From positions 206,362 to 270,361 of the forward strand of contig JABWCG010000001.1 of assembly GCA_013359225.1 (NCBI GenBank): 64,000 nt of DNA, in the 5' to 3' direction. The notes beneath the pieces were generated by a model that was given only the letters and a program-made list of their open reading frames with translations, did not search any database and was not told the origin of the DNA. Below, piece after piece: positions 1-64,000 of the stretch. This DNA comes from Candidatus Buchananbacteria bacterium (GTDB lineage Bacteria; Patescibacteriota; Patescibacteriia; Buchananbacterales; UBA6539). How positions within the stretch are numbered: position 1 is the stretch's first letter; every line of letters begins with the position of its first letter. The position numbers and the translations under genes were made by a program.

Positions 1-13
1 TCCGCATGGCAGT

Positions 14-1165
14 TTGGTGGAGTCGATTTTAGAAAGCATCCCCAAGGAACGAATTGATGAGGTGATCTATTTTAATCCAGCCGATACCAACCGACCGATT
101 GGTTTGAATATGTTGGAAGCTGAGACTATTGAACAACAGGATTTTGCCATTCAGGAATTAATCGCTATTTTTTATAAATTGGTCACTGATCCGTCAATGA
201 TTGGCCCGATGTTTGAACATAACATGAGAAATGCCATGCTGACTTTAATGGCGGATAAAAAGGACCCTGGTACGATTGTAGAAATCCCTCGAATTTTTAC
301 CGATCGTGAATTTCAGCGCTATAAGCTCGGTAAAGTTACTGATCCGATGGTTCGTTCGTTCTGGGAACAAGAAATGGCGAAAACTTCCGATTTTCATAAG
401 TCGGAAATGCTTGGCTACTTGATTTCAAAGATTGGCCGGTTTATTGAAAACAGCATGGTTCGTAACATTATTGGCCAGCCGAAATCCGGGTTTAATTTCC
501 GGGAAATTATGGATCAGCAAAAAATTCTCCTGGTTAACTTGTCAAAGGGGCGAGTGGGTGAGGTAAATAGCAACTTGCTTGGATTAATTATTGTTGCAAA
601 ATTACAAATGGCGGCGCTGTCGCGCACTGATATTCCGGAAAACACCAGGCAGGATTTTTATTTGTATATTGATGAATTCCAAAATTTCATTACTGACAGC
701 GTGGCAACAATTTTAGCGGAAGCCAGAAAATACAAACTGAATTTGATTTTGGCTCATCAGTATATTGGTCAACTGACTGAAGGTTCGGGGCCGGAAGGCA
801 AGAGCTACGGTGATAAAATTAAAGACGCAATTTTTGGGAATGTCGGCACATTGATGTCATTTCGAATTGGTGTTGAAGATGCGGAAGTTATTGCCAAACA
901 GATGGCGCCGGTTGTTGATGAATATGACTTGATGAATATTGAGAAATTTAATGCTTATATCAGGCTTTTGGTTGATAACCAGCCACGAAAAGCTTTCAAC
1001 ATTCACACGTTTCCGCCCGCTCATGGCGACGTGCGGGGTGTTGAGGATATTATTGAGTTTTCGCGTTTTAAATACGGTCGTGATCGCCAGCAAATTGAAA
1101 CTGAGATTGTTAAACGCAGTCGCTTAGGGATAACTGGTACCCAATCCGTTGAAAGGTCTTTATAA
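14..1165 (+). CDS. Type IV secretion/conjugation coupling-protein-like ATPase (VirD4/TraG/TraD family). C-terminal part only; the 5' end is cut by the window edge.
   Basis: The ORF is open from window position 14. A Walker-B-like 'YLYIDEFQNF' and an 'ILAHQYIGQL' (HQxxxQL) motif are typical of T4SS coupling proteins and TraM-recognition-domain proteins. Confidence 0.5.
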   Translation: MVESILESIPKERIDEVIYFNPADTNRPIGLNMLEAETIEQQDFAIQELIAIFYKLVTDPSMIGPMFEHNMRNAMLTLMADKKDPGTIVEIPRIFTDREFQRYKLGKVTDPMVRSFWEQEMAKTSDFHKSEMLGYLISKIGRFIENSMVRNIIGQPKSGFNFREIMDQQKILLVNLSKGRVGEVNSNLLGLIIVAKLQMAALSRTDIPENTRQDFYLYIDEFQNFITDSVATILAEARKYKLNLILAHQYIGQLTEGSGPEGKSYGDKIKDAIFGNVGTLMSFRIGVEDAEVIAKQMAPVVDEYDLMNIEKFNAYIRLLVDNQPRKAFNIHTFPPAHGDVRGVEDIIEFSRFKYGRDRQQIETEIVKRSRLGITGTQSVERSL

Positions 1166-1697
1166 TATGGCTAGTGCTGCCTTTTTATTTTGGTTATTTT
1201 TCATCCCGTTTATTCTGTTGGGTTTGGGAACGTTTGCTTTGGGTGGTGTGTTAGCCGCACCATGGGTGCCGCTTTGGAAAAAAGATGTTCGTCGAATGTT
1301 GGAATTGGCCGAAGTAAAGCCAGGCGAAACAGTGTACGATTTAGGTGCCGGTGACGGCCGAATTATCATTATTGCTGCTAAAGAATTTGGCGCAACCGCA
1401 ACCGGTTTTGAGGTTGCAGTCTTGCCATTTCTGTGGGGTTATATTAAAATAAAGGTACTTGGCTTAAGTAAGAAAGCTAAGCTTAAGTATAATAATTTTT
1501 TCAATCAGGATTTGAGTCAGGCGGACGTTATTTGTGTATTCCTGACACCGGAAGCAATGAAAAAATTGAAACCAAAATTTCAAAAAGAAAAAAATAAAAA
1601 TTGTCGCATCGTTTCCTACGCCTTCAAAATTCCTGATTGGGAGCCGGAGAAAGTGAGTAAAGGGCCTGGAGAAACGTCCATTTATCTGTATCGGTAG
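1149..1697 (+). CDS. Membrane-anchored class I SAM-dependent methyltransferase.
   Basis: An N-terminal hydrophobic segment is followed by the SAM-binding motif 'VYDLGAGDGRIIIIAA'. The likely true start is the ATG at 1167. Confidence 0.6.
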   Translation: MKGLYNMASAAFLFWLFFIPFILLGLGTFALGGVLAAPWVPLWKKDVRRMLELAEVKPGETVYDLGAGDGRIIIIAAKEFGATATGFEVAVLPFLWGYIKIKVLGLSKKAKLKYNNFFNQDLSQADVICVFLTPEAMKKLKPKFQKEKNKNCRIVSYAFKIPDWEPEKVSKGPGETSIYLYR

Positions 1698-1735
1698 GTC
1701 AAAATAAAAAAAATCAAAAAGGGGCAAAAAATAAA

Positions 1736-2347
1736 ATGACTGGAAAAATTAAAAAAAATACCCAAGACGACATTGACATTGAAGAGCTAAACGAAGAAGA
1801 GGTGCTTCGTCATTTAGATTTGCTTCGCGATATTTTAGAAAATACTCAGGCCAATATTAAAAAAACTTTGAATTTATTAAAAGAACGACATATTGATTCA
1901 GAGAGTCTTTTGCGAACTTTGCAGGATGCTAATGAGGCATCAAAGGGGTTTATCGGTACGGATAACGGCAGCGAACGAATCATTGAAGGGGTGTTTAATG
2001 GTGAAAAAATGGTCGGTGGTGACGGACTTGAATATAACATGCCGGCAAATTATGCTTCAAAGTCTAAGCTGGTTGAAGGCGACATATTAAAATTAACCAT
2101 CACGAAGGATGGTTCTTTTGTTTATAAACAAATTGGTCCGGTGGAACGCAAACAGATGGTTGCTACTTTGGCTCAAGATCAGGCAAATAGTGAATGGTAT
2201 GCTGTTGACGGTAAAAAACGGTGGAAACTTTTAACCGCTTCAGTTACTTACTTTCACGGCATGCCGGGCGATGAGGTGGTAATTTTAGTTCCAAAAGAAG
2301 GGGGTAGCCGCTGGGCGGCGGTTGAAAATATAATCAAGTCTTCTTAG
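1736..2347 (+). CDS. Hypothetical protein, 203 aa.
   Basis: A long ORF with an A-rich leader ('aaaaggggcaaaaaataaaATG'). No motif was recognised. Confidence 0.45.
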   Translation: MTGKIKKNTQDDIDIEELNEEEVLRHLDLLRDILENTQANIKKTLNLLKERHIDSESLLRTLQDANEASKGFIGTDNGSERIIEGVFNGEKMVGGDGLEYNMPANYASKSKLVEGDILKLTITKDGSFVYKQIGPVERKQMVATLAQDQANSEWYAVDGKKRWKLLTASVTYFHGMPGDEVVILVPKEGGSRWAAVENIIKSS

Positions 2348-3183
2348 GCAATCGTGACAATGACAATCCGATCTAGTTTGGCTAGGTCTTTTTTTATGTC
2401 AATTTTTGCTTTGGGAAATTGCCGGCGGATAATCTGAGTAATGAGACGACTTTGGGTCGGATCAATCTCGATGATAATGGTTTTGGGTTTAACATGGTAT
2501 TTCTTAACTTGTTTGAATAATTCTTCGTACTTGGTTAATCCAGAGTTTGTCGTATATAAGGCAATTTTTGGTTCATAGGATAAACCTTTTTGCTGTTGGA
2601 CAGAAAGGTTTTTCCAAATTTTTGTGCTGCCGTACGGCAAATTTGACACGATGATGTCAATTTTTTTGTTTTTTAGCGGCAGGAGCAAATTGCCTTTAAA
2701 AAATTTGATGTCAGTTTGATGGCGGCGGTTATTCTTTTTGGCAATTGTCAGGGCTTTTGCGGAAATGTCCGTGGCGTAGATTTTGGCGTTGGGCAATTGT
2801 TTAGCCAGTACTATACTGATACAGCCCGAACCGGTGCCAATATCGGCAATGGTAACACTTCTTTTTTTTACCAGGTTGATTGCTTCTTCGGCCAGTAATT
2901 CGGTTTCCGGTCGAGGGATAAGGACATCTCGATTAACAAAAAAATCAAGACCAAACCATTCTTTTTCACCGGTTATGTAAGCAATCGGCTCGTGTTTTAT
3001 TCGCCGCTTGATCAGTTGATCAAATTTTTTTTCCTGAGCTTTGGTTAGCAATTTTTCAGGATAAGTGTAGAAGAATTCTTTTGGTTTTTTTAAAACAAAA
3101 GATAATAAAACCTCTGCATCAAGAGAGGCTGATGAACTATTAATTGTGTTCATTGCTCGCGCTAAGGCGCTGGCGATAGTCAT
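2344..3183 (-). CDS. prmC: Release factor glutamine N5-methyltransferase PrmC/HemK.
   Basis: It carries the SAM motif 'IADIGTGSGCISIV' and the NPPY-variant 'VSNLPYG'. It lies immediately downstream of prfA, and the probable start ATG at 3181-3183 is 1 nt from the prfA stop. Confidence 0.8.
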   Translation of the reverse strand: MTIASALARAMNTINSSSASLDAEVLLSFVLKKPKEFFYTYPEKLLTKAQEKKFDQLIKRRIKHEPIAYITGEKEWFGLDFFVNRDVLIPRPETELLAEEAINLVKKRSVTIADIGTGSGCISIVLAKQLPNAKIYATDISAKALTIAKKNNRRHQTDIKFFKGNLLLPLKNKKIDIIVSNLPYGSTKIWKNLSVQQQKGLSYEPKIALYTTNSGLTKYEELFKQVKKYHVKPKTIIIEIDPTQSRLITQIIRRQFPKAKIDIKKDLAKLDRIVIVTIA

Positions 3184-3184
3184 A

Positions 3185-4228
3185 TTATCGATCGGCTTGT
3201 TTGAGAGCCTCGATGATTGGTTCAATTTTACCATCCATAATCAGTTCAATCTGGTTGAAATTTTGTTTAATACGGTGATCGGTAACACGGTCCTGGGGGA
3301 AATTATAGGTTCTAATTTTTTCCGATCGGTCACCTGAACCAATCTGCAGTTTACGTGATTCGCCCCGCTCCTTGGCAATCCTTTCCTGTTCCGATGCTAA
3401 GATTCGTGAGCGTAAAATTTGGAGCGCTTTGGCCTTATTTTGTTGTTGAGATTTTTCGTCCTGGCAAGAAACTACCGTGCCGGTAGGTAAATGGGTGATT
3501 CGTACTGCTGAGTCAGTGGTATTGACGCTTTGACCGCCGTGTCCGCCTGCTCGAAAAACATCAATTCGTAAATCTTCAAGCTTGATTTCAATGTCAACTT
3601 CCTCAGCTTCCGGTAAGACTGCTACGGTGGCGGCGGAAGTGTGGACCCGGCCGCTTTTTTCGGTTTCCGGGACCCGCTGGACGCGGTGAACACCGCTTTC
3701 ATACTTGAGATTTTTATAAACTTGATTGCCGGCAATTTCAAAAATAACTTCTTTAAAACCGCCAATGCCAATTCGATTAGAGCTTAAAATTTTTGTTTTC
3801 CATTTCTGACTTTCCGCATAGCGGGAATACATCCGAAAAAGCTCTGCCGCAAAGAGTGCTGCTTCATCACCGCCGGTACCGGCCCTGATTTCAATGATAA
3901 TATTTTTTTGATCCATCGGGTCTGGCGGGGTGACGATGTCTAGAATATCTGACTCCAGTTTTGCTTTTAATTCATTGAGGCCGGAAATTTCCTCCTGAGC
4001 AATCATAATTAGATCACTATCTTCGTCTTGGTTAATCGTTGCCTCACTTTCCGCAAGCTGCCGTTCAATTTTCTCCAACTCATTAATTTTTTTAATGGCG
4101 CCTTCAAGCCGGCTGAATTCTTGAGACACGTTTTTTAGCTTTTCGGGATTATTAATCACCGCCGTGTCCGCAAGTTCAAGGCTAAGTTGGTTATACCGTT
4201 CTTTGATTTCGAGGAATTTTTTGTCCAT
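3185..4228 (-). CDS. prfA: Peptide chain release factor 1.
   Basis: The GGQ motif 'RAGGHGGQSVNTTDSAVRITHLPTG' and an RF-1 'PxT'-type domain are present. It forms the classic prfA-prmC pair. Confidence 0.95.
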   Translation of the reverse strand: MDKKFLEIKERYNQLSLELADTAVINNPEKLKNVSQEFSRLEGAIKKINELEKIERQLAESEATINQDEDSDLIMIAQEEISGLNELKAKLESDILDIVTPPDPMDQKNIIIEIRAGTGGDEAALFAAELFRMYSRYAESQKWKTKILSSNRIGIGGFKEVIFEIAGNQVYKNLKYESGVHRVQRVPETEKSGRVHTSAATVAVLPEAEEVDIEIKLEDLRIDVFRAGGHGGQSVNTTDSAVRITHLPTGTVVSCQDEKSQQQNKAKALQILRSRILASEQERIAKERGESRKLQIGSGDRSEKIRTYNFPQDRVTDHRIKQNFNQIELIMDGKIEPIIEALKQADR

Positions 4229-4282
4229 TGTTTTATCTATAACAAAACTCCTTTTAAAAAAGGAGTTTCGCAGTTAGAGTAG

Positions 4283-4576
4283 TTACTGTTCTTTTTTGGA
4301 AGTTTTGGTTCCAGTCTTGGCAGTCCGGCTCTGGCGTTTTGTCTTTTTGCCTTTTCGGGTGCTGGCCGCCGTTTCTTTCTTGGCAAGTCGTTCCTGGAAT
4401 TTTTCAACTCGTCGGGCAGTATCAAGCAGTTTTTGCTTGCCGGTATAAAAAGGATGACACATTGAACAGATTTCAACGTTTAGTTCCTTTTGAGTTGAGC
4501 CAACAGTAAAAGTATTACCGCAGGCACAGGTAACTTTCGCGTCAGAATAATACTTTGGGTGAATTTCTTTTTTCAT
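4283..4576 (-). CDS. rpmE: 50S ribosomal protein L31.
   Basis: The sequence '[10 protein letters not shown]...VTCACGNTF...[13 protein letters not shown]' matches L31 with its Zn-ribbon cysteines. The start was taken at the internal Met. Confidence 0.9.
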
Positions 4577-4618
4577 GAATTTAACACTACCACATTGGCT
4601 TAATTTTGACAAGAGCGG

Positions 4619-5059
4619 CTATTTTTTCCGCTCTTTTAAGGCTTTTGAATGCATGGTGATGGCAAAGGTGCCAATAACACTGGTGTAAATAAAGGCAAAT
4701 TCCGCCGGAATTCTGAAACGCCCGTCTGACAGGGGTGCTAAAACGACAAATAGCACCATCATTACTGTCCACACAATGACAAAACCCTCACCCAGGAAGC
4801 GGGAGGCAAAATTATTTTGCCAGCGGCTGTATTCTTTGTCACTGACGTAGATTCCCAAGATGATGAGGTAAATTACCCCTATAGCGCTGACGGAAGTGTC
4901 ATAGCCGTTTCCAGAAATAAAATCGACCATAAACATTGTTATGGTGACGATGGTCCAGAGGTTCAAAATTCCTTTAAGAATCAACCGGTGACGAATGGTC
5001 GCGTTGTGTTTGTTCATAAATCCATTGGTATTGTAGCATTTTTTTGGGCAATTTGCCAC
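4619..5059 (-). CDS. Hypothetical small membrane protein.
   Basis: Three to four hydrophobic helices are visible. The probable start is the internal Met 'MNKHNATIRHR' near 5017. Confidence 0.4.
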   Translation of the reverse strand: MANCPKKCYNTNGFMNKHNATIRHRLILKGILNLWTIVTITMFMVDFISGNGYDTSVSAIGVIYLIILGIYVSDKEYSRWQNNFASRFLGEGFVIVWTVMMVLFVVLAPLSDGRFRIPAEFAFIYTSVIGTFAITMHSKALKERKK

Positions 5060-5096
5060 TCAAAGAAGGCAGGGGGAAGGAAGGCCTCCTTTTGTC

Positions 5097-5125
5097 TTGA
5101 CAAGTTTTTTTTGAATCGCTACTAT
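5097..5125 (+). promoter_or_regulatory. Sigma70-type promoter of the heat-shock operon.
   Basis: TTGACA at 5097-5102, a 17-nt spacer, then TACTAT at 5120-5125. Confidence 0.6.
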
Positions 5126-5129
5126 AGAA

Positions 5130-5156
5130 TTAGCACTCTTAAAGGTAGAGTGCTAA
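5130..5156 (+). promoter_or_regulatory. CIRCE operator, the HrcA binding site.
   Basis: A perfect TTAGCACTC-N9-GAGTGCTAA inverted repeat sits between the -10 box and the hrcA start. Confidence 0.9.
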
Positions 5157-5169
5157 TCATCACACTATT

Positions 5170-5868
5170 ATGAACGAACGACGCCAGGAACTACTAAAAA
5201 ACATTACGGTTCAATACATAAAAACCGCCCAGCCGGTCAGTTCAAAAGCTATTACCGAGTCTGGTGATTTTGATCTAAGTTCAGCAACGATCAGGAATGA
5301 AATGGCAGAGCTTGAGGCGTCGGGGTACATTTACCATCCTCATACTTCAGCCGGCCGGATGCCAACCGAAAAAGGCTATCAGTATTTTGTTGACAATTTT
5401 TTGAAACCCCAGCCGCCGTCAAAACGACAGCAGGAGATATTGGCTAAATATTTTGAACCAAACGACTTTAATAATTATGCGATTAAATCCGGCGCTAAGG
5501 CGCTGGCAGAAATTTCCAATCAGGCGGTATTCGTAGCTTTTGCAGATAATGATTTTTTTTATACAGGTATTTCAAATCTTTTTTCCCAGCCGGAGTTTGC
5601 TCACCAGCAGTTGATGTATGACCTAACCCGAACAATTGACCATCTTGACAAGGTGATTGGCAAAATTTTTTCAACCATCAGCGAAAATGTGGTGGTGAGT
5701 ATCGGCGCCAAAAATCCATTTGCCCGCGATTGCAGTTCGGTTATTGCCAAATATCGCACTGATAAGATAGAGGGGATGATTGGTATTATTGGACCAATGA
5801 GGATGGATTACCAGAATAATTTTAGCCTGATTAGCTTCAGCCAGCAATTAATCAATAATTTAAAATAA
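5170..5868 (+). CDS. hrcA: Heat-inducible transcription repressor HrcA (short form).
   Basis: The N-terminal winged helix 'LSSATIRNEMAELEASGYIYHPHTSAGRMPTEKGY' is present. The gene lies directly behind CIRCE and is followed by grpE. Confidence 0.85.
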   Translation: MNERRQELLKNITVQYIKTAQPVSSKAITESGDFDLSSATIRNEMAELEASGYIYHPHTSAGRMPTEKGYQYFVDNFLKPQPPSKRQQEILAKYFEPNDFNNYAIKSGAKALAEISNQAVFVAFADNDFFYTGISNLFSQPEFAHQQLMYDLTRTIDHLDKVIGKIFSTISENVVVSIGAKNPFARDCSSVIAKYRTDKIEGMIGIIGPMRMDYQNNFSLISFSQQLINNLK

Positions 5869-6363
5869 ATGACTACGCCACATGATATTCCGGACCGTGA
5901 TGAAAAAAGTTTAGAAACGGAAGTTGAAGAGTTAAAACATAAAATGCAAGAGTACCTTGACGGTTGGCGCCGTGCTAAAGCCGATTACTCCAATTTGAAA
6001 AAAGAGTCGGAAAAGCGGGTGCAGGAAATGGCTCAATTTGCTAACGCCGCCCTGCTGGCTGAATTGTTACCAATCTTTGACCATTTTAAATTGGCGTTGC
6101 AACACGTGCCCGATGATCAAAAAACCGCGGATTGGGTGGTGGGACTTGGTCATATTAAAAATCAATTTCAGGAATTTTTTAAGCGACTAGGAATTGAGGA
6201 AATTCAAACAGTTGGCCAGAAATTTGATCCTCAGCTTCATGAAGCGCTAGTGACTGAAAAACGTGACGGTGTGTCAAGCGGCATTATTGTTGAAGAGGTG
6301 AAGTCAGGCTATACATTGCATAATAAAGTAATTAACCCGGCACAAGTCAAAGTTGCCGAATAA
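5869..6363 (+). CDS. grpE: Nucleotide exchange factor GrpE.
   Basis: The GrpE-like 'ADYSNLKKESEKR' and the C-terminal 'QKFDPQLHEALV' are present. Its start abuts the hrcA stop. Confidence 0.85.
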   Translation: MTTPHDIPDRDEKSLETEVEELKHKMQEYLDGWRRAKADYSNLKKESEKRVQEMAQFANAALLAELLPIFDHFKLALQHVPDDQKTADWVVGLGHIKNQFQEFFKRLGIEEIQTVGQKFDPQLHEALVTEKRDGVSSGIIVEEVKSGYTLHNKVINPAQVKVAE

Positions 6364-6395
6364 AATAATTAATAATTAATTTTAAGGAGGTAGAT

Positions 6396-6821
6396 ATGCC
6401 TATCATTAAATGGACGCCATTCCTTGAGCCATTTGAGGAAATGGAAAAATTTATCTCCGACCACGGTGCTTCGGGGTTTGCCCCAGCCATTGATGTCTAT
6501 GAAACAAAAGACAATGTTGTGGTGGAAGCGCCGCTGGCCGGAATTGACCCAAAAGACGTCGAAATTTCAATTGAAAACGATGTCTTAACGATCAAGGGTA
6601 AAGTTAAGCGGGAATCAGAGGTTGACGATAAAAATTATTACCGCAAAGAAATTCGCTCGGGAAGTTTCTTTCGTTCAGTGGCTTTGCCGGCTCATGTTGT
6701 TTCAGCGGACGCGGAGGCCGAGTCGATTGAGGGGTTGTTAAAGATCACCATTCCAAAAGCGCCGGAAGCAAAACCAAAAACGATTAAAGTAAAAGTGGCG
6801 CCGCCAAAAGACAAGAAGTAA
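6396..6821 (+). CDS. Hsp20/alpha-crystallin family small heat-shock protein.
   Basis: The alpha-crystallin domain 'DVYETKDNVVVEAPLAGIDPKDVEISIENDVLTIKGK...YYRKEIRSGSFFRSVALP' is present. An AGGAGG RBS lies upstream. Confidence 0.9.
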   Translation: MPIIKWTPFLEPFEEMEKFISDHGASGFAPAIDVYETKDNVVVEAPLAGIDPKDVEISIENDVLTIKGKVKRESEVDDKNYYRKEIRSGSFFRSVALPAHVVSADAEAESIEGLLKITIPKAPEAKPKTIKVKVAPPKDKK

Positions 6822-6838
6822 TTTTTTCATCCGGCTCA

Positions 6839-6904
6839 CCGCCCAGCCTCTAGCCGCTGGGCGGGTCCGGACCGGGTAATTAAAACATTAGTTAATCGGT
6901 CCGG
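6839..6904 (+). promoter_or_regulatory. GC-rich palindromic hairpin cluster between hsp20 and dnaK. It could be an intra-operon terminator, attenuator or RNA structure.
   Basis: A 9-bp stem pairs 6839-6847 with 6856-6864. A perfect 10-bp palindrome GGTCCGGACC follows. An 8-bp stem pairs 6867-6874 with 6897-6904. All sit in an otherwise AT-rich spacer. Confidence 0.5.
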
Positions 6905-6946
6905 GGTATATTAATCAATAATTAAAATAATTAATCATTAAATACT

Positions 6947-8833
6947 ATGGGAAAAATTCTAGGAATTGATTTAGGAACGACAAACTCAGCGATGGCTGTC
7001 GTTGAAGGTGGCGAACCAAAAATCATCGAAAATGCCGAAGGCAACCGAACCACGCCGTCAATGGTGGCAATCAGCAAATCAAACGAGCGGCTGGCCGGAC
7101 AGCTGGCGAAGCGCCAGGCAGTTACTAATCCGGAAAATACACTTTTTTCGGTTAAGCGTTTGATTGGCCGACGTTGGGAAGACGCCGAGGTACAAAAAGA
7201 CGTTAAGTTAATGCCGTATAAGATTGTTAAAAGCGGCGACGGCGTTAAAGTGAAAATGAAAGATAAGGAGTACACGCCACAGGAAATTTCTGCGATGGTT
7301 TTGCAGAAATTAAAAGCGGACGCGGAAAGTAAGCTTGGTGAAAAAATTACTGAAGCGATTATTACCGTACCGGCCTATTTTAACGATGCGCAGCGTCGCG
7401 CCACTAAAGATGCCGGTGAAATCGCCGGTTTGACTGTCAGGCAGATTATCAACGAACCGACCGCCGCAGCCTTAGCGTACGGCTTTGCCAAAAAGAAAGG
7501 GCAAAAGATTGTTGTGTATGATTTAGGTGGTGGTACTTTTGACGTTTCAGTCTTGGAAGTTTCGGAAGACACGGTTGAGGTTAAATCAACTAATGGGGAC
7601 ACTCACTTGGGTGGTGATGACTTTGACCAGGTAATTATTGAATGGGTAATTAGTGAATTTAAAAAAGAAAATGGCATTGATCTTGGTAAGGATCCGTTGG
7701 CGTTACAGCGCATTAAAGAGTCGGCGGAAAAGGCTAAGATTGAACTTTCTACGGCTCAAGAATCAGAAATCAACCAGCCATTCATTACTACTGACAGTAG
7801 CGGACCAAAGCACTTGGTGATGAAATTGACCCGCGCAAAGCTAGAAGAATTAGTCGGCGGATTGGTTGAGCGAACGCTCGAACCGTGTAAGGCGGCTTTG
7901 AAAGATGCCAAACTTGAAGCTAAAGACATTGAAGAGGTGATTTTGGTCGGCGGTATGACCCGCATGCCATTGGTTCAAAAAACCGTTGAAAAACTTTTTA
8001 ACAAGAAACCAAACATCTCAGTTAACCCGGATGAAGTAGTGGCGCTGGGGGCGGCAGTGCAGGCTGGAGTCTTGCAGGGCGATGTTAAAGACGTACTGTT
8101 GCTTGATGTTACGCCGTTAACTTTGGGACTAGAAACCTTGGGTCGGGTGATGACGCCGTTAATTGAGCGAAACACCACGATTCCAAGTTCAAAATCTCAG
8201 GTGTTTTCAACCGCCGCTGACAATCAGCCAAGCGTTGAAATTCATGTTTTGCAAGGTGAGCGGCCGATGGCTCCGGACAACAAAACGCTCGGACGCTTTA
8301 TTCTTGACGGTATTCCACCGGCACCACGCGGCGTGCCGCAGATCGAAGTTACCTTTGACATTGATGCTAATGGTATTTTAAACGTTAGTGCTAAAGATAA
8401 AGGCACTGGCAAAGAACAAAAGATTACTATCACCGCCAGTTCCGGTTTGTCCAAAGAAGAAATTGAAAAAATGAAACGAGACGCTGAAAGTCATGCTGAG
8501 GAAGATAAGAAAAAGAAAGAGCTGGCTGAAACCAGAAATATTGCCGAGACGTTGATTTTTTCCACGGAGAAAGCCTTAAAAGATGCCGGTGATAAAATTC
8601 CGGCGGACCAGAAAAAACCGATTGAAGAAAAAATTGAGGCACTTAAAAAAGTTAAAGACGGGGATGATTTGGACGCCATTAAAAAAGCGAGCGAGGAATT
8701 AAGTACGGAAGCGCAAAAGATTGGTCAGGCGATGTATGGTTCGGCTCAGCCCAATGCCGATCAGTCTCAGGCCGAACCCGGGGCCGGTACTAAGGGTGAA
8801 GCGGTCGAAGGTGAAGTTGAAGACGCAAAGTAA
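6947..8833 (+). CDS. dnaK: Molecular chaperone DnaK (Hsp70).
   Basis: The Hsp70 signatures 'IDLGTTNS', 'DLGGGTFD' and '[11 protein letters not shown]' are present in a full-length ORF. Confidence 0.97.
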
Positions 8834-8849
8834 GATTTAATCAGTGAAA

Positions 8850-8880
8850 TCAGGCGGGGTGACAAGCAAGCCCCGCCTGA
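8850..8880 (+). promoter_or_regulatory. Strong hairpin after dnaK, a partial terminator or attenuator.
   Basis: A perfect 10-bp stem TCAGGCGGGG/CCCCGCCTGA has an 11-nt loop. No T-tract follows. A TGgTATAct extended -10 and an AAGGAG RBS follow it. Confidence 0.5.
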
Positions 8881-8930
8881 CACTTTGAAACAACTTTGGT
8901 ATACTAAGGAGATAAAATATTAAAAATCAT

Positions 8931-9215
8931 ATGACACAAACTCCAGAGCAAAAAATTCAAATTCGCGATACATTTGCCGGTGCGGAATATGCTAACGCGA
9001 TGCAGGTTGGATACAGTAAGGAAGAATTTATGCTGACGTTTTTGAATATCGCCGGCCCAACCGGACGGGTAGTGGGAAAAATCATGACTAATCCTGGACA
9101 CCTTAAACGTTTGATTAAAGCACTGGAAGAAAGTTTGAAGAAGTATGAAGGCAGTTTTGGCAAAGTTCAGGAAGCGGAAAGCCCTAAGCAAGAAATTGGT
9201 TTTCGAACGGAGTAA
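8931..9215 (+). CDS. DUF3467-like small protein inserted between dnaK and dnaJ.
   Basis: A 94-aa ORF with a good RBS. The assignment rests on memory of the 'QIRDTFAGAEYANAMQVGYSKEEFMLTF' motif. Confidence 0.55.
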   Translation: MTQTPEQKIQIRDTFAGAEYANAMQVGYSKEEFMLTFLNIAGPTGRVVGKIMTNPGHLKRLIKALEESLKKYEGSFGKVQEAESPKQEIGFRTE

Positions 9216-9224
9216 CGGCGCGTT

Positions 9225-10325
9225 ATGGCCAAAAATTATTATGACATTTTAGGAGTCAGTAAAAGCTCAACACAGGAGGAAATTAAAAAGGCGTATTATA
9301 AGCTGGCTCATAAACACCATCCGCACAAGGGCGGCGACGAGCAGAAGATGAAAGAAATCAACGAGGCGTATGGTGTTTTAGGTAACGCCGAGAAGCGTTC
9401 GCAGTACGACAAGTTTGGTTCGACTTTTCAACAGGGTTCTGGTGCCGGCGGGTTTGGCGGTTTTCAGGATTTTTCGGATTTTGCCCAGGCTTTTCGAGGT
9501 AGCGCCGGCAATAACGCCGGTGCGAATTTTTCTTTTGATTTTGGCGACTTAGGTGATATTTTTGGTGATTTTTTCGGCGGCGGTCGGGGACAAGGCCGCT
9601 CACAAAGCCGTAATCGGGGCAGTGATATTGAAGCTCAAATTACTATTGAGTTCACTGAAGCAGTTTTTGGAACGGAAAAGAATATCAGCTTAACTAAAGA
9701 TGCAACTTGCCAGGCATGCACCGGTACTGGCGCACAGGCCGGCTCAAAGGTGTTGACCTGTTCAACTTGTCATGGTACCGGCCAGGTAGTGCGAAATGTT
9801 GGTTTTGGCATTGGCATGCCTAGTGTCTGTCCCGATTGTCGGGGGGAAGGAAAAAAAGTTGAACAAGAGTGTCAGGTGTGTCGTGGCGCTGGAGTGGTGA
9901 AAAAATCAGAAAATATTAAAGTAAAAATTCCGGCCGGCATTGATGATGGTCAGGCCATCAGATTGGCCGGGTATGGCGCTGCCGGAAGGCGTGGCGCACA
10001 GGCCGGGGACTTATATTTGAAGGTTAAGGTAACTCCAAATAAAAGTTTACAGCGAGATGGATATGATATTAAAACGGTTGCTGAAATTTCTTTTAAGCAA
10101 GCTGCATTAGGAGATAAAATTGACGTTATAACTGTTGACGGCGTGGTAAAGTTAAAAATTCCCGAAGGAACTCAAAGCGGTAAGGTATTTATTATTAAGG
10201 GCAGGGGGGTGCCGCACTTGCAGGGCCGTAACCGAGGGGATCATTTGGTTGAGGTAATTGTTAAAACGCCGACTAAGCTAAGCCGGCAACAACGAAAACA
10301 GATTGAAGCATTGGACTTGGATTAA
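9225..10325 (+). CDS. dnaJ: Molecular chaperone DnaJ.
   Basis: The J-domain 'YYDILGVSKSSTQEEIKKAYYKLAHKHHPHK' contains the HPD motif. A G/F-rich region and four CxxCxGxG zinc-finger repeats follow. Confidence 0.95.
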   Translation: MAKNYYDILGVSKSSTQEEIKKAYYKLAHKHHPHKGGDEQKMKEINEAYGVLGNAEKRSQYDKFGSTFQQGSGAGGFGGFQDFSDFAQAFRGSAGNNAGANFSFDFGDLGDIFGDFFGGGRGQGRSQSRNRGSDIEAQITIEFTEAVFGTEKNISLTKDATCQACTGTGAQAGSKVLTCSTCHGTGQVVRNVGFGIGMPSVCPDCRGEGKKVEQECQVCRGAGVVKKSENIKVKIPAGIDDGQAIRLAGYGAAGRRGAQAGDLYLKVKVTPNKSLQRDGYDIKTVAEISFKQAALGDKIDVITVDGVVKLKIPEGTQSGKVFIIKGRGVPHLQGRNRGDHLVEVIVKTPTKLSRQQRKQIEALDLD

Positions 10326-10410
10326 AAAATGGGGTTAAGGCTAGCCCCGTTTTTTAATTATCAATCCATTTATTCTTGTTTTAAAAAGATGCTATACTTA
10401 ATAGGTAAGT

Positions 10411-11034
10411 ATGATTTCAGAAATCGCAACAACTACCATTAATGAGGTGATGGATTTTGCTTCAGCACCTCAAACTCAAGAGGCAGTGGCACAAGCAAAA
10501 GTCGGCAGTCATGATTTATGGTTGGCATTTTTAAATATTGATTGGTCGGCGCCGAGCTGGGATATTATTATCCTGCTATTTTTTTTGGTGAGTGTTTTGA
10601 TTTATGGCTTTGCTCTGGGACGTAACCGCGTAGTGGCAATTTTAATCAGTACGTATCTATCGTTAGCGGTAACAACTAATTTGCCGTTTATGGATAAGCT
10701 GACTGAAATCATCAACCGCTATGTAACGTTTACGTTTCAGGTTTCTTCATTTTTGATTGTTTTTATTTTATTATTTTTTCTCTTGACCAGGGGAAGTCTG
10801 CTGCAAAAATACGCCAGTCTCGGCGGCAGCTGGTGGCAGGTTATTATTTTTTCGTTATTGCAGGTTGGCTTATTAACCAGCATTATTCTTTCTTTTTTGC
10901 CGTCAGAAGCATATAGTAATTTATCTGAATTTACTAAGACTGTTTTTATTTCAGACGTCGGAAAATTTTGTTGGATTATCCTGCCGATTTCCGGATTAAT
11001 TTTCTTTAAGGGTGATTTAGATCAATTAGCTTAA
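10411..11034 (+). CDS. Hypothetical polytopic membrane protein.
   Basis: Multiple hydrophobic helices are visible. A terminator hairpin AACAAGCC/GGCTTGTT plus T-run follows at about 11050-11087. Confidence 0.5.
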   Translation: MISEIATTTINEVMDFASAPQTQEAVAQAKVGSHDLWLAFLNIDWSAPSWDIIILLFFLVSVLIYGFALGRNRVVAILISTYLSLAVTTNLPFMDKLTEIINRYVTFTFQVSSFLIVFILLFFLLTRGSLLQKYASLGGSWWQVIIFSLLQVGLLTSIILSFLPSEAYSNLSEFTKTVFISDVGKFCWIILPISGLIFFKGDLDQLA

Positions 11035-11088
11035 GTTTTTTACTAAAACAAGCCATTTTTAACGCAGGCTTGTTTATTTTTTTTGCAC

Positions 11089-11117
11089 TTGACAAATTTG
11101 AGCAATTAGGTTAAAAT
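11089..11117 (+). promoter_or_regulatory. Consensus sigma70 promoter driving the GC-rich lipoprotein gene.
   Basis: TTGACA at 11089-11094, a 17-nt spacer, then TAAAAT at 11112-11117. An approximately 240-nt GC-rich leader follows. Confidence 0.55.
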
Positions 11118-11355
11118 GTGGGACTGGCTCACCATGGGTCCAGTTTGTGTTTGCACCTTATAATTTGGGTTATTGATAACAACGAAAAACGACACCAAAG
11201 GAGTGTCACAACAAGAGGAGATGTGCCTATAAGGAGAGCAGGGAAGCTTTGGCAGGACAAGTGCGTAAGGAACATTTCTTGAGCCGCGCGGCTTGAGAGA
11301 TGAGTGTCGAACAACGTGAAACCGAAACGGAAACGAATGAAGAGGAGTGAAACGA

Positions 11356-14300
11356 ATGAACACGATGGTTCGCAACATGATGGTGTGCGTCATGGCGGCG
11401 CTGGTGGTGCTGTTGACCTCCGGCTGCCCGATGACGCCCGATCCGCCCAACCAGCCGACGCAACCGACGTTCGACGTTCGGACCCGGCTGATTGAAGGCA
11501 AAGCCGAAGTAGTGGTCCGCAACACGGACACGCGACAGGTCAGCATTCAGATTCTGGTCCAGGATGACCGTACCGGCGACTACTTTCCCGCGTACGACGA
11601 AACCGGCGACCAGCTCCTGCGCAGCATCATGCAGCCGGGAGTCCAAACCACCGTAACTGGACAGCTTGTTAACCGCACGTATGAAGGTCACCCCGTGATC
11701 GACATCGGCGGCGGCGGAGTTCACAGTTACTGGTGGTGGGATCCGTATGCGCCGCTGTATCTCTACCCGGTTCCGCCCAGCATAAGCGTGGACTGGGAGA
11801 CATACGTGACTGACGAGGAGATCACCATCACCGAAACGACGTTTGTTGACGGTGAAGGGGCGTACTTGGGCGCACAATTCGTGTTGCCCGAAGCCGGACG
11901 CTACATGGTTCGGGTCACTGGTTTTAACGAGCAGAACGTTGAGTTCAAGCCGTTTGAAACCGTGTTGCCTGACTACGATGGAACAACGCCGGACCCGGAT
12001 CCCGAAGACACCGCCGACCTGGAAGTCCTGTACTTCAGCAATTACGGAGACGTCAACGGGTACGTCTATGGCATCGTCCATGGCGTGAATCCGTCGACCC
12101 ACTCCGTCGCGTGCTACATCAACGTCGACTCAATGTGGTGGCCCAAGCCGGATTTCGGCAACGGCGCCTTGACCCCGTTGGAAAATGGCGGTTACTTTGA
12201 GACCGACATTACCACGGGCGGCGACGATCAGCGCGCAACGTTGATCTACTTGGCTGTGGTGCCAAACGGTACGCAAGTGCCGCAGGCGCCCAGCCTTGAC
12301 CAGCCCTACATTCCGGAAGCGCTCACCAGCAAGCTATTGGTGCGTAATCCCGGACCGGTTGAAGGCGGACCTGGCGTGATTGATTTCACTGAAGTGCCCT
12401 ACTACAAGGATCCTGACGGGGTGCTTCGCGGTACGGTTTCAGGAGTCAATTTCGCTGACTATCAAGTCGCTGTCTACATCCTTGTCGAGGGAGTCTGGTG
12501 GCAAAAGCCGGACTGCACCCTCGTCGACATCATGAGCAATGGTTCCTGGTCGGCTGACGTGACCGTGGTGCCAAGCGACGCGAACGCAACGCAGTTCGCC
12601 GCGTTTCTCGTCCCGCGGGGTACTTCAGTACCCTGCACGGTGTATCCGACCAAGAGCAAATCCTTGGTGGCTGGTATTGATATCCCGGGCGCGGTTGATT
12701 ACGTCATCGTGAACCGGGTACCGCATATCGGCCTGACCAAAATTCCGGCCTACGAAGACACGGTCGGTGACCTGCGCGGTATCGTGGAAGCGCTCGACCC
12801 GACGCAGTACGATATCCATACCTTTATCCGGGTTCCCGGTGAAGGCTGGATTGCGAAGCCGGGCTTTGCGCCTGACGACGCGACGGTTGTTGCCGCTGAC
12901 GGTACGTGGTCGTGTGACATCGTTACCGGATTGCCGGGGCAGACCAACGATCATCGGGCAACTGAGATCTGGGTTTTGCTGTTTGGCAAGGGTGTTGAAG
13001 TAACGCCGTGCGGAGACGCTGTTTGTAGCGACCTGAATATCGACACGGTGGTGAACAACGCCAGTGCTGGGATCTGGGTGAATCGTCGTCCGGGAGCGGA
13101 AGATGAAGAACCTATTATCACCATCATCGGCGCAAACCCGGTCACTTTGGCAGTTGGCAGCGGGCCGTATACCGATTTGGGCGCTACGGCGTTTGATACG
13201 GAAGACGGCGACCTGTCGGCAGAAATCGTTACCACCAATGACGTCAACACGTCGGCGGTGGGAACGTATCACGTGAATTACAGCGTGACGGACAGTGCGA
13301 GCCACACGGTGAACGCTTCCCGAACGGTTCACGTGGTGGATACCGTCGGTCCGGTAATTACCGTTTTGGGCGCAAACCCGCTGCACGTGCAGCAGGGAAG
13401 CGGCCCGTATGTTGATCCAGGCGCCACGGCGTTTGACAACTACAACGGTGACATCACCGGCAGCATTGTGAAGACCGGTTCGGTCGACACGAACACTCCC
13501 GGTACCTACACCATTAACTACAGCGTGCAAGACAGCTCCGGCAACTCTGCCAGCGCTTCGCGCACGGTAGTGGTGGATGAGGTGGTCGAGGATCAACCCC
13601 CGGTCATTACGATCTTGGGGTCAAATCCTCATACCGTCCAAGTCTTGAGCGGCCCGTATCCGGAATCCGGTGCGACCGCCCTTGACCCGGAAGATGGGGA
13701 CATCTCGAACCTGATCGGAACCGTGTCCACGGTGGACATGACGACGATCGGTACGTACAACGTGACCTATTCGGTCACAGACAGCGGCGGCCACCCGGTC
13801 CAAGCGGTGAAAGTCGTTTACGTTGTCGACACGGTGGCGCCGGTTGTTGATCCGATTCCGGACCAGTTCCGTTTGGCGCTGGCATCGGGCGACCTTGATC
13901 TCGGTAACTATGGCTACGACGCGTACGACGAGAACGCGACGTGGTCCATCGTACCCGGATACGACACCAACCTGATTTCGGTGAGCTTGTCGGGAACGAT
14001 CCTGACGATCACCGGGAAAAACGTCGGTGGTACAACCGTACTCACCGTGAAACTGACCGATGGCAGTGGAAATTTCACCACGGCCGACATCAACGTCACG
14101 GTTAGCCCCTGCCAAACGGCATTTATCCAGATTACCGCCGAACCCGGCAGTATTGATGGATTTCCGAATGCGGTGGCCGGCGAAGTGTGCGGCGTCGATC
14201 CGTCAACGCATAAAGTAGTTCTGTACGTTCGCGTGCACGATGCGGTGAGCGGTAACGATTACGCTTGGGTAAAGCCGAACTTCGGGGCCGAGAAATACAC

Positions 14301-14505
14301 GGCCATCAATCCGGACGGCACCTGGGAGTCGTCGGTCGCTCCTGACGCCAATACCTGGAAAGAGGTGCGGGCGTACTTGGTTGAAGATGGTACTTCGATG
14401 CCCGACGCTGGGTCAAGTGGTCCAATGCTGTGGAGCGATTTCCTTGGGTTAAACCTGGAAAACACTTCCGGTGTGCTCGGCCTCGCCTTTGTCACCAACG
14501 GGTGA
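11356..14505 (+). CDS. Large surface lipoprotein with tandem DUF5011-like Ig-fold repeats. The gene is compositionally foreign (GC-rich).
   Basis: The start is ATG 11356, with a GAGGAG RBS 8 nt upstream. The ORF track's GTG at 11347 is too close to the RBS to be the start. The signal peptide has a lipobox 'LLTSGC'. Three tandem ~80-aa repeats of the form 'PVITxxGANPxxxxxGSGPYxDxGATAxDxxDGDxxxxIVxTxxVDTxxxGTYxxNYSVxDSxGN...RTVxVVD' are present. Upstream there are four or more repeats of a ~100-aa module with a conserved 'WW.KPD' motif. Sampled lines are 58-70% GC. Confidence 0.8.
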   Translation: MNTMVRNMMVCVMAALVVLLTSGCPMTPDPPNQPTQPTFDVRTRLIEGKAEVVVRNTDTRQVSIQILVQDDRTGDYFPAYDETGDQLLRSIMQPGVQTTVTGQLVNRTYEGHPVIDIGGGGVHSYWWWDPYAPLYLYPVPPSISVDWETYVTDEEITITETTFVDGEGAYLGAQFVLPEAGRYMVRVTGFNEQNVEFKPFETVLPDYDGTTPDPDPEDTADLEVLYFSNYGDVNGYVYGIVHGVNPSTHSVACYINVDSMWWPKPDFGNGALTPLENGGYFETDITTGGDDQRATLIYLAVVPNGTQVPQAPSLDQPYIPEALTSKLLVRNPGPVEGGPGVIDFTEVPYYKDPDGVLRGTVSGVNFADYQVAVYILVEGVWWQKPDCTLVDIMSNGSWSADVTVVPSDANATQFAAFLVPRGTSVPCTVYPTKSKSLVAGIDIPGAVDYVIVNRVPHIGLTKIPAYEDTVGDLRGIVEALDPTQYDIHTFIRVPGEGWIAKPGFAPDDATVVAADGTWSCDIVTGLPGQTNDHRATEIWVLLFGKGVEVTPCGDAVCSDLNIDTVVNNASAGIWVNRRPGAEDEEPIITIIGANPVTLAVGSGPYTDLGATAFDTEDGDLSAEIVTTNDVNTSAVGTYHVNYSVTDSASHTVNASRTVHVVDTVGPVITVLGANPLHVQQGSGPYVDPGATAFDNYNGDITGSIVKTGSVDTNTPGTYTINYSVQDSSGNSASASRTVVVDEVVEDQPPVITILGSNPHTVQVLSGPYPESGATALDPEDGDISNLIGTVSTVDMTTIGTYNVTYSVTDSGGHPVQAVKVVYVVDTVAPVVDPIPDQFRLALASGDLDLGNYGYDAYDENATWSIVPGYDTNLISVSLSGTILTITGKNVGGTTVLTVKLTDGSGNFTTADINVTVSPCQTAFIQITAEPGSIDGFPNAVAGEVCGVDPSTHKVVLYVRVHDAVSGNDYAWVKPNFGAEKYTAINPDGTWESSVAPDANTWKEVRAYLVEDGTSMPDAGSSGPMLWSDFLGLNLENTSGVLGLAFVTNG

Positions 14506-14550
14506 CAATCAATAACCAAACCAACACTCGACTTTAGGGGAGAGTGACAA

Positions 14551-14601
14551 CGCCCTCGCAAGTACTGTTCAACAAGAACGGGAAAGCGAGGGCTCTTTTT
14601 T
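14551..14601 (+). terminator. Rho-independent terminator of the GC-rich lipoprotein gene.
   Basis: The stem GCCCTCGC (14551-14558) pairs with GCGAGGGC (14585-14592). A T-tract TCTTTTTTT follows. Confidence 0.55.
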
Positions 14602-14647
14602 TAAGTTAATTTTTTAAATCATCTACAACTATTTAAGTCTTTGGGGT

Positions 14648-14741
14648 GTGGGGCGGTATTAAGCCCTAGAACAAATAGTCAAAGTTAGATTGGCGTTAAA
14701 GGCGCATTACCGTCCCACGCTTTTTGGATACTTTTTCTAAA
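14648..14741 (+). other. Structured element of unknown role: a long-range stem plus T-run, followed by a perfect 10-bp palindrome.
   Basis: GTGGGGCGG (14648-14656) pairs with CCGTCCCAC (14710-14718), including one G-U pair. 'GCTTTTTGG' follows. Then comes GATACTTTTT-cta-AAAAAGTATC at 14716-14741. Confidence 0.35.
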
Positions 14742-14833
14742 AAAGTATCGTAAAAAATAGCATAGCTCTAGTTATTTAATCTCGCAGTATTGACAAAAAC
14801 TCTAAAATATGATTTAATTTAAGTGGTAATTAA

Positions 14834-16747
14834 ATGTCTAAAAACATGAAGAAATTACTAAAAAAAATTAAGGATTTATCTATTAACCGTCACCAAATTG
14901 ACACGGATCGTGACGGTCTTTCTGATTATGATGAAATCAATATCTATCATACCAATCCATATAATCCGGATACGGATAAAGACGGGATTCCGGACGGTGA
15001 AGAAATTCGTCGCGGCCGCAATCCGCTCGGACCCGGTACGTTGAAAGATTTATTTATTCCTTATGCTGGTAACAATTATCAGCCGCATATTTTATTGCCG
15101 CGTCGGGTGTTGTTTTATGCTGTTGCTGCCACGGTTACTAAAGTGATTATTGCCGGGTTAGTTGTGTTGTTTCCGGCCGGCGCTTGGTTAACGCCCGATT
15201 TGATGATTCAAGAAAGTAAGCGGGTGATTGAGTTAACTAACCAAATCAGACAGCGCCAATCAGTCCCGGCTTTAAAGGAAAGTTCGTTATTAACCCAGGC
15301 GGCGTTTGATAAATCTCAGGATATGCTTATCCAACAGTATTTCGCTCACGTCGGTCCTGATGGCTTGGATTTAAGCGATTGGATTAAGGGAACCGGGTAT
15401 CGTTATTTGGTGGCTGGTGAAAATTTAGCGATGGGGTTTGCCAGCGCTGATGAAGTTGTTACTGCTTGGACAAAAAGCCGGACTCACTACGCCAATTTGA
15501 TTGACACAGACTATGAGGAAATTGGTGTTGGAATGGCTTCTGGTATGTATAGCGGTGTTGATACGACGATGGTTGCTCAGTATTTTGCTTTAGCTTCCGG
15601 TCCGGCGGTTGCCGTTGAAGAGCCGAAATCCCAAGTTGTTGAGGCAGTGGTTCCAACCCCGAGCCCAGAACCGGTTGTGGCAGCAGTAAATCAGCCGCAG
15701 GAAGTTTTACCGGAAAAAGTTGAAGAACCGGCTCCTGTACCAACCCCAGCTCCAACTCCTGAACCCACGCCAGTGGTGACTAAACCAACCCCGGCTCCTG
15801 CACCGACACCAGTGGTAGTTGAAAAACCTAAACCAATCCCAGCTCCAACTCCAGTAGTAACCAAGCCAGTACCAACCGCCATTCCAACTCCGAGCCCAGA
15901 ACCGGTTGTTACACCTGAGCCACAGGTAGTTGTTAAGCCGGTTTTAGCTAATCCTAAATTTGTTATGTATCCGACGCAGGACGTCTCCGAACAAAATCAG
16001 GTTCTCGTTGTGGCGTATGCGCCAACAGCTGAACGCTTGATGATTTTAGATAACGGCAATAAGATTGCGGAAAAAACAAGTTTACAGAGTGAATTTTTTG
16101 ACTTTGCGTTGCAACTTGAGCCTGGATCTCATACATTAGTCGCTAAGTCCTTTAAAGGTGATTTAGAGGCAGTTTCGCAAACACTGACGTTAACGGTTAA
16201 CGACAGCGTTCCGGGCGCTGATTTGGAAAACAGCGAGATGGTGATTTCTCAACCTTCAAGTGGTAACGATAAAATTATAATGGCACGAATGTACTTGAGC
16301 ACCGACGCCAAAGAAGCCCAGATTACTTTTGATAATTATCGTATTGAATTGACGAAGGAAGACGAAATTAAAGATGGCTTTAATCTTTGGACTGGAGAGT
16401 TGATTGTATTCGGATCAGACGGCAAAGATATATTTAATACAGTGACGTTGCCGGTGTTATCAATCACTGATGTAAGCGGCAACGAATCAGTGCAGGATAT
16501 TAGTTGGGAGCATATCGTACCGTCAAGCCCCTCACTGACCAGACAATATTTATTTATGAAGTCCTACCCCTTGAAACAAGTTGATTTATTGTTTGATATT
16601 TCCGGTTGGTATTACCGCATCATTCTAGTAATTGCCGTTGTTGCCCTATTGTTGAATATCTTTATTGAAATTAAGAAACAGTATCCTCATGTTATTGCCT
16701 CGACTCTTGGATTGATCTCATTGATGGTAATCTTTATCGTAGTGTAA
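14834..16747 (+). CDS. Membrane-anchored surface protein with calcium-binding DxDxDG repeats, a CAP/SCP (PR-1-like) domain, a Pro/Thr/Ala-rich linker and a C-terminal transmembrane segment.
   Basis: The N-terminus has 'DTDRDGLSDYDE' and 'DTDKDGIPDGEE'. The CAP-like block is 'AWTKSRTHYANLIDTDYEEIGVGMASG'. A long 'PTPAPTPEPTP' linker follows. The C-terminus is hydrophobic. Confidence 0.7.
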   Translation: MSKNMKKLLKKIKDLSINRHQIDTDRDGLSDYDEINIYHTNPYNPDTDKDGIPDGEEIRRGRNPLGPGTLKDLFIPYAGNNYQPHILLPRRVLFYAVAATVTKVIIAGLVVLFPAGAWLTPDLMIQESKRVIELTNQIRQRQSVPALKESSLLTQAAFDKSQDMLIQQYFAHVGPDGLDLSDWIKGTGYRYLVAGENLAMGFASADEVVTAWTKSRTHYANLIDTDYEEIGVGMASGMYSGVDTTMVAQYFALASGPAVAVEEPKSQVVEAVVPTPSPEPVVAAVNQPQEVLPEKVEEPAPVPTPAPTPEPTPVVTKPTPAPAPTPVVVEKPKPIPAPTPVVTKPVPTAIPTPSPEPVVTPEPQVVVKPVLANPKFVMYPTQDVSEQNQVLVVAYAPTAERLMILDNGNKIAEKTSLQSEFFDFALQLEPGSHTLVAKSFKGDLEAVSQTLTLTVNDSVPGADLENSEMVISQPSSGNDKIIMARMYLSTDAKEAQITFDNYRIELTKEDEIKDGFNLWTGELIVFGSDGKDIFNTVTLPVLSITDVSGNESVQDISWEHIVPSSPSLTRQYLFMKSYPLKQVDLLFDISGWYYRIILVIAVVALLLNIFIEIKKQYPHVIASTLGLISLMVIFIVV

Positions 16748-16854
16748 AACCTAGCCGAGCAAGGAGGGGGAGACATACGGTGTTTATACAATATTAATTT
16801 ATCTAAAACAAAAATCCCCACTGCTGACCTTGGCAAGGGGTTTTTGTGTAGGTA

Positions 16855-16883
16855 TTGACATTTTTTTAATTTATATGTATAAT
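16855..16883 (+). promoter_or_regulatory. Consensus sigma70 promoter of the glycosyltransferase cluster.
   Basis: TTGACA at 16855-16860, a 17-nt spacer, then TATAAT at 16878-16883. Confidence 0.55.
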
Positions 16884-16940
16884 AATTGGTTAAAAATAAG
16901 TTATATTTAATGACTAAATATTGCTTAAATAAGCATAAAT

Positions 16941-17897
16941 ATGGCTAAACTAATTTCTGTCATTATTCCGGTTAATAACGAAGAGGCTAACATCCCTTTG
17001 ATTTATCAGGCGGTAAAAGACCAGCTGATCAAATTGGGTAGTGATTTTGATTATGAAATAATTTTTGTGGATGATGGCAGTACTGATAAAAGCAATTTTG
17101 CAGTTACCCGACTATGCGATGCTGATCCAAAAGTTAAATTAATTGAATTTTCCCGTAACTTCGGTAAAGAGGTTGCGACCACTGCTGGGTTGCATGAAGC
17201 ATCCGGAGATGCAGCAATTATTATTGATGCTGATCTGCAACATCCGGCGTCGTTAATTCCGGATTTCGTAGCTCGCTGGACTCAGGGATTTGATATGGTT
17301 GTTGGCGTTCGAAATAATAATGAATCAGAAAGTGTCATTAAACGTTTAGGTTCGGTGGCCTTTTACAAGGCAATGAAGCTGATTGGCGAAACCAAATTGG
17401 CAAGCCGGACCACCGATTACCGAATTATTGATCGTAAGGTGATTGATGAATTCAAACGTTTTACTGAGCATAACCGAATTACCCGGGGTTTACTTGATTG
17501 GCTTGGCTTTAAGAAAGAGTATATTTACTTTACGGCCCTCACTCGCCAACACGGTAAGCCGTCATATTCAAAAATCAAATTAGTAAAATTGGCACTTTCA
17601 ACATTTGTCTCACATAGTTTATTCCCGTTAAAATTTGCGGGCTATCTTGGTATTATTATTGTTTCATTTTCTGGGCCGCTTGGTTTATTTATTTTTATTG
17701 ATAAATATATTTTGGATGACGCGACCGGCTTTAATTTTTCCGGCCCGGCCATTTTGGCGCTAATTAATATGTTTTTTACCGGTATTATTTTAAGTTCGCT
17801 TGGTTTAATCGCTTTGTATATCGCCGACATTCAAAGCGAAGTGACAAACCGGCCGATGTATGTAGTGCGGTCTCGTAAAAATTTGAAACAGCAATAA
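16941..17897 (+). CDS. Family 2 glycosyltransferase of the polyprenyl-phosphate sugar transferase type, with a C-terminal membrane anchor.
   Basis: The N-terminus 'LISVIIPVNNEEANI...IIFVDDGSTDKS' is a GT2 signature, including a DAD motif. Two C-terminal transmembrane helices are present. Confidence 0.8.
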   Translation: MAKLISVIIPVNNEEANIPLIYQAVKDQLIKLGSDFDYEIIFVDDGSTDKSNFAVTRLCDADPKVKLIEFSRNFGKEVATTAGLHEASGDAAIIIDADLQHPASLIPDFVARWTQGFDMVVGVRNNNESESVIKRLGSVAFYKAMKLIGETKLASRTTDYRIIDRKVIDEFKRFTEHNRITRGLLDWLGFKKEYIYFTALTRQHGKPSYSKIKLVKLALSTFVSHSLFPLKFAGYLGIIIVSFSGPLGLFIFIDKYILDDATGFNFSGPAILALINMFFTGIILSSLGLIALYIADIQSEVTNRPMYVVRSRKNLKQQ

Positions 17898-17901
17898 ACC
17901 T

Positions 17902-18714
17902 ATGCCAAAAGTTTCTGTTTTAATGCCGGCTCACAATGCATCGACTTACCTCGGTGAGTCGATTCAAAGTATTCTTAATCAAAATTTTAAAGATTTTGAG
18001 TTTGTTATTGTTGACGACGCTTCGACCGACGGTACGTGGTCGATACTTGAGCAGTATGCCGCTACTGATGATCGGATTAAAATTGTTCGTAATCAAGAAA
18101 ATTTAGGCATTGCCGCCACCAGAAACCGTTTGTTAGGTTTGGCAACCGGTGAATATATTGCCTGGCAGGACGCTGATGATATTTCGCAGCCATGGCGGTT
18201 GAATAAGCAGGTTAGTGTACTTGATCAAAACCCTCATATTGGCATCTGCGGCGGGTATCTGGAATTTTTTAATAAAAACAAAGTTTTAGGGGTTCGCCGT
18301 TATGCGGCAACTGACAAGATGCTGCGACAGAATATTTTTCGTTTTTCGCCGGTTGCTCAACCGGTTGCCATGATTCGCCGTGAAGCGATCAACCGCGCCG
18401 GTCATTTTGAATCCGGAATTGACGTTGCCGAAGATTTATTGATGTCTTTTAAAATTGGTCAGTGGTATCAATTTGCCAATGTTCCTGAGGTATTATTGCG
18501 ATATCGCCAACAGTCTAATTCCATTACGTTTAAAAAATTAAAAACGTTGGAATTAAATACCTTAAAAATCAGAAATGAATTTCGCACCAATCCGGCCTAT
18601 CAATTCAGGTTTGCTGATGCTGCCTATAACTTGTTGCAGTTAGTGACATTGTATCTTTCGCCGGTTAGTTTAAGAATTTGGCTATTTAATACTTTGCGCA
18701 ATTCAAAACGATGA
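17902..18714 (+). CDS. Family 2 glycosyltransferase.
   Basis: The GT-A fold N-terminus 'VSVLMPAHNASTYLGESIQSILNQNFKDFEFVIVDDASTDGT' is present. Confidence 0.8.
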   Translation: MPKVSVLMPAHNASTYLGESIQSILNQNFKDFEFVIVDDASTDGTWSILEQYAATDDRIKIVRNQENLGIAATRNRLLGLATGEYIAWQDADDISQPWRLNKQVSVLDQNPHIGICGGYLEFFNKNKVLGVRRYAATDKMLRQNIFRFSPVAQPVAMIRREAINRAGHFESGIDVAEDLLMSFKIGQWYQFANVPEVLLRYRQQSNSITFKKLKTLELNTLKIRNEFRTNPAYQFRFADAAYNLLQLVTLYLSPVSLRIWLFNTLRNSKR

Positions 18715-19544
18715 GTTCTCAAACGCCAAAGATTTCAGTTATTATGCCATTTTATAACGCGGCGGCGTTTTTAGCCCCGGCGTTAGAAAGTATTTTAAAT
18801 CAAACCTTTCGTGACTTTGAATTAATTTTAATTAATGATGCTTCAACTGATAATTCCGACCAGATTGTTCAGCGCTATTTAACCGACCAGCGTATCATTT
18901 ATATTAAAAATAAGGTTAATCAGGGGATTGTTTTTAATCTTAATCTGGCTTTACAGCGGGCTCAATCTGAAATTATCGCCCGCATGGATGGCGATGACGT
19001 TTGCGAACCGGATCGTTTTGCTAAACAGTATGAATTTTTGCAGCAGCATCCCGAGGTTGCGGCGGTTGGCAGCTTTATTAAAATTATTGATGAAAATGGA
19101 AAAATAATTGATCAACGGACTAAACCGGTTGATTTTGAACAGATGAAAAAGAAACTTCTGGTTTATTCGCCTGTCGTCCACGCCAGCTTATTGTACCGAA
19201 AATCAGCAGTTTTAGCCCTTGGCGGTTATCGTGATAAATATCTTTATTGCGAAGATATTGATTTGTTTTATCGCTTGGTCTATTCAGGACATATCTTAGC
19301 GAATATACCAGAATTTTTATATTATTATCGTTATCATCATGATTCGGTAGCTCATCGGTCAAAATTATTGGCCAAAAAAATGTTGTTACTTAGGCATGAA
19401 ACGATTACGAGTTTTAGTTTAAAGGTACCTAGAAAGCAGTGGTTGATGATCTATTTGCAATATTTTATCGGTATCGGGCTGTCTGGCCGTCAGCGGCAGA
19501 TGTTTGAAGGCTGGTATAAGAAAATTTTTTATCATGGTAAATAA
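18711..19544 (+). CDS. Family 2 glycosyltransferase.
   Basis: The GT-A fold N-terminus 'ISVIMPFYNAAAFLAPALESILNQTFRDFELILINDASTDNS' is present. The start overlaps the upstream stop. Confidence 0.8.
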   Translation: MSSQTPKISVIMPFYNAAAFLAPALESILNQTFRDFELILINDASTDNSDQIVQRYLTDQRIIYIKNKVNQGIVFNLNLALQRAQSEIIARMDGDDVCEPDRFAKQYEFLQQHPEVAAVGSFIKIIDENGKIIDQRTKPVDFEQMKKKLLVYSPVVHASLLYRKSAVLALGGYRDKYLYCEDIDLFYRLVYSGHILANIPEFLYYYRYHHDSVAHRSKLLAKKMLLLRHETITSFSLKVPRKQWLMIYLQYFIGIGLSGRQRQMFEGWYKKIFYHGK

Positions 19545-21930
19545 TATTAAACAATTCATTTTTAAACATTGGGATTGGCTTGTCTTTGGCGTTCTAGCTT
19601 TGATGGCACTGGGGTATCTGATTGTTCAGCGCGGCGTCTGGGCATTTGCCGACAGCGGTTTTTATTATCCCACTCTCAGGCAGGCGCTGGAAGTTGCTTT
19701 GTCAAAGTTTGGCTTTTTCTCCAATACTGACGGTTTCTATTTTGGTTTTGACAGCAGTTCAATTAGCTTTTCTCATTTATTAGCTGCATTTTATCAGGTG
19801 ATTTTAACATTCTTGTTTGGCGCTGATCTTGGTCAGATTATGTATTATTTTTTGTATTATTTTTTGGCTTTTTATTTTGGCGCCAAGTTGTTAGAAACGC
19901 TGTTTCCTCATTTTGGTAAAACGGAAACCAAAATTGGTGCGTTATTTTTGGCGTTTAATCCGATTTCAATTTTGCTAGTAACGTTGTATGTCATCTCATA
20001 CGTTTATGTTGCTTTTATTATCTTTTTGTATGCATTTTTAAACTATCTCAAAGACGGGAAGATTAGGATGCTTGCTTTGTCGGCATGTTCCGGGATTTAT
20101 CTGCTGTCATATTTTCGGCTGATCCCGATTGTTATCGTTACCTGTTTGATGATTGGTTTTATTTTTTTTGATAAAAAATATTTTAAGCCCGAACGATTTT
20201 TTTTGGCGCTGGCGATTTTTATTTTGGTCGGTAGCCCATTCATTGTTGGCAACGTTTTATCATTCACCAGTTCGGAAAACGTGGTTGGGTATTACCAGGA
20301 GGCTTTTGATAAATATACTAAGGCCAATTATGAATTCAAGAGCTCGTTTATCAACGCATTTGCTAATCCCGGAGGTTTTACTCCCTCAACGTTGAGTTTT
20401 TTCTATAATAACCGGGGTTTGCCGGGGTTTGCCGACAATTTCGCGGTCAAGGATTCTTTTGAGTTTTATAAAGCTATCCAAATTATTTTTAACATTGGCT
20501 TATTAATTTTAGCGTTGGTATTGTTTAAAAACAAAACCAATCTGAAGATTATTGCTTTGATTTTAGTGGTATTTTTAATAAATACTTTGGGATTTTTTTC
20601 CGATGAACATTTTTTCAACCTAGCCAATAACAGTTTTTTGGTTTTTTTGTACAACGATTACGGTTTTATGCAATTTACCCAGAGTTTTTTGTATGCTTTT
20701 TTGATTGCTATTGTGCTGTTTGAAACCGGACGGCACCACCATCAGTTTAAAAAGACGTTATTCGCCGGAATGATTGTTTTGTATTTATTGGTTAATTTAT
20801 TGCCGCTACTGTCGGGGCATTATGGGCTCAAGAAAGTGGGTGATATTCCCGAAAGTTACCAAAAAACATTTTTTACACCCAAATCCTATGGGTTTAAGGA
20901 AGCGTCGCTTTTCACGCCGTACCACTGGCTTAATTTTGAGTGGTCGCCTTATTTTTTGGATTTTAATGTTTTCCCTTATTCTAAATACAAGAGTTTAGTG
21001 ATCCCGAATTTACGGTTATTGGATAATAATTTTGTGGAATTTTATAACCGCATTTATGAAGATTTCAAACGGCCGGGTCTGTCTAATTTGTTTATATTTA
21101 ACATTAAAAATATTTTTGCTTTTCATGATGTTGTTGATGCTAATAAAAATATTGACACATATAAAGTCGTCAATTTGGAAAATAACAGCCAAAAAATCAA
21201 CAATGAACTAATTCATCGTTCGGATTTGAATGTTGTCGAGAGCAACTATCACTTTACTCATTATCGGTTTGCCAGTGCTGATGATTTTGATTATTTTATC
21301 TATTCGCCAAAATCTATTTTGGATGTCGGTTTTGAAAATTTTTACCTTAAAAATTTTGATTTAAGCAGCAAGCCGGTGTTATTAAATAAAGATGAATATA
21401 ATCTGGTTAATACGATTAAAGACATTAATTTTGAACTTAATTCACCGTATATTTTTGTTAAAGCCTCGCCGAATAATTCAAACAAGTATTACCTTAAATT
21501 GAAAGTTAATAAAAATTATCCGTTTTTAATTCAGCTTAATCAGACTTTTTCTCCGTTTTGGAGGCTGTATTTTGTTGATCAAAAAACTTGGGATCAGATA
21601 TCATGTCAGTCGCAGTGGCAGGAATATTGGCTGACTCAGAATAGCAAGTGTGCCGTTGGCGGTACAGCGCTTGATTTTAGGGATTTTGGTCTGCTTGATA
21701 ATAAATTTTTGAAGCGCGAAAACCATTTACGGGGAAACTTAGCTGGCAACGCTTTTTTAATCACGCCGCAGGATATTCCAGACGAATTTCAGGACGGTGA
21801 AGATTTATATTTAGTGTTATACTTCAATAAGCAGCTTTATTATATTATTACTTTGTTGATTTCCGCATCTGTTCTGTTAGTGCTGATAGTGTTTACCATT
21901 GTTCAAAAGAAATATGAAAATCATCGTTAG
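19534..21930 (+). CDS. Large polytopic membrane protein with a C-terminal extracytoplasmic domain, possibly GT-C-like or an envelope biogenesis protein.
   Basis: More than ten predicted transmembrane helices occupy the N-terminal half. The ATG at 19534 was chosen over the TTG at 19504. Confidence 0.6.
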   Translation: MVNNIKQFIFKHWDWLVFGVLALMALGYLIVQRGVWAFADSGFYYPTLRQALEVALSKFGFFSNTDGFYFGFDSSSISFSHLLAAFYQVILTFLFGADLGQIMYYFLYYFLAFYFGAKLLETLFPHFGKTETKIGALFLAFNPISILLVTLYVISYVYVAFIIFLYAFLNYLKDGKIRMLALSACSGIYLLSYFRLIPIVIVTCLMIGFIFFDKKYFKPERFFLALAIFILVGSPFIVGNVLSFTSSENVVGYYQEAFDKYTKANYEFKSSFINAFANPGGFTPSTLSFFYNNRGLPGFADNFAVKDSFEFYKAIQIIFNIGLLILALVLFKNKTNLKIIALILVVFLINTLGFFSDEHFFNLANNSFLVFLYNDYGFMQFTQSFLYAFLIAIVLFETGRHHHQFKKTLFAGMIVLYLLVNLLPLLSGHYGLKKVGDIPESYQKTFFTPKSYGFKEASLFTPYHWLNFEWSPYFLDFNVFPYSKYKSLVIPNLRLLDNNFVEFYNRIYEDFKRPGLSNLFIFNIKNIFAFHDVVDANKNIDTYKVVNLENNSQKINNELIHRSDLNVVESNYHFTHYRFASADDFDYFIYSPKSILDVGFENFYLKNFDLSSKPVLLNKDEYNLVNTIKDINFELNSPYIFVKASPNNSNKYYLKLKVNKNYPFLIQLNQTFSPFWRLYFVDQKTWDQISCQSQWQEYWLTQNSKCAVGGTALDFRDFGLLDNKFLKRENHLRGNLAGNAFLITPQDIPDEFQDGEDLYLVLYFNKQLYYIITLLISASVLLVLIVFTIVQKKYENHR

Positions 21931-24055
21931 AAAAATTATCCTAGTATTATCAGTATTAACCTTGATCGGTTATGTCAGTTTTGGTGTGGTTAGTAAAAAG
22001 ATTAATTTTATTTATCAGCCATTCCGTGCTGACCATTTGTCGTTGGCGTTTACGGCAACTGATAGTCGAGCCGAACAGGTGCCGTATTTATTGGCAGATA
22101 TTAAAGAGTTAAAGAATGGCAATAATTCCACGGGTGTAATTTTATATAATGATATTAATAAGCAAAAGAATTTAAGTGTTATTGCCTCAATGGCAGACGA
22201 CATTTATATTAGCTTATTTAACCAGTCGCAATTAACCGACGACTTGTCATCAAAATTCAATAATAATATTAATATTGCTTTTCCGTTTGATTTGAGATTT
22301 CATCTGGCGCACGACAGTAACGTGACTTTGAAATATGATAAAGTAAATCAGTCGCTGAATTTAGTTTACAAGGGTCAAACGCTGCAGATCAACGATGATT
22401 TAAAGAGTTTTGACGATTTTGTTATTTATCGCTTGCCAGGCATTAGTCCTGACAGTTTAATTAAAGTCGGTGAGCTGGTTGTTAATTTGGCAACATATCC
22501 TAACGATTTAAGCGTGCCGTTGGACCAATTAACTTCGCAGTCTTTTGAAATCTATCGATCGGCCGACCAAAATTTATTGGTTTCACAAAACTATTCTTTC
22601 GAGCAGGGTCGCTGGACTCCGCAAGTCGGGGATTGCAGCGCGTATTTGCCTGGAGATGCGGCAATAAAAATGGACTTAATTGGCAATCCAAGCGGTGGCC
22701 AGGCGCTAAAAATCTCTTCAACTAATCACTATGCCTGTACCTTTAAGCCGTTTAGTGTCAGCCTTAATACAAACCTGTTGTATGTTTTTTCTTTTGACTA
22801 TCAAAATCTGACAGGTGATGAAATTCGATACTACCTTTATTTAAAAAACCAAATTGATCAAACACAGGAGAAATTTGATTCATTTAATGCCCAGGATCGT
22901 AATTGGCATAAATATCAAACCGTTATCAAGCCAACCATTGACCAGGCGGATGAAATGACTGTTTATGTTTACGCACCGTCGGAAGGTGATCGCGAGATAA
23001 CAAACGTCTATGACAATTTTCAACTTGGTTCATACGTGCTTGATCGAACAGTTACTCTTGAAGGTTTAAAAACTGATACCAACTACGGTACCAATAATGT
23101 GGTTACTCTAAAAGTCGGTGAAAATAATTTTAGATTTCCTCGAACTACCACAAATCTGTTGAAAGATTTCAACCCCTCATTTGAACAGGGCTTGTGGGAT
23201 CAGGAGGCCGGGGACTGCAGCAACTACCTTGACGGCAAACCTCAGTTTTTGATGATGTCTGACATACGTGCTACTGACGGGGAAAAATCATTGCGCTTAT
23301 CATCGGCCAATCATTTTGCCTGCACGATTCGTTCATTTCCCATTGTTTTGACTTCGGATATGTTGTATAAATTAAGCTTTGATTATAAATCAATTGAAGG
23401 CGACAAGGTTCAGTATTACTACACCATCAAAAATGATTTTGGTCAGGTGCAGGAAAAATTTGATTCGTTTGAGGGTTTAGACCCGGCCTGGCAGCGGTTT
23501 GAAGAAATTATTGACCCAAAGATTGTTGATGCTAACAATTTTGATTTTTATTTTTATGCTCCTTCGGACGGTTCGGTAAAAATTACAAATCTTTATGATA
23601 ATCTGCGGCTTGAGGAATTTGCGCCAAAAGAAATATTTTCTTACTTTTTATATTTTAATCAGCCTGAGAAAAACAGCAACAACAATTCATCTACTATCAT
23701 TATAAGTTCCGACAGCATTTGGCGCCACGCGGTTGACTTAAAAAATATCAACAGTTCTTTTCTGCTTGTGTACCCGGAACAGTATGATGATTCCTGGAAA
23801 TTACATACTGCTCAAAATACATTTACCATTGCTGACAACCTTCATTTTGAAATTGACGGCCATGGCAACGGCTGGTGGATTTCAGTTTTTGACCTTTGTA
23901 TTGATAAAAAGATATGCGAGCAGAACGCTGACGGTAGTTATAATATGTCGTTAGTGATTGAAAATACTAAATTTAAAAAACTACAATTGGTATTTTTTGC
24001 TTTGTTGTTTATCGAGTTTATTATCTTGTTATTTAGTTATGGCAAAAGAAAGTAA
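21914..24055 (+). CDS. Secreted or membrane-anchored protein with an internal tandem duplication of a ~150-aa module, plus a C-terminal transmembrane segment.
   Basis: The signal anchor is 'MKIIVRKIILVLSVLTLIGYV'. The two repeats are 'FEQGRWTPQVGDCSAYL...ITNVYDNFQL' and 'FEQGLWDQEAGDCSNYL...ITNLYDNLRL'. Confidence 0.6.
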   Translation: MKIIVRKIILVLSVLTLIGYVSFGVVSKKINFIYQPFRADHLSLAFTATDSRAEQVPYLLADIKELKNGNNSTGVILYNDINKQKNLSVIASMADDIYISLFNQSQLTDDLSSKFNNNINIAFPFDLRFHLAHDSNVTLKYDKVNQSLNLVYKGQTLQINDDLKSFDDFVIYRLPGISPDSLIKVGELVVNLATYPNDLSVPLDQLTSQSFEIYRSADQNLLVSQNYSFEQGRWTPQVGDCSAYLPGDAAIKMDLIGNPSGGQALKISSTNHYACTFKPFSVSLNTNLLYVFSFDYQNLTGDEIRYYLYLKNQIDQTQEKFDSFNAQDRNWHKYQTVIKPTIDQADEMTVYVYAPSEGDREITNVYDNFQLGSYVLDRTVTLEGLKTDTNYGTNNVVTLKVGENNFRFPRTTTNLLKDFNPSFEQGLWDQEAGDCSNYLDGKPQFLMMSDIRATDGEKSLRLSSANHFACTIRSFPIVLTSDMLYKLSFDYKSIEGDKVQYYYTIKNDFGQVQEKFDSFEGLDPAWQRFEEIIDPKIVDANNFDFYFYAPSDGSVKITNLYDNLRLEEFAPKEIFSYFLYFNQPEKNSNNNSSTIIISSDSIWRHAVDLKNINSSFLLVYPEQYDDSWKLHTAQNTFTIADNLHFEIDGHGNGWWISVFDLCIDKKICEQNADGSYNMSLVIENTKFKKLQLVFFALLFIEFIILLFSYGKRK

Positions 24056-24767
24056 ACAATTGAAGATAAATTTTCGGCGTAACTACCGGGTTTTAACCTT
24101 CGCCACTTTAGGATTATTGGCTTTTTGTTTTCTATTTTTAGTGATGGCCGATAATGATCTTGCCAATATTGTTGCGGCTTTCATCTATCTTTTTTTGTCA
24201 TTGTTAGTGGTATTGCAAATTTTTGAATACCTGTGGCAGCCGGAAATTTTTGATCGTGCGCCGTCCGATAAGAAGTCAGTTCTGGTTGAACGAATCAGTC
24301 TTTTAAAATCGCGCGAATACCGCAGCACATATCAAAAACGCTACTGGCGTTGGCAGCGGGTTATTAATTTAGCGGTTATGGTGGTTTTCTTTGTGGTTTT
24401 TGGTGTTACTGCTTCAATTTTTAAAAATTTCTGGAGCTTGGTTTCGTTAGTGCTTGTTTTAACTGTTGTAAACTTTTTGTTGTTTTACTATGATTTTGCA
24501 GATCCAAATAATTTTGTTACCAAGCGCGTGGGTAATTATTTAAAATCAACTAGCCGCGAGAACTATGAAATATTCAGGCAGTACTTTTCCAAACGAAACA
24601 ACGTCTTGATTTTAATTGTTAATTTTTGCGTCTTAATGATGTTTTTGATGTTATTTGGCTTTAGTCTGGTTAATTACGGAAAGTTACTCTCATTTGGATT
24701 TATTTTATTTATCATTAACAGTGTTTTAATTCTTGATGCTAAAAATGATGAAGAATATTACCGATAA
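23958..24767 (+). CDS. Hypothetical membrane protein.
   Basis: Several transmembrane helices are visible. The likely start is the internal Met at about 24039. Confidence 0.45.
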   Translation: MKILNLKNYNWYFLLCCLSSLLSCYLVMAKESKQLKINFRRNYRVLTFATLGLLAFCFLFLVMADNDLANIVAAFIYLFLSLLVVLQIFEYLWQPEIFDRAPSDKKSVLVERISLLKSREYRSTYQKRYWRWQRVINLAVMVVFFVVFGVTASIFKNFWSLVSLVLVLTVVNFLLFYYDFADPNNFVTKRVGNYLKSTSRENYEIFRQYFSKRNNVLILIVNFCVLMMFLMLFGFSLVNYGKLLSFGFILFIINSVLILDAKNDEEYYR

Positions 24768-26430
24768 TATTAAGGCCGACGGATTGGCAATTAGCTTTTT
24801 TCTGGTTGTTACCGTAATCATTTTGTGGCAGTTGCTATTGCCTGGCTACATTTTGACGCTTGATATGGTTTTTACGCCCCAACTACGAGCATATCTTGAG
24901 CCGGGAAGTTTTAGTAACCTTATGCCAATTAAATTTATTTTAGTCGTTATCAATGCGTTATTGCCATCGTGGGTAATTCAAAAAATTATTTTGCTTTCAA
25001 TTTTCTTTTGTTCTGGGTATTTGGCTTACAAATTTTTGCCGGTGCCAAAAACATACGGGGCTTCACTGTGGGCGGGGTTGATGTATATGGCAAACCCGTT
25101 TGTGTATCAAAGGCTATTAGCCGGCCAGTGGCTTGTTTTGCTGGCATATATATTTTTACCGTTGTTGCTTCATCTTATTTTTTGCTATGGAATCAAACCA
25201 AATTTTCAGAATGCTCTAAAATTGGCAACCATTCTATTTGTTATTAGTTTATGTTCGCTGCATTTTTTGGTTATTGGTTTGATCGCCGGATCAATTATTT
25301 TAATAATTCATTTGTCACGTGAAATTTATTCTGGAAACCGATCATACCTCAAAAACTTTTTTATCAATACAGCGGTTTTGGGTGCTGCATTGCTGATTGC
25401 TAGTAGTTTTTGGCTAGTGCCCTTTTTATTGAACCAATCTCAATCAATTATTACAACGATTGATCAGCGTGATTTTTCAGCGTTTGCCACTGCTGGTGAT
25501 CCAAGGCTTGGAACGCTGTTTAATGTTTTTTCACTTTACGGTTTTTGGGCAGAAGCTTTGGCCTGGTCTGGCTACTTTTTGTGGCCTAAGACGAACTTCA
25601 TTTTTTGGTTGCTGGTATTAGCGGCATTGGCTATTGTCATTCTAATCGGCATCGTAAAAACATTGCGCGGCCAAAATAAAATTCAGGGAATTAGTTTTTT
25701 GGCGCTAACAATTGTTGCAGCTATTTTATCTGTTGGAATGGGGGAGAGTATTTTTAAAAATATCAACCAGTGGATTTTTAATCATTTTTGGTTTTGGTCG
25801 GGGTTACGCGATACACAAAAGTTTAGCGCTTTATTAGTGGCAGGCTACGCTTATTTTGGCGGGGTTGGATTTTTTGTCTTAGTCGAAAAGGCAAAAAAGT
25901 TTTTTGCTAAAACAGACGTGGTGATTTTTGCGTTGATGATTTTGCCGGTGCTGTATACTTATACGTTATTTGGCGGTCTTGCTCGGCAGTTGCAACCAGT
26001 GTGGTATCCGGCTAGTTGGCAGGAGACCGTTAAGATTTTAGAAGCTGATCCGTCAGAATATAGAGTGCTATTTTTACCTTGGCACCAGTATTTGTCTTTT
26101 GATTTTAACCGAAAACTGCTGATTCAAAATCCGGCAAAAGATTATTTTGGGCCGAAAATCATTCAGGGTGAAAATATGGAGCTTGAATCAATTTATAGCA
26201 AGAATATCAACCAAGAGGTTGAGGGAGTGCAGCAGGTTTTGGCCATGTCAGGCGTTGATTCAACCGATCAAATTATTGAAAATTTGGCTAAATTTAGCAT
26301 AAAATATATTATTTTTAGCCATGATTTAGATGAAGTCAGCCAGCCGATAGATTTTGATCCGGCAACGTCCAGTAAGGTGCGCTTGGTTAAGGATTTTGGT
26401 GACTTGACAATATACGAAATTATGTTATAA
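24733..26430 (+). CDS. Large polytopic membrane protein, possibly GT-C or oligosaccharyl-transferase-like.
   Basis: Roughly twelve hydrophobic helices are followed by a soluble C-terminal domain. It lies inside the glycosylation cluster. Confidence 0.55.
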   Translation: MMLKMMKNITDNIKADGLAISFFLVVTVIILWQLLLPGYILTLDMVFTPQLRAYLEPGSFSNLMPIKFILVVINALLPSWVIQKIILLSIFFCSGYLAYKFLPVPKTYGASLWAGLMYMANPFVYQRLLAGQWLVLLAYIFLPLLLHLIFCYGIKPNFQNALKLATILFVISLCSLHFLVIGLIAGSIILIIHLSREIYSGNRSYLKNFFINTAVLGAALLIASSFWLVPFLLNQSQSIITTIDQRDFSAFATAGDPRLGTLFNVFSLYGFWAEALAWSGYFLWPKTNFIFWLLVLAALAIVILIGIVKTLRGQNKIQGISFLALTIVAAILSVGMGESIFKNINQWIFNHFWFWSGLRDTQKFSALLVAGYAYFGGVGFFVLVEKAKKFFAKTDVVIFALMILPVLYTYTLFGGLARQLQPVWYPASWQETVKILEADPSEYRVLFLPWHQYLSFDFNRKLLIQNPAKDYFGPKIIQGENMELESIYSKNINQEVEGVQQVLAMSGVDSTDQIIENLAKFSIKYIIFSHDLDEVSQPIDFDPATSSKVRLVKDFGDLTIYEIML

Positions 26431-26480
26431 GATGATAAACTATTTTAAGAAAGTAGTTATTTAATATAAGGAAAAATATC

Positions 26481-28355
26481 ATGAAAGAATTAATCAACAT
26501 CGCGCGTAAGCATATCGTTTTAACCTTGCTGTCGGCTGCTGCCATCGTAGCGGTTACCGGTCAGCTTGGCATTGGTGAATTTTTGAATAACCGTTCAGCC
26601 TATGGGTATGGCGGCGGCTTGGGTTATTTAATTAGACCGATTATTTCAATTAACCGGCCATTATTAATTCCCGAAGCTGGTCGTGAAGGACAGTTATTTA
26701 AACACTTTACGGATGCTACTGTTAAAGTTGAAGTTCCGCCGCGAGCTGTTGCTGGTTATGCCTTGTTTGATGTTGATCAGCTTATTATTGGTGCTGGTGA
26801 TAATGTTTGTAGCGGTAGTGGCGAAATTATTGGTAACAAGGCTTTTACCGTCAAGGCCACAAATCAAAATGGCAGTTCAATCAATACCTTTGAAGACAAT
26901 CTTATTGTTTCAATCACTATGCCGGGTTTGCCGGTTAATTCCTCAAATCTTGGGGTATATTATTTCAACACTAACCATCAGTGGGTGTACGGCGCTCCGG
27001 CAGTATTTAATGTTGAAAACAGTGAAGTCACTTTCCAAATTCGGGACCTGGGAACTTTTGCCATTATCAACGCTTCAGGTTTGCCGCGCTTGATTGAGTC
27101 AGAAACCCGCTGTCAGGGCGTGGTGCTTGGTGTTAAAGATTTTGAAGAGGGTGCAATTTTAAGAACTTGTGATGCTCAGATGTATGAAATTCAGAATAAT
27201 CAAGCGGTCAGTATCGGCCGATTGGATTTAATCAACCGAACTTATGAAAGTAAACCGGTTAATGACGTTGACTACGATGTAATCGTTCGTTATACCAAAC
27301 CAGGAACTGAACCAGTTAGTCGTCAAAAGAATTTTTCTGATGGAGAATTATTGCGAACTTGTGACTGGAAAATTTATCGTATTGAGGGTGATGGATTCCG
27401 TCACATTAAAACCTACACGGAACTTCAGAAATATTGGGAAGGACAAACTATCAATAACGTTGATTATTGGCAGATTGCCAAATACCGCAACTTGGATTAC
27501 AGCCCAGACAGCTTAACGCCAGGACAGCAGTCTCAGGTGCTGGGCGCTAAAACATATGCTAAAGGCACGTTTGTAAGAACTCCAGATAGCAAGGTTTATG
27601 TTGTTGAAGATTCAACGGTCCGGTTTGTTGTTGAATTGCCAAAGTCAACAAATCTATATACTGGAGCTCGAGTGATTGATATTGAGTTTGATGATTTAGT
27701 TGAACTTCGAACCGAATTGGCTGGTTCTGAAGCTCGGGTGCTCGGTGTTAAAAGTTATGGCGACGGTGCTCTGCTACGAACCCGTGATTGGAATGTATAC
27801 CGCGTTGAAGGTACCAAGATTCGCAAAGTTGGTGTTGTCGTCGGACCAAATGCCGACACTTTAAACGGCCAAAAAGTTATTGATGTTGACTATGCGACTT
27901 TGGCGTACTACACGAAAGTTGAAGATACGACCGTTGCCGCCCCGGCTGTAACCGGCGGCCAGGTGTTGGGCGTTAAGCAGTATGCCGACGGCACTTTATT
28001 GCGAGTCCCAGACGGCCGGGTTTTTGTGGTCCGAAACGGCAAACCGCAGCATATTGCCACTCTTGATGAATTAAACAAAAATTATCCCGGTGTCAAAATT
28101 ATCAGTATTACCACCGCTGAGCTAGACAATTTGATTAATGGTGCCTCTCAGGTAACCACCGGCGGGCGGGTATTAGGAGTCAAAAAGTATGGTGACGGTA
28201 GCTTGCTGAAGACGCCAGATTGGAAGCTTTATGAAGTAAAAGATGGGCGAGTTCATCATATTGCAACTATTCCGGGATCTCAGGATTTCTATCAGGGTAA
28301 AAAAATTAATCAGGTAACCTACGAGGAACTGGCCCAGTACGAACAGGCCCAGTAA
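26481..28355 (+). CDS. Secreted protein built from about six tandem ~70-aa repeats.
   Basis: An N-terminal signal peptide is present. The repeats include 'GQVLGVKQYADGTLLRVPDGRVFVV', 'GRVLGVKKYGDGSLLKTPDWKLYEV' and 'ARVLGVKSYGDGALLRTRDWNVYRV'. Confidence 0.65.
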   Translation: MKELINIARKHIVLTLLSAAAIVAVTGQLGIGEFLNNRSAYGYGGGLGYLIRPIISINRPLLIPEAGREGQLFKHFTDATVKVEVPPRAVAGYALFDVDQLIIGAGDNVCSGSGEIIGNKAFTVKATNQNGSSINTFEDNLIVSITMPGLPVNSSNLGVYYFNTNHQWVYGAPAVFNVENSEVTFQIRDLGTFAIINASGLPRLIESETRCQGVVLGVKDFEEGAILRTCDAQMYEIQNNQAVSIGRLDLINRTYESKPVNDVDYDVIVRYTKPGTEPVSRQKNFSDGELLRTCDWKIYRIEGDGFRHIKTYTELQKYWEGQTINNVDYWQIAKYRNLDYSPDSLTPGQQSQVLGAKTYAKGTFVRTPDSKVYVVEDSTVRFVVELPKSTNLYTGARVIDIEFDDLVELRTELAGSEARVLGVKSYGDGALLRTRDWNVYRVEGTKIRKVGVVVGPNADTLNGQKVIDVDYATLAYYTKVEDTTVAAPAVTGGQVLGVKQYADGTLLRVPDGRVFVVRNGKPQHIATLDELNKNYPGVKIISITTAELDNLINGASQVTTGGRVLGVKKYGDGSLLKTPDWKLYEVKDGRVHHIATIPGSQDFYQGKKINQVTYEELAQYEQAQ

Positions 28356-28370
28356 TAATGTATATTTTCA

Positions 28371-28402
28371 AATAGCCCCGAACGTTCGGGGCTATTTTTT
28401 TT
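28371..28402. terminator. Bidirectional Rho-independent terminator.
   Basis: A perfect 20-bp palindrome AGCCCCGAACGTTCGGGGCT (28374-28393) is followed by T8. Confidence 0.8.
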
Positions 28403-28438
28403 GGAATTTTTTATTTCAATGCTATACTATACGGTAGC

Positions 28439-29758
28439 ATGAACCACCTCAAAAATTATAAAAAATTGATTACAGTTCTAATCCTGGTTAGCACCACGCC
28501 ATTTTTGTTTTTGTTTTCTAAAGTGAATTTTTCTTTATTCTTTTCAAATCAATCCACCTTTTGGAACAGTTTCGTGCTGGTGTTTGCTAATGTTGCAGGA
28601 TTTATTGGTGCGGTGTTGTTATTTTGGCAAATGATTTTAGGCTCACGGTTTGTGACTTCAAAGTTAACCGATGACACCGTAGGCATGAATTTGCTCCATC
28701 GCTGGCTAGGAACCTACGGTACGATTTTTATTCTGATCCATCCATTGCTTGAAGCGTATAACTATACTGTCAGTTGGTGGTGGTTGTTTACGTTTAATAT
28801 TTCAAACGAACTGGAAGAACATGTTACCTATGGTCGGATTGCTTTGCTTTTGTTTTTGTTAATTTGGGTGACAAGCGCTATTTTAAGAAGCAAAATGAAA
28901 TATCGGCCGTGGCTTTACATTCACTATCTGGCATATCCGCTAATGGGTTTTGTTTTTATTCACGCCTTGGATTTGGGCAGCTATCTGGCCGAGTACCTAT
29001 ATTTGAAAGTGATTTGGTTTTCGATGATCACGCTGTTTGTTTGGGTAGTAATAAATCGGTTGGCAATTTTTGCCGGGTTTGGCTCGGTAAAATATCAGCT
29101 GATTGATAAAAAAATGGTTGGCGAAAATATTGTGCTATTAACCCTGCAGCCGCTTCGTAAAAAGTTAAGCTCAACAATTGGTCAACATTTTTATATTAAA
29201 TTAAAACGTTTGGGAGTTGCCCATCCGTTTACGATTATGGAGTACGATGGCGTTACCGGCCATTTAACTTTCGGTATCCGAATGACGGGCAAATTTACCA
29301 AGCAGCTTAAGGATTTGCCAGTCGGCCATCTTTTTTATCTGGAAGGTCCTTATGGAGTTTTTACCCGTGAAGCCCAAAATAACGATCCGAAAGTGATTAT
29401 CGCTGGCGGGATTGGCATTACGCCGTTTGTTCAGTTGGTTAAGAAATTCGGCGATAACACAGTCTTTTTTTATTGTAATCGGTCGTTGGAGGATGCTGTC
29501 AGTCGCGATGAATTAATTCGGGCAGTTGGTAAAAATTATTACGACGTTATCAATCAGCATAATCGTGAATTATCAGCTAACATTATTAACGGTAAAATGA
29601 GTGCGAAACATATTATTCAAGTTGTTGGTGAACAAAATGTTGCCAATCGAAACTATTTTATTTGTGGCAGCGCAAAATTCGTTAAGTCAGTTGAAAAAAT
29701 CCTTCAATCAATCGGCGTCGCTAAATCAAAAATTTATTACGAAGAACTTGGCTTTTAA
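28439..29758 (+). CDS. NOX/ferric-reductase-like flavocytochrome with a ferric reductase transmembrane domain plus FAD and NAD(P)-binding domains.
   Basis: A six-helix N-terminal region carries paired His residues ('LLHRWLG...ILIHPLL' and 'IHYLAYP...FIHAL'). The FAD motif 'HPFTIM' and the NAD motif 'AGGIGITPF' are present. Confidence 0.75.
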   Translation: MNHLKNYKKLITVLILVSTTPFLFLFSKVNFSLFFSNQSTFWNSFVLVFANVAGFIGAVLLFWQMILGSRFVTSKLTDDTVGMNLLHRWLGTYGTIFILIHPLLEAYNYTVSWWWLFTFNISNELEEHVTYGRIALLLFLLIWVTSAILRSKMKYRPWLYIHYLAYPLMGFVFIHALDLGSYLAEYLYLKVIWFSMITLFVWVVINRLAIFAGFGSVKYQLIDKKMVGENIVLLTLQPLRKKLSSTIGQHFYIKLKRLGVAHPFTIMEYDGVTGHLTFGIRMTGKFTKQLKDLPVGHLFYLEGPYGVFTREAQNNDPKVIIAGGIGITPFVQLVKKFGDNTVFFYCNRSLEDAVSRDELIRAVGKNYYDVINQHNRELSANIINGKMSAKHIIQVVGEQNVANRNYFICGSAKFVKSVEKILQSIGVAKSKIYYEELGF

Positions 29759-29978
29759 ATTAGCTTTGTCACAAATAGGCAAATAATTTTTTGTTTTAGA
29801 TTTAGTAATTGACATTGCCATGTTTTTATGTTATATTAGATTTTTCACTGTATAACTACCTTGAAAATCGATAAATACTTAACATATCGGCAAGAAATTA
29901 TTTTATTGCCGTCAATTGCCTCGATTGCTATTTTTGTCATGTTGATTGACCTGAATTTGAATTCGAGACCAAAAATCT

Positions 29979-31274
29979 ATGACAAAAATAGACTCACATT
30001 CATTTAATTTTAACAACTTGGGAATTAGTCCCAGGATTCTTGATATTCTGCAAGAGTTGCATTTTCATGAACCGACTCCGATTCAGGCAAAGTCAATTCC
30101 AGAAGCTATTAACGGCAAAGACCTTGTTGGCATCGCTCAGACTGGTACTGGTAAAACGTTGGCGTTTGGCATTCCGATGATTCAACGATTGGGCCAAACT
30201 GGTGGTCGCGGACTGGTGCTGTTGCCGACTCGCGAATTGGCAAGTCAAGTGAATGCCACTTTAAAGACGGTTGGTGCCAAGCTTGGGTTGCGAACAGCGG
30301 TACTGATCGGCGGCGAATCAAAAAATATCCAGCTAAAAACGTTACGGCAAAAACCGCATATTATTGTGGCCACGCCGGGACGTTTGATTGATCATATTAA
30401 GAGCGGTTCAATCCATTTGAACGATATTAAAATTTTAGTGTTAGACGAGGCGGACATGATGTTTGACATTGGTTTTGCTCCTCAGATTGCCGAAATTTTA
30501 AAATCAGTGCCGGCCCAACGGCAGACAATGTTGTTTTCGGCAACAATGCCTCAGGCTATTATGGTATTAGTGGCAAAGCATATGAGGTTGCCGGTTAACA
30601 TTGAAGTCGCACCATCGGGCACGCCGGCAGAAAAAGTTAATCAGGAAATGGTAGTGATCACAAAAGAAGCTCGAGTTGGCCAGTTGGAAAAAATCTTGAA
30701 TTCGTATCACGGTTCTGTGTTGGTTTTTTGCCGCACTAAACACGCCGTCAAAAAGTTGACTGTTCGAGTCAGACAAATGGGGCATCAGGCCGCTGAAATT
30801 CATTCCAGCCGTTCTCTAAATCAGCGCAGTGCCGCTTTGCAGGCGTTTAAAACCGGCAAGGTGCGAGTATTGGTCGCTACTGATATTGCCGCTCGCGGAA
30901 TTGATGTAAAAGGTATTGAATTGGTCTTGAATTTTGATCTGCCGGAAAACGCCGAAGATTATGTCCACCGCATTGGCCGAACCGGCCGCGCCGGCAGTAC
31001 CGGCCAGGCGATTAGTTTTGTTTCACCAACTGAGATGCGTGAAGTTCAAAAAATTGAACAGATTATTAAAAAAACAATTCCATTAACTAAGTTGGCTGAG
31101 CCGGAATACGGCGTTTACAATTCGCCTCGTCGGGTGCAAACTAAGCATTCGTTTAGTTCGCGTAAACAGATTTCAAATTTGGGCCGAAGTCCCCGGCGTC
31201 GTGAGTGGCAGCGAAATTCAAAATTTAGTCGGAATAAAAAATTTAACAAACCCAGCAACCGAAAACGGTATTAA
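29979..31274 (+). CDS. DEAD-box ATP-dependent RNA helicase with a basic C-terminal tail.
   Basis: The motifs 'AQTGTGKT', 'PTRELA', 'DEAD', 'SAT' and 'HRIGRTGR' are present. A TTGACA(29810-29815)-17-TATATT promoter sits about 150 nt upstream. Confidence 0.9.
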   Translation: MTKIDSHSFNFNNLGISPRILDILQELHFHEPTPIQAKSIPEAINGKDLVGIAQTGTGKTLAFGIPMIQRLGQTGGRGLVLLPTRELASQVNATLKTVGAKLGLRTAVLIGGESKNIQLKTLRQKPHIIVATPGRLIDHIKSGSIHLNDIKILVLDEADMMFDIGFAPQIAEILKSVPAQRQTMLFSATMPQAIMVLVAKHMRLPVNIEVAPSGTPAEKVNQEMVVITKEARVGQLEKILNSYHGSVLVFCRTKHAVKKLTVRVRQMGHQAAEIHSSRSLNQRSAALQAFKTGKVRVLVATDIAARGIDVKGIELVLNFDLPENAEDYVHRIGRTGRAGSTGQAISFVSPTEMREVQKIEQIIKKTIPLTKLAEPEYGVYNSPRRVQTKHSFSSRKQISNLGRSPRRREWQRNSKFSRNKKFNKPSNRKRY

Positions 31275-31283
31275 TATACAATC

Positions 31284-33077
31284 ATGGAATATAAAGAAAT
31301 CAGAAATATCGCCATCATCGCTCACGTTGACCACGGCAAAACAACCCTGGTTGACGGTTTAATGCGTCAAACGGGGATGGTTGAAGAGGGTGTTAGCATG
31401 GATTCAAATGATCTGGAGAAAGAACGCGGCATTACGATTTACGCTAAAAACGCCTCGTTGATCTACCATGGCACTAAAATTAATATTGTTGACACTCCCG
31501 GTCACGCTGATTTTAGTTCGGAAGTCGAGCGGGTACTACGGTCAATTGATTCGGTAATTTTAGTGGTTGATGCTCAGGAAGGCCCGATGCCGCAGACCCG
31601 ATTTGTTTTAAAAAAATCTTTAGAGCTTGGCTTAAAGCCGATTGTGGTTTTGAATAAAATTGACAAGCCGGCCGCCAACCCGCACCGGGCTCATGATGAA
31701 GTTTTGGAGCTTTTTATGGATTTGGGCGCTAACGATGAGCAACTTGATTTTGTGACGGTTTACGCAATCGGCGTGAAAGGTATTGCTAAACGAAACTTAA
31801 CTGATGAGTCCGACAGCCTTAACCCGTTGCTTGATGTGATTTTAGAAAAGGTTCATCCGGCTCCAAGTGATCGGACTTTGCCGTTGCGGATGCAGCCGTT
31901 TAATCTGGGGTATGACGATTATCTCGGACGGCTGGCAATCGGCCGGATTTATGAAGGAAAAATTTCTAAGGGTCAAAAAGTGGTTATTAAGAATACAACC
32001 GGCCAATCACGGACGGCGACCATTACTAAAATTTACACCTTTCATGGTTTTGAACGCCAGGATATCCAAACCGCCGGCGCGGGTGACCTGGTGATGATTG
32101 CCGGCATTCCCGATATTGATATTGGTGAAACTATTTGTGAAAATGCCGATCAGGAAGCATTGCCGGCAATTTCCATTGACCAGCCAACCATCTCGCTTGA
32201 TTTATTGGTTAACAACTCTCCATTTGCCGGACGTGACGGGCAGTTTGTTACTAATAGTCAGCTTAACGAGCGATTAAAAAAAGAGCTGGAGGTTAATATT
32301 GGTTTAAAAATTGATTTTTCGGCAAAGGATCGTTATCATGTTTCCGGACGTGGCGAAATGCATATTGCGATTTTGTTGGAAAACATGCGGCGCGAGGGAT
32401 ATGAAATGCAGGTATCTCAGCCGCGCGTGATTACTAAGCAAATCGACGGCGTTCTGATGGAGCCATTTGAAGAGGTGACAATTGATGTGCCGTCGAGTTT
32501 TTCCGGCTCCGTCATTGAAAAACTTTCTAAGCGCGGCGGTAAAATGGTTAATATGCATCAGCATGAAGACCAGGTGAGAATTTTATTTGAAATCCCGACT
32601 CGTGGGTTGCTTGGTTATCGCGGCGATTTTGTGGTTGACACTAAGGGAGAGGGCATTTTGGCTTCCCGCGTCATCGGTTTTAAACCATACGCCGGAGAGA
32701 TTAAAAAACGTTCAACCGGTTCAATGATTTCAATGATCACCGGCAAAACCTCTGGCTACTCATTAGCTAATTTACAGACTCGGGGGCAAATGTATGTTGG
32801 ACCAAATGTTGAAGTGTATGAAGGCATGGTTGTCGGTAATGTTGCTAAGGGTGATGATATGGCCGTTAACCCGATTAAAGGAAAACAATTGACCAACATG
32901 CGTTCGTCTGGTGCTGATGAGGCAATTCATCTGACGCCGCCATTGCCATTGTCAATTGAACGCGGTTTGGAAATTATGCATGATGATGAATATCTTGAAA
33001 TCACTCCGAATAACATCAGACTGCGAAAACAGATTTTAACCGAAATTGATCGCGTGAGAGCGAGTCGAAAAAAATAA
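31284..33077 (+). CDS. typA: Translational GTPase TypA/BipA.
   Basis: The G-domain 'AIIAHVDHGKTTL' and 'DTPGHADF' motifs and the overall length match TypA. Confidence 0.9.
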   Translation: MEYKEIRNIAIIAHVDHGKTTLVDGLMRQTGMVEEGVSMDSNDLEKERGITIYAKNASLIYHGTKINIVDTPGHADFSSEVERVLRSIDSVILVVDAQEGPMPQTRFVLKKSLELGLKPIVVLNKIDKPAANPHRAHDEVLELFMDLGANDEQLDFVTVYAIGVKGIAKRNLTDESDSLNPLLDVILEKVHPAPSDRTLPLRMQPFNLGYDDYLGRLAIGRIYEGKISKGQKVVIKNTTGQSRTATITKIYTFHGFERQDIQTAGAGDLVMIAGIPDIDIGETICENADQEALPAISIDQPTISLDLLVNNSPFAGRDGQFVTNSQLNERLKKELEVNIGLKIDFSAKDRYHVSGRGEMHIAILLENMRREGYEMQVSQPRVITKQIDGVLMEPFEEVTIDVPSSFSGSVIEKLSKRGGKMVNMHQHEDQVRILFEIPTRGLLGYRGDFVVDTKGEGILASRVIGFKPYAGEIKKRSTGSMISMITGKTSGYSLANLQTRGQMYVGPNVEVYEGMVVGNVAKGDDMAVNPIKGKQLTNMRSSGADEAIHLTPPLPLSIERGLEIMHDDEYLEITPNNIRLRKQILTEIDRVRASRKK

Positions 33078-33128
33078 ACTAAATAAAAAACAGGGGATGT
33101 AAACCCTCTGTTTTTTATTTAGTTTATT

Positions 33129-33611
33129 TTAATTTAATTCAGCCAAGAGATCGTCTAAATCCAGTGGTTTAGTAACCATTTCAATCTCACCGCCAGTGTT
33201 ACGTGGCCATTGCTCTTTGGGGCGATCAGCATATATTTCAATGCCGTTACCATCAGGGTCGGACAGATAAACCGCTTCAGAAACACCGTGGTCGGATGCG
33301 CCCTCAATCGGATATCTTGCCGTGATTAATTGCTGTACCGCTCTGGCTAATTCCTTTCGGTTGGGATAAAGAATGGCAAAGTGGTATAGTCCGGTGGTGC
33401 CCTTTGGTGGACGCGGTGCATCAACACCAGACCAGGTATTTAAGCCAATGTGGTGGTGATATCCGCCCGCGGATAAAAAAACCGCCGAGTCGCCGTATTT
33501 GGTAGTAATTTCAAATCCTAAAATATCTTGGTAAAAGGCAAGCGATTTTTTAAGATCGGAAACAGTTAGGTGGATGTGACCAATAGTAACATGAGGGTGA
33601 ATTTTTTCCAT
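33129..33611 (-). CDS. VOC/glyoxalase-family protein.
   Basis: The sequence 'HIHLTVSDLKKSLAFYQDILGFEI' is a glyoxalase-like beta-alpha-beta-beta-beta module. Confidence 0.7.
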   Translation of the reverse strand: MEKIHPHVTIGHIHLTVSDLKKSLAFYQDILGFEITTKYGDSAVFLSAGGYHHHIGLNTWSGVDAPRPPKGTTGLYHFAILYPNRKELARAVQQLITARYPIEGASDHGVSEAVYLSDPDGNGIEIYADRPKEQWPRNTGGEIEMVTKPLDLDDLLAELN

Positions 33612-33613
33612 GA

Positions 33614-34099
33614 TTACTTTTTATTAAATTCCATTTCAGCTTGTTTGGCTAATTCCATGAATTTTGCAGTTTCTTGAACAGAAAAAATTCTTGGTTTGAA
33701 ATCTTTGACGCAGAAAACAGCCATCGGAAGTCGGCTTTCTTTATCATAAAGGGCAATCCCAGCATAGAAGCGGATTCCTTCTTTGGTAACATGCGGGTTG
33801 TCTTTAAAACGCTCGTCACGTTGAGTATCTTCAACTACTAAAATACCTTTGTTGAAAAGAGCGTGGCCGCAAAATGATGTTTCCCGTTTGTCTTCTGAAA
33901 CATTTAAACCTTGGCACGACTTGAACCATTCCCGGTTTTCATCAATAATGGAAATGGTGGAAATTGGTACCTTAAGTTCTTTGACGGCTGTTTGAGTAAT
34001 TCGGTCAAACTGTTCTTCTGGGGCAGTATTAAGGATGCCCATTTTTTTTAGGACTTCCAGGCGCTGGTTTTCTTTCGGTGACGTTGGCGCTTTTTTCAT
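33614..34099 (-). CDS. GAF-domain protein.
   Basis: Sized at about 160 aa like a single GAF domain. The 'ISIIDENREWFKSCQG...FCGHAL' region is GAF-like. Confidence 0.55.
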   Translation of the reverse strand: MKKAPTSPKENQRLEVLKKMGILNTAPEEQFDRITQTAVKELKVPISTISIIDENREWFKSCQGLNVSEDKRETSFCGHALFNKGILVVEDTQRDERFKDNPHVTKEGIRFYAGIALYDKESRLPMAVFCVKDFKPRIFSVQETAKFMELAKQAEMEFNKK

Positions 34100-34122
34100 A
34101 AATTCCTCCTTTGATGTAGTTG

Positions 34123-34620
34123 TTAACCTATGTTAACAATCGTACAAGTAATTAATTTGTCCTTAGCTTTAATGGTAACAGTATCACCAACTCGGTGGCC
34201 CATAATTGCCGAGCCGATCGGGGAATTATGGGAAATAACGCCCTGTGCAGGGTTTGTTTCGGCAGAACCCAAAATCAAGTAGGTTACTTGTTCACCGTTT
34301 ATTTTGACGGTGACTGTATGGCCAATTTGCACGCTCGTTGAATCGTTCCCGGGCTGGATAATGATTGCCAAGTGCAAATGATTTTCCAAATCAATAATTT
34401 TTTGGTTAACACTACGAAGCTTGCCTTTTGCGATTTGGTAGGCGGCATTTTCCGATAGGTCACCCAATTCAGCCAGTCGTCGGACCTCATCAGCAAGCTT
34501 CGGCCGAGCCTTTTTAAGGGAATCAAGTTTGTTTTTGAGTTCAGCAAATTTATCCGCCGTAAGATGGGGGTCTGGCTTTTGATGGGTAAATTTCCCCGGT
34601 TTTCTGATAGGAACTCGCAT
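34123..34620 (-). CDS. greA: Transcription elongation factor GreA.
   Basis: An N-terminal coiled coil and a C-terminal FKBP-like 'GEQVTYLILGSAETNPAQGVISHNSPIGSAIMGHRVGDTVTIK' match GreA. Confidence 0.85.
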   Translation of the reverse strand: MRVPIRKPGKFTHQKPDPHLTADKFAELKNKLDSLKKARPKLADEVRRLAELGDLSENAAYQIAKGKLRSVNQKIIDLENHLHLAIIIQPGNDSTSVQIGHTVTVKINGEQVTYLILGSAETNPAQGVISHNSPIGSAIMGHRVGDTVTIKAKDKLITCTIVNIG

Positions 34621-34703
34621 AGTGGGTGTTTATAGGGTAGAATTATTTTACCAAAAAATCGCTTAGAAAGCGATTTTTTAGCGTTAAGTGTGGCGATGGA
34701 AAT

Positions 34704-34871
34704 TTAGCCAACGCATTTTTTGCAATATTGTAATTTATTTTTTACTTTTCCTTCCTGCACAACTTCAAACAATTCATATGATTCTTTGCCACAGTTTTGA
34801 CAATACCGAGACTCTCCGGTAACAAATTTTCTTACGCCAGTTCGTCGCTTCGTCACCTTGTTTTTTCCCAT
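34704..34871 (-). CDS. Small 55-aa Zn-ribbon protein, not in the ORF track.
   Basis: The ATG at 34869-34871 opens 'MGKNKVTKRRTGVRKFVTGESRYCQNCGKESYELFEVVQEGKVKNKLQYCKKCVG*' with a CxxC...CxxC pattern. The bidirectional terminator AAAAAATCGCTT-aga-AAGCGATTTTTT at 34654-34681 follows. Confidence 0.35.
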   Translation of the reverse strand: MGKNKVTKRRTGVRKFVTGESRYCQNCGKESYELFEVVQEGKVKNKLQYCKKCVG

Positions 34872-34947
34872 ATGTTTTAGATTACCTTAACGCTCCTATT
34901 CTACCAAATTTTATCTGAAAAATCAAGTGTGACGCCCATTCGAATAT

Positions 34948-35874
34948 CTACTGATTGGCAAAAAATTCAACAATGATGAATATCAGCCAAAACACAAAAA
35001 GAGTATACGCTTCTTTTTTGGAAATCGTTCTTCCAGACCTCATGAACCGAAACAGCGCAAACGACGAAATAACCATAAATATGCCGGTGATGTAGATGAT
35101 TTTTACTGGAAATGAAAACGGATTGATCAGTGCTAGAATGCCCACGACGATCGTGGCGTCAGCCAGTACGGTGCCCAGGATGTCACCGATTGCTAAAGAG
35201 TCGTCGCGTTTGCGGACTGATTTGAGAGAAAAAAACAGTTCTGGCATTGTTGTGCCGATTCCAACAACCAACATGCCGACCAGGATCGGACTGACACCTA
35301 AGTAGCGCGCCAGTTGGCTAGCGGAGTCTACGGTAAAGTGAGAACCAACTAGCAGTATTATCATACTAAACACCAGCATGATAATACTTTTTTTGTTGGC
35401 CTGGCTATTAGAGGCTGCTTTGCTTTCAGCGCCTCTTTTAAATGAAATGTAATAAAATATGCCACCGGCAATAACTAGTGCTAGACCTTCTAGCCGGGAA
35501 AAGTGTCCGTCAAAACCAAGAATTAACGGCAAAAGCAACAAGAACGGATAGGTTGAATGATTTTTTAAGATTTTACTTTCAACCTTAAGGCCGCGGCCGG
35601 CGACCCAAATAATAATGGCAAAGATTAAAGTCAGGTCGGCAATATTTGAACCAAACAACATGCCGAGTCCGAAAGAGGGTATACCCGCCAGCGCGGCATT
35701 GATTGAAATAAAGGTTTCCGGAAGAATTGAAATAATCGCCACGACAATAAAACCAACTGTATATTTTGAAAGATGAAAATTACTTGCCACCATTGCCGCA
35801 TATTTTGTGGCTAAGGTTGAGCCCCGGATAACTAAGAACAGAGAAACGATAAAAATAAATAGGGTGTTAATCAT
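34948..35874 (-). CDS. Ca2+/cation antiporter (CaCA/YrbG family) membrane protein.
   Basis: Two alpha-repeat regions ('GSNIADL' and 'AIGDILGTVLADAT') sit in a polytopic membrane protein. Confidence 0.75.
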   Translation of the reverse strand: MINTLFIFIVSLFLVIRGSTLATKYAAMVASNFHLSKYTVGFIVVAIISILPETFISINAALAGIPSFGLGMLFGSNIADLTLIFAIIIWVAGRGLKVESKILKNHSTYPFLLLLPLILGFDGHFSRLEGLALVIAGGIFYYISFKRGAESKAASNSQANKKSIIMLVFSMIILLVGSHFTVDSASQLARYLGVSPILVGMLVVGIGTTMPELFFSLKSVRKRDDSLAIGDILGTVLADATIVVGILALINPFSFPVKIIYITGIFMVISSFALFRFMRSGRTISKKEAYTLFVFWLIFIIVEFFANQ

Positions 35875-35990
35875 ATTAATCTAGTATAGCAAAAAAATAT
35901 TCATCCGGCGATTTTGGACGTGAAACGACCCCGAAGTCTTAAGCAGACATCCGGGGTCGTGGGGGTTGAGACGCTAGGGAGTCTTACTCT

Positions 35991-36344
35991 CTAGCACTCG
36001 TGGGGAGCCGGCAAGAACTTGCCGTGTCTCCACTGTTGGCACCAGGCGATGATAATCGTCGGCGCCGCAAACGCGAAGTGAAGGAACGTAAGGGCAACGA
36101 GGTTGCCCAGGTTGTGGCTGTTACCCGCGAGCCAACCGCGGCGGTGGGTGATGGCACCAGCGATGATGCCCCAGCCAACCTGCGAAACGAGGATGATGAG
36201 CATACCCAGGCCCATCATTTCCGGGGCGAAGATTTCCTTCCCCCAGAACTGCTCGCTCGTGAGCCCGACGCCGACGGCGACGAATGCCGTGAGGTAGGCG
36301 AGCATGAACACGTCGAACAGCGCTGCCGCGATAAGCTTTCTCAT
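35991..36344 (-). CDS. GC-rich (foreign-composition) small membrane protein of 117 aa.
   Basis: An AGGAG RBS lies about 8 nt upstream of the ATG at 36342-36344. Three to four hydrophobic helices are predicted. The sampled line 36121-36180 is about 68% GC. Confidence 0.6.
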   Translation of the reverse strand: MRKLIAAALFDVFMLAYLTAFVAVGVGLTSEQFWGKEIFAPEMMGLGMLIILVSQVGWGIIAGAITHRRGWLAGNSHNLGNLVALTFLHFAFAAPTIIIAWCQQWRHGKFLPAPHEC

Positions 36345-36443
36345 CTGATTTTGCTCCTGATTTCGCCGGATTGCTCAAACTTGAGATTTCCCAAGTTGGA
36401 AGGACCACCCTTCCAATAATCCAGCATTTTCAAAGATAAATAT

Positions 36444-36472
36444 ATTATAACATATAATATAAAAAATGTCAA
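36444..36472 (-). promoter_or_regulatory. Perfect consensus sigma70 promoter on the minus strand, embedded in a 12-bp inverted repeat, driving the GC-rich membrane-protein gene.
   Basis: The minus strand reads TTGACA (36467-36472), a 17-nt spacer, then TATAAT (36444-36449). The surrounding sequence is AAAAAATGTCAA-N6-TTGACATTTTTT. Confidence 0.55.
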
Positions 36473-36502
36473 TACATTTTGACATTTTTTCGCTTATTTT
36501 AT

Positions 36503-36537
36503 TAAAAAACCGCCACGAAAGGCGGTTTTTATTTTTT
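36503..36537. terminator. Bidirectional Rho-independent terminator.
   Basis: The sequence is AAAAAACCGCC-acgaaa-GGCGGTTTTTATTTTTT. Confidence 0.8.
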
Positions 36538-36558
36538 AAATCAAAAACTAATTAAGTA

Positions 36559-36957
36559 TTATTCAGTGGTTTTACCGTCAAAATGTTCCTGTTCGTCGGC
36601 TTGGGCATCTTGCTTAGTTTTGTGGATAACGCCATCACGATGGTTGGGCGGCGAATATAGGGTGTAAAGTTTGAGCGGTTGGTTTGAAGAGGTGTTGATA
36701 ATGTTATGTTTGGCGCCGGATGGGACCACAATAATAAATCCATCGCTAAGCTCATGTTCAACTCCGTCTAAAACGGCTTTACCCTGGCCGGACTCACAGC
36801 GAATGAACTGGTCTAGCTGGTGAATTTCTTCGCCGATATCTTCATTGGGATTTAAGCTCATCACAACCAGCTGGCTGTTTTTGCTGGTGTACAGCACTTG
36901 TCTGAAATTTTTATTTTCCAGGCTCAGTTTTTCAATATTAGTGACGTAGCCTTTCAT
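36559..36957 (-). CDS. Cupin-domain protein.
   Basis: The two-His cupin motifs 'EDIGEEIHQLDQFIRCESGQG' and 'GAKHNIINTS' are present. Confidence 0.7.
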   Translation of the reverse strand: MKGYVTNIEKLSLENKNFRQVLYTSKNSQLVVMSLNPNEDIGEEIHQLDQFIRCESGQGKAVLDGVEHELSDGFIIVVPSGAKHNIINTSSNQPLKLYTLYSPPNHRDGVIHKTKQDAQADEQEHFDGKTTE

Positions 36958-36972
36958 ATGTTTAGTTTGTTA

Positions 36973-37224
36973 TTATTTAATGCTTTTGGAAATTAATTTT
37001 ATTTTTTCTGCTCGCGGCAATTTTTTAAGCTTTGCTTCCGCCCGACTGGCGCTTGAACGAGTACGATATCTTTTAGTATAAACCAATTTAACCGGCCGGC
37101 GGCTTTGAGTGTATTTAGCACCAAGCTTTGAGGTATTATGTTCAGTGATCCGACGAATGATGTTGACAGTGATACCGCTATATAAGGTGCCATCGGCACA
37201 TCTTACTATATATAAGTAATACAT
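36973..37224 (-). CDS. GIY-YIG nuclease-family small protein.
   Basis: The N-terminus 'MYYLYIVRCADGTLYSGITVNIIRRITEHN' is a GIY-YIG motif. Confidence 0.7.
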   Translation of the reverse strand: MYYLYIVRCADGTLYSGITVNIIRRITEHNTSKLGAKYTQSRRPVKLVYTKRYRTRSSASRAEAKLKKLPRAEKIKLISKSIK

Positions 37225-37354
37225 TGTCTGGCTGAATTAATGGTTTCAAGCGGTTACGAATGCTTTGCTATATTTAATTATAACAAGAAAACGTTTTTAA
37301 AGCGATAATGAAACATTATTTTGTTTTGAGATTAATCTGTGCTAAAATTTTACC

Positions 37355-38245
37355 ATGCGAAATATTTCTTCAAAACTTATAATTTTTTCTCGACGAATGT
37401 ATCTGAGTTTATTTTTGTTGTCAGTGGTGATTTCCCCGCAAACGGTTTTTGCCGCTGCAAGTTCAACAATACCGTTGGAGCTTACGGTTGGTATGCTGGT
37501 AAAGGGTAGTAATCCGGAAATATTTGTTTATCAAGCTGACGGATATTTGCATTGGATTCCGGATGAAGCAACGTTTGTTGCTAATAAATTTTTGTGGGAA
37601 GCAGTTATAACTTTAGACGACGAAGAATTGCTTAAACATTCTATTGGTGAGTCGCTTCCGGCGATTGCTCCAACTCCGACCGTTTGGACGGTGGCCGAAA
37701 CCGAAAAAAAAGTCCGTGAATTTTTTGCTGATATTCCATCAATGATTTCAATTGCTGAATGTGAATCGGGATTTCGTCAATTTAATGATGACGGCACCGT
37801 TTTAAAGGGTAGTAATTTATATGTTGGAATTTTTCAGATTGACGAAAAAATTCATGCCGATTGGGCAAAACAATTGGGGCTAGACATTTATACCGTTGAA
37901 GGTAATCTCGGGTATGCCAAACATTTGTATGATCAATCCGGCACCAGGCCGTGGGCTGGGTGTGTTAAAGCTCCGGTTTCCAGCTATTCATTGACGGGAA
38001 ATTTGAAAATGGGGGATGAAAATAAAGAGGTAAAAACACTGCAACAAATTTTGAATAAAATCGGTTATACTGTTGCTAAATCCGGCGTCGGTTCACCTGG
38101 CAATGAAACGCAATATTTTGGTTTGTTGACTCGTGAAGCAGTAAAGCGCTTCCAGTGTGCTAAGGGTATTGTTTGCAGTGGAACCCAAGAAACAACTGGC
38201 TATGGAATGGTTGGCCCCAAAACTCGCGCCGCACTTTTGAAATAA
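37355..38245 (+). CDS. Secreted lysozyme-like transglycosylase (Rpf/SLT-type) with a C-terminal peptidoglycan-binding domain.
   Basis: A signal peptide is present. 'IAECESGFRQFN...YVGIFQIDEKIHADW' resembles the transglycosylase catalytic motif. The C-terminal 'LQQILNKIGYTVAKSGVGSPGNETQYFGLLTREAVKRFQ' resembles a PG_binding_1 domain. Confidence 0.6.
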   Translation: MRNISSKLIIFSRRMYLSLFLLSVVISPQTVFAAASSTIPLELTVGMLVKGSNPEIFVYQADGYLHWIPDEATFVANKFLWEAVITLDDEELLKHSIGESLPAIAPTPTVWTVAETEKKVREFFADIPSMISIAECESGFRQFNDDGTVLKGSNLYVGIFQIDEKIHADWAKQLGLDIYTVEGNLGYAKHLYDQSGTRPWAGCVKAPVSSYSLTGNLKMGDENKEVKTLQQILNKIGYTVAKSGVGSPGNETQYFGLLTREAVKRFQCAKGIVCSGTQETTGYGMVGPKTRAALLK

Positions 38246-38304
38246 AGATTTTTTAGTTTCATATTAAAACCGCTTCAAGGAAGCGGTTTTAATATGGGGA
38301 AAAA

Positions 38305-38499
38305 TTATTTCTTAAAAGTAAACAAGTCATCAATTGTTGTTTTTAGCGCGACGGCGACATCATGAGCAAGTTTTAACGATGGATTATATTTGCCCTGCTC
38401 CAAAAAAACAATCGTTTCGCGCCGGACGCCGGCTTTTTTTGCCAGCTCTTCTTGGGTAATATTCAAAGCGGTTCGTAATTCTTTGATTCGGTTTTGCAT
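38305..38499 (-). CDS. XRE-family helix-turn-helix transcriptional regulator, 64 aa.
   Basis: '[41 protein letters not shown]' is a canonical HTH_XRE. Confidence 0.8.
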
Positions 38500-38508
38500 A
38501 TGTTTAGA

Positions 38509-39054
38509 TTATCGGCACTCAACATCCGGCGCCGGAAATGAGGGGTTGCCGTGCTGGACCCACTGGCCATTCTGGCAAATCCAGTCATCTTCGCCGGAAA
38601 GCAGTCTGACGCCAAACATAACTGCGGCGGCAAATACTAAACAAGCGATAATAGCGTAGAGGATTTTTTTATTTGAGAATTTAATCTTGTCATGATAGCG
38701 AAAAAGCAGGGCGTAAAGCAGCATTAAAATACAAGTGGAAAACGCTAAAGTCATAGCAATCGGTTCATAGGCCGGGTTTAAATCGCGTTTGGCATAGGCC
38801 ACAAACATTACTATCACCGCCAACCAAGAATACACCTGGATTGCCAGCAGTGCTGCCTTGCCACCGGCGAGGTAGTCACGTTCGTCAGCAATAACTCCAT
38901 CGACTTTACGGCGCAGATAAAACAGCACCACGGCCGAAAGCGTTAAAACGATGATGGGGATAATAAAACTTTTTAGGATAATGGCTTGGGAAAAAACCAT
39001 GGCGATCATAACCGTCGTGATGATTCTGACGGTGCGGTATTGTTTGATTGTCAT
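38509..39054 (-). CDS. Membrane protein cotranscribed with the XRE regulator.
   Basis: Four to five transmembrane helices are predicted. Its stop is 10 nt from the XRE start. Confidence 0.5.
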   Translation of the reverse strand: MTIKQYRTVRIITTVMIAMVFSQAIILKSFIIPIIVLTLSAVVLFYLRRKVDGVIADERDYLAGGKAALLAIQVYSWLAVIVMFVAYAKRDLNPAYEPIAMTLAFSTCILMLLYALLFRYHDKIKFSNKKILYAIIACLVFAAAVMFGVRLLSGEDDWICQNGQWVQHGNPSFPAPDVECR

Positions 39055-39157
39055 AAATCGTTAAAGTTAGAATTAATTAACATATTTTTATGTTACATTA
39101 TTCTAACATTGCTGTCAAGCCTTCTGTCCGAATCGGTCTTGACTCTAACGTTACGGT

Positions 39158-39940
39158 ATGGTTTATACTGATTACAGTATGGCATACACTATTGGTCAGT
39201 TGGCAAAATTGTCAGGGGTAACAATTAGGACGCTTCATCATTATGATGAAATCGGCCTGCTTTCTCCTGGTAAAAATAGTAAAAATAATTATCGTTTATA
39301 CGAAGAAAAGGACTTGCTTCGTTTGCAGCAAATACTTTTTTTCCGCGAGTTGGATTTTGCCTTGGCCGATATTAAAAAAATAATTGACCGACCGGATTTT
39401 GCAGTGAGCCAAGCCCTGCGTGATCATAAGCGTTTGATTAAACTAAAACAAAAAAGATTGGATAATCTTATTAAGACAATTGATAAAACAATTAATCATA
39501 TGACTAAACAATCAATCATTAAAGACGAAGAACTTTACGATGTTTTTAAAGATAACGACGTTAAGCAATATCAGCAAGAAGTTAAGCGGCGCTGGGGCGA
39601 TACGTCTGCTTATCAACAGAGTATGGCAGAAGTTAGCAAGATGACTAAGGGGGAAATGGAAAAATTAAAACAGGACGCAAAAATTTTTACTCAGAAGTTG
39701 GCCGACGCAATGGATAAAAAAATTGAAAGTCCCGAAGTACAAAATCTAATCAAAGAGCATTATCAAGGAATCAATTTTTTCTATGACTGTTCAATTCCAA
39801 TGTATCGTCATTTGGCTCAGATGTATGTTGATGATAGCCGCTTTACTGCTTATTACGAAAAGTTTCGTCCGGGGCTGGCAAAGTTTGTCCGCGATGCCAT
39901 ATGTTACTTTTGCGACCAAAAAGAAAAAACCTCTGATTAA
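39158..39940 (+). CDS. MerR-family regulator with a TipAS-like C-terminal effector domain.
   Basis: The N-terminal MerR HTH is 'YTIGQLAKLSGVTIRTLHHYDEIGLL'. The C-terminal ~150 aa resemble the TipAS/Mta domain. Confidence 0.75.
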   Translation: MVYTDYSMAYTIGQLAKLSGVTIRTLHHYDEIGLLSPGKNSKNNYRLYEEKDLLRLQQILFFRELDFALADIKKIIDRPDFAVSQALRDHKRLIKLKQKRLDNLIKTIDKTINHMTKQSIIKDEELYDVFKDNDVKQYQQEVKRRWGDTSAYQQSMAEVSKMTKGEMEKLKQDAKIFTQKLADAMDKKIESPEVQNLIKEHYQGINFFYDCSIPMYRHLAQMYVDDSRFTAYYEKFRPGLAKFVRDAICYFCDQKEKTSD

Positions 39941-39955
39941 GCCAGAGGTTTTTTG

Positions 39956-40834
39956 TTATGAAGTTTGGTCGGGGTTGTTTTGGGCGGCGCGAATTGCGGT
40001 CGCGCTAATTGCTTCAATGTGCGAATCAAGTCTGATTTCGCGGATGCCCCAGCCGACTTCGCGGCCATAGCAAATATCCTCAATGTCGGGGATGACAATA
40101 ATTTTAACGGTATCACCAAAGATTTTTCTAAACATTTCTTTTCGTTCAGTTACCGAGTATGGATTTTTTTCGTCAATCGGGGTGTGCCGCAAAGCGACGC
40201 ACACCTGTTTGCCTTCGTCCAGCACTTTGCGGATTAAACTAATATGACCATCGTGCAGCGGCTGGAACCGCCCGATAAACATTGAATATTTTTTGGGAGC
40301 AAAATAGTTATCTAAAATCAACTGGACTGATTCAGCAACATTCAAAGTGTCAGAATGAATTTCCAGTGCGTCAGTTGGCGGTTCGTAGGGGTCGGAAATT
40401 CCCGTGAAGTTGGTAATGGCACCAGCTAAAGCTTTTTTGTATAACCCTTTGACGTCACGGCGAATGCATTCTTTAAGGTTGCAATTAACAAAAACTTCAA
40501 CGACGTTTGGGTATTGCTTTTTTATTTCATCGCGGACTGATTTGATCGGGCTGACCAGCGCCACAATCACCGGGGTGTAGCGACTAAACCGTTCGGCCAT
40601 TTCAGCCACCATTAACATGTGTTTGCGCCGACCCTCAGTTGAAAAATCCTGGTTATCAATAATCAAGCGAATTTCGTCGCCGTCAAGAATTTCTGCATTG
40701 ATGTGCTTGGCCAATTCCCGGGCAATGGTGGTTTTGCCGCTACACGGCAGGCCAGTGAGCCAAATAATCTGATTCATTTTAGTTAATTTTCTAGTGTTGG
40801 TCAGCTGCGTGCTTAAATAACAAACCCGAAACAA
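39956..40834 (-). CDS. Fusion protein: an N-terminal P-loop kinase (APS-kinase/AAA_33-like) and a C-terminal cytidylyltransferase-like nucleotidyltransferase (HxGH motif).
   Basis: The P-loop is 'IIWLTGLPCSGKTTIAREL'. The nucleotidyltransferase motif is 'FIGRFQPLHDGHISLI'. Confidence 0.55.
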   Translation of the reverse strand: MFRVCYLSTQLTNTRKLTKMNQIIWLTGLPCSGKTTIARELAKHINAEILDGDEIRLIIDNQDFSTEGRRKHMLMVAEMAERFSRYTPVIVALVSPIKSVRDEIKKQYPNVVEVFVNCNLKECIRRDVKGLYKKALAGAITNFTGISDPYEPPTDALEIHSDTLNVAESVQLILDNYFAPKKYSMFIGRFQPLHDGHISLIRKVLDEGKQVCVALRHTPIDEKNPYSVTERKEMFRKIFGDTVKIIVIPDIEDICYGREVGWGIREIRLDSHIEAISATAIRAAQNNPDQTS

Positions 40835-41399
40835 TAAACAGCAAAACGAAAAATGCGTTTAATACAAAGACGGCAATAACACCGGGACTAAACGCCGGTT
40901 GCCAAATCGTTAATGCAATCACGGGAACTAAGGCCTGGGTTAGCGCGGTTGCGAATAAGACGAACGACATTTTGCGAGGTTTGAGGCGGGCGATAATGGT
41001 GCCGATAAAGCCGACAGCAAGGACGCCAAAGTATAATAAATTAGCGGGGTTGTTTTCGCTGCCGATAATCCCGACTGCACCATTGATCCAGACAAGCAGA
41101 AAAGCAGTTGCTAGGGCGATTGCCACAGCGGTTTTGAATGTGGGAGTGTTGGCTTGTTTAGTAATTAACTCATATGCCAAAGCGGCGCCAAACATCAGAC
41201 CGCCCATAAGTATAAAATCAAACAAACTCCAGTTTACTTCTTTGGTAAATTGCATCGCTACCAAGGGGATTAGCAGTACGAGTATGACGATCACGACCCA
41301 GATGCTTAGTCTTTTGGTGATGTTTGACATAGTAGTAAAAGTTATTTTAATTTTAGCGATGAGGACAGCCAGCCCAACAGCAAGGTCGTCGCATACCAC
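40791..41399 (-). CDS. Hypothetical membrane protein.
   Basis: Six hydrophobic helices are predicted. Confidence 0.45.
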   Translation of the reverse strand: MVCDDLAVGLAVLIAKIKITFTTMSNITKRLSIWVVIVILVLLIPLVAMQFTKEVNWSLFDFILMGGLMFGAALAYELITKQANTPTFKTAVAIALATAFLLVWINGAVGIIGSENNPANLLYFGVLAVGFIGTIIARLKPRKMSFVLFATALTQALVPVIALTIWQPAFSPGVIAVFVLNAFFVLLFIVSGLLFKHAADQH

Positions 41400-41604
41400 C
41401 CCGCATCTTGGAAAGGGCCTTGTCTATTCGAATGTTTCTGGTTTCCGCTTTTTTGCCGGAAGTAACCCAACAAATCCATTCGTTGCGTGCGAGTGGTGTG
41501 ATGTCTTGCCAGATTAAAAACACTTTTGGGTCGGAAGTAATCGCTTTTTTAAAATCAGTTGGCAGTTTATGAATTGTGCCCGAAGAGATTTCTTGCTTAG
41601 TCAT
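41353..41604 (-). CDS. YdeI/OmpD-associated-like small protein.
   Basis: An 83-aa ORF whose family assignment rests on memory. Confidence 0.4.
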   Translation of the reverse strand: MTKQEISSGTIHKLPTDFKKAITSDPKVFLIWQDITPLARNEWICWVTSGKKAETRNIRIDKALSKMRGGMRRPCCWAGCPHR

Positions 41605-41607
41605 AGA

Positions 41608-41775
41608 TTACTTGTGAGTCTTTTTTCGGTTTTTTATTGCGACAGCAATAACGGTGATAATTACTATCAGTCCAATTAATTGTGCGCCCGGACTATCGTC
41701 AAAGCCGCCGAAGATAATCATAAAAACCCCGAAGGCGATGGCGAGTAGGTAATATAGTATTTTGATTTTGTTCAT
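41608..41775 (-). CDS. Small 55-aa membrane protein, not in the ORF track.
   Basis: The ATG at 41773-41775 opens 'MNKIKILYYLLAIAFGVFMIIFGGFDDSPGAQLIGLIVIITVIAVAIKNRKKTHK*'. It ends 4 nt before the downstream gene's start. Confidence 0.3.
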   Translation of the reverse strand: MNKIKILYYLLAIAFGVFMIIFGGFDDSPGAQLIGLIVIITVIAVAIKNRKKTHK

Positions 41776-41862
41776 AATAAATATAGTATACCATAAAACC
41801 GGCCTGTTCGGCCGGCCTCATTATGTTGGTGCATATTAGATTATTTATGATATAATCAAATT

Positions 41863-42318
41863 ATGAAAAAACTTCAATTTACAATTGAAATAAAAGCTTC
41901 TAAAGAAAAAGTGTGGAGCACTATGCTTGAGGATAAAACCTATCGGCAGTGGGCAGCCACATTTAGTCCAGGCTCCTACTATAAAGGAGATTGGAGTAAG
42001 GGGTCTAAGATGCATTTCCTTGGGCCAAACCCACAAACAGGGGAAGAGGGTGGCATGGTGAGTGAAGTTTTAGAAAATAGGCCACATGAATTTATTTCTC
42101 TTGGGCACATTGGTTTTGTGCAAAACGGAAAAGAAGACACCGTTAGTGAAGAAGCCAAAAAATGGACCTCGGCGTTTGAAAATTATACTTTTAATGAAAA
42201 GAATGGTGCAACCGAACTTGTGGTAGACTTGAATGTTACGGATGAATTAGCGGAAGAGTTTGAGAAAATGTGGCCTGATGCTTTACAAAAGTTAAAGGAG
42301 CTTTCGGAAATCAAATAA
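41863..42318 (+). CDS. SRPBCC/AHSA1-family protein.
   Basis: The N-terminus 'IEIKASKEKVWSTMLEDKTYRQWAA' is typical. Confidence 0.65.
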   Translation: MKKLQFTIEIKASKEKVWSTMLEDKTYRQWAATFSPGSYYKGDWSKGSKMHFLGPNPQTGEEGGMVSEVLENRPHEFISLGHIGFVQNGKEDTVSEEAKKWTSAFENYTFNEKNGATELVVDLNVTDELAEEFEKMWPDALQKLKELSEIK

Positions 42319-42344
42319 AACTCTAAAGATAAAACTTTAAACAA

Positions 42345-42378
42345 AAAACTCCTCTTTTGGTAGAGGAGTTTTTTGTGG
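42345..42378. terminator. Bidirectional Rho-independent terminator.
   Basis: The sequence is AAAAAACTCCTCT-tttggt-AGAGGAGTTTTTTG. Confidence 0.8.
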
Positions 42379-42447
42379 TAGCCCTTATCGGGACGCGACT
42401 CGAACTTTTTTGAAGCAGTTAAGCAAAATTCTTACACGCGACTTTAC

Positions 42448-44241
42448 TTACGGTTCAATGCTTGATTGAATTATTAAATCAATAGATTGCAAAAATGTCG
42501 CCGGCAAAATTTTTTTACTCGCTAACATATCATAAAGTCGCTCCAATATAAAAGTCTTTTTTATATCACTTCTTTTTACAAACCCTTTCATTTTTTCCAC
42601 TTTTGTTATTCTGTCAAGAAGTTTAAAATTGTTTAAATCTTGTTTATTTTTCTGATCAAGATTGAAAAATTTTACTCCTTCCTGCAAAAACCATTTTATT
42701 ATTTCATCAACATTTTCCTGAGAAACTAGGGCTTGTTCGATAGAATCTTTAAATATTAAAAAACCGTTGGTCTTGAAATGTTTTTTGGAATATTTGAATA
42801 TTTTTGATGAATCACCTTGAGACTTAAAATTTTTTTTATAGTATTTAATAAATTTATTAAACCCCACCTTGTTTAACTGTTTCATTTGTATTAACTGATT
42901 TTCCAGGGATTCACAAGAATCTTTCCGTGACATAACATCTCCATCAAAACTGATAATGAGTGGGATGTTAAATTGGCTTATGACTTTGTAATAATCAAAA
43001 ATCCTTGAGTAGCCACCATAGGGAATGATAACCGTAGAAAAGTGTTTTCTCCCTCTCAGGGTTTTTTTAATAATTCTATAGTCCGTAAGCCCCTCAACTA
43101 AAATTGCCTTATCTGAAAAAAACAACTCTGACCCAACTACGTCAGTTTTATCATAAATATCGTACAATAGGCGTGATGTAACAGATATTTGAGTGCTTTT
43201 ACAATCACTTCCTTCTTTCCACATCTTTACTACATTCTTATAGTCTTCAGGTCCAAGCTCGTTCACCACTACCGATGAATGTGTGCTGATTATTGATTGG
43301 GTTTCGTCATTTTTAATGTAGTTAAAAATTGCGCGTTGAGCACCGGGGTGCAAAAATATTTCCGGCTCCTCAATCCCCAATATAACAATTGGCTTAGTGC
43401 CAAGCTGATTGGCAACAAATTTGATCAGCGTTATTAAAATAATACTTTGTAGTCCGGTTCCTTGATATTTAAAATTAGTTTTTATATCATCTTTGTTTAT
43501 AAGATGAAGATTAATGGTTTGGCCCATGAGTTCAATAAAATGCTCTTGGTTAAAAATAAATTCAACTTTTTCATTGTTATCAAAATTAAATTCATGCAAG
43601 ACAGACCCTATTAAATCTTCTGAGTCTTTAAATTTTTTATGAAGTATTGACCAAAAATTATTGTATGCTTTGATATATTTCCGAGCTCCTTGAAGGCTTA
43701 GTTTCAAAAATTCTAAAAGAATGGTTTTTTCAATTTCAGTATCTTTAAGTCTTATTGCTGATATCTTTGCAAATTTAACGTTATTTCTAACGGCCTCAAA
43801 TAATTCATTGGCTTTTGACTTTTCCCCGACAAAGGACGTCAGCTTTCCGCGTTTAGATGTTATGCAAATTTTTCTTTTTTGAATTTCATTAAAATTTCTA
43901 GGATATTCAATCTCAACATCCAATACCAAATTGTCGTGCCCTCGTACTTTCCGAAAATGATAGCCTAATTTTCTAGTGAGTAATTTTTTTGTTTTATCTT
44001 TTTCGAATCTGAGCTTAATCTTAGTGGAAGCCCTGTAGCCACGCCCGCCTTTCTGTAACTGTTGAGGATAATCTAAATCAGAATCGTATGGCGCATCATT
44101 AAAAAATAGATCAAGTGCATTTAGTACGGTAGATTTGCCAGAATTATTTGGCCCTACGAGAAGAAGAAAATCTCCTATATTGAAAGCAGCTGAACCGCAT
44201 ATACTTCTATAATTTTTTATCTCTATGGAAATAAGTCTCAT
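42448..44241 (-). CDS. OLD-family nuclease: an N-terminal ABC-type ATPase plus a C-terminal Toprim domain.
   Basis: Walker A is 'LLLVGPNNSGKST'. The signature-like motif is 'YQGTGLQS'. Walker B / D-loop is 'IVILGIEEPEIFLHP'. The H-loop is 'ISTHS'. The Toprim is 'AILVEGLTDYRII...ISFDGD'. The locus is very AT-rich compared with its neighbours. Confidence 0.8.
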   Translation of the reverse strand: MRLISIEIKNYRSICGSAAFNIGDFLLLVGPNNSGKSTVLNALDLFFNDAPYDSDLDYPQQLQKGGRGYRASTKIKLRFEKDKTKKLLTRKLGYHFRKVRGHDNLVLDVEIEYPRNFNEIQKRKICITSKRGKLTSFVGEKSKANELFEAVRNNVKFAKISAIRLKDTEIEKTILLEFLKLSLQGARKYIKAYNNFWSILHKKFKDSEDLIGSVLHEFNFDNNEKVEFIFNQEHFIELMGQTINLHLINKDDIKTNFKYQGTGLQSIILITLIKFVANQLGTKPIVILGIEEPEIFLHPGAQRAIFNYIKNDETQSIISTHSSVVVNELGPEDYKNVVKMWKEGSDCKSTQISVTSRLLYDIYDKTDVVGSELFFSDKAILVEGLTDYRIIKKTLRGRKHFSTVIIPYGGYSRIFDYYKVISQFNIPLIISFDGDVMSRKDSCESLENQLIQMKQLNKVGFNKFIKYYKKNFKSQGDSSKIFKYSKKHFKTNGFLIFKDSIEQALVSQENVDEIIKWFLQEGVKFFNLDQKNKQDLNNFKLLDRITKVEKMKGFVKRSDIKKTFILERLYDMLASKKILPATFLQSIDLIIQSSIEP

Positions 44242-44340
44242 AGCCTATGGTATTAATATATAGTAAGAATACCAAAAAATCGCCTACAGGGCGATTTTTT
44301 GACTTTTAACCTTTCAGGGTCTTCCGATAAAATTTTTCTT

Positions 44341-44415
44341 TGGTAGCGCCACGGGGAATCGAACCCCGGTTACATGGATGAGAACCATGCGTCCTAGCCG
44401 CTAGACGATGGCGCC
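44341..44415 (-). tRNA. tRNA-Glu(CUC).
   Basis: The reverse complement folds as a cloverleaf with anticodon loop TTCTCAT, T-loop GGTTCGATTCC and an encoded CCA. A minus-strand TTGACT-17-TATTAT promoter lies upstream. Confidence 0.85.
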
Positions 44416-44529
44416 ATAAAACGAATTCTATAATAACTAATTTTTGGCTTTTAGTCAATAAGTATCATTGACAATCAATGCTCTTTCGTGTAGAATCTAT
44501 TATTGTTATTAATCAATTTTTTAATCAAA

Positions 44530-45984
44530 ATGGCTCAGGAAGTAATTGTCCGATTTGAAGACGTCACGTTTGAATATGAACACAAAAAGCCTCTGCTTGA
44601 CGAGGCTAGTTTTAGCGTGCGCACCGGATCAAAAATTACCCTGATGGGTCAAAACGGTGCCGGCAAGTCAACAATTTTTAATTTGATCAAGGGCAACCTT
44701 AAACCAAAAAGCGGCAAAGTTTCAATCGCAGGCGGCGCGACAATCGGTTCGGCGTTGCAAGTTGTTGCCAGAGAAGATCTGGATTTAACGGTTGAACAAT
44801 ATTTTGCCAAAGGTTTTGAGATTGTGCCGCCTGGCCTGAAAAGCAATATCAGTAAGGTTTTGGAAGTTGTCAATCTGCAGATTCCAACTGATCGCAAAGT
44901 CGGAGATTTGTCTGGCGGTCAGCAGGCCCGGCTGTTATTGGCATCGGCCTTGATTCAAAACCCAGATATCTTGTTGCTTGATGAGCCGACCAATAATTTG
45001 GACCAGGCGGGGATTGATCACTTGATTCAATTTTTGATTATGTATCCTAAAACCGTGATTGTAATTTCCCACGACGCGGACTTTTTGAACTGTTTTACCG
45101 ATGGTGTTATTTATTTAGACGTTTTTACCAGAAAACTTGAAACCTACGTTGGTGACTACTATTCGGTGGTAGAAGAAATCAAAAACCGAATTGAGCGCGA
45201 ACAAAAGAAAAATGCGCAACTGGAAAAACAAATTCAAGACCGCAAAGACAAGGCTAACTTTTTTTCTCATAAGGGTGGCAAAATGCGAAAACTTGCCAAA
45301 AAGATGCGCGATGAAACTGAAGAAATGGAAGAAGAAAAAGTTGACGTTCGCCGAGACGATAAAACCATTCGCGAATTTGAAATTCCGGCGCAGGATATTT
45401 TTGGCGACCTTGTGACTATTTCTTCAGTCAAAATTATTAAAAATCATGAGCCGGTTACACGGGAAGTAACAAGAGTCTTGGGCAAGCGTTCGCGGTTGTT
45501 GATTTCTGGTCCAAACGGCATTGGTAAAAGTACCTTGTTGCGGTCGTTAATTTCCAATCAGCACGAGGGTGTAAAAATTTTAGACGGCGTGCGCGTTGGC
45601 TACTATAGCCAAGACTTTGCGACGCTGGATTTTAACCAGACGGTATTTGATTGTTTGTGGCAAGCCCGAGGCCGCGACGATATTGATGAACAAAAAATGC
45701 GATCAATTGCCGCCGGGTTTTTGATTACCGGTGAACTGATGCCGCGTAAAATCGGCCAACTGTCTGAAGGCCAAAAAGGCTTATTATCGTTTGCCAAGTT
45801 GGTATTGATGCAACCAGGGCTTTTGGTTTTAGACGAGCCGACCAACCATATCAACTTCCGCCATATTCCGGTGATCGCCAAAGCGATTAATGAATACGAG
45901 GGCGCATTGATTTTGATTTCGCACATGGCCGAATTTGTTAAAGATGTCCATGTTGACGATTATTTGGATTTAGGCAAGCTTTAA
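44530..45984 (+). CDS. ABC-F family ATPase with two ABC domains and no transmembrane region.
   Basis: Two Walker A motifs ('GQNGAGKST' and 'GPNGIGKST') and two signature motifs ('LSGGQQ' and 'LSEGQK') are separated by a charged linker. Confidence 0.85.
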   Translation: MAQEVIVRFEDVTFEYEHKKPLLDEASFSVRTGSKITLMGQNGAGKSTIFNLIKGNLKPKSGKVSIAGGATIGSALQVVAREDLDLTVEQYFAKGFEIVPPGLKSNISKVLEVVNLQIPTDRKVGDLSGGQQARLLLASALIQNPDILLLDEPTNNLDQAGIDHLIQFLIMYPKTVIVISHDADFLNCFTDGVIYLDVFTRKLETYVGDYYSVVEEIKNRIEREQKKNAQLEKQIQDRKDKANFFSHKGGKMRKLAKKMRDETEEMEEEKVDVRRDDKTIREFEIPAQDIFGDLVTISSVKIIKNHEPVTREVTRVLGKRSRLLISGPNGIGKSTLLRSLISNQHEGVKILDGVRVGYYSQDFATLDFNQTVFDCLWQARGRDDIDEQKMRSIAAGFLITGELMPRKIGQLSEGQKGLLSFAKLVLMQPGLLVLDEPTNHINFRHIPVIAKAINEYEGALILISHMAEFVKDVHVDDYLDLGKL

Positions 45985-45999
45985 TGTGATAATGAGGAT

Positions 46000-47031
46000 A
46001 TGTTTGAAACCATCCTCAAAAAATACGATTATCAAATCCCTAAAGATTTGATTGCTCAAAAACCTGTTACGCCACGCGATGCCGCGCGGCTTTTGGTGTA
46101 TGAAAAATTAACCAAAAAGATTGTTGACTCAACTTTTAAAAATTTAGCTGATTTTATTCCCACCAATGCAGTGCTTGTTTTTAATGAAACTAAAGTAATT
46201 CCAGCGCGAGTTGAAACTGTGAAAGCTAACGGCGTAAAGGTTATTGTTTCGTATGTTGAACGCAAGGGAAAATTAATTAAAGTGATGTTGAATAAAAATG
46301 TTAAGGTTGGCGACAAGCTTTTTTTGACTAGGAAAACTTATTTTACTGTTAAAAAAGTTGATGATAAATTTTTCTGGCTCAGTTGTTCGTTTGTGCTGTC
46401 TGGGCTGAATGATATTTTTGAAAAATATGGCCGAGCGCCGTTGCCGCCGTATATTGACGCGTCACCACTGAGCGTCAAACAGGCACGGGCAGAATACCAA
46501 ACGGTTTTTGCCAAAACACCCGGTTCCATTGCGGCGCCGACAGCGTCGCTTCATTTTACTAAATCCCTTCTGCGGAAGTTGAAAGCAAAAGGCGTTACGT
46601 TGCAGTATGTCACATTGCATGTCGGTTTGGGAACTTTTGCCTTGTTAACGGACGAAAATTTCAAGCGAAACAAACTCCACGAGGAGTGGTATTCAATCGA
46701 TCATCAGACTGCTAACATTTTAGCAAAAGCCAAAGCTCAAAATCGGCCGATTATCGCGGTTGGAACCACCGTGGTTCGCACCCTTGAATCAGCTTTTAAT
46801 CAACGTGGTAAAATTACTAAACCTAAGGGTTCTACGGCCCTGTTTATCCGCGAGGGCTACAAATTTAAGGTCGTTAATGCTTTGATTACCAATTTTCATG
46901 TGCCTAAGTCTAGCTTGTTAATGTTGGTCTGTGCCTTTGGTAAAAGATCAGAAATCTTAAAGCTATATCAGCACGCTATTAAGAAACGCTATCGGCTGTT
47001 TTCTTTTGGTGACGGTATGCTGATCAAATAA
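46000..47031 (+). CDS. queA: S-adenosylmethionine:tRNA ribosyltransferase-isomerase.
   Basis: 'YDYQIPKDLIAQKP' and 'PLPPYI' are QueA hallmarks. Confidence 0.9.
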   Translation: MFETILKKYDYQIPKDLIAQKPVTPRDAARLLVYEKLTKKIVDSTFKNLADFIPTNAVLVFNETKVIPARVETVKANGVKVIVSYVERKGKLIKVMLNKNVKVGDKLFLTRKTYFTVKKVDDKFFWLSCSFVLSGLNDIFEKYGRAPLPPYIDASPLSVKQARAEYQTVFAKTPGSIAAPTASLHFTKSLLRKLKAKGVTLQYVTLHVGLGTFALLTDENFKRNKLHEEWYSIDHQTANILAKAKAQNRPIIAVGTTVVRTLESAFNQRGKITKPKGSTALFIREGYKFKVVNALITNFHVPKSSLLMLVCAFGKRSEILKLYQHAIKKRYRLFSFGDGMLIK

Positions 47032-47035
47032 ATTT

Positions 47036-47671
47036 ATGAACGAAATTGAAAAATTAGCCAAAATTATTTGGGATTATCATCACCTGCACCAGCCGTTGGC
47101 AAAAGCCGACGCCATTTTGGCTTTGGGCAGCCATGACATCCGTGTTGCTGAATATGCGGCTGATTTATTTTTGAAAAATTATGCGCCAACTATGATTTTT
47201 AGCGGTGGGTTGGGAAAGTTGACAAAAGATTGGACCAAAACCGAAGCGGAAATTTTTTCTGACGTTGCCATTCAAAAAGGGGTACCAGCTAAAGAGGTGT
47301 TATTGGAAACAAAATCAAGCAACACCGGCGAAAATATTCTATTTACTAAACAGTTGTTGGAAAATAAAAATTTAAAATTTAAAAAAATCATTGTCGTTCA
47401 TAAACCGTATATGGAGCGCCGGACATATGCCACTTTCAAAAAGGTCTGGCCCGACCAAGAAATCATCGTGTCATCACCAGATATTAGCTTTGAAAACTAC
47501 TTAGATCACGCCCGAAGCCGGCAGGAAACTATCAGCGTAATGGTCCGTGATTTGGAAAAAATCAAAACCTATGCCGAACTTGGCTTTCAGATTGAACAAG
47601 AAATTCCCAAAGAGGTTTGGGCGGCGTATGTTGCCCTAGTCGAAAGCGGCTGGATCATCAATCTTGGCTAA
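47036..47671 (+). CDS. DUF218/YdcF-family protein.
   Basis: 'AILALGSHDIRVAEYAADL...SGG' matches the family. Confidence 0.6.
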   Translation: MNEIEKLAKIIWDYHHLHQPLAKADAILALGSHDIRVAEYAADLFLKNYAPTMIFSGGLGKLTKDWTKTEAEIFSDVAIQKGVPAKEVLLETKSSNTGENILFTKQLLENKNLKFKKIIVVHKPYMERRTYATFKKVWPDQEIIVSSPDISFENYLDHARSRQETISVMVRDLEKIKTYAELGFQIEQEIPKEVWAAYVALVESGWIINLG

Positions 47672-47997
47672 AAATGTGCAAATACCTGGTTTTGTGGTAT
47701 AATCAAAATATGAAGCAGGGAGGTTTAAAACAAGATCAGGTTTTCACCAACACCATTGTTCTTGGCGTTGCTATTTTTTTCATGGTTGCCGGTTTTTTCA
47801 CCGCTGATTTCACCTCTGAAGCTTTTTATATTACTGCCATCCTTATTCTCTTTATTTTTTTCCTCAGTAAAGCCAAAACGGAGACTGTTTTAGACAAAAA
47901 AGGCGATATTCCGCTCAGGCTGATGAAGATAACGTTGCTGTTACTAGGCTTGGTTTTCATCGCCGCCGTCGTGTTTTTGGCAATTGTTATCAAATAA
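47617..47997 (+). CDS. Small membrane protein. The 5' end is uncertain.
   Basis: Two to three transmembrane helices are predicted. It overlaps the upstream gene and likely starts at an internal Met. Confidence 0.35.
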   Translation: MGGVCCPSRKRLDHQSWLKMCKYLVLWYNQNMKQGGLKQDQVFTNTIVLGVAIFFMVAGFFTADFTSEAFYITAILILFIFFLSKAKTETVLDKKGDIPLRLMKITLLLLGLVFIAAVVFLAIVIK

Positions 47998-48056
47998 TAT
48001 CAATTGAATAAAAAACTCTTGAATTCATTAATGACCGCACCGATTGGTGTAGGTTT

Positions 48057-49835
48057 TTGCTTCTTTTATTTTTTATGATTAAAACAAACACGAAAAAAAC
48101 TTTTAGATACTATTTTAAAGCCGCCCGAAACCATGTCGCGCTCGGGCTGGTTATGTTTGGTTCAATTATCGCTGCCCGGGTGATTGATCTGATTACGCCG
48201 CTTTATTTGCGGGACTTTTTTAACGTCTTGTCGGGCAGTAGTCCGACTGAGGCCGTGGTTAAAACTCTGATTGATATTTTGATTATTATTTCGGTTTTGA
48301 AGTTTGTGGAATGGCTGATTTGGCGTGTTGCCAATCATGCCGACAGTACCTTTACTTCACGGGTAGCGTTTGATTTAGGTAACATGTGTTTTGCCTATTT
48401 GCATAAGCACTCTTTTGCGTATTTCAATAATAATTTTGTCGGCTCAATGGTGAAGCGCGTCAAGTGGTTTGTCAAAGCTTTTGAAACAATTACCGACCGG
48501 TTCGCCTGGAGCCTATTCCCGCTGTTTGTTGATATTGCAGTGATTTCCGGCGTGTTGTTTTATACCAATTTTTGGCTTGGTTTCGGGGTTTTTGCCTGGA
48601 CGGTGCTTTTTTTGGCCATCAACTGGGCGTTTACTAAATATAAATTGAAATACGACATTGCCCGAAGCGAGGCGGAAACAGTAACAACCAGGGTGTTAGC
48701 CGATACGATTACTAATAGCGCCAACGTGAAACTGTTTAATGGTTACCAGCGCGAGGTCAAGCTTTTCTCGCAGGTGCTTAAGGATTTCACCGATAAACGC
48801 CTCTGGGCGTGGACGCTGGGTAATATTATTGAGGCGGTGCAGGGCTTTTTGATGACCATATTGGAAGTTGGCATTATGTTTTTGGCGGTGTGGTTGTGGC
48901 AGCAGGGCAAGATTACGATTGGCGACTTTATCTTAATCCAGACCTATTTGATTTCAATTTTCATGCGAACCTGGGAGTTTGGCCGGGTAGTGCGAACGAT
49001 CTATGAAAACTTGGCAGACGCCGAAGAAATGACGGTGGTGCTAGAAACGCCGCACGAAATTATAGACGTGCCCGGCGCTAAAAAAATCAAGATTAATCGC
49101 GGTGAAATTAAGTTTCAGAATGTCAGTTTCAATTACCACGAAACCCGAAAATTGCTGGTGAAATTAAACCTTACTGTTGCACCCGGCGAGCGTCTGGCGT
49201 TAGTTGGGCCGTCTGGTGCGGGCAAAACAACTATCACCAAATTATTGTTGCGGATGCATGACTTAACCGGCGGTGTTATCACGATTGATGGCCAGGACAT
49301 TTCCAAGGTTACCCAGGAAAGTTTATGGGCAAATGTTAGTTTGGTGCCGCAAGAACCCGTGTTATTTCATCGGACGTTAATGGAAAATATCCGATATGGC
49401 AAACCAAACGCCACGGATAAAGAAGTTATGGCTTCAGCCAAAGCGGCCAACTGTCATGATTTTATCACCCGGTTTCCGGATGGTTACAATACGTATGTTG
49501 GCGAGCGGGGAGTAAAGCTTTCCGGCGGCGAACGCCAGCGCGTAGCAATCGCCCGGGCGATTTTGCGTAATGCGCCAATTTTAGTCTTAGATGAGGCAAC
49601 TTCAAGTCTGGATTCAGCATCAGAACGCTTGATTCAAGAAGCACTTGATAAGCTGATGAAAGACAAGACGGTCATTGTAATTGCACACCGGCTTTCAACG
49701 ATTCGCAAAATGGATCGCGTGATTGTTATGGACCGTAAAGGTATTGTGGAAGAGGGAACTCACGATGAATTAACCGCCAAAAAAGACGGGCTTTATCAAA
49801 AATTGTGGCAACTTCAGGCCGGGGGGTTTATCTAA
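48057..49835 (+). CDS. ABC exporter with a fused transmembrane domain and ATPase (MsbA-like).
   Basis: A six-helix transmembrane domain is followed by 'GPSGAGKTT', 'LSGGERQR' and 'LVLDEATS'. A terminator at 49863-49910 follows. Confidence 0.85.
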   Translation: MLLLFFMIKTNTKKTFRYYFKAARNHVALGLVMFGSIIAARVIDLITPLYLRDFFNVLSGSSPTEAVVKTLIDILIIISVLKFVEWLIWRVANHADSTFTSRVAFDLGNMCFAYLHKHSFAYFNNNFVGSMVKRVKWFVKAFETITDRFAWSLFPLFVDIAVISGVLFYTNFWLGFGVFAWTVLFLAINWAFTKYKLKYDIARSEAETVTTRVLADTITNSANVKLFNGYQREVKLFSQVLKDFTDKRLWAWTLGNIIEAVQGFLMTILEVGIMFLAVWLWQQGKITIGDFILIQTYLISIFMRTWEFGRVVRTIYENLADAEEMTVVLETPHEIIDVPGAKKIKINRGEIKFQNVSFNYHETRKLLVKLNLTVAPGERLALVGPSGAGKTTITKLLLRMHDLTGGVITIDGQDISKVTQESLWANVSLVPQEPVLFHRTLMENIRYGKPNATDKEVMASAKAANCHDFITRFPDGYNTYVGERGVKLSGGERQRVAIARAILRNAPILVLDEATSSLDSASERLIQEALDKLMKDKTVIVIAHRLSTIRKMDRVIVMDRKGIVEEGTHDELTAKKDGLYQKLWQLQAGGFI

Positions 49836-50063
49836 CTTAAAAATTTTGTTATAATTTAGTTAATGAGAAAACGCCTTCTCAATTGTTTGCGTTTTCTTTT
49901 TATTTTATCTAATTTGAGCCAAATTTTGCTTCACGTGAAACAAAAGATTTTGTGTGATATTTTTAATTAACTATTTTTCTCATAAATCTAGTCTTGAATA
50001 AATTTCTGCCAGTAACTTTTGGTGAAATCTCAAAAAACATCATTTTTTATCTAAATTAAGCTA

Positions 50064-50109
50064 AAATATAGTCATTAAAATTGACTATATTTTATTTTTA
50101 TGGTATAAT
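50064..50109 (+). promoter_or_regulatory. Promoter with a palindromic operator for the GC-rich 156-aa gene.
   Basis: A perfect 11-bp inverted repeat AAATATAGTCA-N7-TGACTATATTT (50064-50092) overlaps the -35 TTGACT (50081-50086). After a 17-nt spacer comes the extended -10 TGgTATAAT (50101-50109). Confidence 0.5.
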
Positions 50110-50212
50110 AATAGTTATGAAGTCTGCAGAAGGGAAAAATCCCTTTTGGCCCTGATATTTCGGGGTAATTTCACAGACTTTACGCTCGTGTTCCAACTTA
50201 TGGAGGCAGGAC

Positions 50213-50683
50213 ATGTTTTTCAGGGTCAATCTGGCAACGTTGGAGGTGGAACGGTTGAATGTTCGTAACCTCTCGGAAGTTCCGGGGGTTAAGAGCAACG
50301 GCCAGCACTACCAGCTCGAAGGTTTCGCCCTCGTTGAGGTGCGAACCCCAAGCTGCGAGATGCTGCTGTTTCATCCGGAAACCCAGTCCAGCAGCGGTCA
50401 CATCGACGTGACCTATCGGCCGCAGCGGCACGACGGTGCCTACGGGGTGGACATGCAGATGTACACTCATGGCTGCGAATTGGACTTCGCCAACGACCAC
50501 TCCTTCCAGTATCACTGGCCGTCGGGTCAGTGGCATCTCTTGATGGCGATCGACGCCATCGAGCAGTTCCTGAAGCAGGAAATCGGCTACACGCCGCACC
50601 TGCGCGAGTACATCGGCCACACCTTCCGGCCCACCCCGCCCAAGCTCGCGAACCTTGAGCCTGGTGAATCGGCCGCCGCCTAA
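50213..50683 (+). CDS. GC-rich (foreign-composition) hypothetical protein of 156 aa.
   Basis: A GGAGG RBS sits 6 nt upstream of the ATG. A strong terminator follows. The sampled line 50401-50460 is about 65% GC. No motif was recognised. Confidence 0.6.
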   Translation: MFFRVNLATLEVERLNVRNLSEVPGVKSNGQHYQLEGFALVEVRTPSCEMLLFHPETQSSSGHIDVTYRPQRHDGAYGVDMQMYTHGCELDFANDHSFQYHWPSGQWHLLMAIDAIEQFLKQEIGYTPHLREYIGHTFRPTPPKLANLEPGESAAA

Positions 50684-50707
50684 TCTAGGCACGGCGGCAA
50701 GCCCCAC

Positions 50708-50752
50708 GAAGCGCTCGTCTCACTCCCAGAGATCGAGCGCTTCTTTCTTTTG
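50708..50752 (+). terminator. Rho-independent terminator.
   Basis: A perfect 10-bp stem GAAGCGCTCG/CGAGCGCTTC has a 16-nt loop and is followed by TTTCTTTT. Confidence 0.85.
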
Positions 50753-50816
50753 GTTTTATTTACAAATTAGAAAAAAAGTGCCATACTTAAACTAGAAAAA
50801 TTAACCTAATTATCAG

Positions 50817-52505
50817 ATGAAAATACTCAAATCAAAGCTATTTTGGTTAGCTCTTGTTGTCGTTATCGCCGTCGGCGGTTTTGTTTTTGTAAAACTTGGC
50901 AGTCAAAAGCCAACTGTGGAATACCAGACTGAAGAAGTTAAACAGGGTCTTTTGGTACAGACCGTTTCTGCGACCGGACAGGTTAAGTCGGCACAAGATA
51001 TTGAACTTAACTTTAAAAATACCGGCCGGCTGAGTGTTTTAAATGTTAAAACCGGAGATAAAGTCACCAAAGATCAGGTCTTGGCTCAGCTGCGTTCAAC
51101 GGATTTGGCGATTAATGTCAGCAAGGCGCGTGCCAGTCTTGACGAGGCGGTCGCAAACTTAAATCGCGTTAAAGCCGGCGCTACTACTGAAGACATTGCC
51201 GTTTATGAAGCGGCGGTAAAAAAAGCGGAAACTGATTATTATAATGCCCAGACTGAGCTTGAGAGTACTAAGGAAACCTATAGTCAGGCTTCAGAAAATG
51301 AACGTCAGAGCGCTTTAGTGGATATTAGTGGTGCGCTGACCAAGGCTAATATTTCGCTGCAAAAGGTTTATGACACCTTGAACTACAAAGGTAACGCGAA
51401 CAATTTTAACACTTCAAATTTCACGTTCCATCAGCAGGTCCAAAACGAATACACCAATTCAGTTTCGGCGGTTGATGAGGCGGAACTAGCATATGGAACC
51501 GCAAAACTTGATGCTACACCCGAAAAAGTGAACGAAGCTGTTCAGAAAGTATTGGCGGCGCTAACCGACACATTGGCCACTGTTAGCGATTTATCAAGTT
51601 TGCTTGATGATGTAATTACCAACAGTAATTTGACTCAAACAGAACTTGATGCCTTAAAAACAACCATTAATACCGAGCGGACAACTACCAACGCCAGCCT
51701 GAGCACTATTCAAAGCGCCAATCAGGATTTGATTGATGCCAGCCTTAATTACCAGACTAAGGTTCAGACGGCGGAAAATAACGTCAGCACCACTCAAAAA
51801 ACATTAGCGAAGGCTGAGGCTGACTTAGCTTTGCGCAAAGCGCCGGCCCGTCCGGAAGACGTGGCGCTGTATCAGGCACAGGTTAACCGCGCCCGAGCCG
51901 ATCTCCAATTGGCTCAGGAGCGATATGATGAAACAATTATCAAGGCTCCGATTGACGGCGTAGTTACCGATGTGAACTATAGTATCGGTGAGCAGACCAG
52001 CCTGAGTGAACCGGTGATCATGATGTTAGCGGCGGAGAATTATCAGATTGAAGTTGATATTCCTGAATCAGATATCGTGAAGATTAATGTCGGCGACGAT
52101 GCTAATATTACGTTAGATGCTTTTAGTTTTGAAGAAATTTTTAACGGCACGGTCACTACAATCAACCCAGCCCAAACAGAAATCCAGGATGTAATTTATT
52201 ACCGGGTAACTGTAACATTTACCGATAGCCAGCCAGAAAACGTTGCTGCTTTAATGGAAAAGATTAAGCCTGGTATGACCGCTAACATTGATATTAACAC
52301 CGACCGACGACAAGATGTTGTTATTGCACCGCAGCGTGCTATTAAGGATGACGCCGGCGTTAAATATGCTGAAATTTTAGAGGCCGGCGTGCCAAAGCGT
52401 GTTGAGGTAACACTCGGCGTTCGCGGCGATGACGGCCTGATCGAAGTTATTAGCGGGTTGATGCCTGGTCAACAGGTTATCACGTTTGTTCGCAACGGCA
52501 AGTAA
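50817..52505 (+). CDS. HlyD/MacA-like efflux periplasmic adaptor with a long coiled coil.
   Basis: An N-terminal transmembrane anchor, a biotinyl/lipoyl-like 'VKTGDKVTKDQVLAQL' and a very long central coiled coil are present. Confidence 0.7.
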   Translation: MKILKSKLFWLALVVVIAVGGFVFVKLGSQKPTVEYQTEEVKQGLLVQTVSATGQVKSAQDIELNFKNTGRLSVLNVKTGDKVTKDQVLAQLRSTDLAINVSKARASLDEAVANLNRVKAGATTEDIAVYEAAVKKAETDYYNAQTELESTKETYSQASENERQSALVDISGALTKANISLQKVYDTLNYKGNANNFNTSNFTFHQQVQNEYTNSVSAVDEAELAYGTAKLDATPEKVNEAVQKVLAALTDTLATVSDLSSLLDDVITNSNLTQTELDALKTTINTERTTTNASLSTIQSANQDLIDASLNYQTKVQTAENNVSTTQKTLAKAEADLALRKAPARPEDVALYQAQVNRARADLQLAQERYDETIIKAPIDGVVTDVNYSIGEQTSLSEPVIMMLAAENYQIEVDIPESDIVKINVGDDANITLDAFSFEEIFNGTVTTINPAQTEIQDVIYYRVTVTFTDSQPENVAALMEKIKPGMTANIDINTDRRQDVVIAPQRAIKDDAGVKYAEILEAGVPKRVEVTLGVRGDDGLIEVISGLMPGQQVITFVRNGK

Positions 52506-52518
52506 CAAATAAGCCGGT

Positions 52519-53628
52519 ATGGTCTTAAAAAGATTCTCAGGAATTTTAAAGAATTTCGATTGGGTATTGTTTGGTGCTTGCGTGTTGCTGATTTGTTTCG
52601 GCTTGGCGGCTATTTACAGTATCGCGATCAGTTCGGACGAACCAAACTGGGTTAATTTTCAAAAACAAATTGTGTTCGCTGTTATTGGCATTTCACTGAT
52701 TTTTGTAATCAGTTTTTTTGATTATCGTCTTTGGCGCGATTTTAGTTATTTTTTATACGCTGGCGTGATTATTCTGTTGCTGCTGGTGTTATTTTTTGGT
52801 GTCACGGTCAGCGGTACCACGGGGTGGTTTTCGGTGCTGGGTGTTAATTTCCAGCCGGTTGAGTTGGCTAAAGTCGTATTAATCATTTTTTTGGCCTGGT
52901 TTTTTTCCACGCGCGGTTCGGATGTCCGGCAGTTTAAAAATTTTTTGATCAGCGCCGGAGCGACTGGATTATTTTTTATGCTGGTGATGTTGCAGCCGGA
53001 TTTTGGATCTGGAATAATTTTGATTTTTATCTGGATGTTTATGCTGTTTTTTTCAAAAGTGAATAAAAAGCATCTGATTACAACCGGAGTATTATTTGGC
53101 GTGATGGCAGTGGTCGCTTGGTTTTTTGTTTTCCAGCCTTATCAGAAAGATCGTATTCTTTCGTTTTTTGATCCTCAGGCTGATCCATATGGCCGAGGGT
53201 ACCACGTGCGCCAGGCCGTCACCGCCGTTGGCGCCGGGCAGTTTTTTGGCCGGGGTTTGGGGTTTGGTTCACAAAGCCAGTTAAAGTTTATTCCGGCCAG
53301 CGAAACAGACTTTATTTTTGCGGTGATCGCCGAAGAGCTTGGATTTTTAGGAGTGGGGTTAATTTTATTTTTTTGGTCAATTATTTTTTATCGGTTGATT
53401 CGGGCTGCGAAATTAATTTCCGCTAAAGATGACTTTGGTGCCTTTTTTATTCTGGGGGTTTCCGCGCTATTTTTTGTCCAAATCATGATTAACATCGGCA
53501 TGAATATCGGTCTGGTTCCGGTAACTGGTATTTCGCTGCCGTTTTTAAGCTACGGCGGCAGTTTTCTAGTTATCAGTCTAGTGTTGATTGGCATGGTTGA
53601 AAGTATGATTGTTAGAAACGAAATCTAA
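52519..53628 (+). CDS. SEDS-family peptidoglycan polymerase (FtsW/RodA).
   Basis: A ten-helix protein carries the SEDS motif 'PASETDFIFAVIAEELGFLG'. Confidence 0.85.
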   Translation: MVLKRFSGILKNFDWVLFGACVLLICFGLAAIYSIAISSDEPNWVNFQKQIVFAVIGISLIFVISFFDYRLWRDFSYFLYAGVIILLLLVLFFGVTVSGTTGWFSVLGVNFQPVELAKVVLIIFLAWFFSTRGSDVRQFKNFLISAGATGLFFMLVMLQPDFGSGIILIFIWMFMLFFSKVNKKHLITTGVLFGVMAVVAWFFVFQPYQKDRILSFFDPQADPYGRGYHVRQAVTAVGAGQFFGRGLGFGSQSQLKFIPASETDFIFAVIAEELGFLGVGLILFFWSIIFYRLIRAAKLISAKDDFGAFFILGVSALFFVQIMINIGMNIGLVPVTGISLPFLSYGGSFLVISLVLIGMVESMIVRNEI

Positions 53629-54134
53629 TGAAGCTATTGGCAACATTAAATCTTGACCAGGTTTCGGAAAAAGTTTTTGCTAATTACCAAACGCGCCGAG
53701 CTGTCCGCGCCATCGTTTTTGACGAGCAGGGAAATTTAGCATTATTAGACGTAACGAAACTGCACTATCACAAACTGCCTGGCGGTGGCGTTGAAAAAGA
53801 TGAAACTGATCTGGAGGCTTTGGCCCGAGAATGCCGGGAAGAAATTGGCTGTGATATTAAGGTGATTTCGGACGTCGGCCGCATTGTTGAAATCCGTAAA
53901 AAGTTTAAATTAAAGCAGGAATCAATCTGCTATTTGGCTAAGGTGGATGGACCAAAGCGCCAGCCCGCATTTACCGCTAAGGAACGCCGTGACGGTTTTG
54001 CCGTTTTGTGGTGCAGTCCGACCTCGGCGTTAAGCATATTGGCGGCCGACCGAATAATGGATTACCACGGACAAAACGTTAATAAGCGGGATTCACTGTT
54101 TCTTAAAACGGCATTAGACTTGACTAAACCATAA
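53628..54134 (+). CDS. NUDIX hydrolase.
   Basis: The Nudix box 'GGGVEKDETDLEALARECREEIG' is present. Confidence 0.75.
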   Translation: MKLLATLNLDQVSEKVFANYQTRRAVRAIVFDEQGNLALLDVTKLHYHKLPGGGVEKDETDLEALARECREEIGCDIKVISDVGRIVEIRKKFKLKQESICYLAKVDGPKRQPAFTAKERRDGFAVLWCSPTSALSILAADRIMDYHGQNVNKRDSLFLKTALDLTKP

Positions 54135-54140
54135 TTTTAG
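54117..54140 (+). repeat. Direct repeat, copy 1 (24 nt exact; 27 of 28 nt with flank).
   Basis: GACTTGACTAAACCATAATTTTAG overlaps the NUDIX stop codon. It is identical to 55412-55435. Confidence 0.85.
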
Positions 54141-54329
54141 ATTATTATAGAACAGCGCTACAGTAAGAGTATGCAGATAATAAATAAAGTTTTATTTAAC
54201 CACGCAATCATCTTAGAACTAACTGGCTTGTCCGAGCCAGGATTCTTAGTTTAGTAGTTAAATCGTTTTAAACAAGAACTGGCTCGCTGATAAAGCGGCC
54301 AGTTTTAATTTATATTAATTTATAATTAT

Positions 54330-54713
54330 ATGAATCGAAAAATTTATATCACCCGCCAAGATTACGAAAAATTAAATAAAATGCTTGACGAAAAGCTTAA
54401 GCTTGGTAATGAAAAATATATTTCAGCCTTAGCGGCTGAGTTAGCCAAGTGTGAAATAGTAGAACCGTCAGATATCTCTAGGGATGTGGTAATAATGAAT
54501 TCCCGGGTTTCTTTTAGAATATTGGATGATAATTCGGAGATGACTTATTCGTTGGTGTTTCCTGACGAGGCCGATATCAACAGCGGAAAAATATCAATCC
54601 TTTCGCCGATTGGTACTGCTTTAATTGGGTATGGCGTGGGGGATATTGTTGAATGGGAAGTGCCCTCAGGTATCGCGCGGATAAAAATTGAAGCAGTGGA
54701 ACATCAAAACTGA
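54330..54713 (+). CDS. GreA/GreB-family C-terminal-domain protein (Rnk-like regulator).
   Basis: 'ISILSPIGTALIGYGVGDIVEWEVPSGIARIKI' matches the Gre FKBP-like domain. Confidence 0.65.
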   Translation: MNRKIYITRQDYEKLNKMLDEKLKLGNEKYISALAAELAKCEIVEPSDISRDVVIMNSRVSFRILDDNSEMTYSLVFPDEADINSGKISILSPIGTALIGYGVGDIVEWEVPSGIARIKIEAVEHQN

Positions 54714-54739
54714 TATTTTAGAGAAATAATTAATCGTAT

Positions 54740-55390
54740 ATGTTCGACAAAAAAACAGTTGGTAAGATTATTCGTACTTTGATTATCTCCGATTTCTTTT
54801 TATTTTTTGCAGTTGGTTTATTGGCTCCCATATTCGCGGTGTATATTCTTGAGAATATTGAAAACAGATTAGAAGTTATCGGGTACGCCGTATCATGCTA
54901 CTGGATTACCAGGGTAATCATGGTGATTCCGTTAAGTCGGGTGATGGACAACATTAAGGGAGAATTTGATGAATATTTTTTTATGATTATCGGTACGTTT
55001 TTGATTTCAGCAATTCCGCTGTTTTATATTATTGCTTCCGCGCCCTGGCATATTTATGTGTTGCAAATTATAAATGGGTTTGCCCATTCAATGGCAGTAC
55101 CGGCTTGGCGCATAGTTTTTACCAATAATGTTGATAAAAGCATTGTTGGTTTTGAGTGGTCATTAGAGGATGTCGGGGTTGGGATTGCCACGGCATCAAG
55201 CGCCGCCATTGGCGCTATTGTGGCTGATCGTTTTGGTTTTAACGTGTTGTTTGGCTTAATATTTTTATTTGGAACGATTAGCTCTTTAATTCTTCTAACT
55301 CTTAATAAAAGCAAGCAATCAATTTTGCGAAGTTTCCTTGGCGGCCAGACTCATGATAAAGGACCTTTGAAAATTGACACTTTTAAATAA
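54740..55390 (+). CDS. Hypothetical membrane protein.
   Basis: Six transmembrane helices are predicted. Confidence 0.5.
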   Translation: MFDKKTVGKIIRTLIISDFFLFFAVGLLAPIFAVYILENIENRLEVIGYAVSCYWITRVIMVIPLSRVMDNIKGEFDEYFFMIIGTFLISAIPLFYIIASAPWHIYVLQIINGFAHSMAVPAWRIVFTNNVDKSIVGFEWSLEDVGVGIATASSAAIGAIVADRFGFNVLFGLIFLFGTISSLILLTLNKSKQSILRSFLGGQTHDKGPLKIDTFK

Positions 55391-55411
55391 TAGTAAAGAT
55401 ATTTTTAGTTG

Positions 55412-55435
55412 GACTTGACTAAACCATAATTTTAG
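55412..55435 (+). repeat. Direct repeat, copy 2.
   Basis: An intergenic copy identical to 54117-54140. Confidence 0.85.
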
Positions 55436-55454
55436 GTTATTTTATAGAGACCTT

Positions 55455-55787
55455 ATGGAGGATAAATATTTCAATTTATTCAACGACAATAACACGCCGA
55501 TAACGCATTGCCCGGTTTGTCAGATGCGCTATGATCCGCTTGAGGCGCGGATTTTGGATGAAGCTGAAAACAGCCATTTGGTCCATGTTAAATGCCACCA
55601 CTGTCAGTCGGCAGTATTGGCGGTATTATTGACCAATCAGCTGGGAATCAGTTCAATCGGTTTGGTGACTGATTTAAGCAGTGACGATGTCATGAAGTTT
55701 AAATCGGTGCTACCGGTAAGTGTTGATGATGTGATTGAAGCCCATGAGTTTTTACACAGTCAAAAAGTTTTGATTGATAAAATTTAA
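55455..55787 (+). CDS. Hypothetical Cys4 zinc-finger protein.
   Basis: 'HCPVCQ...CHHCQS' is present. Confidence 0.4.
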   Translation: MEDKYFNLFNDNNTPITHCPVCQMRYDPLEARILDEAENSHLVHVKCHHCQSAVLAVLLTNQLGISSIGLVTDLSSDDVMKFKSVLPVSVDDVIEAHEFLHSQKVLIDKI

Positions 55788-55814
55788 TTATTAATAAGAA
55801 AGCGCGAGGAAGTA

Positions 55815-56453
55815 ATGACTAATGCTAATTTAAACCTCAAGACTAAAACTCGTACCGCCGTCGGCAAAGCCGTCGCCGCGTTGAGAAAGTCGGGTAAAAT
55901 TCCAGCAGTGTTATATGGCCACGGCGTTGATCCAGTTAACTTGGAAGTAGACTATAGTCAATTTGAAAAAGTCTACCGCCAAGCCGGCGATAGTACCTTG
56001 GTTGATTTGGCGGTTGACGAAAAGTCACCAGTCAAAGTTCTAGTCCAAGACTATCAGCTTGATCCGACGACTAGCCGGTATACCCACGTTGATTTTTACC
56101 AAGTTCGAATGGATGAAAAACTCCATACCGATATCGTGTTGAAGTTTGTCGGTGAAGCACCGGCCATTAAAGAACATTCCGGCATTTTGGTAACTGCTTT
56201 GTCGGAAGTGGAAGTTGAATGTTTGCCTGCTGACCTGGTCCACGAAATTGAAGTTGATCTGTCAGTGCTTAAAGAGATTGACGTTCCAATCCATATTTCT
56301 GACATCAAGGCTCCGGCTGGCATCAAAATTCTCAATCATCCAACAGACGTGGTGGCGCTAGTTCAGCCACAACGAGTGGAAGAAGAGAAGCCGGCGGTTG
56401 TTGAAGAAACAGCTGCACCAGCTCAGACCACTGAACCTGCTGAGGAAAAATAA
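55815..56453 (+). CDS. rplY: 50S ribosomal protein L25 / general stress protein Ctc.
   Basis: The N-terminus 'RTAVGKAVAALRKSGKIPAVLYGHG' matches L25. An acidic C-terminal tail is present. Confidence 0.85.
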   Translation: MTNANLNLKTKTRTAVGKAVAALRKSGKIPAVLYGHGVDPVNLEVDYSQFEKVYRQAGDSTLVDLAVDEKSPVKVLVQDYQLDPTTSRYTHVDFYQVRMDEKLHTDIVLKFVGEAPAIKEHSGILVTALSEVEVECLPADLVHEIEVDLSVLKEIDVPIHISDIKAPAGIKILNHPTDVVALVQPQRVEEEKPAVVEETAAPAQTTEPAEEK

Positions 56454-56462
56454 TTTTTAAGG

Positions 56463-56493
56463 TCCCCCCGATAAATCTTCGGGGGGATTTTAT
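56463..56493 (+). terminator. Rho-independent terminator.
   Basis: The stem TCCCCCCGA/TCGGGGGGA is followed by TTTTAT. Confidence 0.8.
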
Positions 56494-57532
56494 GGTTAAA
56501 GCAATGAACCAAGAAATCAAAAAGTTTATTCAACAGTGGCAATACCTTGGTATTGTTATTTTTTTAGCCGTCTTGGCGGCTGGTTTTTTATTTTATTATT
56601 CAATCACGACTGAAAATTGGCTTGATTGGGATTCAACGATTAATCATCAAATTAGTCCGCAAACCGCTCGCTGGCTTGATGGAGTGATTGTTGACAGCAC
56701 CAAGGCCCGCCTTAAACCGTTTGCGGTGATGCTGGAAAATCATGTTGAAAGCCGTCCGGTGGCCGGATTAGAGCAGGCGAGTATTGTTTATGAAAGTATT
56801 GTTGAAGGAGACATCACGAGATTTTTAGCGGTCTTCGATCAGAATGTTGAGGTCAAAAAAATCGGTCCGGTTCGTTCTGCCCGGCCATTTTTTGTGGAAC
56901 TCGCTCAAGAATGGAATCCGGTTTATTTCCATGCTGGCGGCAGTGCTGAAGCGTTAGCAATGTTAAAAAAAAGCGAAATGTATAACATCAATGAAATTTC
57001 TGCCGATGGCATCTATTTTTGGCGTGACACTTCGCGCGCAGCACCACATAATCTGTTTACGTCGGCAGATCAAATCAGGCGGGCGATCCAAGCTAAAGAG
57101 ATTGATCCGGCCGCCGAGTTTAGTCCTTGGCAATTTAAAAATGATGATGTGCCAAACACTTCGGCTACCGGTGTGACCGATATCGAAGTTAATTTCAGCA
57201 GTAATGGGTTTTATCAGGTCCGTTATGAGTACGATCCGGATAACAACAATTACACCAGATATCTGGGGGGTAAGCTTCACAAGACGGAGAGTGGGATTAT
57301 TCTGAAAGCTAAAAATGTCATTGTTCAGCACGTTGACTATGATATCGTTGATGACTATGGCCGCTTGGCGGTTGATTTGGATGGCTCTGGTCCGGCAGAA
57401 ATGTATTTTGACGGCAATGTTGTTCAGGGTTCCTGGCAAAGAATTAACGGCCGAACCTACTTTTATGATAAATTTGAAAACCAGGTAAGCTTAAACCGCG
57501 GCACCACCTGGGTTGAGATTGTTTTCAACTAG
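56492..57532 (+). CDS. DUF3048-like (YerB-type) secreted or lipoprotein.
   Basis: A signal anchor is present. The family call is from memory. Confidence 0.5.
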   Translation: MVKAMNQEIKKFIQQWQYLGIVIFLAVLAAGFLFYYSITTENWLDWDSTINHQISPQTARWLDGVIVDSTKARLKPFAVMLENHVESRPVAGLEQASIVYESIVEGDITRFLAVFDQNVEVKKIGPVRSARPFFVELAQEWNPVYFHAGGSAEALAMLKKSEMYNINEISADGIYFWRDTSRAAPHNLFTSADQIRRAIQAKEIDPAAEFSPWQFKNDDVPNTSATGVTDIEVNFSSNGFYQVRYEYDPDNNNYTRYLGGKLHKTESGIILKAKNVIVQHVDYDIVDDYGRLAVDLDGSGPAEMYFDGNVVQGSWQRINGRTYFYDKFENQVSLNRGTTWVEIVFN

Positions 57533-57574
57533 GGATTTTTAGACAATTTGCCGGTATCGTATTTTTTACAAAAA

Positions 57575-57606
57575 CCCCCAAAAAAGTAGGGGGTTTTTTG
57601 CTTGAT
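57575..57606. terminator. Bidirectional terminator.
   Basis: The sequence is AAAAACCCCC-aaaaaagta-GGGGGTTTTTT. Confidence 0.8.
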
Positions 57607-57663
57607 AAGATTGACTAAATGGGGTACAATTTTAGGTGCTACTCGTAACCTTATGTATCCAGT

Positions 57664-59250
57664 ATGGCACTTGCCTTGTATCGAAAATATCGGCCGCAAT
57701 CTTTCAAAGATTTAGTTGGTCAAAACCATATCAAAACCACAATTCAAAATGAGCTGGAAACCGGCAAGGTCGCTCATGCGTATTTGTTTTCCGGTCCGCG
57801 TGGGCTGGGAAAAACTACCATGGCTCGACTTTTGGCAAAAGCGGTTAATTGTTTGAATCGTAAAGATTCTCAAAGTGAACCCTGTAACACATGTGCCGCT
57901 TGTTTAGAATTAATGGAGAATAAGAGTTTGGATGTCATTGAAATTGATGCCGCCTCCCATACTGGTGTTGATAATGTCCGTGAAAATATCATCGGTAGCG
58001 CTAGATTCACGCCAACGAGTCGAAAGTTTAAGGTGTTTATTATTGATGAAGTTCACATGCTGTCGATTTCGGCGTTTAACGCGTTGTTAAAAACCTTGGA
58101 AGAACCGCCAGCTCATGCAATTTTTGTTTTAGCCACTACTGAAATTCACAAGGTTCCACAAACCATCATTTCTCGTTGCCAACATTTTGAGTTTCGCAAG
58201 GTTGCCGATAGCGAAGTGCTGGAACGGTTAAACCATATTGCCCGCCAGGAAGGCATTGCCGTTGAGGCGTCAGTTTTGGAAAGCGTGGCATATTACGCCG
58301 GTGGCTGTTTGCGGGATGCGGAAAGTTTGCTGGGTCAAATTCTTTCACTCGGCGGTAAAAAAATAACGGCTGAACAGGCGGAATTGGTATTGCCTAGATC
58401 ACGTTTTGACTTGGCGCTTGAATTTATCAGTTTGTTAAACAAATCAGACGCTGCCGGAGCCATTACCTTGGTTAATGAATTGGTTCAGGAAGGGTTGGAC
58501 TTGGAAAAATTTACCGAAGAAACAATTGAACTGCTGCGAAAAATTTTGTTGCTTAAAATCAATAGCCAGCTGACCAAATTCAGTGGCAGTTTTAACAAGG
58601 ACCTGGAAAAGAAAATTAATGAATTAAGCCAGCAAACCAGCCTTAACTTTTTAATGAAAGCAATTGATGTATTGCTTGCAAAAAAGCTTGAATTACGCTA
58701 TGCTGAAATCCTACAGCTACCCCTTGAGTTAGCTGTTTTAGAAATCATTCAAGCAAACCCGACTGACACGCATGACGATAGCGCTGGCTTGGCGCCTGAC
58801 AGTAAGACTAAAACTACTGAAACGAAAAAAACGGTAGCAAAGCCAAAAACCGCGCCAATGCTGGCAAAAGTGGCTGAAGCGCCGTTAACTCAACCGACAA
58901 AGGTTGGGATTACACTCAATCAGATTAAAAGCCGATGGCAAGATGTTTTAAATCATATTAAAGATTTAAATTATAGCCTGGCTTCAACCCTGAAAATTGC
59001 AAACCCGTCAGCATTGTCAGACGACGGTACGCTGGAAGTGTGCTTTGAGCATAAGTTTCACCAGCAGCGCGTGAATGATTTGAAAAACAAAAAAACAGTT
59101 GAAGACGTATTGCATCAGATATTCGGTACGCCGTTGATCTTAAAAACTGTTGTGGTAAACGCAATGGTGCAGGAAGAAATCAACCAGCCTAAAAATGACG
59201 AAGCTGTCAATGTGGTGCTGCAGTCGTTTGGTGGACGATTAATTGAATAA
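57664..59250 (+). CDS. dnaX: DNA polymerase III subunits gamma/tau.
   Basis: 'HAYLFSGPRGLGKTT', 'IIDEVHML' and the sensor motifs are present. Confidence 0.9.
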   Translation: MALALYRKYRPQSFKDLVGQNHIKTTIQNELETGKVAHAYLFSGPRGLGKTTMARLLAKAVNCLNRKDSQSEPCNTCAACLELMENKSLDVIEIDAASHTGVDNVRENIIGSARFTPTSRKFKVFIIDEVHMLSISAFNALLKTLEEPPAHAIFVLATTEIHKVPQTIISRCQHFEFRKVADSEVLERLNHIARQEGIAVEASVLESVAYYAGGCLRDAESLLGQILSLGGKKITAEQAELVLPRSRFDLALEFISLLNKSDAAGAITLVNELVQEGLDLEKFTEETIELLRKILLLKINSQLTKFSGSFNKDLEKKINELSQQTSLNFLMKAIDVLLAKKLELRYAEILQLPLELAVLEIIQANPTDTHDDSAGLAPDSKTKTTETKKTVAKPKTAPMLAKVAEAPLTQPTKVGITLNQIKSRWQDVLNHIKDLNYSLASTLKIANPSALSDDGTLEVCFEHKFHQQRVNDLKNKKTVEDVLHQIFGTPLILKTVVVNAMVQEEINQPKNDEAVNVVLQSFGGRLIE

Positions 59251-59317
59251 TGGTTAGACTGTTTGTTCAACTTAATCTTCGTTAAATAATTTGGTATTTA
59301 AAAATCGTTTATAAACC

Positions 59318-59388
59318 TCGGGGGTCGTCTAATGGTAGGACGCCAGATTCTGGCTCTGGTAATTGGGGTTCGAGTCCCTGCCCCCGAG
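59318..59388 (+). tRNA. tRNA-Gln(CUG).
   Basis: The cloverleaf has a U1-A72 pair, anticodon loop TTCTGGC, T-loop TTCGAGT and discriminator G. No CCA is encoded. Confidence 0.85.
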
Positions 59389-59503
59389 GTTTGTAAATGA
59401 ATCCATAATTATTTAACTTCCAGTGAAGTGGGACGAGTGAGGGGGTTTGCACTAATAGTGATTGAAATTTGAATTCCTGCCGCCACAGGGTAAAACAAAT
59501 TTT

Positions 59504-60412
59504 ATGCAAAAAATTACGCCACATTTATGGTTTGATAAACAGGCAGTTGAGGCTGCTGAATTTTATACTAAAGTATTTTTTGATTCTAAGATAATTTCTC
59601 AATCAAAAATTAAAGACACGCCTTCCGGCGACTGCGATATTGTTGATTTTGAGATAATGGGCTACCGCTTGATGGCTATAAGCGCTGGGCCATTTTTTAA
59701 ATTTAACCCGTCAATTTCAATGATGGTTAATTTTGACCCGGCCCAAGACCAGAATGCCCGAAAGCGAATTGATGAAGTTTGGGAAAAGCTTTTGGAAGGT
59801 GGGCAGGCCTTAATGCCTTTAGATAAATATCCGTTTAGTGAACGCTATGGCTGGGTTCAGGACAAATACGGTTTTTCCTGGCAGTTGATTTTAACAAATC
59901 CCAAAGGAGAAAAGCGGCCACAAATTATTCCGGCAATGCTTTTTGTCACGCCTACTTGTGAGGCGGCCGAAGCGGCCACTGATTTTTATCTATCTATTTT
60001 TAAAAACGCCAAGCGCGGTATGATTGCTCGCTATCCGGCAGGCATGCAGCCGAATAAAGAAGGCGCAATCATGTTTACCGATTTCATGTTGGAAGGTCAA
60101 TGGTTTGCGGCTATGGATGCAAGTAGTCAGGTGCATAAATTTAATTTTAATGAAGCACTTTCGTTGGTAGTCAATTGCGAAGACCAGGCTGAGATTGATT
60201 ATTACTGGGAAAAACTTTCAGCGGTTCCTGAATCAGAGCAGTGCGGCTGGCTTAAAGATAAATACGGAGTGTCCTGGCAGATTGTTCCTAGTGTGATGAA
60301 CCAAATGATGAAAAGCGGCAGCCCAGAGCAAGTTGCTAACTTAACCAAAGCTTTTTTACAAATGAAAAAATTTGATATTGCTAAATTAGAAAAAGCTTTT
60401 AATCAAAAATAA
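59504..60412 (+). CDS. Tandem VOC/PhnB-like (3-demethylubiquinone-9 methyltransferase-like) domain protein.
   Basis: Two repeats ('ITPHLWFDKQAVEAAEFY' and 'IIPAMLFVTPTCEAAEAATDFY') are present. The ATG at 59504 is preferred to the ATG at 59462. Confidence 0.6.
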   Translation: MQKITPHLWFDKQAVEAAEFYTKVFFDSKIISQSKIKDTPSGDCDIVDFEIMGYRLMAISAGPFFKFNPSISMMVNFDPAQDQNARKRIDEVWEKLLEGGQALMPLDKYPFSERYGWVQDKYGFSWQLILTNPKGEKRPQIIPAMLFVTPTCEAAEAATDFYLSIFKNAKRGMIARYPAGMQPNKEGAIMFTDFMLEGQWFAAMDASSQVHKFNFNEALSLVVNCEDQAEIDYYWEKLSAVPESEQCGWLKDKYGVSWQIVPSVMNQMMKSGSPEQVANLTKAFLQMKKFDIAKLEKAFNQK

Positions 60413-61363
60413 ATGGATCGTAACTTAGCTTTAGAATTTGTCAGGGTAACTGAAGCCGCGGCAATCGCCGCGGCGAAATGGGTTGGTCGTGGCGATAAAA
60501 TAGCAGCCGATCAGGCCGCCGTTGACGAAATGCGTGATCGGTTTAACCAAATTAATTTTTCCGGAACGGTTGTCATTGGTGAAGGCGAAAAAGATGAAGC
60601 GCCAAAACTATATACCGGCGAAAAAGTTGGCAAAGGAGATAAACCAGAAATGGATTTAGCAATTGATCCTTTGGAATGTACTAACAGTGTGGCTTGGGGG
60701 CGCTATAATGCTATCACGGTCATTGCCTCCGGTCCTAGGGGCAGCCTACTTCATGCCCCTGACACTTACATGGATAAAATTGCCTCCGGTCCTAAGGCGG
60801 CAGCAGTTATTGACCTTGACGCTTCGGTTAAAGATAACTTAACTAAAGTGGCAAAAATTTTAAAAAAAGATATTAACGAGGTTACGGTCGTCGTCTTAGA
60901 TCGTCCTCGAAATGAAAATTTAATTAAAGAAATTAGAAACGTTGGCTCAAGGGTAAGATTAATTACGGATGGCGATGTCGCTGGAGCAGTAGCAACTTGT
61001 TTGCCTAAAAGTGGTATTGATTTATTAATGGGTAGTGGCGGCAGCACGGAAGCGGTTTTGGCGGCAGTAGCAGTCAAAATATTTGGTGGGGGAATTGTTT
61101 GTCGATTTAGACCAGATCTCAGAAACGACGAGGACGAAGTAAAAAAATATTTAAGTAAAATTAATATTAAAAATATTAATCATATTTTTCACGCCAAAGA
61201 TTTGGCTCAAGGCGATCAACTGACTTTTACCGCAACGGGAGTTATTGACGGCCCAATTCTCAATGGCGTTTTATTTGAAGAGGATAAAATTATCACTAAT
61301 TCAATTGTCATCAGGGGAGTTTCGGGAACGGTTAGATATATTACTACTCATCATCGAACTTAA
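60413..61363 (+). CDS. glpX: Fructose-1,6-bisphosphatase class II.
   Basis: 'ALEFVRVTEAAAIAAAKWVGRGDK' is the GlpX N-terminus. Confidence 0.9.
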   Translation: MDRNLALEFVRVTEAAAIAAAKWVGRGDKIAADQAAVDEMRDRFNQINFSGTVVIGEGEKDEAPKLYTGEKVGKGDKPEMDLAIDPLECTNSVAWGRYNAITVIASGPRGSLLHAPDTYMDKIASGPKAAAVIDLDASVKDNLTKVAKILKKDINEVTVVVLDRPRNENLIKEIRNVGSRVRLITDGDVAGAVATCLPKSGIDLLMGSGGSTEAVLAAVAVKIFGGGIVCRFRPDLRNDEDEVKKYLSKINIKNINHIFHAKDLAQGDQLTFTATGVIDGPILNGVLFEEDKIITNSIVIRGVSGTVRYITTHHRT

Positions 61364-61366
61364 AAT

Positions 61367-62413
61367 TTGTTCATAATAAAAACTAAAATGATTGATCAAG
61401 TAAAAATTAACGGACTTAATCAAATTGCCAAAACTTTACTGACGCCAGGTAAAGGCATTTTAGCGGCCGATGAGAGTTTTGGCACAATCGGTAAACGTTT
61501 TGATAAAATTGGTTTAGCTTCAACCGAAGAAAATCGTCGCGCCTATCGGGAAATGTTACTAACCGCGCCTGAACTTAACAAATATATTTCAGGCGTTATT
61601 ATGTTTGATGAAACGATTCGTCAGTCAACGGCTGATGGTGTTTTGTTTGTTGAGGTTTTAACTAAAGCCGGTATCTTGCCTGGTATTAAGGTTGATCAGA
61701 GTACAACCGAGATGCCTGAATCACCGACCGAAAAATTAACGAAAGGTTTAATTGGGCTACCCGAACGTCTAAAGGAATATGCTGCCTTGGGCGCCAAATT
61801 CGCTAAATGGCGGGCGGTTATTACCATTAGTGACACAACACCAACGGAAAATAATTTAAGACAAAATGCTTTGGACTTAGCACAATATGCCAAGGATTGT
61901 CAGGATGCCGGGTTGGTTCCGATCGTTGAGCCGGAAGTTTTAATGGACGGCTCTCATACGATGGAAAGATGTGCTGAAGTTTCAAAACAAATTTTAACAA
62001 TGTTGTTTGAAGAATTAAATAATTTGGAAGTTGCGATTGAGGGTGTTTTACTTAAAACTAATATGGTTGTTCCCGGTAAAAATTCTGGGCAAAAAGCAAG
62101 CTCAAACCAAATCGCCGAAGCCACCATTAAACTTTTTAAGGATGTCTTGCCGGCCAATCTTCCGGGCCAAGTCTTTTTGTCTGGCGGTCAAACCGAGGTT
62201 GAAGCAACGGTTAATCTTAACGCCATCAACAGTCACGGGCCTTTTCCCTGGCCGTTAAGTTTTTCTTATGGCCGGGCGCTTCAGGATAGTGCTTTAGCAA
62301 CTTGGAATGGTGAGGCTAAAAATGTGGTTGCCGCCCAAACCAAATTGATTCATCGGGCAAAAATGAACAGCTTGGCGGCTTTGGGCCAATATAACCAAGA
62401 GTTGGAGCGTTAA
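61367..62413 (+). CDS. Fructose-bisphosphate aldolase class I.
   Basis: 'GKGILAADESFGTIGKRF' and the Schiff-base lysine region 'VLLKTNMV' are present. Confidence 0.85.
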   Translation: MFIIKTKMIDQVKINGLNQIAKTLLTPGKGILAADESFGTIGKRFDKIGLASTEENRRAYREMLLTAPELNKYISGVIMFDETIRQSTADGVLFVEVLTKAGILPGIKVDQSTTEMPESPTEKLTKGLIGLPERLKEYAALGAKFAKWRAVITISDTTPTENNLRQNALDLAQYAKDCQDAGLVPIVEPEVLMDGSHTMERCAEVSKQILTMLFEELNNLEVAIEGVLLKTNMVVPGKNSGQKASSNQIAEATIKLFKDVLPANLPGQVFLSGGQTEVEATVNLNAINSHGPFPWPLSFSYGRALQDSALATWNGEAKNVVAAQTKLIHRAKMNSLAALGQYNQELER

Positions 62414-62417
62414 TTTT

Positions 62418-62999
62418 ATGTCCAAGCGAGCAGTTATTGTTCACTGTTGGGACGGCTCTCCGGATTATTGTTGGTATCCGGCCACTAAAACCCAGCTGGA
62501 ACAAAATCAATTTTCAGTCACGGTGCCGGCATTTCCCGAAACCGAAGCGCCAAATTTGGCAAAGTGGCTACCTATGCTACAAACCGTTGTTGGCACGCCA
62601 GATGAAAATTTATTTTTAATCGGTCACAGCGTTGGATGTATTACCATTCTACGGTATTTAGAATCGTTAGCTCCTGGACAAAAGATTGGCGGCGTGGTAT
62701 TGGTAGCTGGCTTTACAGATGACTTAGGCTATGATGAACTAAAGAATTTTTTTCAAACCAATATTGATTTCCAAAAAATTAAAAGCCATTGTCCAAAATT
62801 TGTGGCCATTCATTCCGATAACGACCCCTATGTTGATTTAAAGCACGCCGATGTTTTTAAGGCGGAGTTGAATGCTGAAATAATTGTTAAGCACCAGGCC
62901 GGGCATTTTTCAGGCGAGGTTGACAATGAAACTAGCTGCCGTAATTTGCCGGAAGTAAGTGATACCGTTTTAAAAATGATTAACCATAAGCAATCATAA
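62418..62999 (+). CDS. Alpha/beta serine hydrolase of the RBBP9/YdeN family.
   Basis: The nucleophile elbow 'LIGHSVGC' and 'VIVHCWDGSP' are present. Confidence 0.7.
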   Translation: MSKRAVIVHCWDGSPDYCWYPATKTQLEQNQFSVTVPAFPETEAPNLAKWLPMLQTVVGTPDENLFLIGHSVGCITILRYLESLAPGQKIGGVVLVAGFTDDLGYDELKNFFQTNIDFQKIKSHCPKFVAIHSDNDPYVDLKHADVFKAELNAEIIVKHQAGHFSGEVDNETSCRNLPEVSDTVLKMINHKQS

Positions 63000-63901
63000 T
63001 GAATATTCCAGTTAAAACTTTAGCTTCCGGTTTTAGTATGCCGGTATTTGGGATTGGCACCTACGGCATGGGCGGCCTTAGCACGATTGACCCGGCTAAC
63101 GATGACAATGCTGACATCGCGGCAATTAAAGCGGCGATCCAGCGCGGCGTGACCCATATTGACACCGCCGAGCTTTATGCCCAGGGCAAAGCTGAACAGC
63201 TCCTTGGCGAGGCGATTAAGGGTTACGACCGCCAAAGACTGTTTATTGTTTCAAAGGTGTACCAGGATAATTTGGCGTATGATAATGTTTTAAAGTCGTG
63301 CGAAGAAAGCCTGAAACGTCTTGGTACTGATTACCTTGATCTATATTTAATTCATAAATTCAACCCGGCCATTCCATTATCAGACACGCTCAAAGCCTTT
63401 GATGAATTAGTTAGGCGGGGATTAATAAAGCATATCGGAGTTTCTAATTTCTGTGCTGACCATCTGAAAGAAGCTCAGAGGTATACGGAAAATAAAATTG
63501 TTTTTAATCAGGTTCATTATAATTTGGTTTTTCGGGAGCCACAACGTAAGGGCTTGCTTGATTACTGCCAGCAAAATGATGTCATTCTGGGTGCTTGGCG
63601 GCCGATTGAACGGGGGATGCTTACTACGGATTTACCGCCCATTATGAAAGAAATGATGCAAAAGTACCAAAAATCGGCGGCGCAGATTGCCATTAATTGG
63701 CTGGTTAGCCAGCCTAATGTTGTCACGCTTTCCAAAAGTACCAACATCAGCCATTTGGAAGATAATCTTGGTGCCCTTACTTGGGAGATGTCGGAAACTG
63801 ATATTCGCAAATTAACTAATGAGTTTCCCGGCCAGCAAGATGTTTCCAACCGCCAACCATTAAGTGATGAGATTCTTAAAGAATATAATAACCAACAATA
63901 A
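62999..63901 (+). CDS. Aldo/keto reductase.
   Basis: The AKR signature 'GIGTYGMG' and the 'IDTAELY' catalytic region are present. Confidence 0.85.
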   Translation: MNIPVKTLASGFSMPVFGIGTYGMGGLSTIDPANDDNADIAAIKAAIQRGVTHIDTAELYAQGKAEQLLGEAIKGYDRQRLFIVSKVYQDNLAYDNVLKSCEESLKRLGTDYLDLYLIHKFNPAIPLSDTLKAFDELVRRGLIKHIGVSNFCADHLKEAQRYTENKIVFNQVHYNLVFREPQRKGLLDYCQQNDVILGAWRPIERGMLTTDLPPIMKEMMQKYQKSAAQIAINWLVSQPNVVTLSKSTNISHLEDNLGALTWEMSETDIRKLTNEFPGQQDVSNRQPLSDEILKEYNNQQ

Positions 63902-63906
63902 ATAAT

Positions 63907-64000
63907 ATGCTAGACAAGTTAAAACAGCTTAAACAGTTAAAATCACTGCACGACGCCGCGAAGTCAGAACGATTTGAAGCTTCAAAAGACGGCGTTAAGA
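63907..64000 (+). CDS. Partial ORF (N-terminus only), possibly a YbaB/EbfC-like protein.
   Basis: The ORF opens 'MLDKLKQLKQLKSLHDAAK' and runs off the window edge. Confidence 0.25.
   Translation, partial: MLDKLKQLKQLKSLHDAAKSERFEASKDGVK

What the first reader, a model, noticed from the sequence alone, without database searches (positions are those of the whole stretch)
50064..50752. A GC-rich cassette for a 156-aa unknown protein with a palindromic operator over the -35 box, an extended -10 and a perfect terminator
The ORF 50213-50683 is about 65% GC in the sampled line and is flanked by very AT-rich DNA. It has a GGAGG RBS 6 nt from the ATG and a 10-bp perfect-stem terminator at 50708-50752.

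The promoter is TTGACT at 50081-50086, a 17-nt spacer, then TGgTATAAT at 50101-50109. Its -35 hexamer is the right arm of a perfect 11-bp inverted repeat AAATATAGTCA-N7-TGACTATATTT at 50064-50092. That is the architecture of a repressor operator occluding a promoter.

A 12-codon mini-ORF (ATG at 50117, encoding MKSAEGKNPFWP*) lies in the leader. The antisense 169-aa ORF at 50198-50707 is almost certainly a GC-rich artefact. The protein has no motif I recognise, so function is open. It could be an immunity or effector-like protein.
Basis: seen in the sequence. Interest (0 to 1): 0.7.

Follow-up and report, generated by a model that had tools for sequence, protein, structure and literature searches.

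The report
GC-rich gene cassette with structured leader
The flagged stretch is a real, self-contained gene unit in an uncultured Candidatus Buchananbacteria genome: its "mini-ORF" is really a conserved folded RNA leader shared with other GC-rich genes, and its protein belongs to an undescribed family whose function is still unknown.

Summary
The organism is a Candidatus Buchananbacteria MAG (window GC 0.42).

- **The gene is real and on the + strand.** GC3 is 0.79 against GC2 0.38. A profile search finds about 53 related proteins with no Pfam, NCBIfam, PHROG or PADLOC match. A confident AlphaFold model (pLDDT 93) has no PDB or viral structural neighbour.
- **The mini-ORF is not the point.** It lies inside a 65-nt three-way-junction RNA at 50118-50182. 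This RNA is absent from Rfam.
- **The RNA recurs.** It precedes three different cargo genes in four contigs, including a second module in this window (about 36484-35925, minus strand).
- **Covariation supports the fold.** Over six instances, 98% of cells pair and 14 of 25 pairs change on both sides.
- **The unit is portable.** The roughly 735-bp unit (about 50018-50752) sits in a different neighbourhood in another contig. A different GC-rich module occupies the same ABC/HlyD locus in a relative.
- **The palindrome is a plausible operator.** Its arms are invariant in three copies while the spacer varies. No regulator or regulon was found.

Still unknown: the protein's function, what the RNA senses, and why GC3 stays near 0.7-0.8 in diverged copies. 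The "immunity/effector" idea has no support.

The parts
50018..50062 (+). Left edge of the conserved module. It holds an upstream A/T-rich element with CTAAATTAAG at 50051-50060 (the perfect palindrome CTAAATTTAG in L001, L011 and L017).
   Evidence: Homology among the window, L001 and L011 begins here, although L011 has different flanking genes. The element is also shared with the L017 module.
50063..50093 (.). Inverted repeat AAAATATAGTCA-N7-TGACTATATTTT with 12-bp arms. The right arm contains the -35 hexamer. It is a candidate operator.
   Evidence: I2. The arms are 100% identical in the window, L001 and L011, while the spacer varies at 2 of 7 positions. No cognate regulator was identified.
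50081..50109 (+). Sigma-70-type promoter: TTGACT, 17 nt, then TGgTATAAT (extended -10). The predicted transcription start is near 50116-50117.
   Evidence: 11/12 plus TG. It is conserved in L001 and L011. The start site is inferred from spacing only.
50117..50155 (+). 12-codon 'mini-ORF' (MKSAEGKNPFWP*). It overlaps P1-P3 of the leader RNA and is probably not a functional coding unit.
   Evidence: L011 has the TGA at the same place but encodes a different peptide (MKSGEGENLFSL*), and L001 has CGA there and reads on. The differences between copies keep the RNA helices paired. The conserved GGAGGCAGGAC block is read in different frames in the window and L001 (my reading of the sequences, aligned).
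50118..50182 (+). Three-way-junction leader RNA. P1 is 50118-50126 with 50174-50182. P2 is 50127-50135 with 50140-50148. P3 is 50149-50155 with 50160-50166. The J3/1 linker is 50167-50173.
   Evidence: The minimum-free-energy fold has z = -3.9, and L001, L011 and L017 fold the same way. Rfam has no match.
50191..50206 (+). A small hairpin, UUCCA (50191-50195) with UGGAG (50201-50205), that partly sequesters the GGAGG Shine-Dalgarno sequence (50202-50206).
   Evidence: UUCCAA and GGAGG are conserved in all three copies. The hairpin is weak at 4-5 bp, and a regulatory role is inferred.
50213..50683 (+). Cargo gene 1: a 156-aa protein (HUU49_01415, hypothetical) from an uncharacterised alpha+beta family. 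Near-invariant residues are N29, H32, G37, L52, H54, T57, G62, H63, D65, W102, P103, G105, L109 and E117.
   Evidence: Codon periodicity and third-position substitutions are. The family of 55 hits is, and the alignment. The AlphaFold model has pLDDT 93.4. There is no Pfam, NCBIfam, PHROG, PADLOC or PDB sequence hit and no fold match.
50198..50707 (-). Antisense 169-aa ORF, a by-product of GC3-rich codon usage.
   Evidence: It is in the exact-overlap frame and is also open in L001 and L011. Antisense identity is lower than sense identity. No antisense promoter was found.
50708..50752 (+). Intrinsic terminator: GAAGCGCTCG...CGAGCGCTTC plus a T-rich tail. This is the right edge of the conserved module.
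   Evidence: I17. The stem is identical in L001 and L011 and near-identical in L016. Homology to L011 ends just after it.
36443..36484 (-). Module B promoter: TTGACA (36472-36467), 17 nt, then TGtTATAAT (36452-36444). The -35 is again the right arm of an inverted repeat (TGTCAA-N6-TTGACA, 36467-36484).
   Evidence: This region also matches the promoter of the second L011 module.
36366..36424 (-). Module B leader: a second instance of the three-way-junction RNA.
   Evidence: The fold has z = -2.7. With model R2 and filters off it is the best non-self hit in the whole window, at 22 bits and E = 0.002.
35991..36344 (-). Cargo gene 2: a 117-aa hydrophobic protein with apparently about three membrane-spanning segments (judged from the sequence; no prediction was run). 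GC is 0.61 and GC3 is 0.82.
   Evidence: It is 42% identical (E = 2e-32) to the cargo of the L017 module. There is no Pfam hit.
35925..35960 (-). Module B terminator-like hairpin, ACGACCCCGG...TCGGGGTCGT, with a weak T-tail.
   Evidence: Read directly. It was not scored by a tool.

Best explanation
The finding is one copy (about 50018-50752) of a portable, self-contained single-gene expression module found in Candidatus Buchananbacteria-like genomes.

**How it most likely works**
1. Transcription starts from a near-consensus sigma-70-type promoter with an extended -10. An unidentified dimeric regulator may occlude the -35 by binding the palindrome.
2. The first 65 nt or so of the transcript fold into a three-way junction. 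The fold is conserved and the folded RNA is the functional unit of the leader, not the 12-codon ORF embedded in it.
3. This RNA most likely acts in cis on mRNA stability or translation. A short UUCC stretch downstream can pair with the Shine-Dalgarno sequence.
4. The GC-rich ORF is translated on the + strand. Its product is a small cytoplasmic alpha+beta protein from an undescribed family. The conserved His, Asp and Glu residues suggest a metal site.
5. Transcription ends at a strong intrinsic terminator.

The same promoter, leader and terminator design carries at least two other cargo genes. One is a 117-aa membrane protein, also present in this window. Modules sit at variable places between housekeeping genes, so they behave like 'moron'-type accessory cassettes that are exchanged or replaced.

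**Shown:** the anatomy, the coding strand, the protein family, the RNA fold with covariation, its recurrence before different cargos, and the different genomic contexts.

**Inferred:** the transcription start, repression at the palindrome, what the RNA does, the protein's function, and the route of mobility.
For: **Anatomy.**

**Organism.** Candidatus Buchananbacteria MAG.

**Coding on the + strand.**
- GC3 is 0.79 against GC2 0.38, and differences by codon position are 55/38/75.
- dN/dS is about 0.3.
- The profile search finds 55 hits at E <= 1e-3, 37 of them at E <= 1e-10.
- The AlphaFold model built on the 54-sequence alignment has pLDDT 93.4 and pTM 0.86.

**Leader fold.**
- The fold is identical in the window, L001, L011 and L017, with z from -2.2 to -4.3.
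- A model built from three copies finds L017 (E = 6e-7) and a second L011 site (E = 4e-5).
- The rebuilt model ranks window 36366-36424 as the best non-self hit in 64 kb (E = 0.002).
- Over six instances, 98% of cells pair and 14 of 25 pairs (26 cells) change on both sides. No shuffle out of 500 reaches this, and the slid controls give at most 3.
- The P1 helix of L017 has an entirely different sequence but still pairs.

**Not a coding leader.** The TGA is present in two of three copies, the peptide is not conserved, and the conserved GGAGGCAGGAC block is read in different frames.

**Portability.**
- L011 carries the module between unrelated flanks, and homology is limited to 50018-50751.
- L017 has a cargo-2 module in the opposite orientation at the same ABC/HlyD locus.
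- L019 has no module upstream of its HlyD ortholog, and no ABC-transporter gene is adjacent there.
- L016 has a diverged cargo-1 end with the same terminator.

**Palindrome.** The arms are invariant and the spacer varies.
Against: - There is no expression data, so the transcription start, strand usage and RNA function are inferred.
- There are only six leader instances from closely related genomes. The pair counts were made on alignments fitted to the model, which favours the structure.
- The second L011 instance does not recover P1 as its minimum-free-energy fold (z = -1.25).
- Pattern scans of the genome, metagenome and viral collections found no further copies of the leader. Those scans required exact conservation of P2.
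- No regulator gene lies nearby. Similar inverted repeats elsewhere in the window are mostly inside genes, and the L017 module lacks the palindrome. Its operator role is therefore weakly supported.
- No empty ABC/HlyD site was recovered, so insertion is inferred from variable content rather than from a clean before-and-after pair.
- No mobility gene or target-site duplication was seen.
Confidence: 0.6

Rival explanations
1. Plain recent horizontal transfer. An ordinary gene from a GC-rich donor landed here, and the promoter palindrome and leader hairpins are incidental or merely a generic 5' stabiliser.
For: The GC3 outlier is about 5 sd. The gene is a stand-alone unit between housekeeping genes. 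P1 begins 1-2 nt from the predicted 5' end, as 5'-terminal stabilising stem-loops do (from my own knowledge of ompA- and ermC-type stabilisers).
Against: - The copies have diverged (dS about 0.7-1.2, 56-58% amino-acid identity) but all keep GC3 at 0.69-0.79 in genomes of 0.34-0.42 GC.
- No close homologue from a GC-rich organism was found. The only two named members are CPR bacteria (Buchananbacteria and Vogelbacteria).
- The leader fold is kept through compensatory changes and recurs before unrelated cargos.
- The non-coding flanks (84-94% identical) are more conserved than the ORF (67%).
Confidence: 0.15
2. The leader is translated. Either the 12-codon ORF is a leaderless regulatory peptide starting at the transcript's first base, or the true product is a longer protein made by reading through TGA 50153-50155, as in the 185-aa call for L001.
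For: - An ATG lies exactly 7 nt after the -10 in the window, L001, L011 and L017.
- The mini-ORF is in frame with the main ORF in the window (96 nt), L001 and L011 (93 nt each).
- L001 has CGA instead of TGA and was called as 185 aa.
Against: - The peptide is not conserved: MKSAEGKNPFWP in the window, MKSGEGENLFSL in L011 and MNTKIW in L017.
- Module B and the second L011 module have no ATG at that position.
- The four differences between the window and L001 in the P3 region all preserve the hairpin.
- GGAGGCAGGAC is conserved as nucleotides but is read in different frames.
- Other genes in the window are long intact ORFs under the standard code, so TGA is a stop here.
Confidence: 0.1
3. The three-way junction is specifically a riboswitch aptamer, sensing a small molecule or ion and controlling a functionally linked set of cargo genes. 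This is a sharper version of the best explanation.
For: The fold is compact and conserved with covariation. It lies in the 5' UTR of at least three different cargo genes, one a small membrane protein and one with a possible metal site. A possible Shine-Dalgarno-sequestering element lies downstream.
Against: - Few unpaired nucleotides are conserved. J3/1 varies in both length and sequence (AAUUUCA, GGAUUAACC, UUGA), and the loops vary.
- No clear mutually exclusive expression platform is visible.
- The cargo functions are unknown, so no ligand can be proposed.
- Rfam has no related class.
Confidence: 0.25
4. The cassette encodes an immunity, anti-defence or effector-type protein under diversifying pressure.
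For: - The cargo evolves faster than its neighbour. dN is 0.37 against 0.14 for HlyD in the same genome pair, and cargo 2 has 0.52 against 0.24.
- The C-terminus in L016 is strongly diverged although its HlyD is 80% identical.
- The gene behaves as accessory, with variable locations and presence or absence between relatives.
Against: - dN/dS is about 0.3, which indicates purifying rather than diversifying selection.
- No toxin or partner gene is adjacent in any of the nine contexts.
- There are no PADLOC, PHROG or Pfam hits and no phage homologues.
- The conserved His, Asp and Glu pattern looks more like a catalytic or metal site than a binding-interface protein.
Confidence: 0.1
5. The GC-rich segment is a structured non-coding RNA, or the antisense ORF is the real (or a second, overlapping) gene.
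For: - GC-rich islands in AT-rich genomes often mark structured RNAs (from my own knowledge).
- The antisense frame is open over its full length in all five cargo genes. A simple third-position model gives P(no stop) of 0.015-0.36 per gene.
- Synonymous divergence is lower than in the neighbour gene: pS is 0.55-0.61 against 0.74-0.80.
Against: - The + frame shows strong three-base periodicity and an excess of third-position substitutions.
- The one indel within the ORF is 6 nt, so the reading frame is kept.
- There is a protein family of about 53 clusters and a pLDDT-93 model.
- Antisense identity is lower than sense identity in every pair.
- Antisense start codons are not conserved, and no antisense promoter was found.
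- The open antisense frame is the one expected to lack stops when TTA, CTA and TCA codons are avoided.
Confidence: 0.05

Closest known systems
Phage 'morons' (autonomous promoter-ORF-terminator units of deviant composition inserted between conserved genes; Hendrix/Juhala concept, cited from my own knowledge)
   Same: - It is a single ORF flanked by its own sigma-70-type promoter and intrinsic terminator.
- Its base composition is strongly different from the surrounding genes.
- It sits between genes that have other or no content between them in relatives.
- The same unit is found in a different neighbourhood elsewhere.
   Different: - It lies among chromosomal housekeeping genes (QueA, ABC exporter, HlyD-like adaptor, FtsW/RodA, L25), not in a prophage.
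- Neither cargo has a phage homologue.
- The modules share a conserved structured 5' leader, which is not part of the moron definition.
Cis-regulatory 5'-UTR RNAs with three-way junctions, such as purine-type riboswitch aptamers, and orphan riboswitch candidates
   Same: It is a compact P1/P2/P3 junction of about 65 nt at the start of mRNAs. The fold is kept through compensatory substitutions and recurs upstream of several genes.
   Different: - It matches none of the 4227 Rfam families.
- The helices stack without linkers at two of the three junction strands.
- The junction and loops are poorly conserved.
- No ligand or coherent gene function is evident, and no clear terminator or anti-terminator switch is present.
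Repressor operators overlapping the -35 (classical promoter occlusion)
   Same: It is a perfect inverted repeat whose right arm contains the -35 hexamer. The arms are invariant and the spacer is free to vary among copies.
   Different: No cognate DNA-binding protein was identified nearby. There is no clear set of further sites. The sister module in L017 lacks the repeat. In module B the repeat is TGTCAA-N6-TTGACA, so it may instead be a mirrored -35 element.
Integron gene cassettes
   Same: They are small, exchangeable single-gene units carrying diverse cargo, sometimes in tandem (two modules lie head-to-tail in L011).
   Different: Each module here has its own promoter and terminator. No attC-like 3' recombination site is shared by all modules. 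The orientations differ, the modules are dispersed, and no integrase was seen.

Membership tests
Any Rfam family (for the leader RNA) | A score at or above the family's gathering threshold, or at least a consistent sub-threshold match across instances | tested here: not met
   No match was found over any leader at E <= 10 (window 49700-51000) or at E <= 1 (L001, L011, L017 and window 35800-36600). A gathering-threshold scan of the whole window gives only two tRNAs.
Riboswitch (generic definition) | A conserved structured aptamer supported by covariation | tested here: met
   Over six instances, 98% of cells pair and 14 of 25 pairs change on both sides. No shuffle out of 500 reaches this, and the slid controls give at most 3. 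The alignment was fitted to the model, so it leans towards the structure.
Riboswitch (generic definition) | Highly conserved unpaired nucleotides forming a ligand pocket | tested here: inconclusive
   J3/1 and the loops vary in sequence and length among the six instances. The conserved positions are mostly within helices (GAAG/CUU in P2, C..GA/UC..G in P3).
Riboswitch (generic definition) | An expression platform with mutually exclusive pairing | tested here: inconclusive
   Only a weak 4-5 bp UUCCA/UGGAG hairpin over the Shine-Dalgarno sequence was seen. No competing alternative to P1 was demonstrated.
Riboswitch (generic definition) | Direct, specific ligand binding | not testable with these tools
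   This needs in-line probing, ITC or reporter assays.
Phage moron | Its own promoter and factor-independent terminator flanking a single ORF | tested here: met
   with conservation shown.
Phage moron | Base composition unlike that of the neighbouring genes | tested here: met
   GC3 is 0.79 against a mean of 0.426 (sd 0.073) for other ORFs in the window.
Phage moron | Inserted between genes that are adjacent in related genomes | tested here: inconclusive
   The ABC/HlyD interval holds cargo 1 in the window, L001 and L016. In L017 it holds cargo 2 plus a methyltransferase. L019 has neither module. No clean empty site with adjacent ABC and HlyD genes was recovered.
Phage moron | Resides in a phage or prophage genome | tested here: not met
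   The neighbours are housekeeping genes. tblastn of both cargos against 50,697 phage records gave no match. Viral contig scans for the leader and operator were empty.
Repressor operator | Dyad symmetry overlapping a core promoter element, with conserved arms and a variable spacer | tested here: met
Repressor operator | An identifiable cognate DNA-binding protein or further regulon sites | tested here: not met
   No DNA-binding repressor-type domain was found in the ten neighbouring proteins scanned. AGTCA-N7-TGACT occurs 5 times against 0.87 expected, but three of the four other sites lie inside genes. TGTCA-N8-TGACA is not enriched.
Known protein families (Pfam, NCBIfam, PHROGs, PADLOC, PDB) | A significant profile or fold match for the 156-aa protein or its family | tested here: not met
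   - There are no hits for the protein.
- None of the 54 family members has a Pfam hit better than E = 0.025.
- The best PDB profile match has E = 0.88.
- The AFDB library was unavailable.
Integron cassette | A promoterless ORF followed by an attC site, in an array next to intI | tested here: not met
   The modules carry their own promoters and terminators. They are dispersed and lie in both orientations (50118 on +, 36424 on -). I did not run a dedicated intI search.

The most novel reading that the evidence does not exclude
The 65-nt three-way junction is a new class of cis-regulatory RNA, either a riboswitch or a protein-binding leader. It defines a regulon of portable, GC-rich accessory genes specific to the Candidate Phyla Radiation. 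Their high GC3 is actively maintained rather than left over from transfer, for example by repeated exchange with a GC-rich extrachromosomal pool or by selection on the mRNA. The 156-aa cargo would then represent a new protein fold with a His/Asp/Glu metal site.
Probability: 0.3. Interest if true: 0.8.

Novelty: new variant of a known kind. Interest (0 to 1): 0.62.

Why it matters
Candidate Phyla Radiation bacteria are uncultured and have tiny genomes, and almost nothing is known about how they regulate genes.

- **A testable regulatory signal.** A structured leader that is conserved, shows covariation, and is shared by several accessory genes would be one of the few candidate regulatory RNAs specific to this group. 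The signal it senses could be tested directly.
- **A protein family to characterise.** The cargo family has about 53 clusters, no annotation and no structural neighbour among solved or viral structures, yet it gives a confident model with a conserved His/Asp/Glu constellation. That makes it a well-defined target for structural and biochemical work.
- **A compositional puzzle.** GC3 stays at about 0.7-0.8 in diverged copies inside genomes of about 40% GC. A single transfer event does not explain this, which suggests an unrecognised gene pool or selective force in these organisms.

Tried and rejected
1. **Wasted scan.** My first genome-collection scan used a pattern with one N too few and found nothing.
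2. **Corrected leader pattern.** It gave only chance matches inside unrelated GC-rich coding DNA: 2 in the genome collection and 3 in metagenomes. The viral scans for the leader and the operator were empty. These scans required P2 to be exactly conserved, so they cannot find diverged instances.
3. **Shallow structure model.** AlphaFold with only two sequences gave pLDDT 47.6 and was unusable. The 54-sequence alignment fixed this.
5. **Locus search.** The search for related loci with the family alignment failed because it had no sufficiently conserved stretch.
6. **A false lead.** The window has a second GC-rich 1052-aa gene, and L010 has a 1052-aa gene next to a family member. The two proteins are unrelated.
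7. **Operator regulon.** It is not supported.
8. **Nearby regulator.** None was found.
9. **Phage origin.** tblastn gave no matches.
10. **Motif reach.** Model R2 does not find the motif upstream of more distant family members. Those genes have other structured leaders behind similar consensus promoters.
11. **Literature.** Searches found nothing on such motifs or GC-rich genes in Patescibacteria or Buchananbacteria.
12. **Recoding of TGA.** I considered code 4, code 25 and selenocysteine and rejected them. Other genes are intact under code 11, and L001 has Arg (CGA) at that position rather than Cys.
Full report
**1. Observation**

- The inverted repeat lies at 50064-50092. It actually has 12-bp arms, 50063-50074 and 50082-50093.
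- The promoter is TTGACT (50081-50086), 17 nt, then TGgTATAAT (50101-50109). It scores 11/12 plus the TG.
- GGAGG (50202-50206) lies 6 nt before the ATG at 50213.
- The 156-aa ORF ends at 50683.
- A perfect 10-bp terminator stem (50708-50717 with 50734-50743) is followed by a T-run.
- The 12-codon ORF is at 50117-50155, and the antisense 169-aa ORF at 50198-50707.

The ORF has GC 0.594 and GC3 0.79, against 0.419 for the window. That GC3 is about 5 sd above the other 55 long ORFs. The protein is annotated as hypothetical protein HUU49_01415 of a Candidatus Buchananbacteria MAG. The neighbours are an MsbA-like ABC exporter and a HlyD/MacA-like adaptor. Further out are QueA, FtsW/RodA, a NUDIX protein, an Rnk/GreA-like protein and ribosomal protein L25.

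**2. The gene is real and on the + strand**

- The + frame has GC1/GC2/GC3 of 0.61/0.38/0.79.
- Against the syntenic copy in L001, differences by codon position are 55/38/75.
- The one indel within the ORF is 6 nt, so the frame is kept.
- dN/dS is about 0.3.

The antisense ORF is in the exact-overlap frame, where stop codons require the sense codons TTA, CTA or TCA. It is open in all copies. Antisense amino-acid identity is lower than sense identity in every pair (44% against 58%, and 58% against 77%). No antisense promoter was found.

One caveat remains. A simple third-position model gives P(no antisense stop) of 0.015-0.36 per gene, so overlapping coding is unlikely rather than excluded.

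**3. The protein**

The word-indexed search found only one relative. The exhaustive profile search then found 55 hits at E <= 1e-3, 53 of them genuine small proteins of 63-239 aa, mostly 130-170.

- Near-invariant positions are N29, H32, G37, L52, H54, T57, G62, H63, D65, W102, P103, G105, L109 and E117. That pattern is compatible with a metal or catalytic site, which is an inference.
- No member matches Pfam. The window protein matches nothing in NCBIfam, PHROGs or PADLOC.
- The PDB sequence profile search is empty.
- With the 54-sequence alignment, AlphaFold gives pLDDT 93.4 and pTM 0.86. The model is a beta-sheet followed by C-terminal helices.

The only two named members are from Buchananbacteria and Vogelbacteria. 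In all nine contexts examined the gene stands alone, with no conserved partner. In the seven whose upstream DNA I checked, it sits behind a near-consensus TTGACA/TTGACT, 17-18 nt, TATAAT-like promoter, and five of those have the extended -10 TG. In all nine it is GC-richer than its contig, by 0.04 to 0.22.

**4. The leader is an RNA, not a mini-ORF**

Positions 50118-50182 fold into a three-way junction (P1, P2, P3) with z = -3.9. L001, L011 and L017 fold the same way. Four observations argue against a coding role:
- Every difference between the window and L001 in P3 preserves pairing (C-G to U-A, and U.G to C-G).
- L011 adds C-G to G-C and A-U to G-C in P2.
- The peptide is not conserved (MKSAEGKNPFWP*, MKSGEGENLFSL*, or fused in L001). 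The TGA is present in two of three copies.
- The conserved GGAGGCAGGAC block is read in different frames in the window and L001.

The 185-aa call for L001 is therefore an over-extension.

**5. The motif recurs before other cargo**

- A covariance model built from the three close copies found L017 2845-2911 (E = 6e-7) and a second site in L011, 1622-1689 (E = 4e-5).
- The L017 site sits behind a similar upstream element and promoter. It precedes a GC-rich 117-aa hydrophobic protein at the same ABC/HlyD locus, in the opposite orientation.
- The second L011 site belongs to a tandem module with another cargo.
- A BLAST link from L011's second promoter led to window 36438-36473, next to a GC-rich island.
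- That region is a complete second module: TTGACA, 17 nt, TGtTATAAT; a three-way-junction leader (z = -2.7); a 117-aa cargo; and a terminator-like hairpin. The cargo is 42% identical to the L017 cargo and has GC3 0.82.
- The rebuilt model, run with filters off, ranks this leader as the best non-self hit in the 64-kb window (22 bits, E = 0.002).

Over six instances, 98% of cells pair and 14 of 25 pairs (26 cells) change on both sides. No shuffle out of 500 reaches these values, and the slid-register controls give 0-3. Two caveats apply: the alignments are fitted to the model, and the sequences are related. Rfam has nothing similar.

**6. Portability and evolution**

- Homology among the window, L001 and L011 is confined to about 50018-50752. 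L011 has different genes on both sides.
- L016, whose HlyD is 80% identical, has the same terminator but a strongly diverged cargo C-terminus.
- L019 has no module.
- Between the window and L001, identity is 94% for the promoter and palindrome, 85% for the leader, 84% for the 3' UTR and terminator, and only 67% for the ORF.
- Cargo dN is 2 to 2.6 times that of the neighbouring HlyD gene.
- GC3 stays at 0.69-0.82 in all copies of both cargos although dS is about 0.7-1.2. A single recent transfer does not explain that.

**7. The palindrome**

Both 12-bp arms are identical in the three cargo-1 copies, while the spacer varies. That fits an operator. Against this, no regulator gene is nearby. Related repeats elsewhere in the window are few, and three of the four other AGTCA-N7-TGACT sites lie inside genes. 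The L017 module lacks the repeat. Module B has TGTCAA-N6-TTGACA, again with the -35 as the right arm. The operator reading stands as plausible but unproven.

**8. Verdict**

The finding is one of a set of moron-like, self-contained expression modules in Buchananbacteria-like genomes. The modules share a previously undescribed three-way-junction 5' leader and carry GC-rich accessory genes of unknown function. The immunity/effector suggestion is unsupported.

The closest known things are:
- **Phage morons.** The anatomy and deviant composition match, but this is not in a phage.
- **Three-way-junction cis-regulatory RNAs.** The architecture matches, but this belongs to no known family.
- **-35-occluding operators.**

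I rate this as a new variant of a known kind, with moderate-to-high interest. The RNA motif and the protein family are both new and testable, but no function could be established.

Noticed in passing
window 35925-36484 (minus strand): A second complete module of the same design. It has a consensus promoter with an extended -10 whose -35 lies in an inverted repeat, a three-way-junction leader (36366-36424), a GC-rich (GC3 0.82) 117-aa hydrophobic protein gene (35991-36344) and a terminator-like hairpin. It sits directly upstream of a Na/Ca-exchanger gene.
   Followed up: yes
window 14614-14749; L011 529-666: A non-coding element of about 137 nt is 85% identical between the window and L011, in opposite orientation. 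In the window it follows the terminator of the GC-rich 1052-aa gene. In L011 it lies about 160 nt upstream of the cassette. It has a long-range stem with a U-A to C-G compensatory change and a GATACTTTTT..AAAAAGTATC palindrome. No Rfam family matches it. It may be a small RNA or an intergenic repeat.
   Followed up: partly
window 11090-14600: Another strongly GC-rich gene (11347-14505, 1052 aa, GC 0.58, GC3 0.70) encodes a surface protein with Bact_surface_Ig-like domains. It has its own TTGACA-17-TAAAAT promoter, a leader of about 230 nt and a terminator. The leader is not of the three-way-junction type.
   Followed up: partly
L011 1585-1790: A second module lies in tandem, directly after the first cassette's terminator. 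It has the promoter TTGACA..TATAAT, a leader matching the RNA model (1622-1689) and a new ORF starting MKAGRESFFYLDPRSLKVRAQA, cut by the contig end. In this instance P1 is not the minimum-free-energy fold.
   Followed up: partly
L012 5789-6489 (Candidatus Vogelbacteria); window 44341-44415: The Vogelbacteria family member (GC 0.589 against 0.414) lies about 140 nt from a tRNA-Glu(CTC) gene and next to a 569-aa gene with a faint resolvase hit, which suggests an integrated element. Its -35 TTGACT is also the right arm of an AGTCA..TGACT inverted repeat. The window has a tRNA-Glu(CTC) 5.7 kb upstream of the cassette.
   Followed up: no
window 50669-50683 and family members P0003, P0009, P0014; L016 1-91: Several family members end in Ala-rich tails (ESAAA, ETAAA, EQAAA, EEAAA, AVAA). 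These resemble the C-terminal Ala-Ala determinant of ssrA-type degradation tags. That resemblance is from my own knowledge and was not tested.
   Followed up: no
window 50198-50707 (-), 36000-36419 (+); L001 82-648 (-); L011 969-1505 (-): In four of the five cargo genes the ORF listings show a long antisense ORF in the exact-overlap frame, and none of the five contains a TTA, CTA or TCA codon. A simple third-position model gives P(no stop) of 0.18, 0.015, 0.064, 0.36 and 0.28. Synonymous divergence of the cargos is lower than in the neighbouring HlyD gene.
   Followed up: partly
L017 2329-4000: In this relative (its HlyD is 68% identical), the interval between the ABC exporter and HlyD holds the cargo-2 module plus a SAM-methyltransferase gene. 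The interval is therefore a variable hot spot.
   Followed up: partly
window 12444, 16899, 27875, 3511, 50070: AGTCA-N7-TGACT with up to one mismatch occurs 5 times against 0.87 expected (no shuffle out of 100 reaches 5). Three of the four other sites lie inside coding regions and one (16899) is intergenic. Its meaning is unclear.
   Followed up: partly

Follow-up and report, generated by a model that had tools for sequence, protein, structure and literature searches.

A direct repeat in a Candidatus Buchananbacteria contig as a probable duplication of the Cys4–rplY core promoter around an inserted rnk cassette

In a 64-kb stretch (referred to below as the window) of a 601-kb contig of Candidatus Buchananbacteria, a member of the candidate phyla radiation (CPR), a direct repeat brackets rnk and the gene of a 6-TM MFS-like membrane protein. 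The repeat is very probably a duplication of approximately 36–40 bp of the core promoter of the resident Cys4–rplY operon, flanking a cassette of about 1.26 kb that was inserted in that promoter (Table 1). The duplication matters because the repeat is, as predicted from its boxes and spacing, the complete core promoter of Cys4–rplY (−35 TTGACT, a 17-nt spacer and the −10 box). Without it, the nearly leaderless Cys4–rplY operon would lose its promoter, because the cassette separates the two.

Table 1. Features around the insertion site (positions in the window).
Feature	Position	Strand	Description
NUDIX hydrolase gene, host side	53628..54134	+	Pfam NUDIX E=9e-14; last codons ...L-D-L-T-K-P-stop encoded by copy 1
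Repeat copy 1 (left)	54114..54151	+	TTAGAC TTGACT (-35, 54120-54125) AAACCATAATTTTAGAT TATTAT (-10, 54143-54148) AGA; predicted promoter of the inserted rnk unit
Inserted cassette, ~1.26 kb	54152..55408	+	Between the repeat copies; missing from all empty-site relatives
rnk leader	54152..54329	+	Structured 5' region; two hairpins, the second followed by a T-run, 25 nt from the rnk ATG
rnk	54330..54713	+	Rnk/Gre-family RNA-polymerase secondary-channel factor; annotated 'nucleoside diphosphate kinase regulator'
6-TM MFS-like membrane protein gene	54740..55390	+	Intact, half-size, 216 aa; Pfam MFS_1, half of the profile
Repeat copy 2 (right)	55409..55448	+	TTGGAC TTGACT (-35, 55415-55420) AAACCATAATTTTAGGT TATTTT (-10, 55438-55443) ATAGA; predicted Cys4-rplY promoter
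Resident Cys4-rplY operon	55455..56453	+	Gene order conserved in relatives; 3' of the insertion site
Cys4 (CxxC...CxxC) gene	55455-55787	+	110-aa protein; resident
rplY	55815-56453	+	Ribosomal protein L25; Pfam Ribosomal_L25p and TL5_C

The 24-mer GACTTGACTAAACCATAATTTTAG was found exactly at 54117–54140 and 55412–55435, on the + strand in both cases, copy 1 overlapping the NUDIX stop codon (TAA, 54132–54134) and copy 2 being intergenic, just as the sequence-only reading had stated. The similarity that this reading had noticed beyond the 24-mer does extend further, but the length it gave was too short. Without gaps the repeat spans 36 nt, 33/36 of them identical (54114–54149 vs 55409–55444), and with a 2-nt indel it reaches ATAGA over approximately 38/40 nt (54114–54151 vs 55409–55448). 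Both junctions were recovered in independent Logan assemblies from two runs, with contig L001 reading across copy 1 and contig L003 across copy 2.

The search for further copies covered the 64-kb window and three public collections. In the window, two matches to the 24-mer were obtained at ≤3 mismatches, compared with 0 in 100 dinucleotide-preserving shuffles, and an exact 21-mer of the repeat had zero matches in the genome, metagenome and viral contig collections, sets that do not include the source species. By these counts the motif does not occur widely. For the window, the idea of a dispersed REP-like repeat can practically be set aside, and so can that of a terminator or 3'-UTR motif, which the sequence-only reading had put forward as an alternative. 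The weak 5-bp inverted repeat inside the 24-mer speaks for such a role, but two copies in 64 kb and none in the three collections do not make a dispersed motif. CTAAA-N7-TTTAG provides a 5-bp A/U stem, neither G+C-rich nor followed by a U-run, and as part of the promoter spacer it precedes the predicted transcription start. The terminator scan did not flag the repeat, and the actual terminator-like hairpin belongs to the rnk leader, 140 nt further downstream.

Both copies match a sigma-70-type core promoter. Copy 1 (TTGACT-17-TATTAT, 10/12) is the best promoter match in the region, copy 2 (TTGACT-17-TATTTT) reaches 9/12, and other strong promoter matches in the window share the architecture of both. 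The −35 box of copy 1 is formed by TTG ACT, the Leu-Thr codons of NUDIX, and the NUDIX TAA stop sits in the promoter spacer. The −10 box of copy 2 ends 11 nt before the Cys4 ATG, which is the ancestral position, and from the start site predicted there the Cys4–rplY mRNA is nearly leaderless. A promoter in this place is conserved, since TTGAC(A/T)-N17-TAnnnT ends 6–15 nt 5' of the Cys4 ATG in L004, L005, L008 and other loci, in L088–L097 and in L105–L108. The 3' part of copy 2 is identical to the empty-site consensus TTTTAGGTTATTTTATAG. Copy 1 differs from the empty sites by G>A at 54141 and a 2-nt deletion, and these changes result in an improved −10 box.

It might be argued that the two copies are kept alike by selection and not by duplication, the same transcription factor acting on the CTAAA-N7-TTTAG palindrome in both places. 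Across L105, L106, L108 and the window, the CTAAA and TTTAG arms are indeed conserved and the 7 nt in the centre are variable, but between the two window copies these 7 nt and the flanks are identical as well, and the empty-site relatives show one site turned into two around an insert. Moreover, TTTAG(G/C)T ahead of the −10 box recurs in other promoters of this genome and family, and features of this type look like general promoter grammar. A shared regulatory site as the origin of the repeat is hence very improbable. An operator within the promoter could still exist, but it would not account for the repeat.

The sequence-only reading proposed a look at whether relatives carry NUDIX followed directly by Cys4–rplY, without the module. 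Such relatives were found: L105 and L106 have the order FtsW–NUDIX–one site–Cys4, with neither rnk nor the MFS gene. At the amino acid level, L105 is 86% identical to the window in FtsW, 85% in L25 and 81% in Cys4, and L106 is 89% identical in FtsW. In both, the sequence runs without interruption from the C-terminal codons of NUDIX to ATGGAGGATAAA, and the single site overlaps the NUDIX 3' end, so that the NUDIX end and the promoter overlap as they do in the window, and stops 11 nt ahead of the Cys4 ATG. In L108, L004 and L088–L097 the promoter lies between FtsW and Cys4, without NUDIX, rnk or MFS. The gene order Cys4–L25(–DUF3048)–DnaX is kept in relatives. In the window, copy 1 retains the NUDIX flank and copy 2 the Cys4 flank, and homology to the empty sites stops near 54151 on the left side and resumes on the right side at 55409. 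In principle, a precise deletion between the repeats could have produced the empty sites secondarily, but 15/15 module-free relatives argue against this. The TAGTAAAGATATT stretch upstream of copy 2 was at one point taken for a remnant of the FtsW stop region, as suggested by TAAGATA(T/A)T in L004 and L093; this reading was dropped because the much closer L105 and L106 place the NUDIX 3' end to the left of the ancestral site.

The cassette sits immediately 3' of the −10 box of copy 1, and its edges match a complete transcription unit, from the leader start to 18 nt past the last stop codon. The Rnk protein carries the Pfam domains PF14760 (Rnk_N) and PF01272 (GreA_GreB C-terminal) and scores 113.2 bits against the NCBIfam equivalog NF004396, above the cut-off of 109. 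Its nearest homologues are ≤55% identical and occur in unrelated genomic contexts, next to patatin, FxsA, Na/Ca exchanger, LysR and other genes; the pairing of rnk with the 6-TM gene as a conserved module was accordingly rejected. The idea of a random DNA fragment with truncated genes at its edges was rejected as well. NUDIX is full length relative to homologues of 164–176 aa (C-terminus ALDLTKP vs ALGLTKL in P0059), and the best representatives of the MFS-like protein across 1.84 billion proteins are nearly all 200–220 aa long and align end to end, so the MFS-like gene is not truncated, its family being natively of this size. All six proteins searched for further cassette copies were singletons in 90% identity clusters (15 billion proteins). 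A compositionally foreign origin was not upheld either, the GC contents of rnk (0.393) and the 6-TM gene (0.376) being within 1 sd of the window genes (0.426 ± 0.049) and the slight dip not significant. Blastn of the cassette against phage and plasmid collections gave no match, and a phage or plasmid origin was rejected on this result. The earlier remark that no integrase lies inside the module agrees with the Pfam search of the insert: no integrase or transposase domain was detected, the only encoded proteins being Rnk and the 6-TM MFS-like protein. Recombinases were also absent from among the adjacent genes (FtsW/RodA, NUDIX, Cys4, L25, DUF3048 and DnaX). Terminal inverted repeats of the cassette were not found, the sole inverted pair near its ends being 71% complementary and A/T-rich.

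The rnk leader contains a first hairpin at 54223–54240, CTGGCTTGTCCGAGCCAG, and an intrinsic-terminator hairpin at 54277–54304, AACTGGCTCGCTGATAAAGCGGCCAGTT, followed by a T-run; it folds at −43.2 kcal/mol (z = −3.8 vs shuffles). The dual ACUGGC...GCCAG(U)n layout upstream of rnk is also present in L087 and L084–L086, with AACUGGC...GCCAGUUUU placed 13–29 nt 5' of the rnk ATG in these loci and in the window. Among 1.36 Mb of fetched loci the motif was exclusive to rnk upstream regions, with one occurrence in the window, and it was absent upstream of higher-GC, non-CPR rnk genes. L087 has a TTGACA-17-TACAAT promoter in the slot that is filled by copy 1 in the window, and the leader travels with rnk. 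All three leaders are predicted to allow an alternative 2:3 pairing of segments, in which the window and L087 differ at two compensatory positions; the proposed structure is derived mainly from sequence conservation in only three independent examples. A simple antiterminator model was not clear-cut, as the full-length minimum-energy fold of L087 nests 1:4 around 2:3 and still ends in a U-run. In Rfam searches only two tRNAs in the window passed the gathering threshold, and between 53900 and 55700, the leader included, no credible family match was obtained at E≤10. A conserved, terminator-containing rnk leader without an Rfam family is a by-product of this analysis. The terminator is conserved across the orthologous rnk leaders, and attenuation may be its function.

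A similar arrangement is described for the E. coli greA leader and GraL, where, in the accounts cited, two-thirds of the transcripts end at the leader terminator and GreA autoregulates via the leader (PMC2836576, PMC6829880). The rnk leader shares the layout given in these accounts, i.e., a strong promoter (here a predicted one), an intrinsic-terminator leader and a Gre-family gene, but there is no sequence or Rfam similarity and the gene is rnk, not greA. By analogy, attenuation of the kind known from E. coli greA may also apply to the Gre-family factors of these bacteria.

Contig L107, a single 951-nt Logan contig covering the right junction only, shows a break in identity to the window. The cassette end together with copy 2 is approximately 99% identical and the Cys4/L25 part approximately 80%, with mismatches at 2/261 positions on the cassette and copy 2 side vs 139/691 in Cys4 and L25 (Fisher p ~1e-18). 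The copy 2 region is 41/42 identical, and the first flank-type mismatch occurs at 55449. This one contig suggests that the cassette was exchanged recently between diverged relatives in a tract ending at the repeat. L107 is possibly a chimeric assembly joined across a conserved promoter stretch of at least 30 nt, and if so, the evidence for horizontal exchange is gone.

For the insertion itself we propose the following course. The ancestral state was a single promoter, with its −35 box in the last NUDIX codons and the NUDIX stop codon in the 17-nt spacer. The cassette, consisting of the terminator-containing leader, rnk and the 6-TM MFS-like gene, now sits just past the −10 box, with the promoter on both sides. 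Copy 1 would now transcribe the cassette through the cassette's own leader, and copy 2 would keep Cys4–rplY expressed. Less certainly, entry may have proceeded by recombination at the promoter sequence itself, the most likely route being Campbell-type ('ends-in') homologous recombination between a cassette-borne and the resident promoter copy, without a cassette-encoded recombinase. The three copy differences are compatible with a hybrid attL/attR pattern, but so are about half of all arrangements drawn at random.

The sequence-only reading had offered att-site duplication or a deletion or duplication scar. The part that stood is that the repeat brackets an inserted module, as the empty sites of L105 and L106 document; integrase-mediated site-specific integration lacks support. 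Homologous recombination of the Campbell type at the promoter and a one-off illegitimate insertion fit the data as well as the integrase route does. In the illegitimate case, DNA of foreign or translocated origin would have been ligated into a staggered break of about 40 nt at the promoter in an ancestor of the lineage, and fill-in repair would have duplicated the promoter. The repeat would then be a passive scar, the cassette would not be mobile as a unit, and either subsequent homologous recombination between relatives or a chimeric contig would account for the L107 pattern. This course of events is possible, if on the unlikely side. It agrees with the exact flanking of the insert by the direct repeat, the relatives with empty sites, the lack of a recombinase and of inverted repeats in the cassette, and the singleton status of the cassette proteins; the three copy differences could be post-duplication mutations, and the one-off repair of a staggered break would explain a duplication of about 40 bp just as well. 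On the other hand, a random break would seldom yield a complete transcription unit together with a complete core promoter, and the break in L107 identity falls exactly at the repeat edge.

The copies could also be attL and attR of a mobilisable element whose tyrosine or serine recombinase would come from another part of the genome or from a helper element. We regard this as improbable. Direct repeats with an identical 24-nt core, the single site of empty genomes turned into two copies around the insert, and, provided that L107 is not chimeric, cassette DNA that is nearly identical in a diverged host up to a boundary at the repeat are all features of Campbell-type attL/attR pairs, and so is the restoration of an interrupted resident function, here a promoter, by the duplicated copy. 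The differences are that neither the cassette of approximately 1.3 kb nor the adjacent genes provide an integrase or excisionase, the two genes carried are of housekeeping type, the target is not a tRNA, a tmRNA or a gene 3' end but a core promoter, no match was found in phage, plasmid or viral collections, and the recombination may be homologous (RecA-type) rather than site-specific. Satellites of 1.3 kb that lack an integrase do not, to our knowledge, form an established class. Transposons and IS elements likewise leave a direct target duplication immediately beside the inserted DNA, but target-site duplications are typically 2–15 bp long whereas the one found here has 36–40 bp, and there is neither a transposase nor terminal inverted repeats.

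The promoter duplication that we favour also resembles putative mobile promoters, defined in the cited work as upstream stretches of 50–100 nt with ≥80% identity (Matus-Garcia, Nijveen & van Passel 2012, PMC3488235; PMC3575422). As in the cases outlined there, nearly the same promoter precedes two non-homologous transcription units in one genome and the expression of an acquired gene would be rewired. The repeat described here has 36–40 nt with unrelated flanks, so that the concept applies while the threshold is not reached. The history is readable in this case, an insertion having split and duplicated one promoter, without a move to a silent gene of the kind those sources consider.

A more far-reaching reading, which we hold only tentatively and think rather doubtful, is that the promoter, the rnk leader, rnk and the 6-TM gene form a recombinase-free mobile unit with a conserved core promoter as a portable 'att site'. 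Such a unit would spread among diverged Patescibacteria via DNA uptake and Campbell-type ('ends-in') homologous recombination at the promoter of approximately 40 bp. If this is true, incoming genes would gain a resident promoter and the interrupted, nearly leaderless operon would regain one automatically. No other nucleotide stretch in the region is as conserved as this promoter of about 40 bp.

Taken as an insertion scar, the arrangement is tidy but fairly ordinary, and notable for the absence of a recombinase in the cassette. It offers a base-pair-resolved example, from the still poorly understood CPR, of how a small genome may gain genes without silencing a ribosomal-protein operon, via duplication of its core promoter. 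If the L107 evidence holds, it would point to a very recent gene exchange that took place at a conserved promoter, without a dedicated recombinase, between species that are approximately 20% diverged. Exchange of this type, if true, would be relevant to the part that recombination and natural competence play in shaping CPR genomes.

The window holds one core promoter duplicated around an inserted transcription unit. The sequence-only reading had described a 24-nt exact direct repeat around a two-gene module, which was borne out: a 24-mer search of the 64-kb window found GACTTGACTAAACCATAATTTTAG exactly twice on the + strand. No third match was present when three mismatches were tolerated, and none was obtained in 100 dinucleotide-preserving shuffles. 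The similarity proved longer than claimed, extending to 36 nt ungapped (33 of 36 identical) and, with a 2-nt indel, to about 38 of 40 nt, reaching ATAGA. Copy 1 overlaps the 3' end of the NUDIX gene; copy 2 starts 18 nt past the stop codon of the membrane-protein gene (216 aa), leaving 6 nt between the repeat end and the start codon of Cys4 (the gene of a CxxC...CxxC protein), with rplY downstream. The copy 1 and copy 2 junctions were recovered in independent Logan assemblies (L001 and L003, respectively) from two sequencing runs. A dispersed REP-like motif was rejected, as only two copies exist in the window and none in the genome, metagenome and viral collections.

Coordinates of the repeat, the cassette and other features (window positions unless a locus is named)
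Feature	Position	Strand	Remark
24-nt core	54117-54140; 55412-55435	+	exact
Ungapped repeat	54114-54149; 55409-55444		36 nt
NUDIX gene	53628-54134		stop TAA 54132-54134
Cassette	54152-55408		~1.26 kb; 178-nt untranslated leader, rnk, 6-TM MFS-like gene
Conserved rnk leader	54152-54329; L087 5855-5962; L084 5868-6003		two hairpins, shared ACUGGC/GCCAG arms
Promoter spacer with CTAAA/TTTAG arms	54126-54142; 55421-55437		copies 1 and 2
-10 box to Cys4 start block	55438-55457		
Cys4 gene	55455-55787		110 aa
tRNA-Glu promoter	44458-44430	-	
tRNA-Glu	44415-44341		
OLD-family nuclease	42448-44241	-	597 aa
High-GC outliers	11347-14505; 36000-36419; 50198-50707	+; +; -	GC 0.58-0.60 vs 0.43 for window genes

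Both copies have the canonical sigma-70 form, TTGACT-17 nt-TATTAT in copy 1 (the top promoter match of the region) and TTGACT-17 nt-TATTTT in copy 2, and the TTGAC(A/T)-N17-TAnnnT architecture is common to the other strong promoter matches of the window. The terminator or 3'-UTR motif proposed earlier was discarded: its stem consists of five A/U pairs, lacks a U-run and lies upstream of the predicted transcription start. The tRNA-Glu promoter, TTGACT-AAAAGCCAAAAATTAGT-TATTAT-AGAA, and copy 1 both contain TTGACTAAA...TATTATAGAA; they have in common the -35 box, AAA, the -10 box and the AGAA start, and the 2-nt deletion of copy 1 created exactly the -10/start sequence of the tRNA-Glu promoter. 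Adjoining this tRNA gene is an OLD-family nuclease gene (AAA_15/AAA_21 ATPase plus OLD-like TOPRIM), the lowest in GC of the window (0.32) and probably an acquired defence gene.

The synteny set comprised 80 representative-genome loci and 10 metagenome loci. Relatives with retained synteny have the usual order (HlyD-like)-FtsW-Cys4-L25(-DUF3048)-DnaX, and in none of these loci did NUDIX, rnk or MFS genes lie between FtsW and Cys4. In every relative examined the FtsW-Cys4 spacer carries TTGAC(A/T)-N17-TA(T/C)ATT 6-15 nt before the Cys4 ATG, so copy 2 occupies the ancestral promoter position of Cys4-rplY. The same 6-15 nt separate the end of the -10 box from the conserved ATGGAGGA(T/A)AAA start in the window, L004, L088-L097 and L105-L108; the Cys4-rplY mRNA thus appears nearly leaderless, and a Shine-Dalgarno sequence would not fit. 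Many Patescibacteria keep the Cys4 gene directly 5' of rplY (there are 58 homologues, most with 111 aa). Its product matches no Pfam or NCBIfam family and is uncharacterised, a zinc-ribbon-like companion to the L25 gene.

The decisive loci, L105 and L106, were reached via the closest NUDIX homologues. L105 reads FtsW-NUDIX-Cys4-L25-DUF3048-DnaX (amino acid identity to the window: FtsW 86%, L25 85%, Cys4 81%, DnaX 77%) and L106 reads FtsW-NUDIX-Cys4 (FtsW 89%). In both, NUDIX is followed by Cys4 after only 25-32 nt with one continuous site, in L106 for example: GCG TTA GGC TTG ACT AAA TTA TAA TTTTAGGTTATTTTATAGGAATCTT ATG GAG GAT AAA. The NUDIX Leu-Thr codons form the -35 box of this empty site and the NUDIX stop codon lies within the spacer. 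The window contains the empty site twice, the NUDIX flank with copy 1 and the Cys4 flank with copy 2, with homology lost near 54151 on the left side and regained at 55409 on the right. The earlier suggestion of insertion with att-like duplication was therefore essentially right, although the promoter identity of the repeat had been overlooked. A shared operator as the sole cause of the similarity was rejected, since the duplication is directly visible from the empty sites, and both copies have the same spacer centre, a segment that differs among relatives. The CTAAA and TTTAG spacer arms are kept among close relatives (L105, L106, L108), the 7 nt between them varying (CCATAAT, TTATAAT, ATATCAT, TCCAAAT); the arms could reflect promoter grammar in general, or they could form a small palindromic operator.

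The NUDIX gene, full length in the window, is shared with L105 and L106 and missing from L108 (FtsW 82%) and all more distant relatives; it is far more diverged (61-63% aa identity) than its neighbours (77-89%). Like the cassette, it was gained at this spot in one lineage, which makes the FtsW-Cys4 promoter region (P) a recurrent insertion hotspot. The state of L108 shows that the locus records nested gains, from FtsW-P-Cys4 via FtsW-NUDIX-P-Cys4 to FtsW-NUDIX-P-[cassette]-P-Cys4.

In the proposed mechanism copy 1 would drive leader-rnk-6TM and copy 2 would keep Cys4-rplY expressed; since just 11 nt lie between the -10 box and the Cys4 ATG, an insertion at this point would, without the second copy, leave the operon promoterless. 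We favour recombination of a cassette-borne promoter copy with the resident promoter (Campbell/ends-in type), because no nucleotide stretch is better conserved among these relatives than the one from promoter to start, the 24 identical core nucleotides approximate the length such recombination needs, and all three differences between the copies are cassette-proximal, a pattern given by chance about half the time. The host-proximal parts of both copies match the empty-site consensus. A single illegitimate insertion, with fill-in repair duplicating 40 bp, is a less likely but realistic alternative, and a recombinase acting in trans is improbable. Within the cassette neither a recombinase domain nor terminal inverted repeats were found.

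The cassette matched no phages or plasmids and its composition was not abnormal. Of the high-GC outliers of the window, the first codes for a protein of 1052 aa bearing three bacterial surface Ig-like domains; the other two are short ORFs that lack a Pfam match and may point to patches of non-coding or foreign high-GC DNA. The rnk product combines Rnk_N with a GreA/GreB C-terminal domain (NCBIfam equivalog score 113.2 vs cut-off 109), and its homologues, all at most 55% identical, sit in unrelated gene contexts elsewhere. The 6-TM gene is intact, the nearest representatives in 1.84 billion proteins being nearly all of 200-220 aa.

The leader (predicted fold -43.2 kcal/mol, z = -3.8 vs shuffled sequence) terminates in the hairpin AACUGGCUCGCUGAUAAAGCGGCCAGUU and a U-run, 25 nt 5' of the rnk ATG. 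Low-GC rnk loci L087 and L084-L086 share the design, a CUGGC...GCCAG hairpin followed by AACUGGC...GCCAGUUUU, and this two-hairpin leader, with a U-run after the second hairpin just 5' of the ATG, is found in three independent low-GC (CPR-type) lineages; the design is missing upstream of higher-GC rnk homologues. Across 1.36 Mb of fetched loci the terminator motif was confined to sites 5' of rnk, the window has it once, and Rfam holds no such leader family. The leader belongs to rnk. A promoter (TTGACA-17-TACAAT) lies 41 nt 5' of the conserved leader block in L087 and copy 1 lies 56 nt 5' of it in the window, so copy 1 holds the promoter slot of the rnk unit. Without the terminator 3' arm, the predicted folds of the three leaders all pair segments 2 and 3, and two positions are compensatory when the window is compared with L087; this hints at attenuation as a hypothesis drawn from three sequences. 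In E. coli most transcripts terminate within the greA leader (GraL), and GreA autoregulates via it (PMC2836576, PMC6829880). The likeness lies in the layout, making the rnk leader a candidate GraL-like attenuator of a Gre-family gene.

The closest Cys4 homologue (83% aa) is encoded on L107, a contig of 951 nt assembled from an unrelated run, which covers the final 66 codons of the 6-TM gene and continues through the 18-nt linker and copy 2 into Cys4 and L25. The cassette side differs from the window by 2 mismatches in 261 nt vs 139 mismatches/gaps in 691 columns from 55449 on (Fisher p ~1e-18; nucleotide identity 79% for Cys4 and 80% for L25), and the copy 2 spacer is that of the window, AAACCATAATTTTAGGT, L105, L106 and L108 differing at 2-5 spacer positions. 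The simplest reading of this single short contig, which covers the right junction only, is a recent exchange of the cassette and its promoter copy between genomes diverged by ~20%, the exchanged tract stopping where the repeat ends on its right side. L107 may be an assembly chimera joined within 30 nt or more of shared sequence, but such a join needs another organism whose spacer is identical.

Altogether, the locus presents an insertion scar with promoter reuse, both of known kinds, in which the duplication is unusually long, the size of a promoter, and the cassette lacks a recombinase. Its significance would be greater if the cassette moves between species with the promoter as its attachment site.
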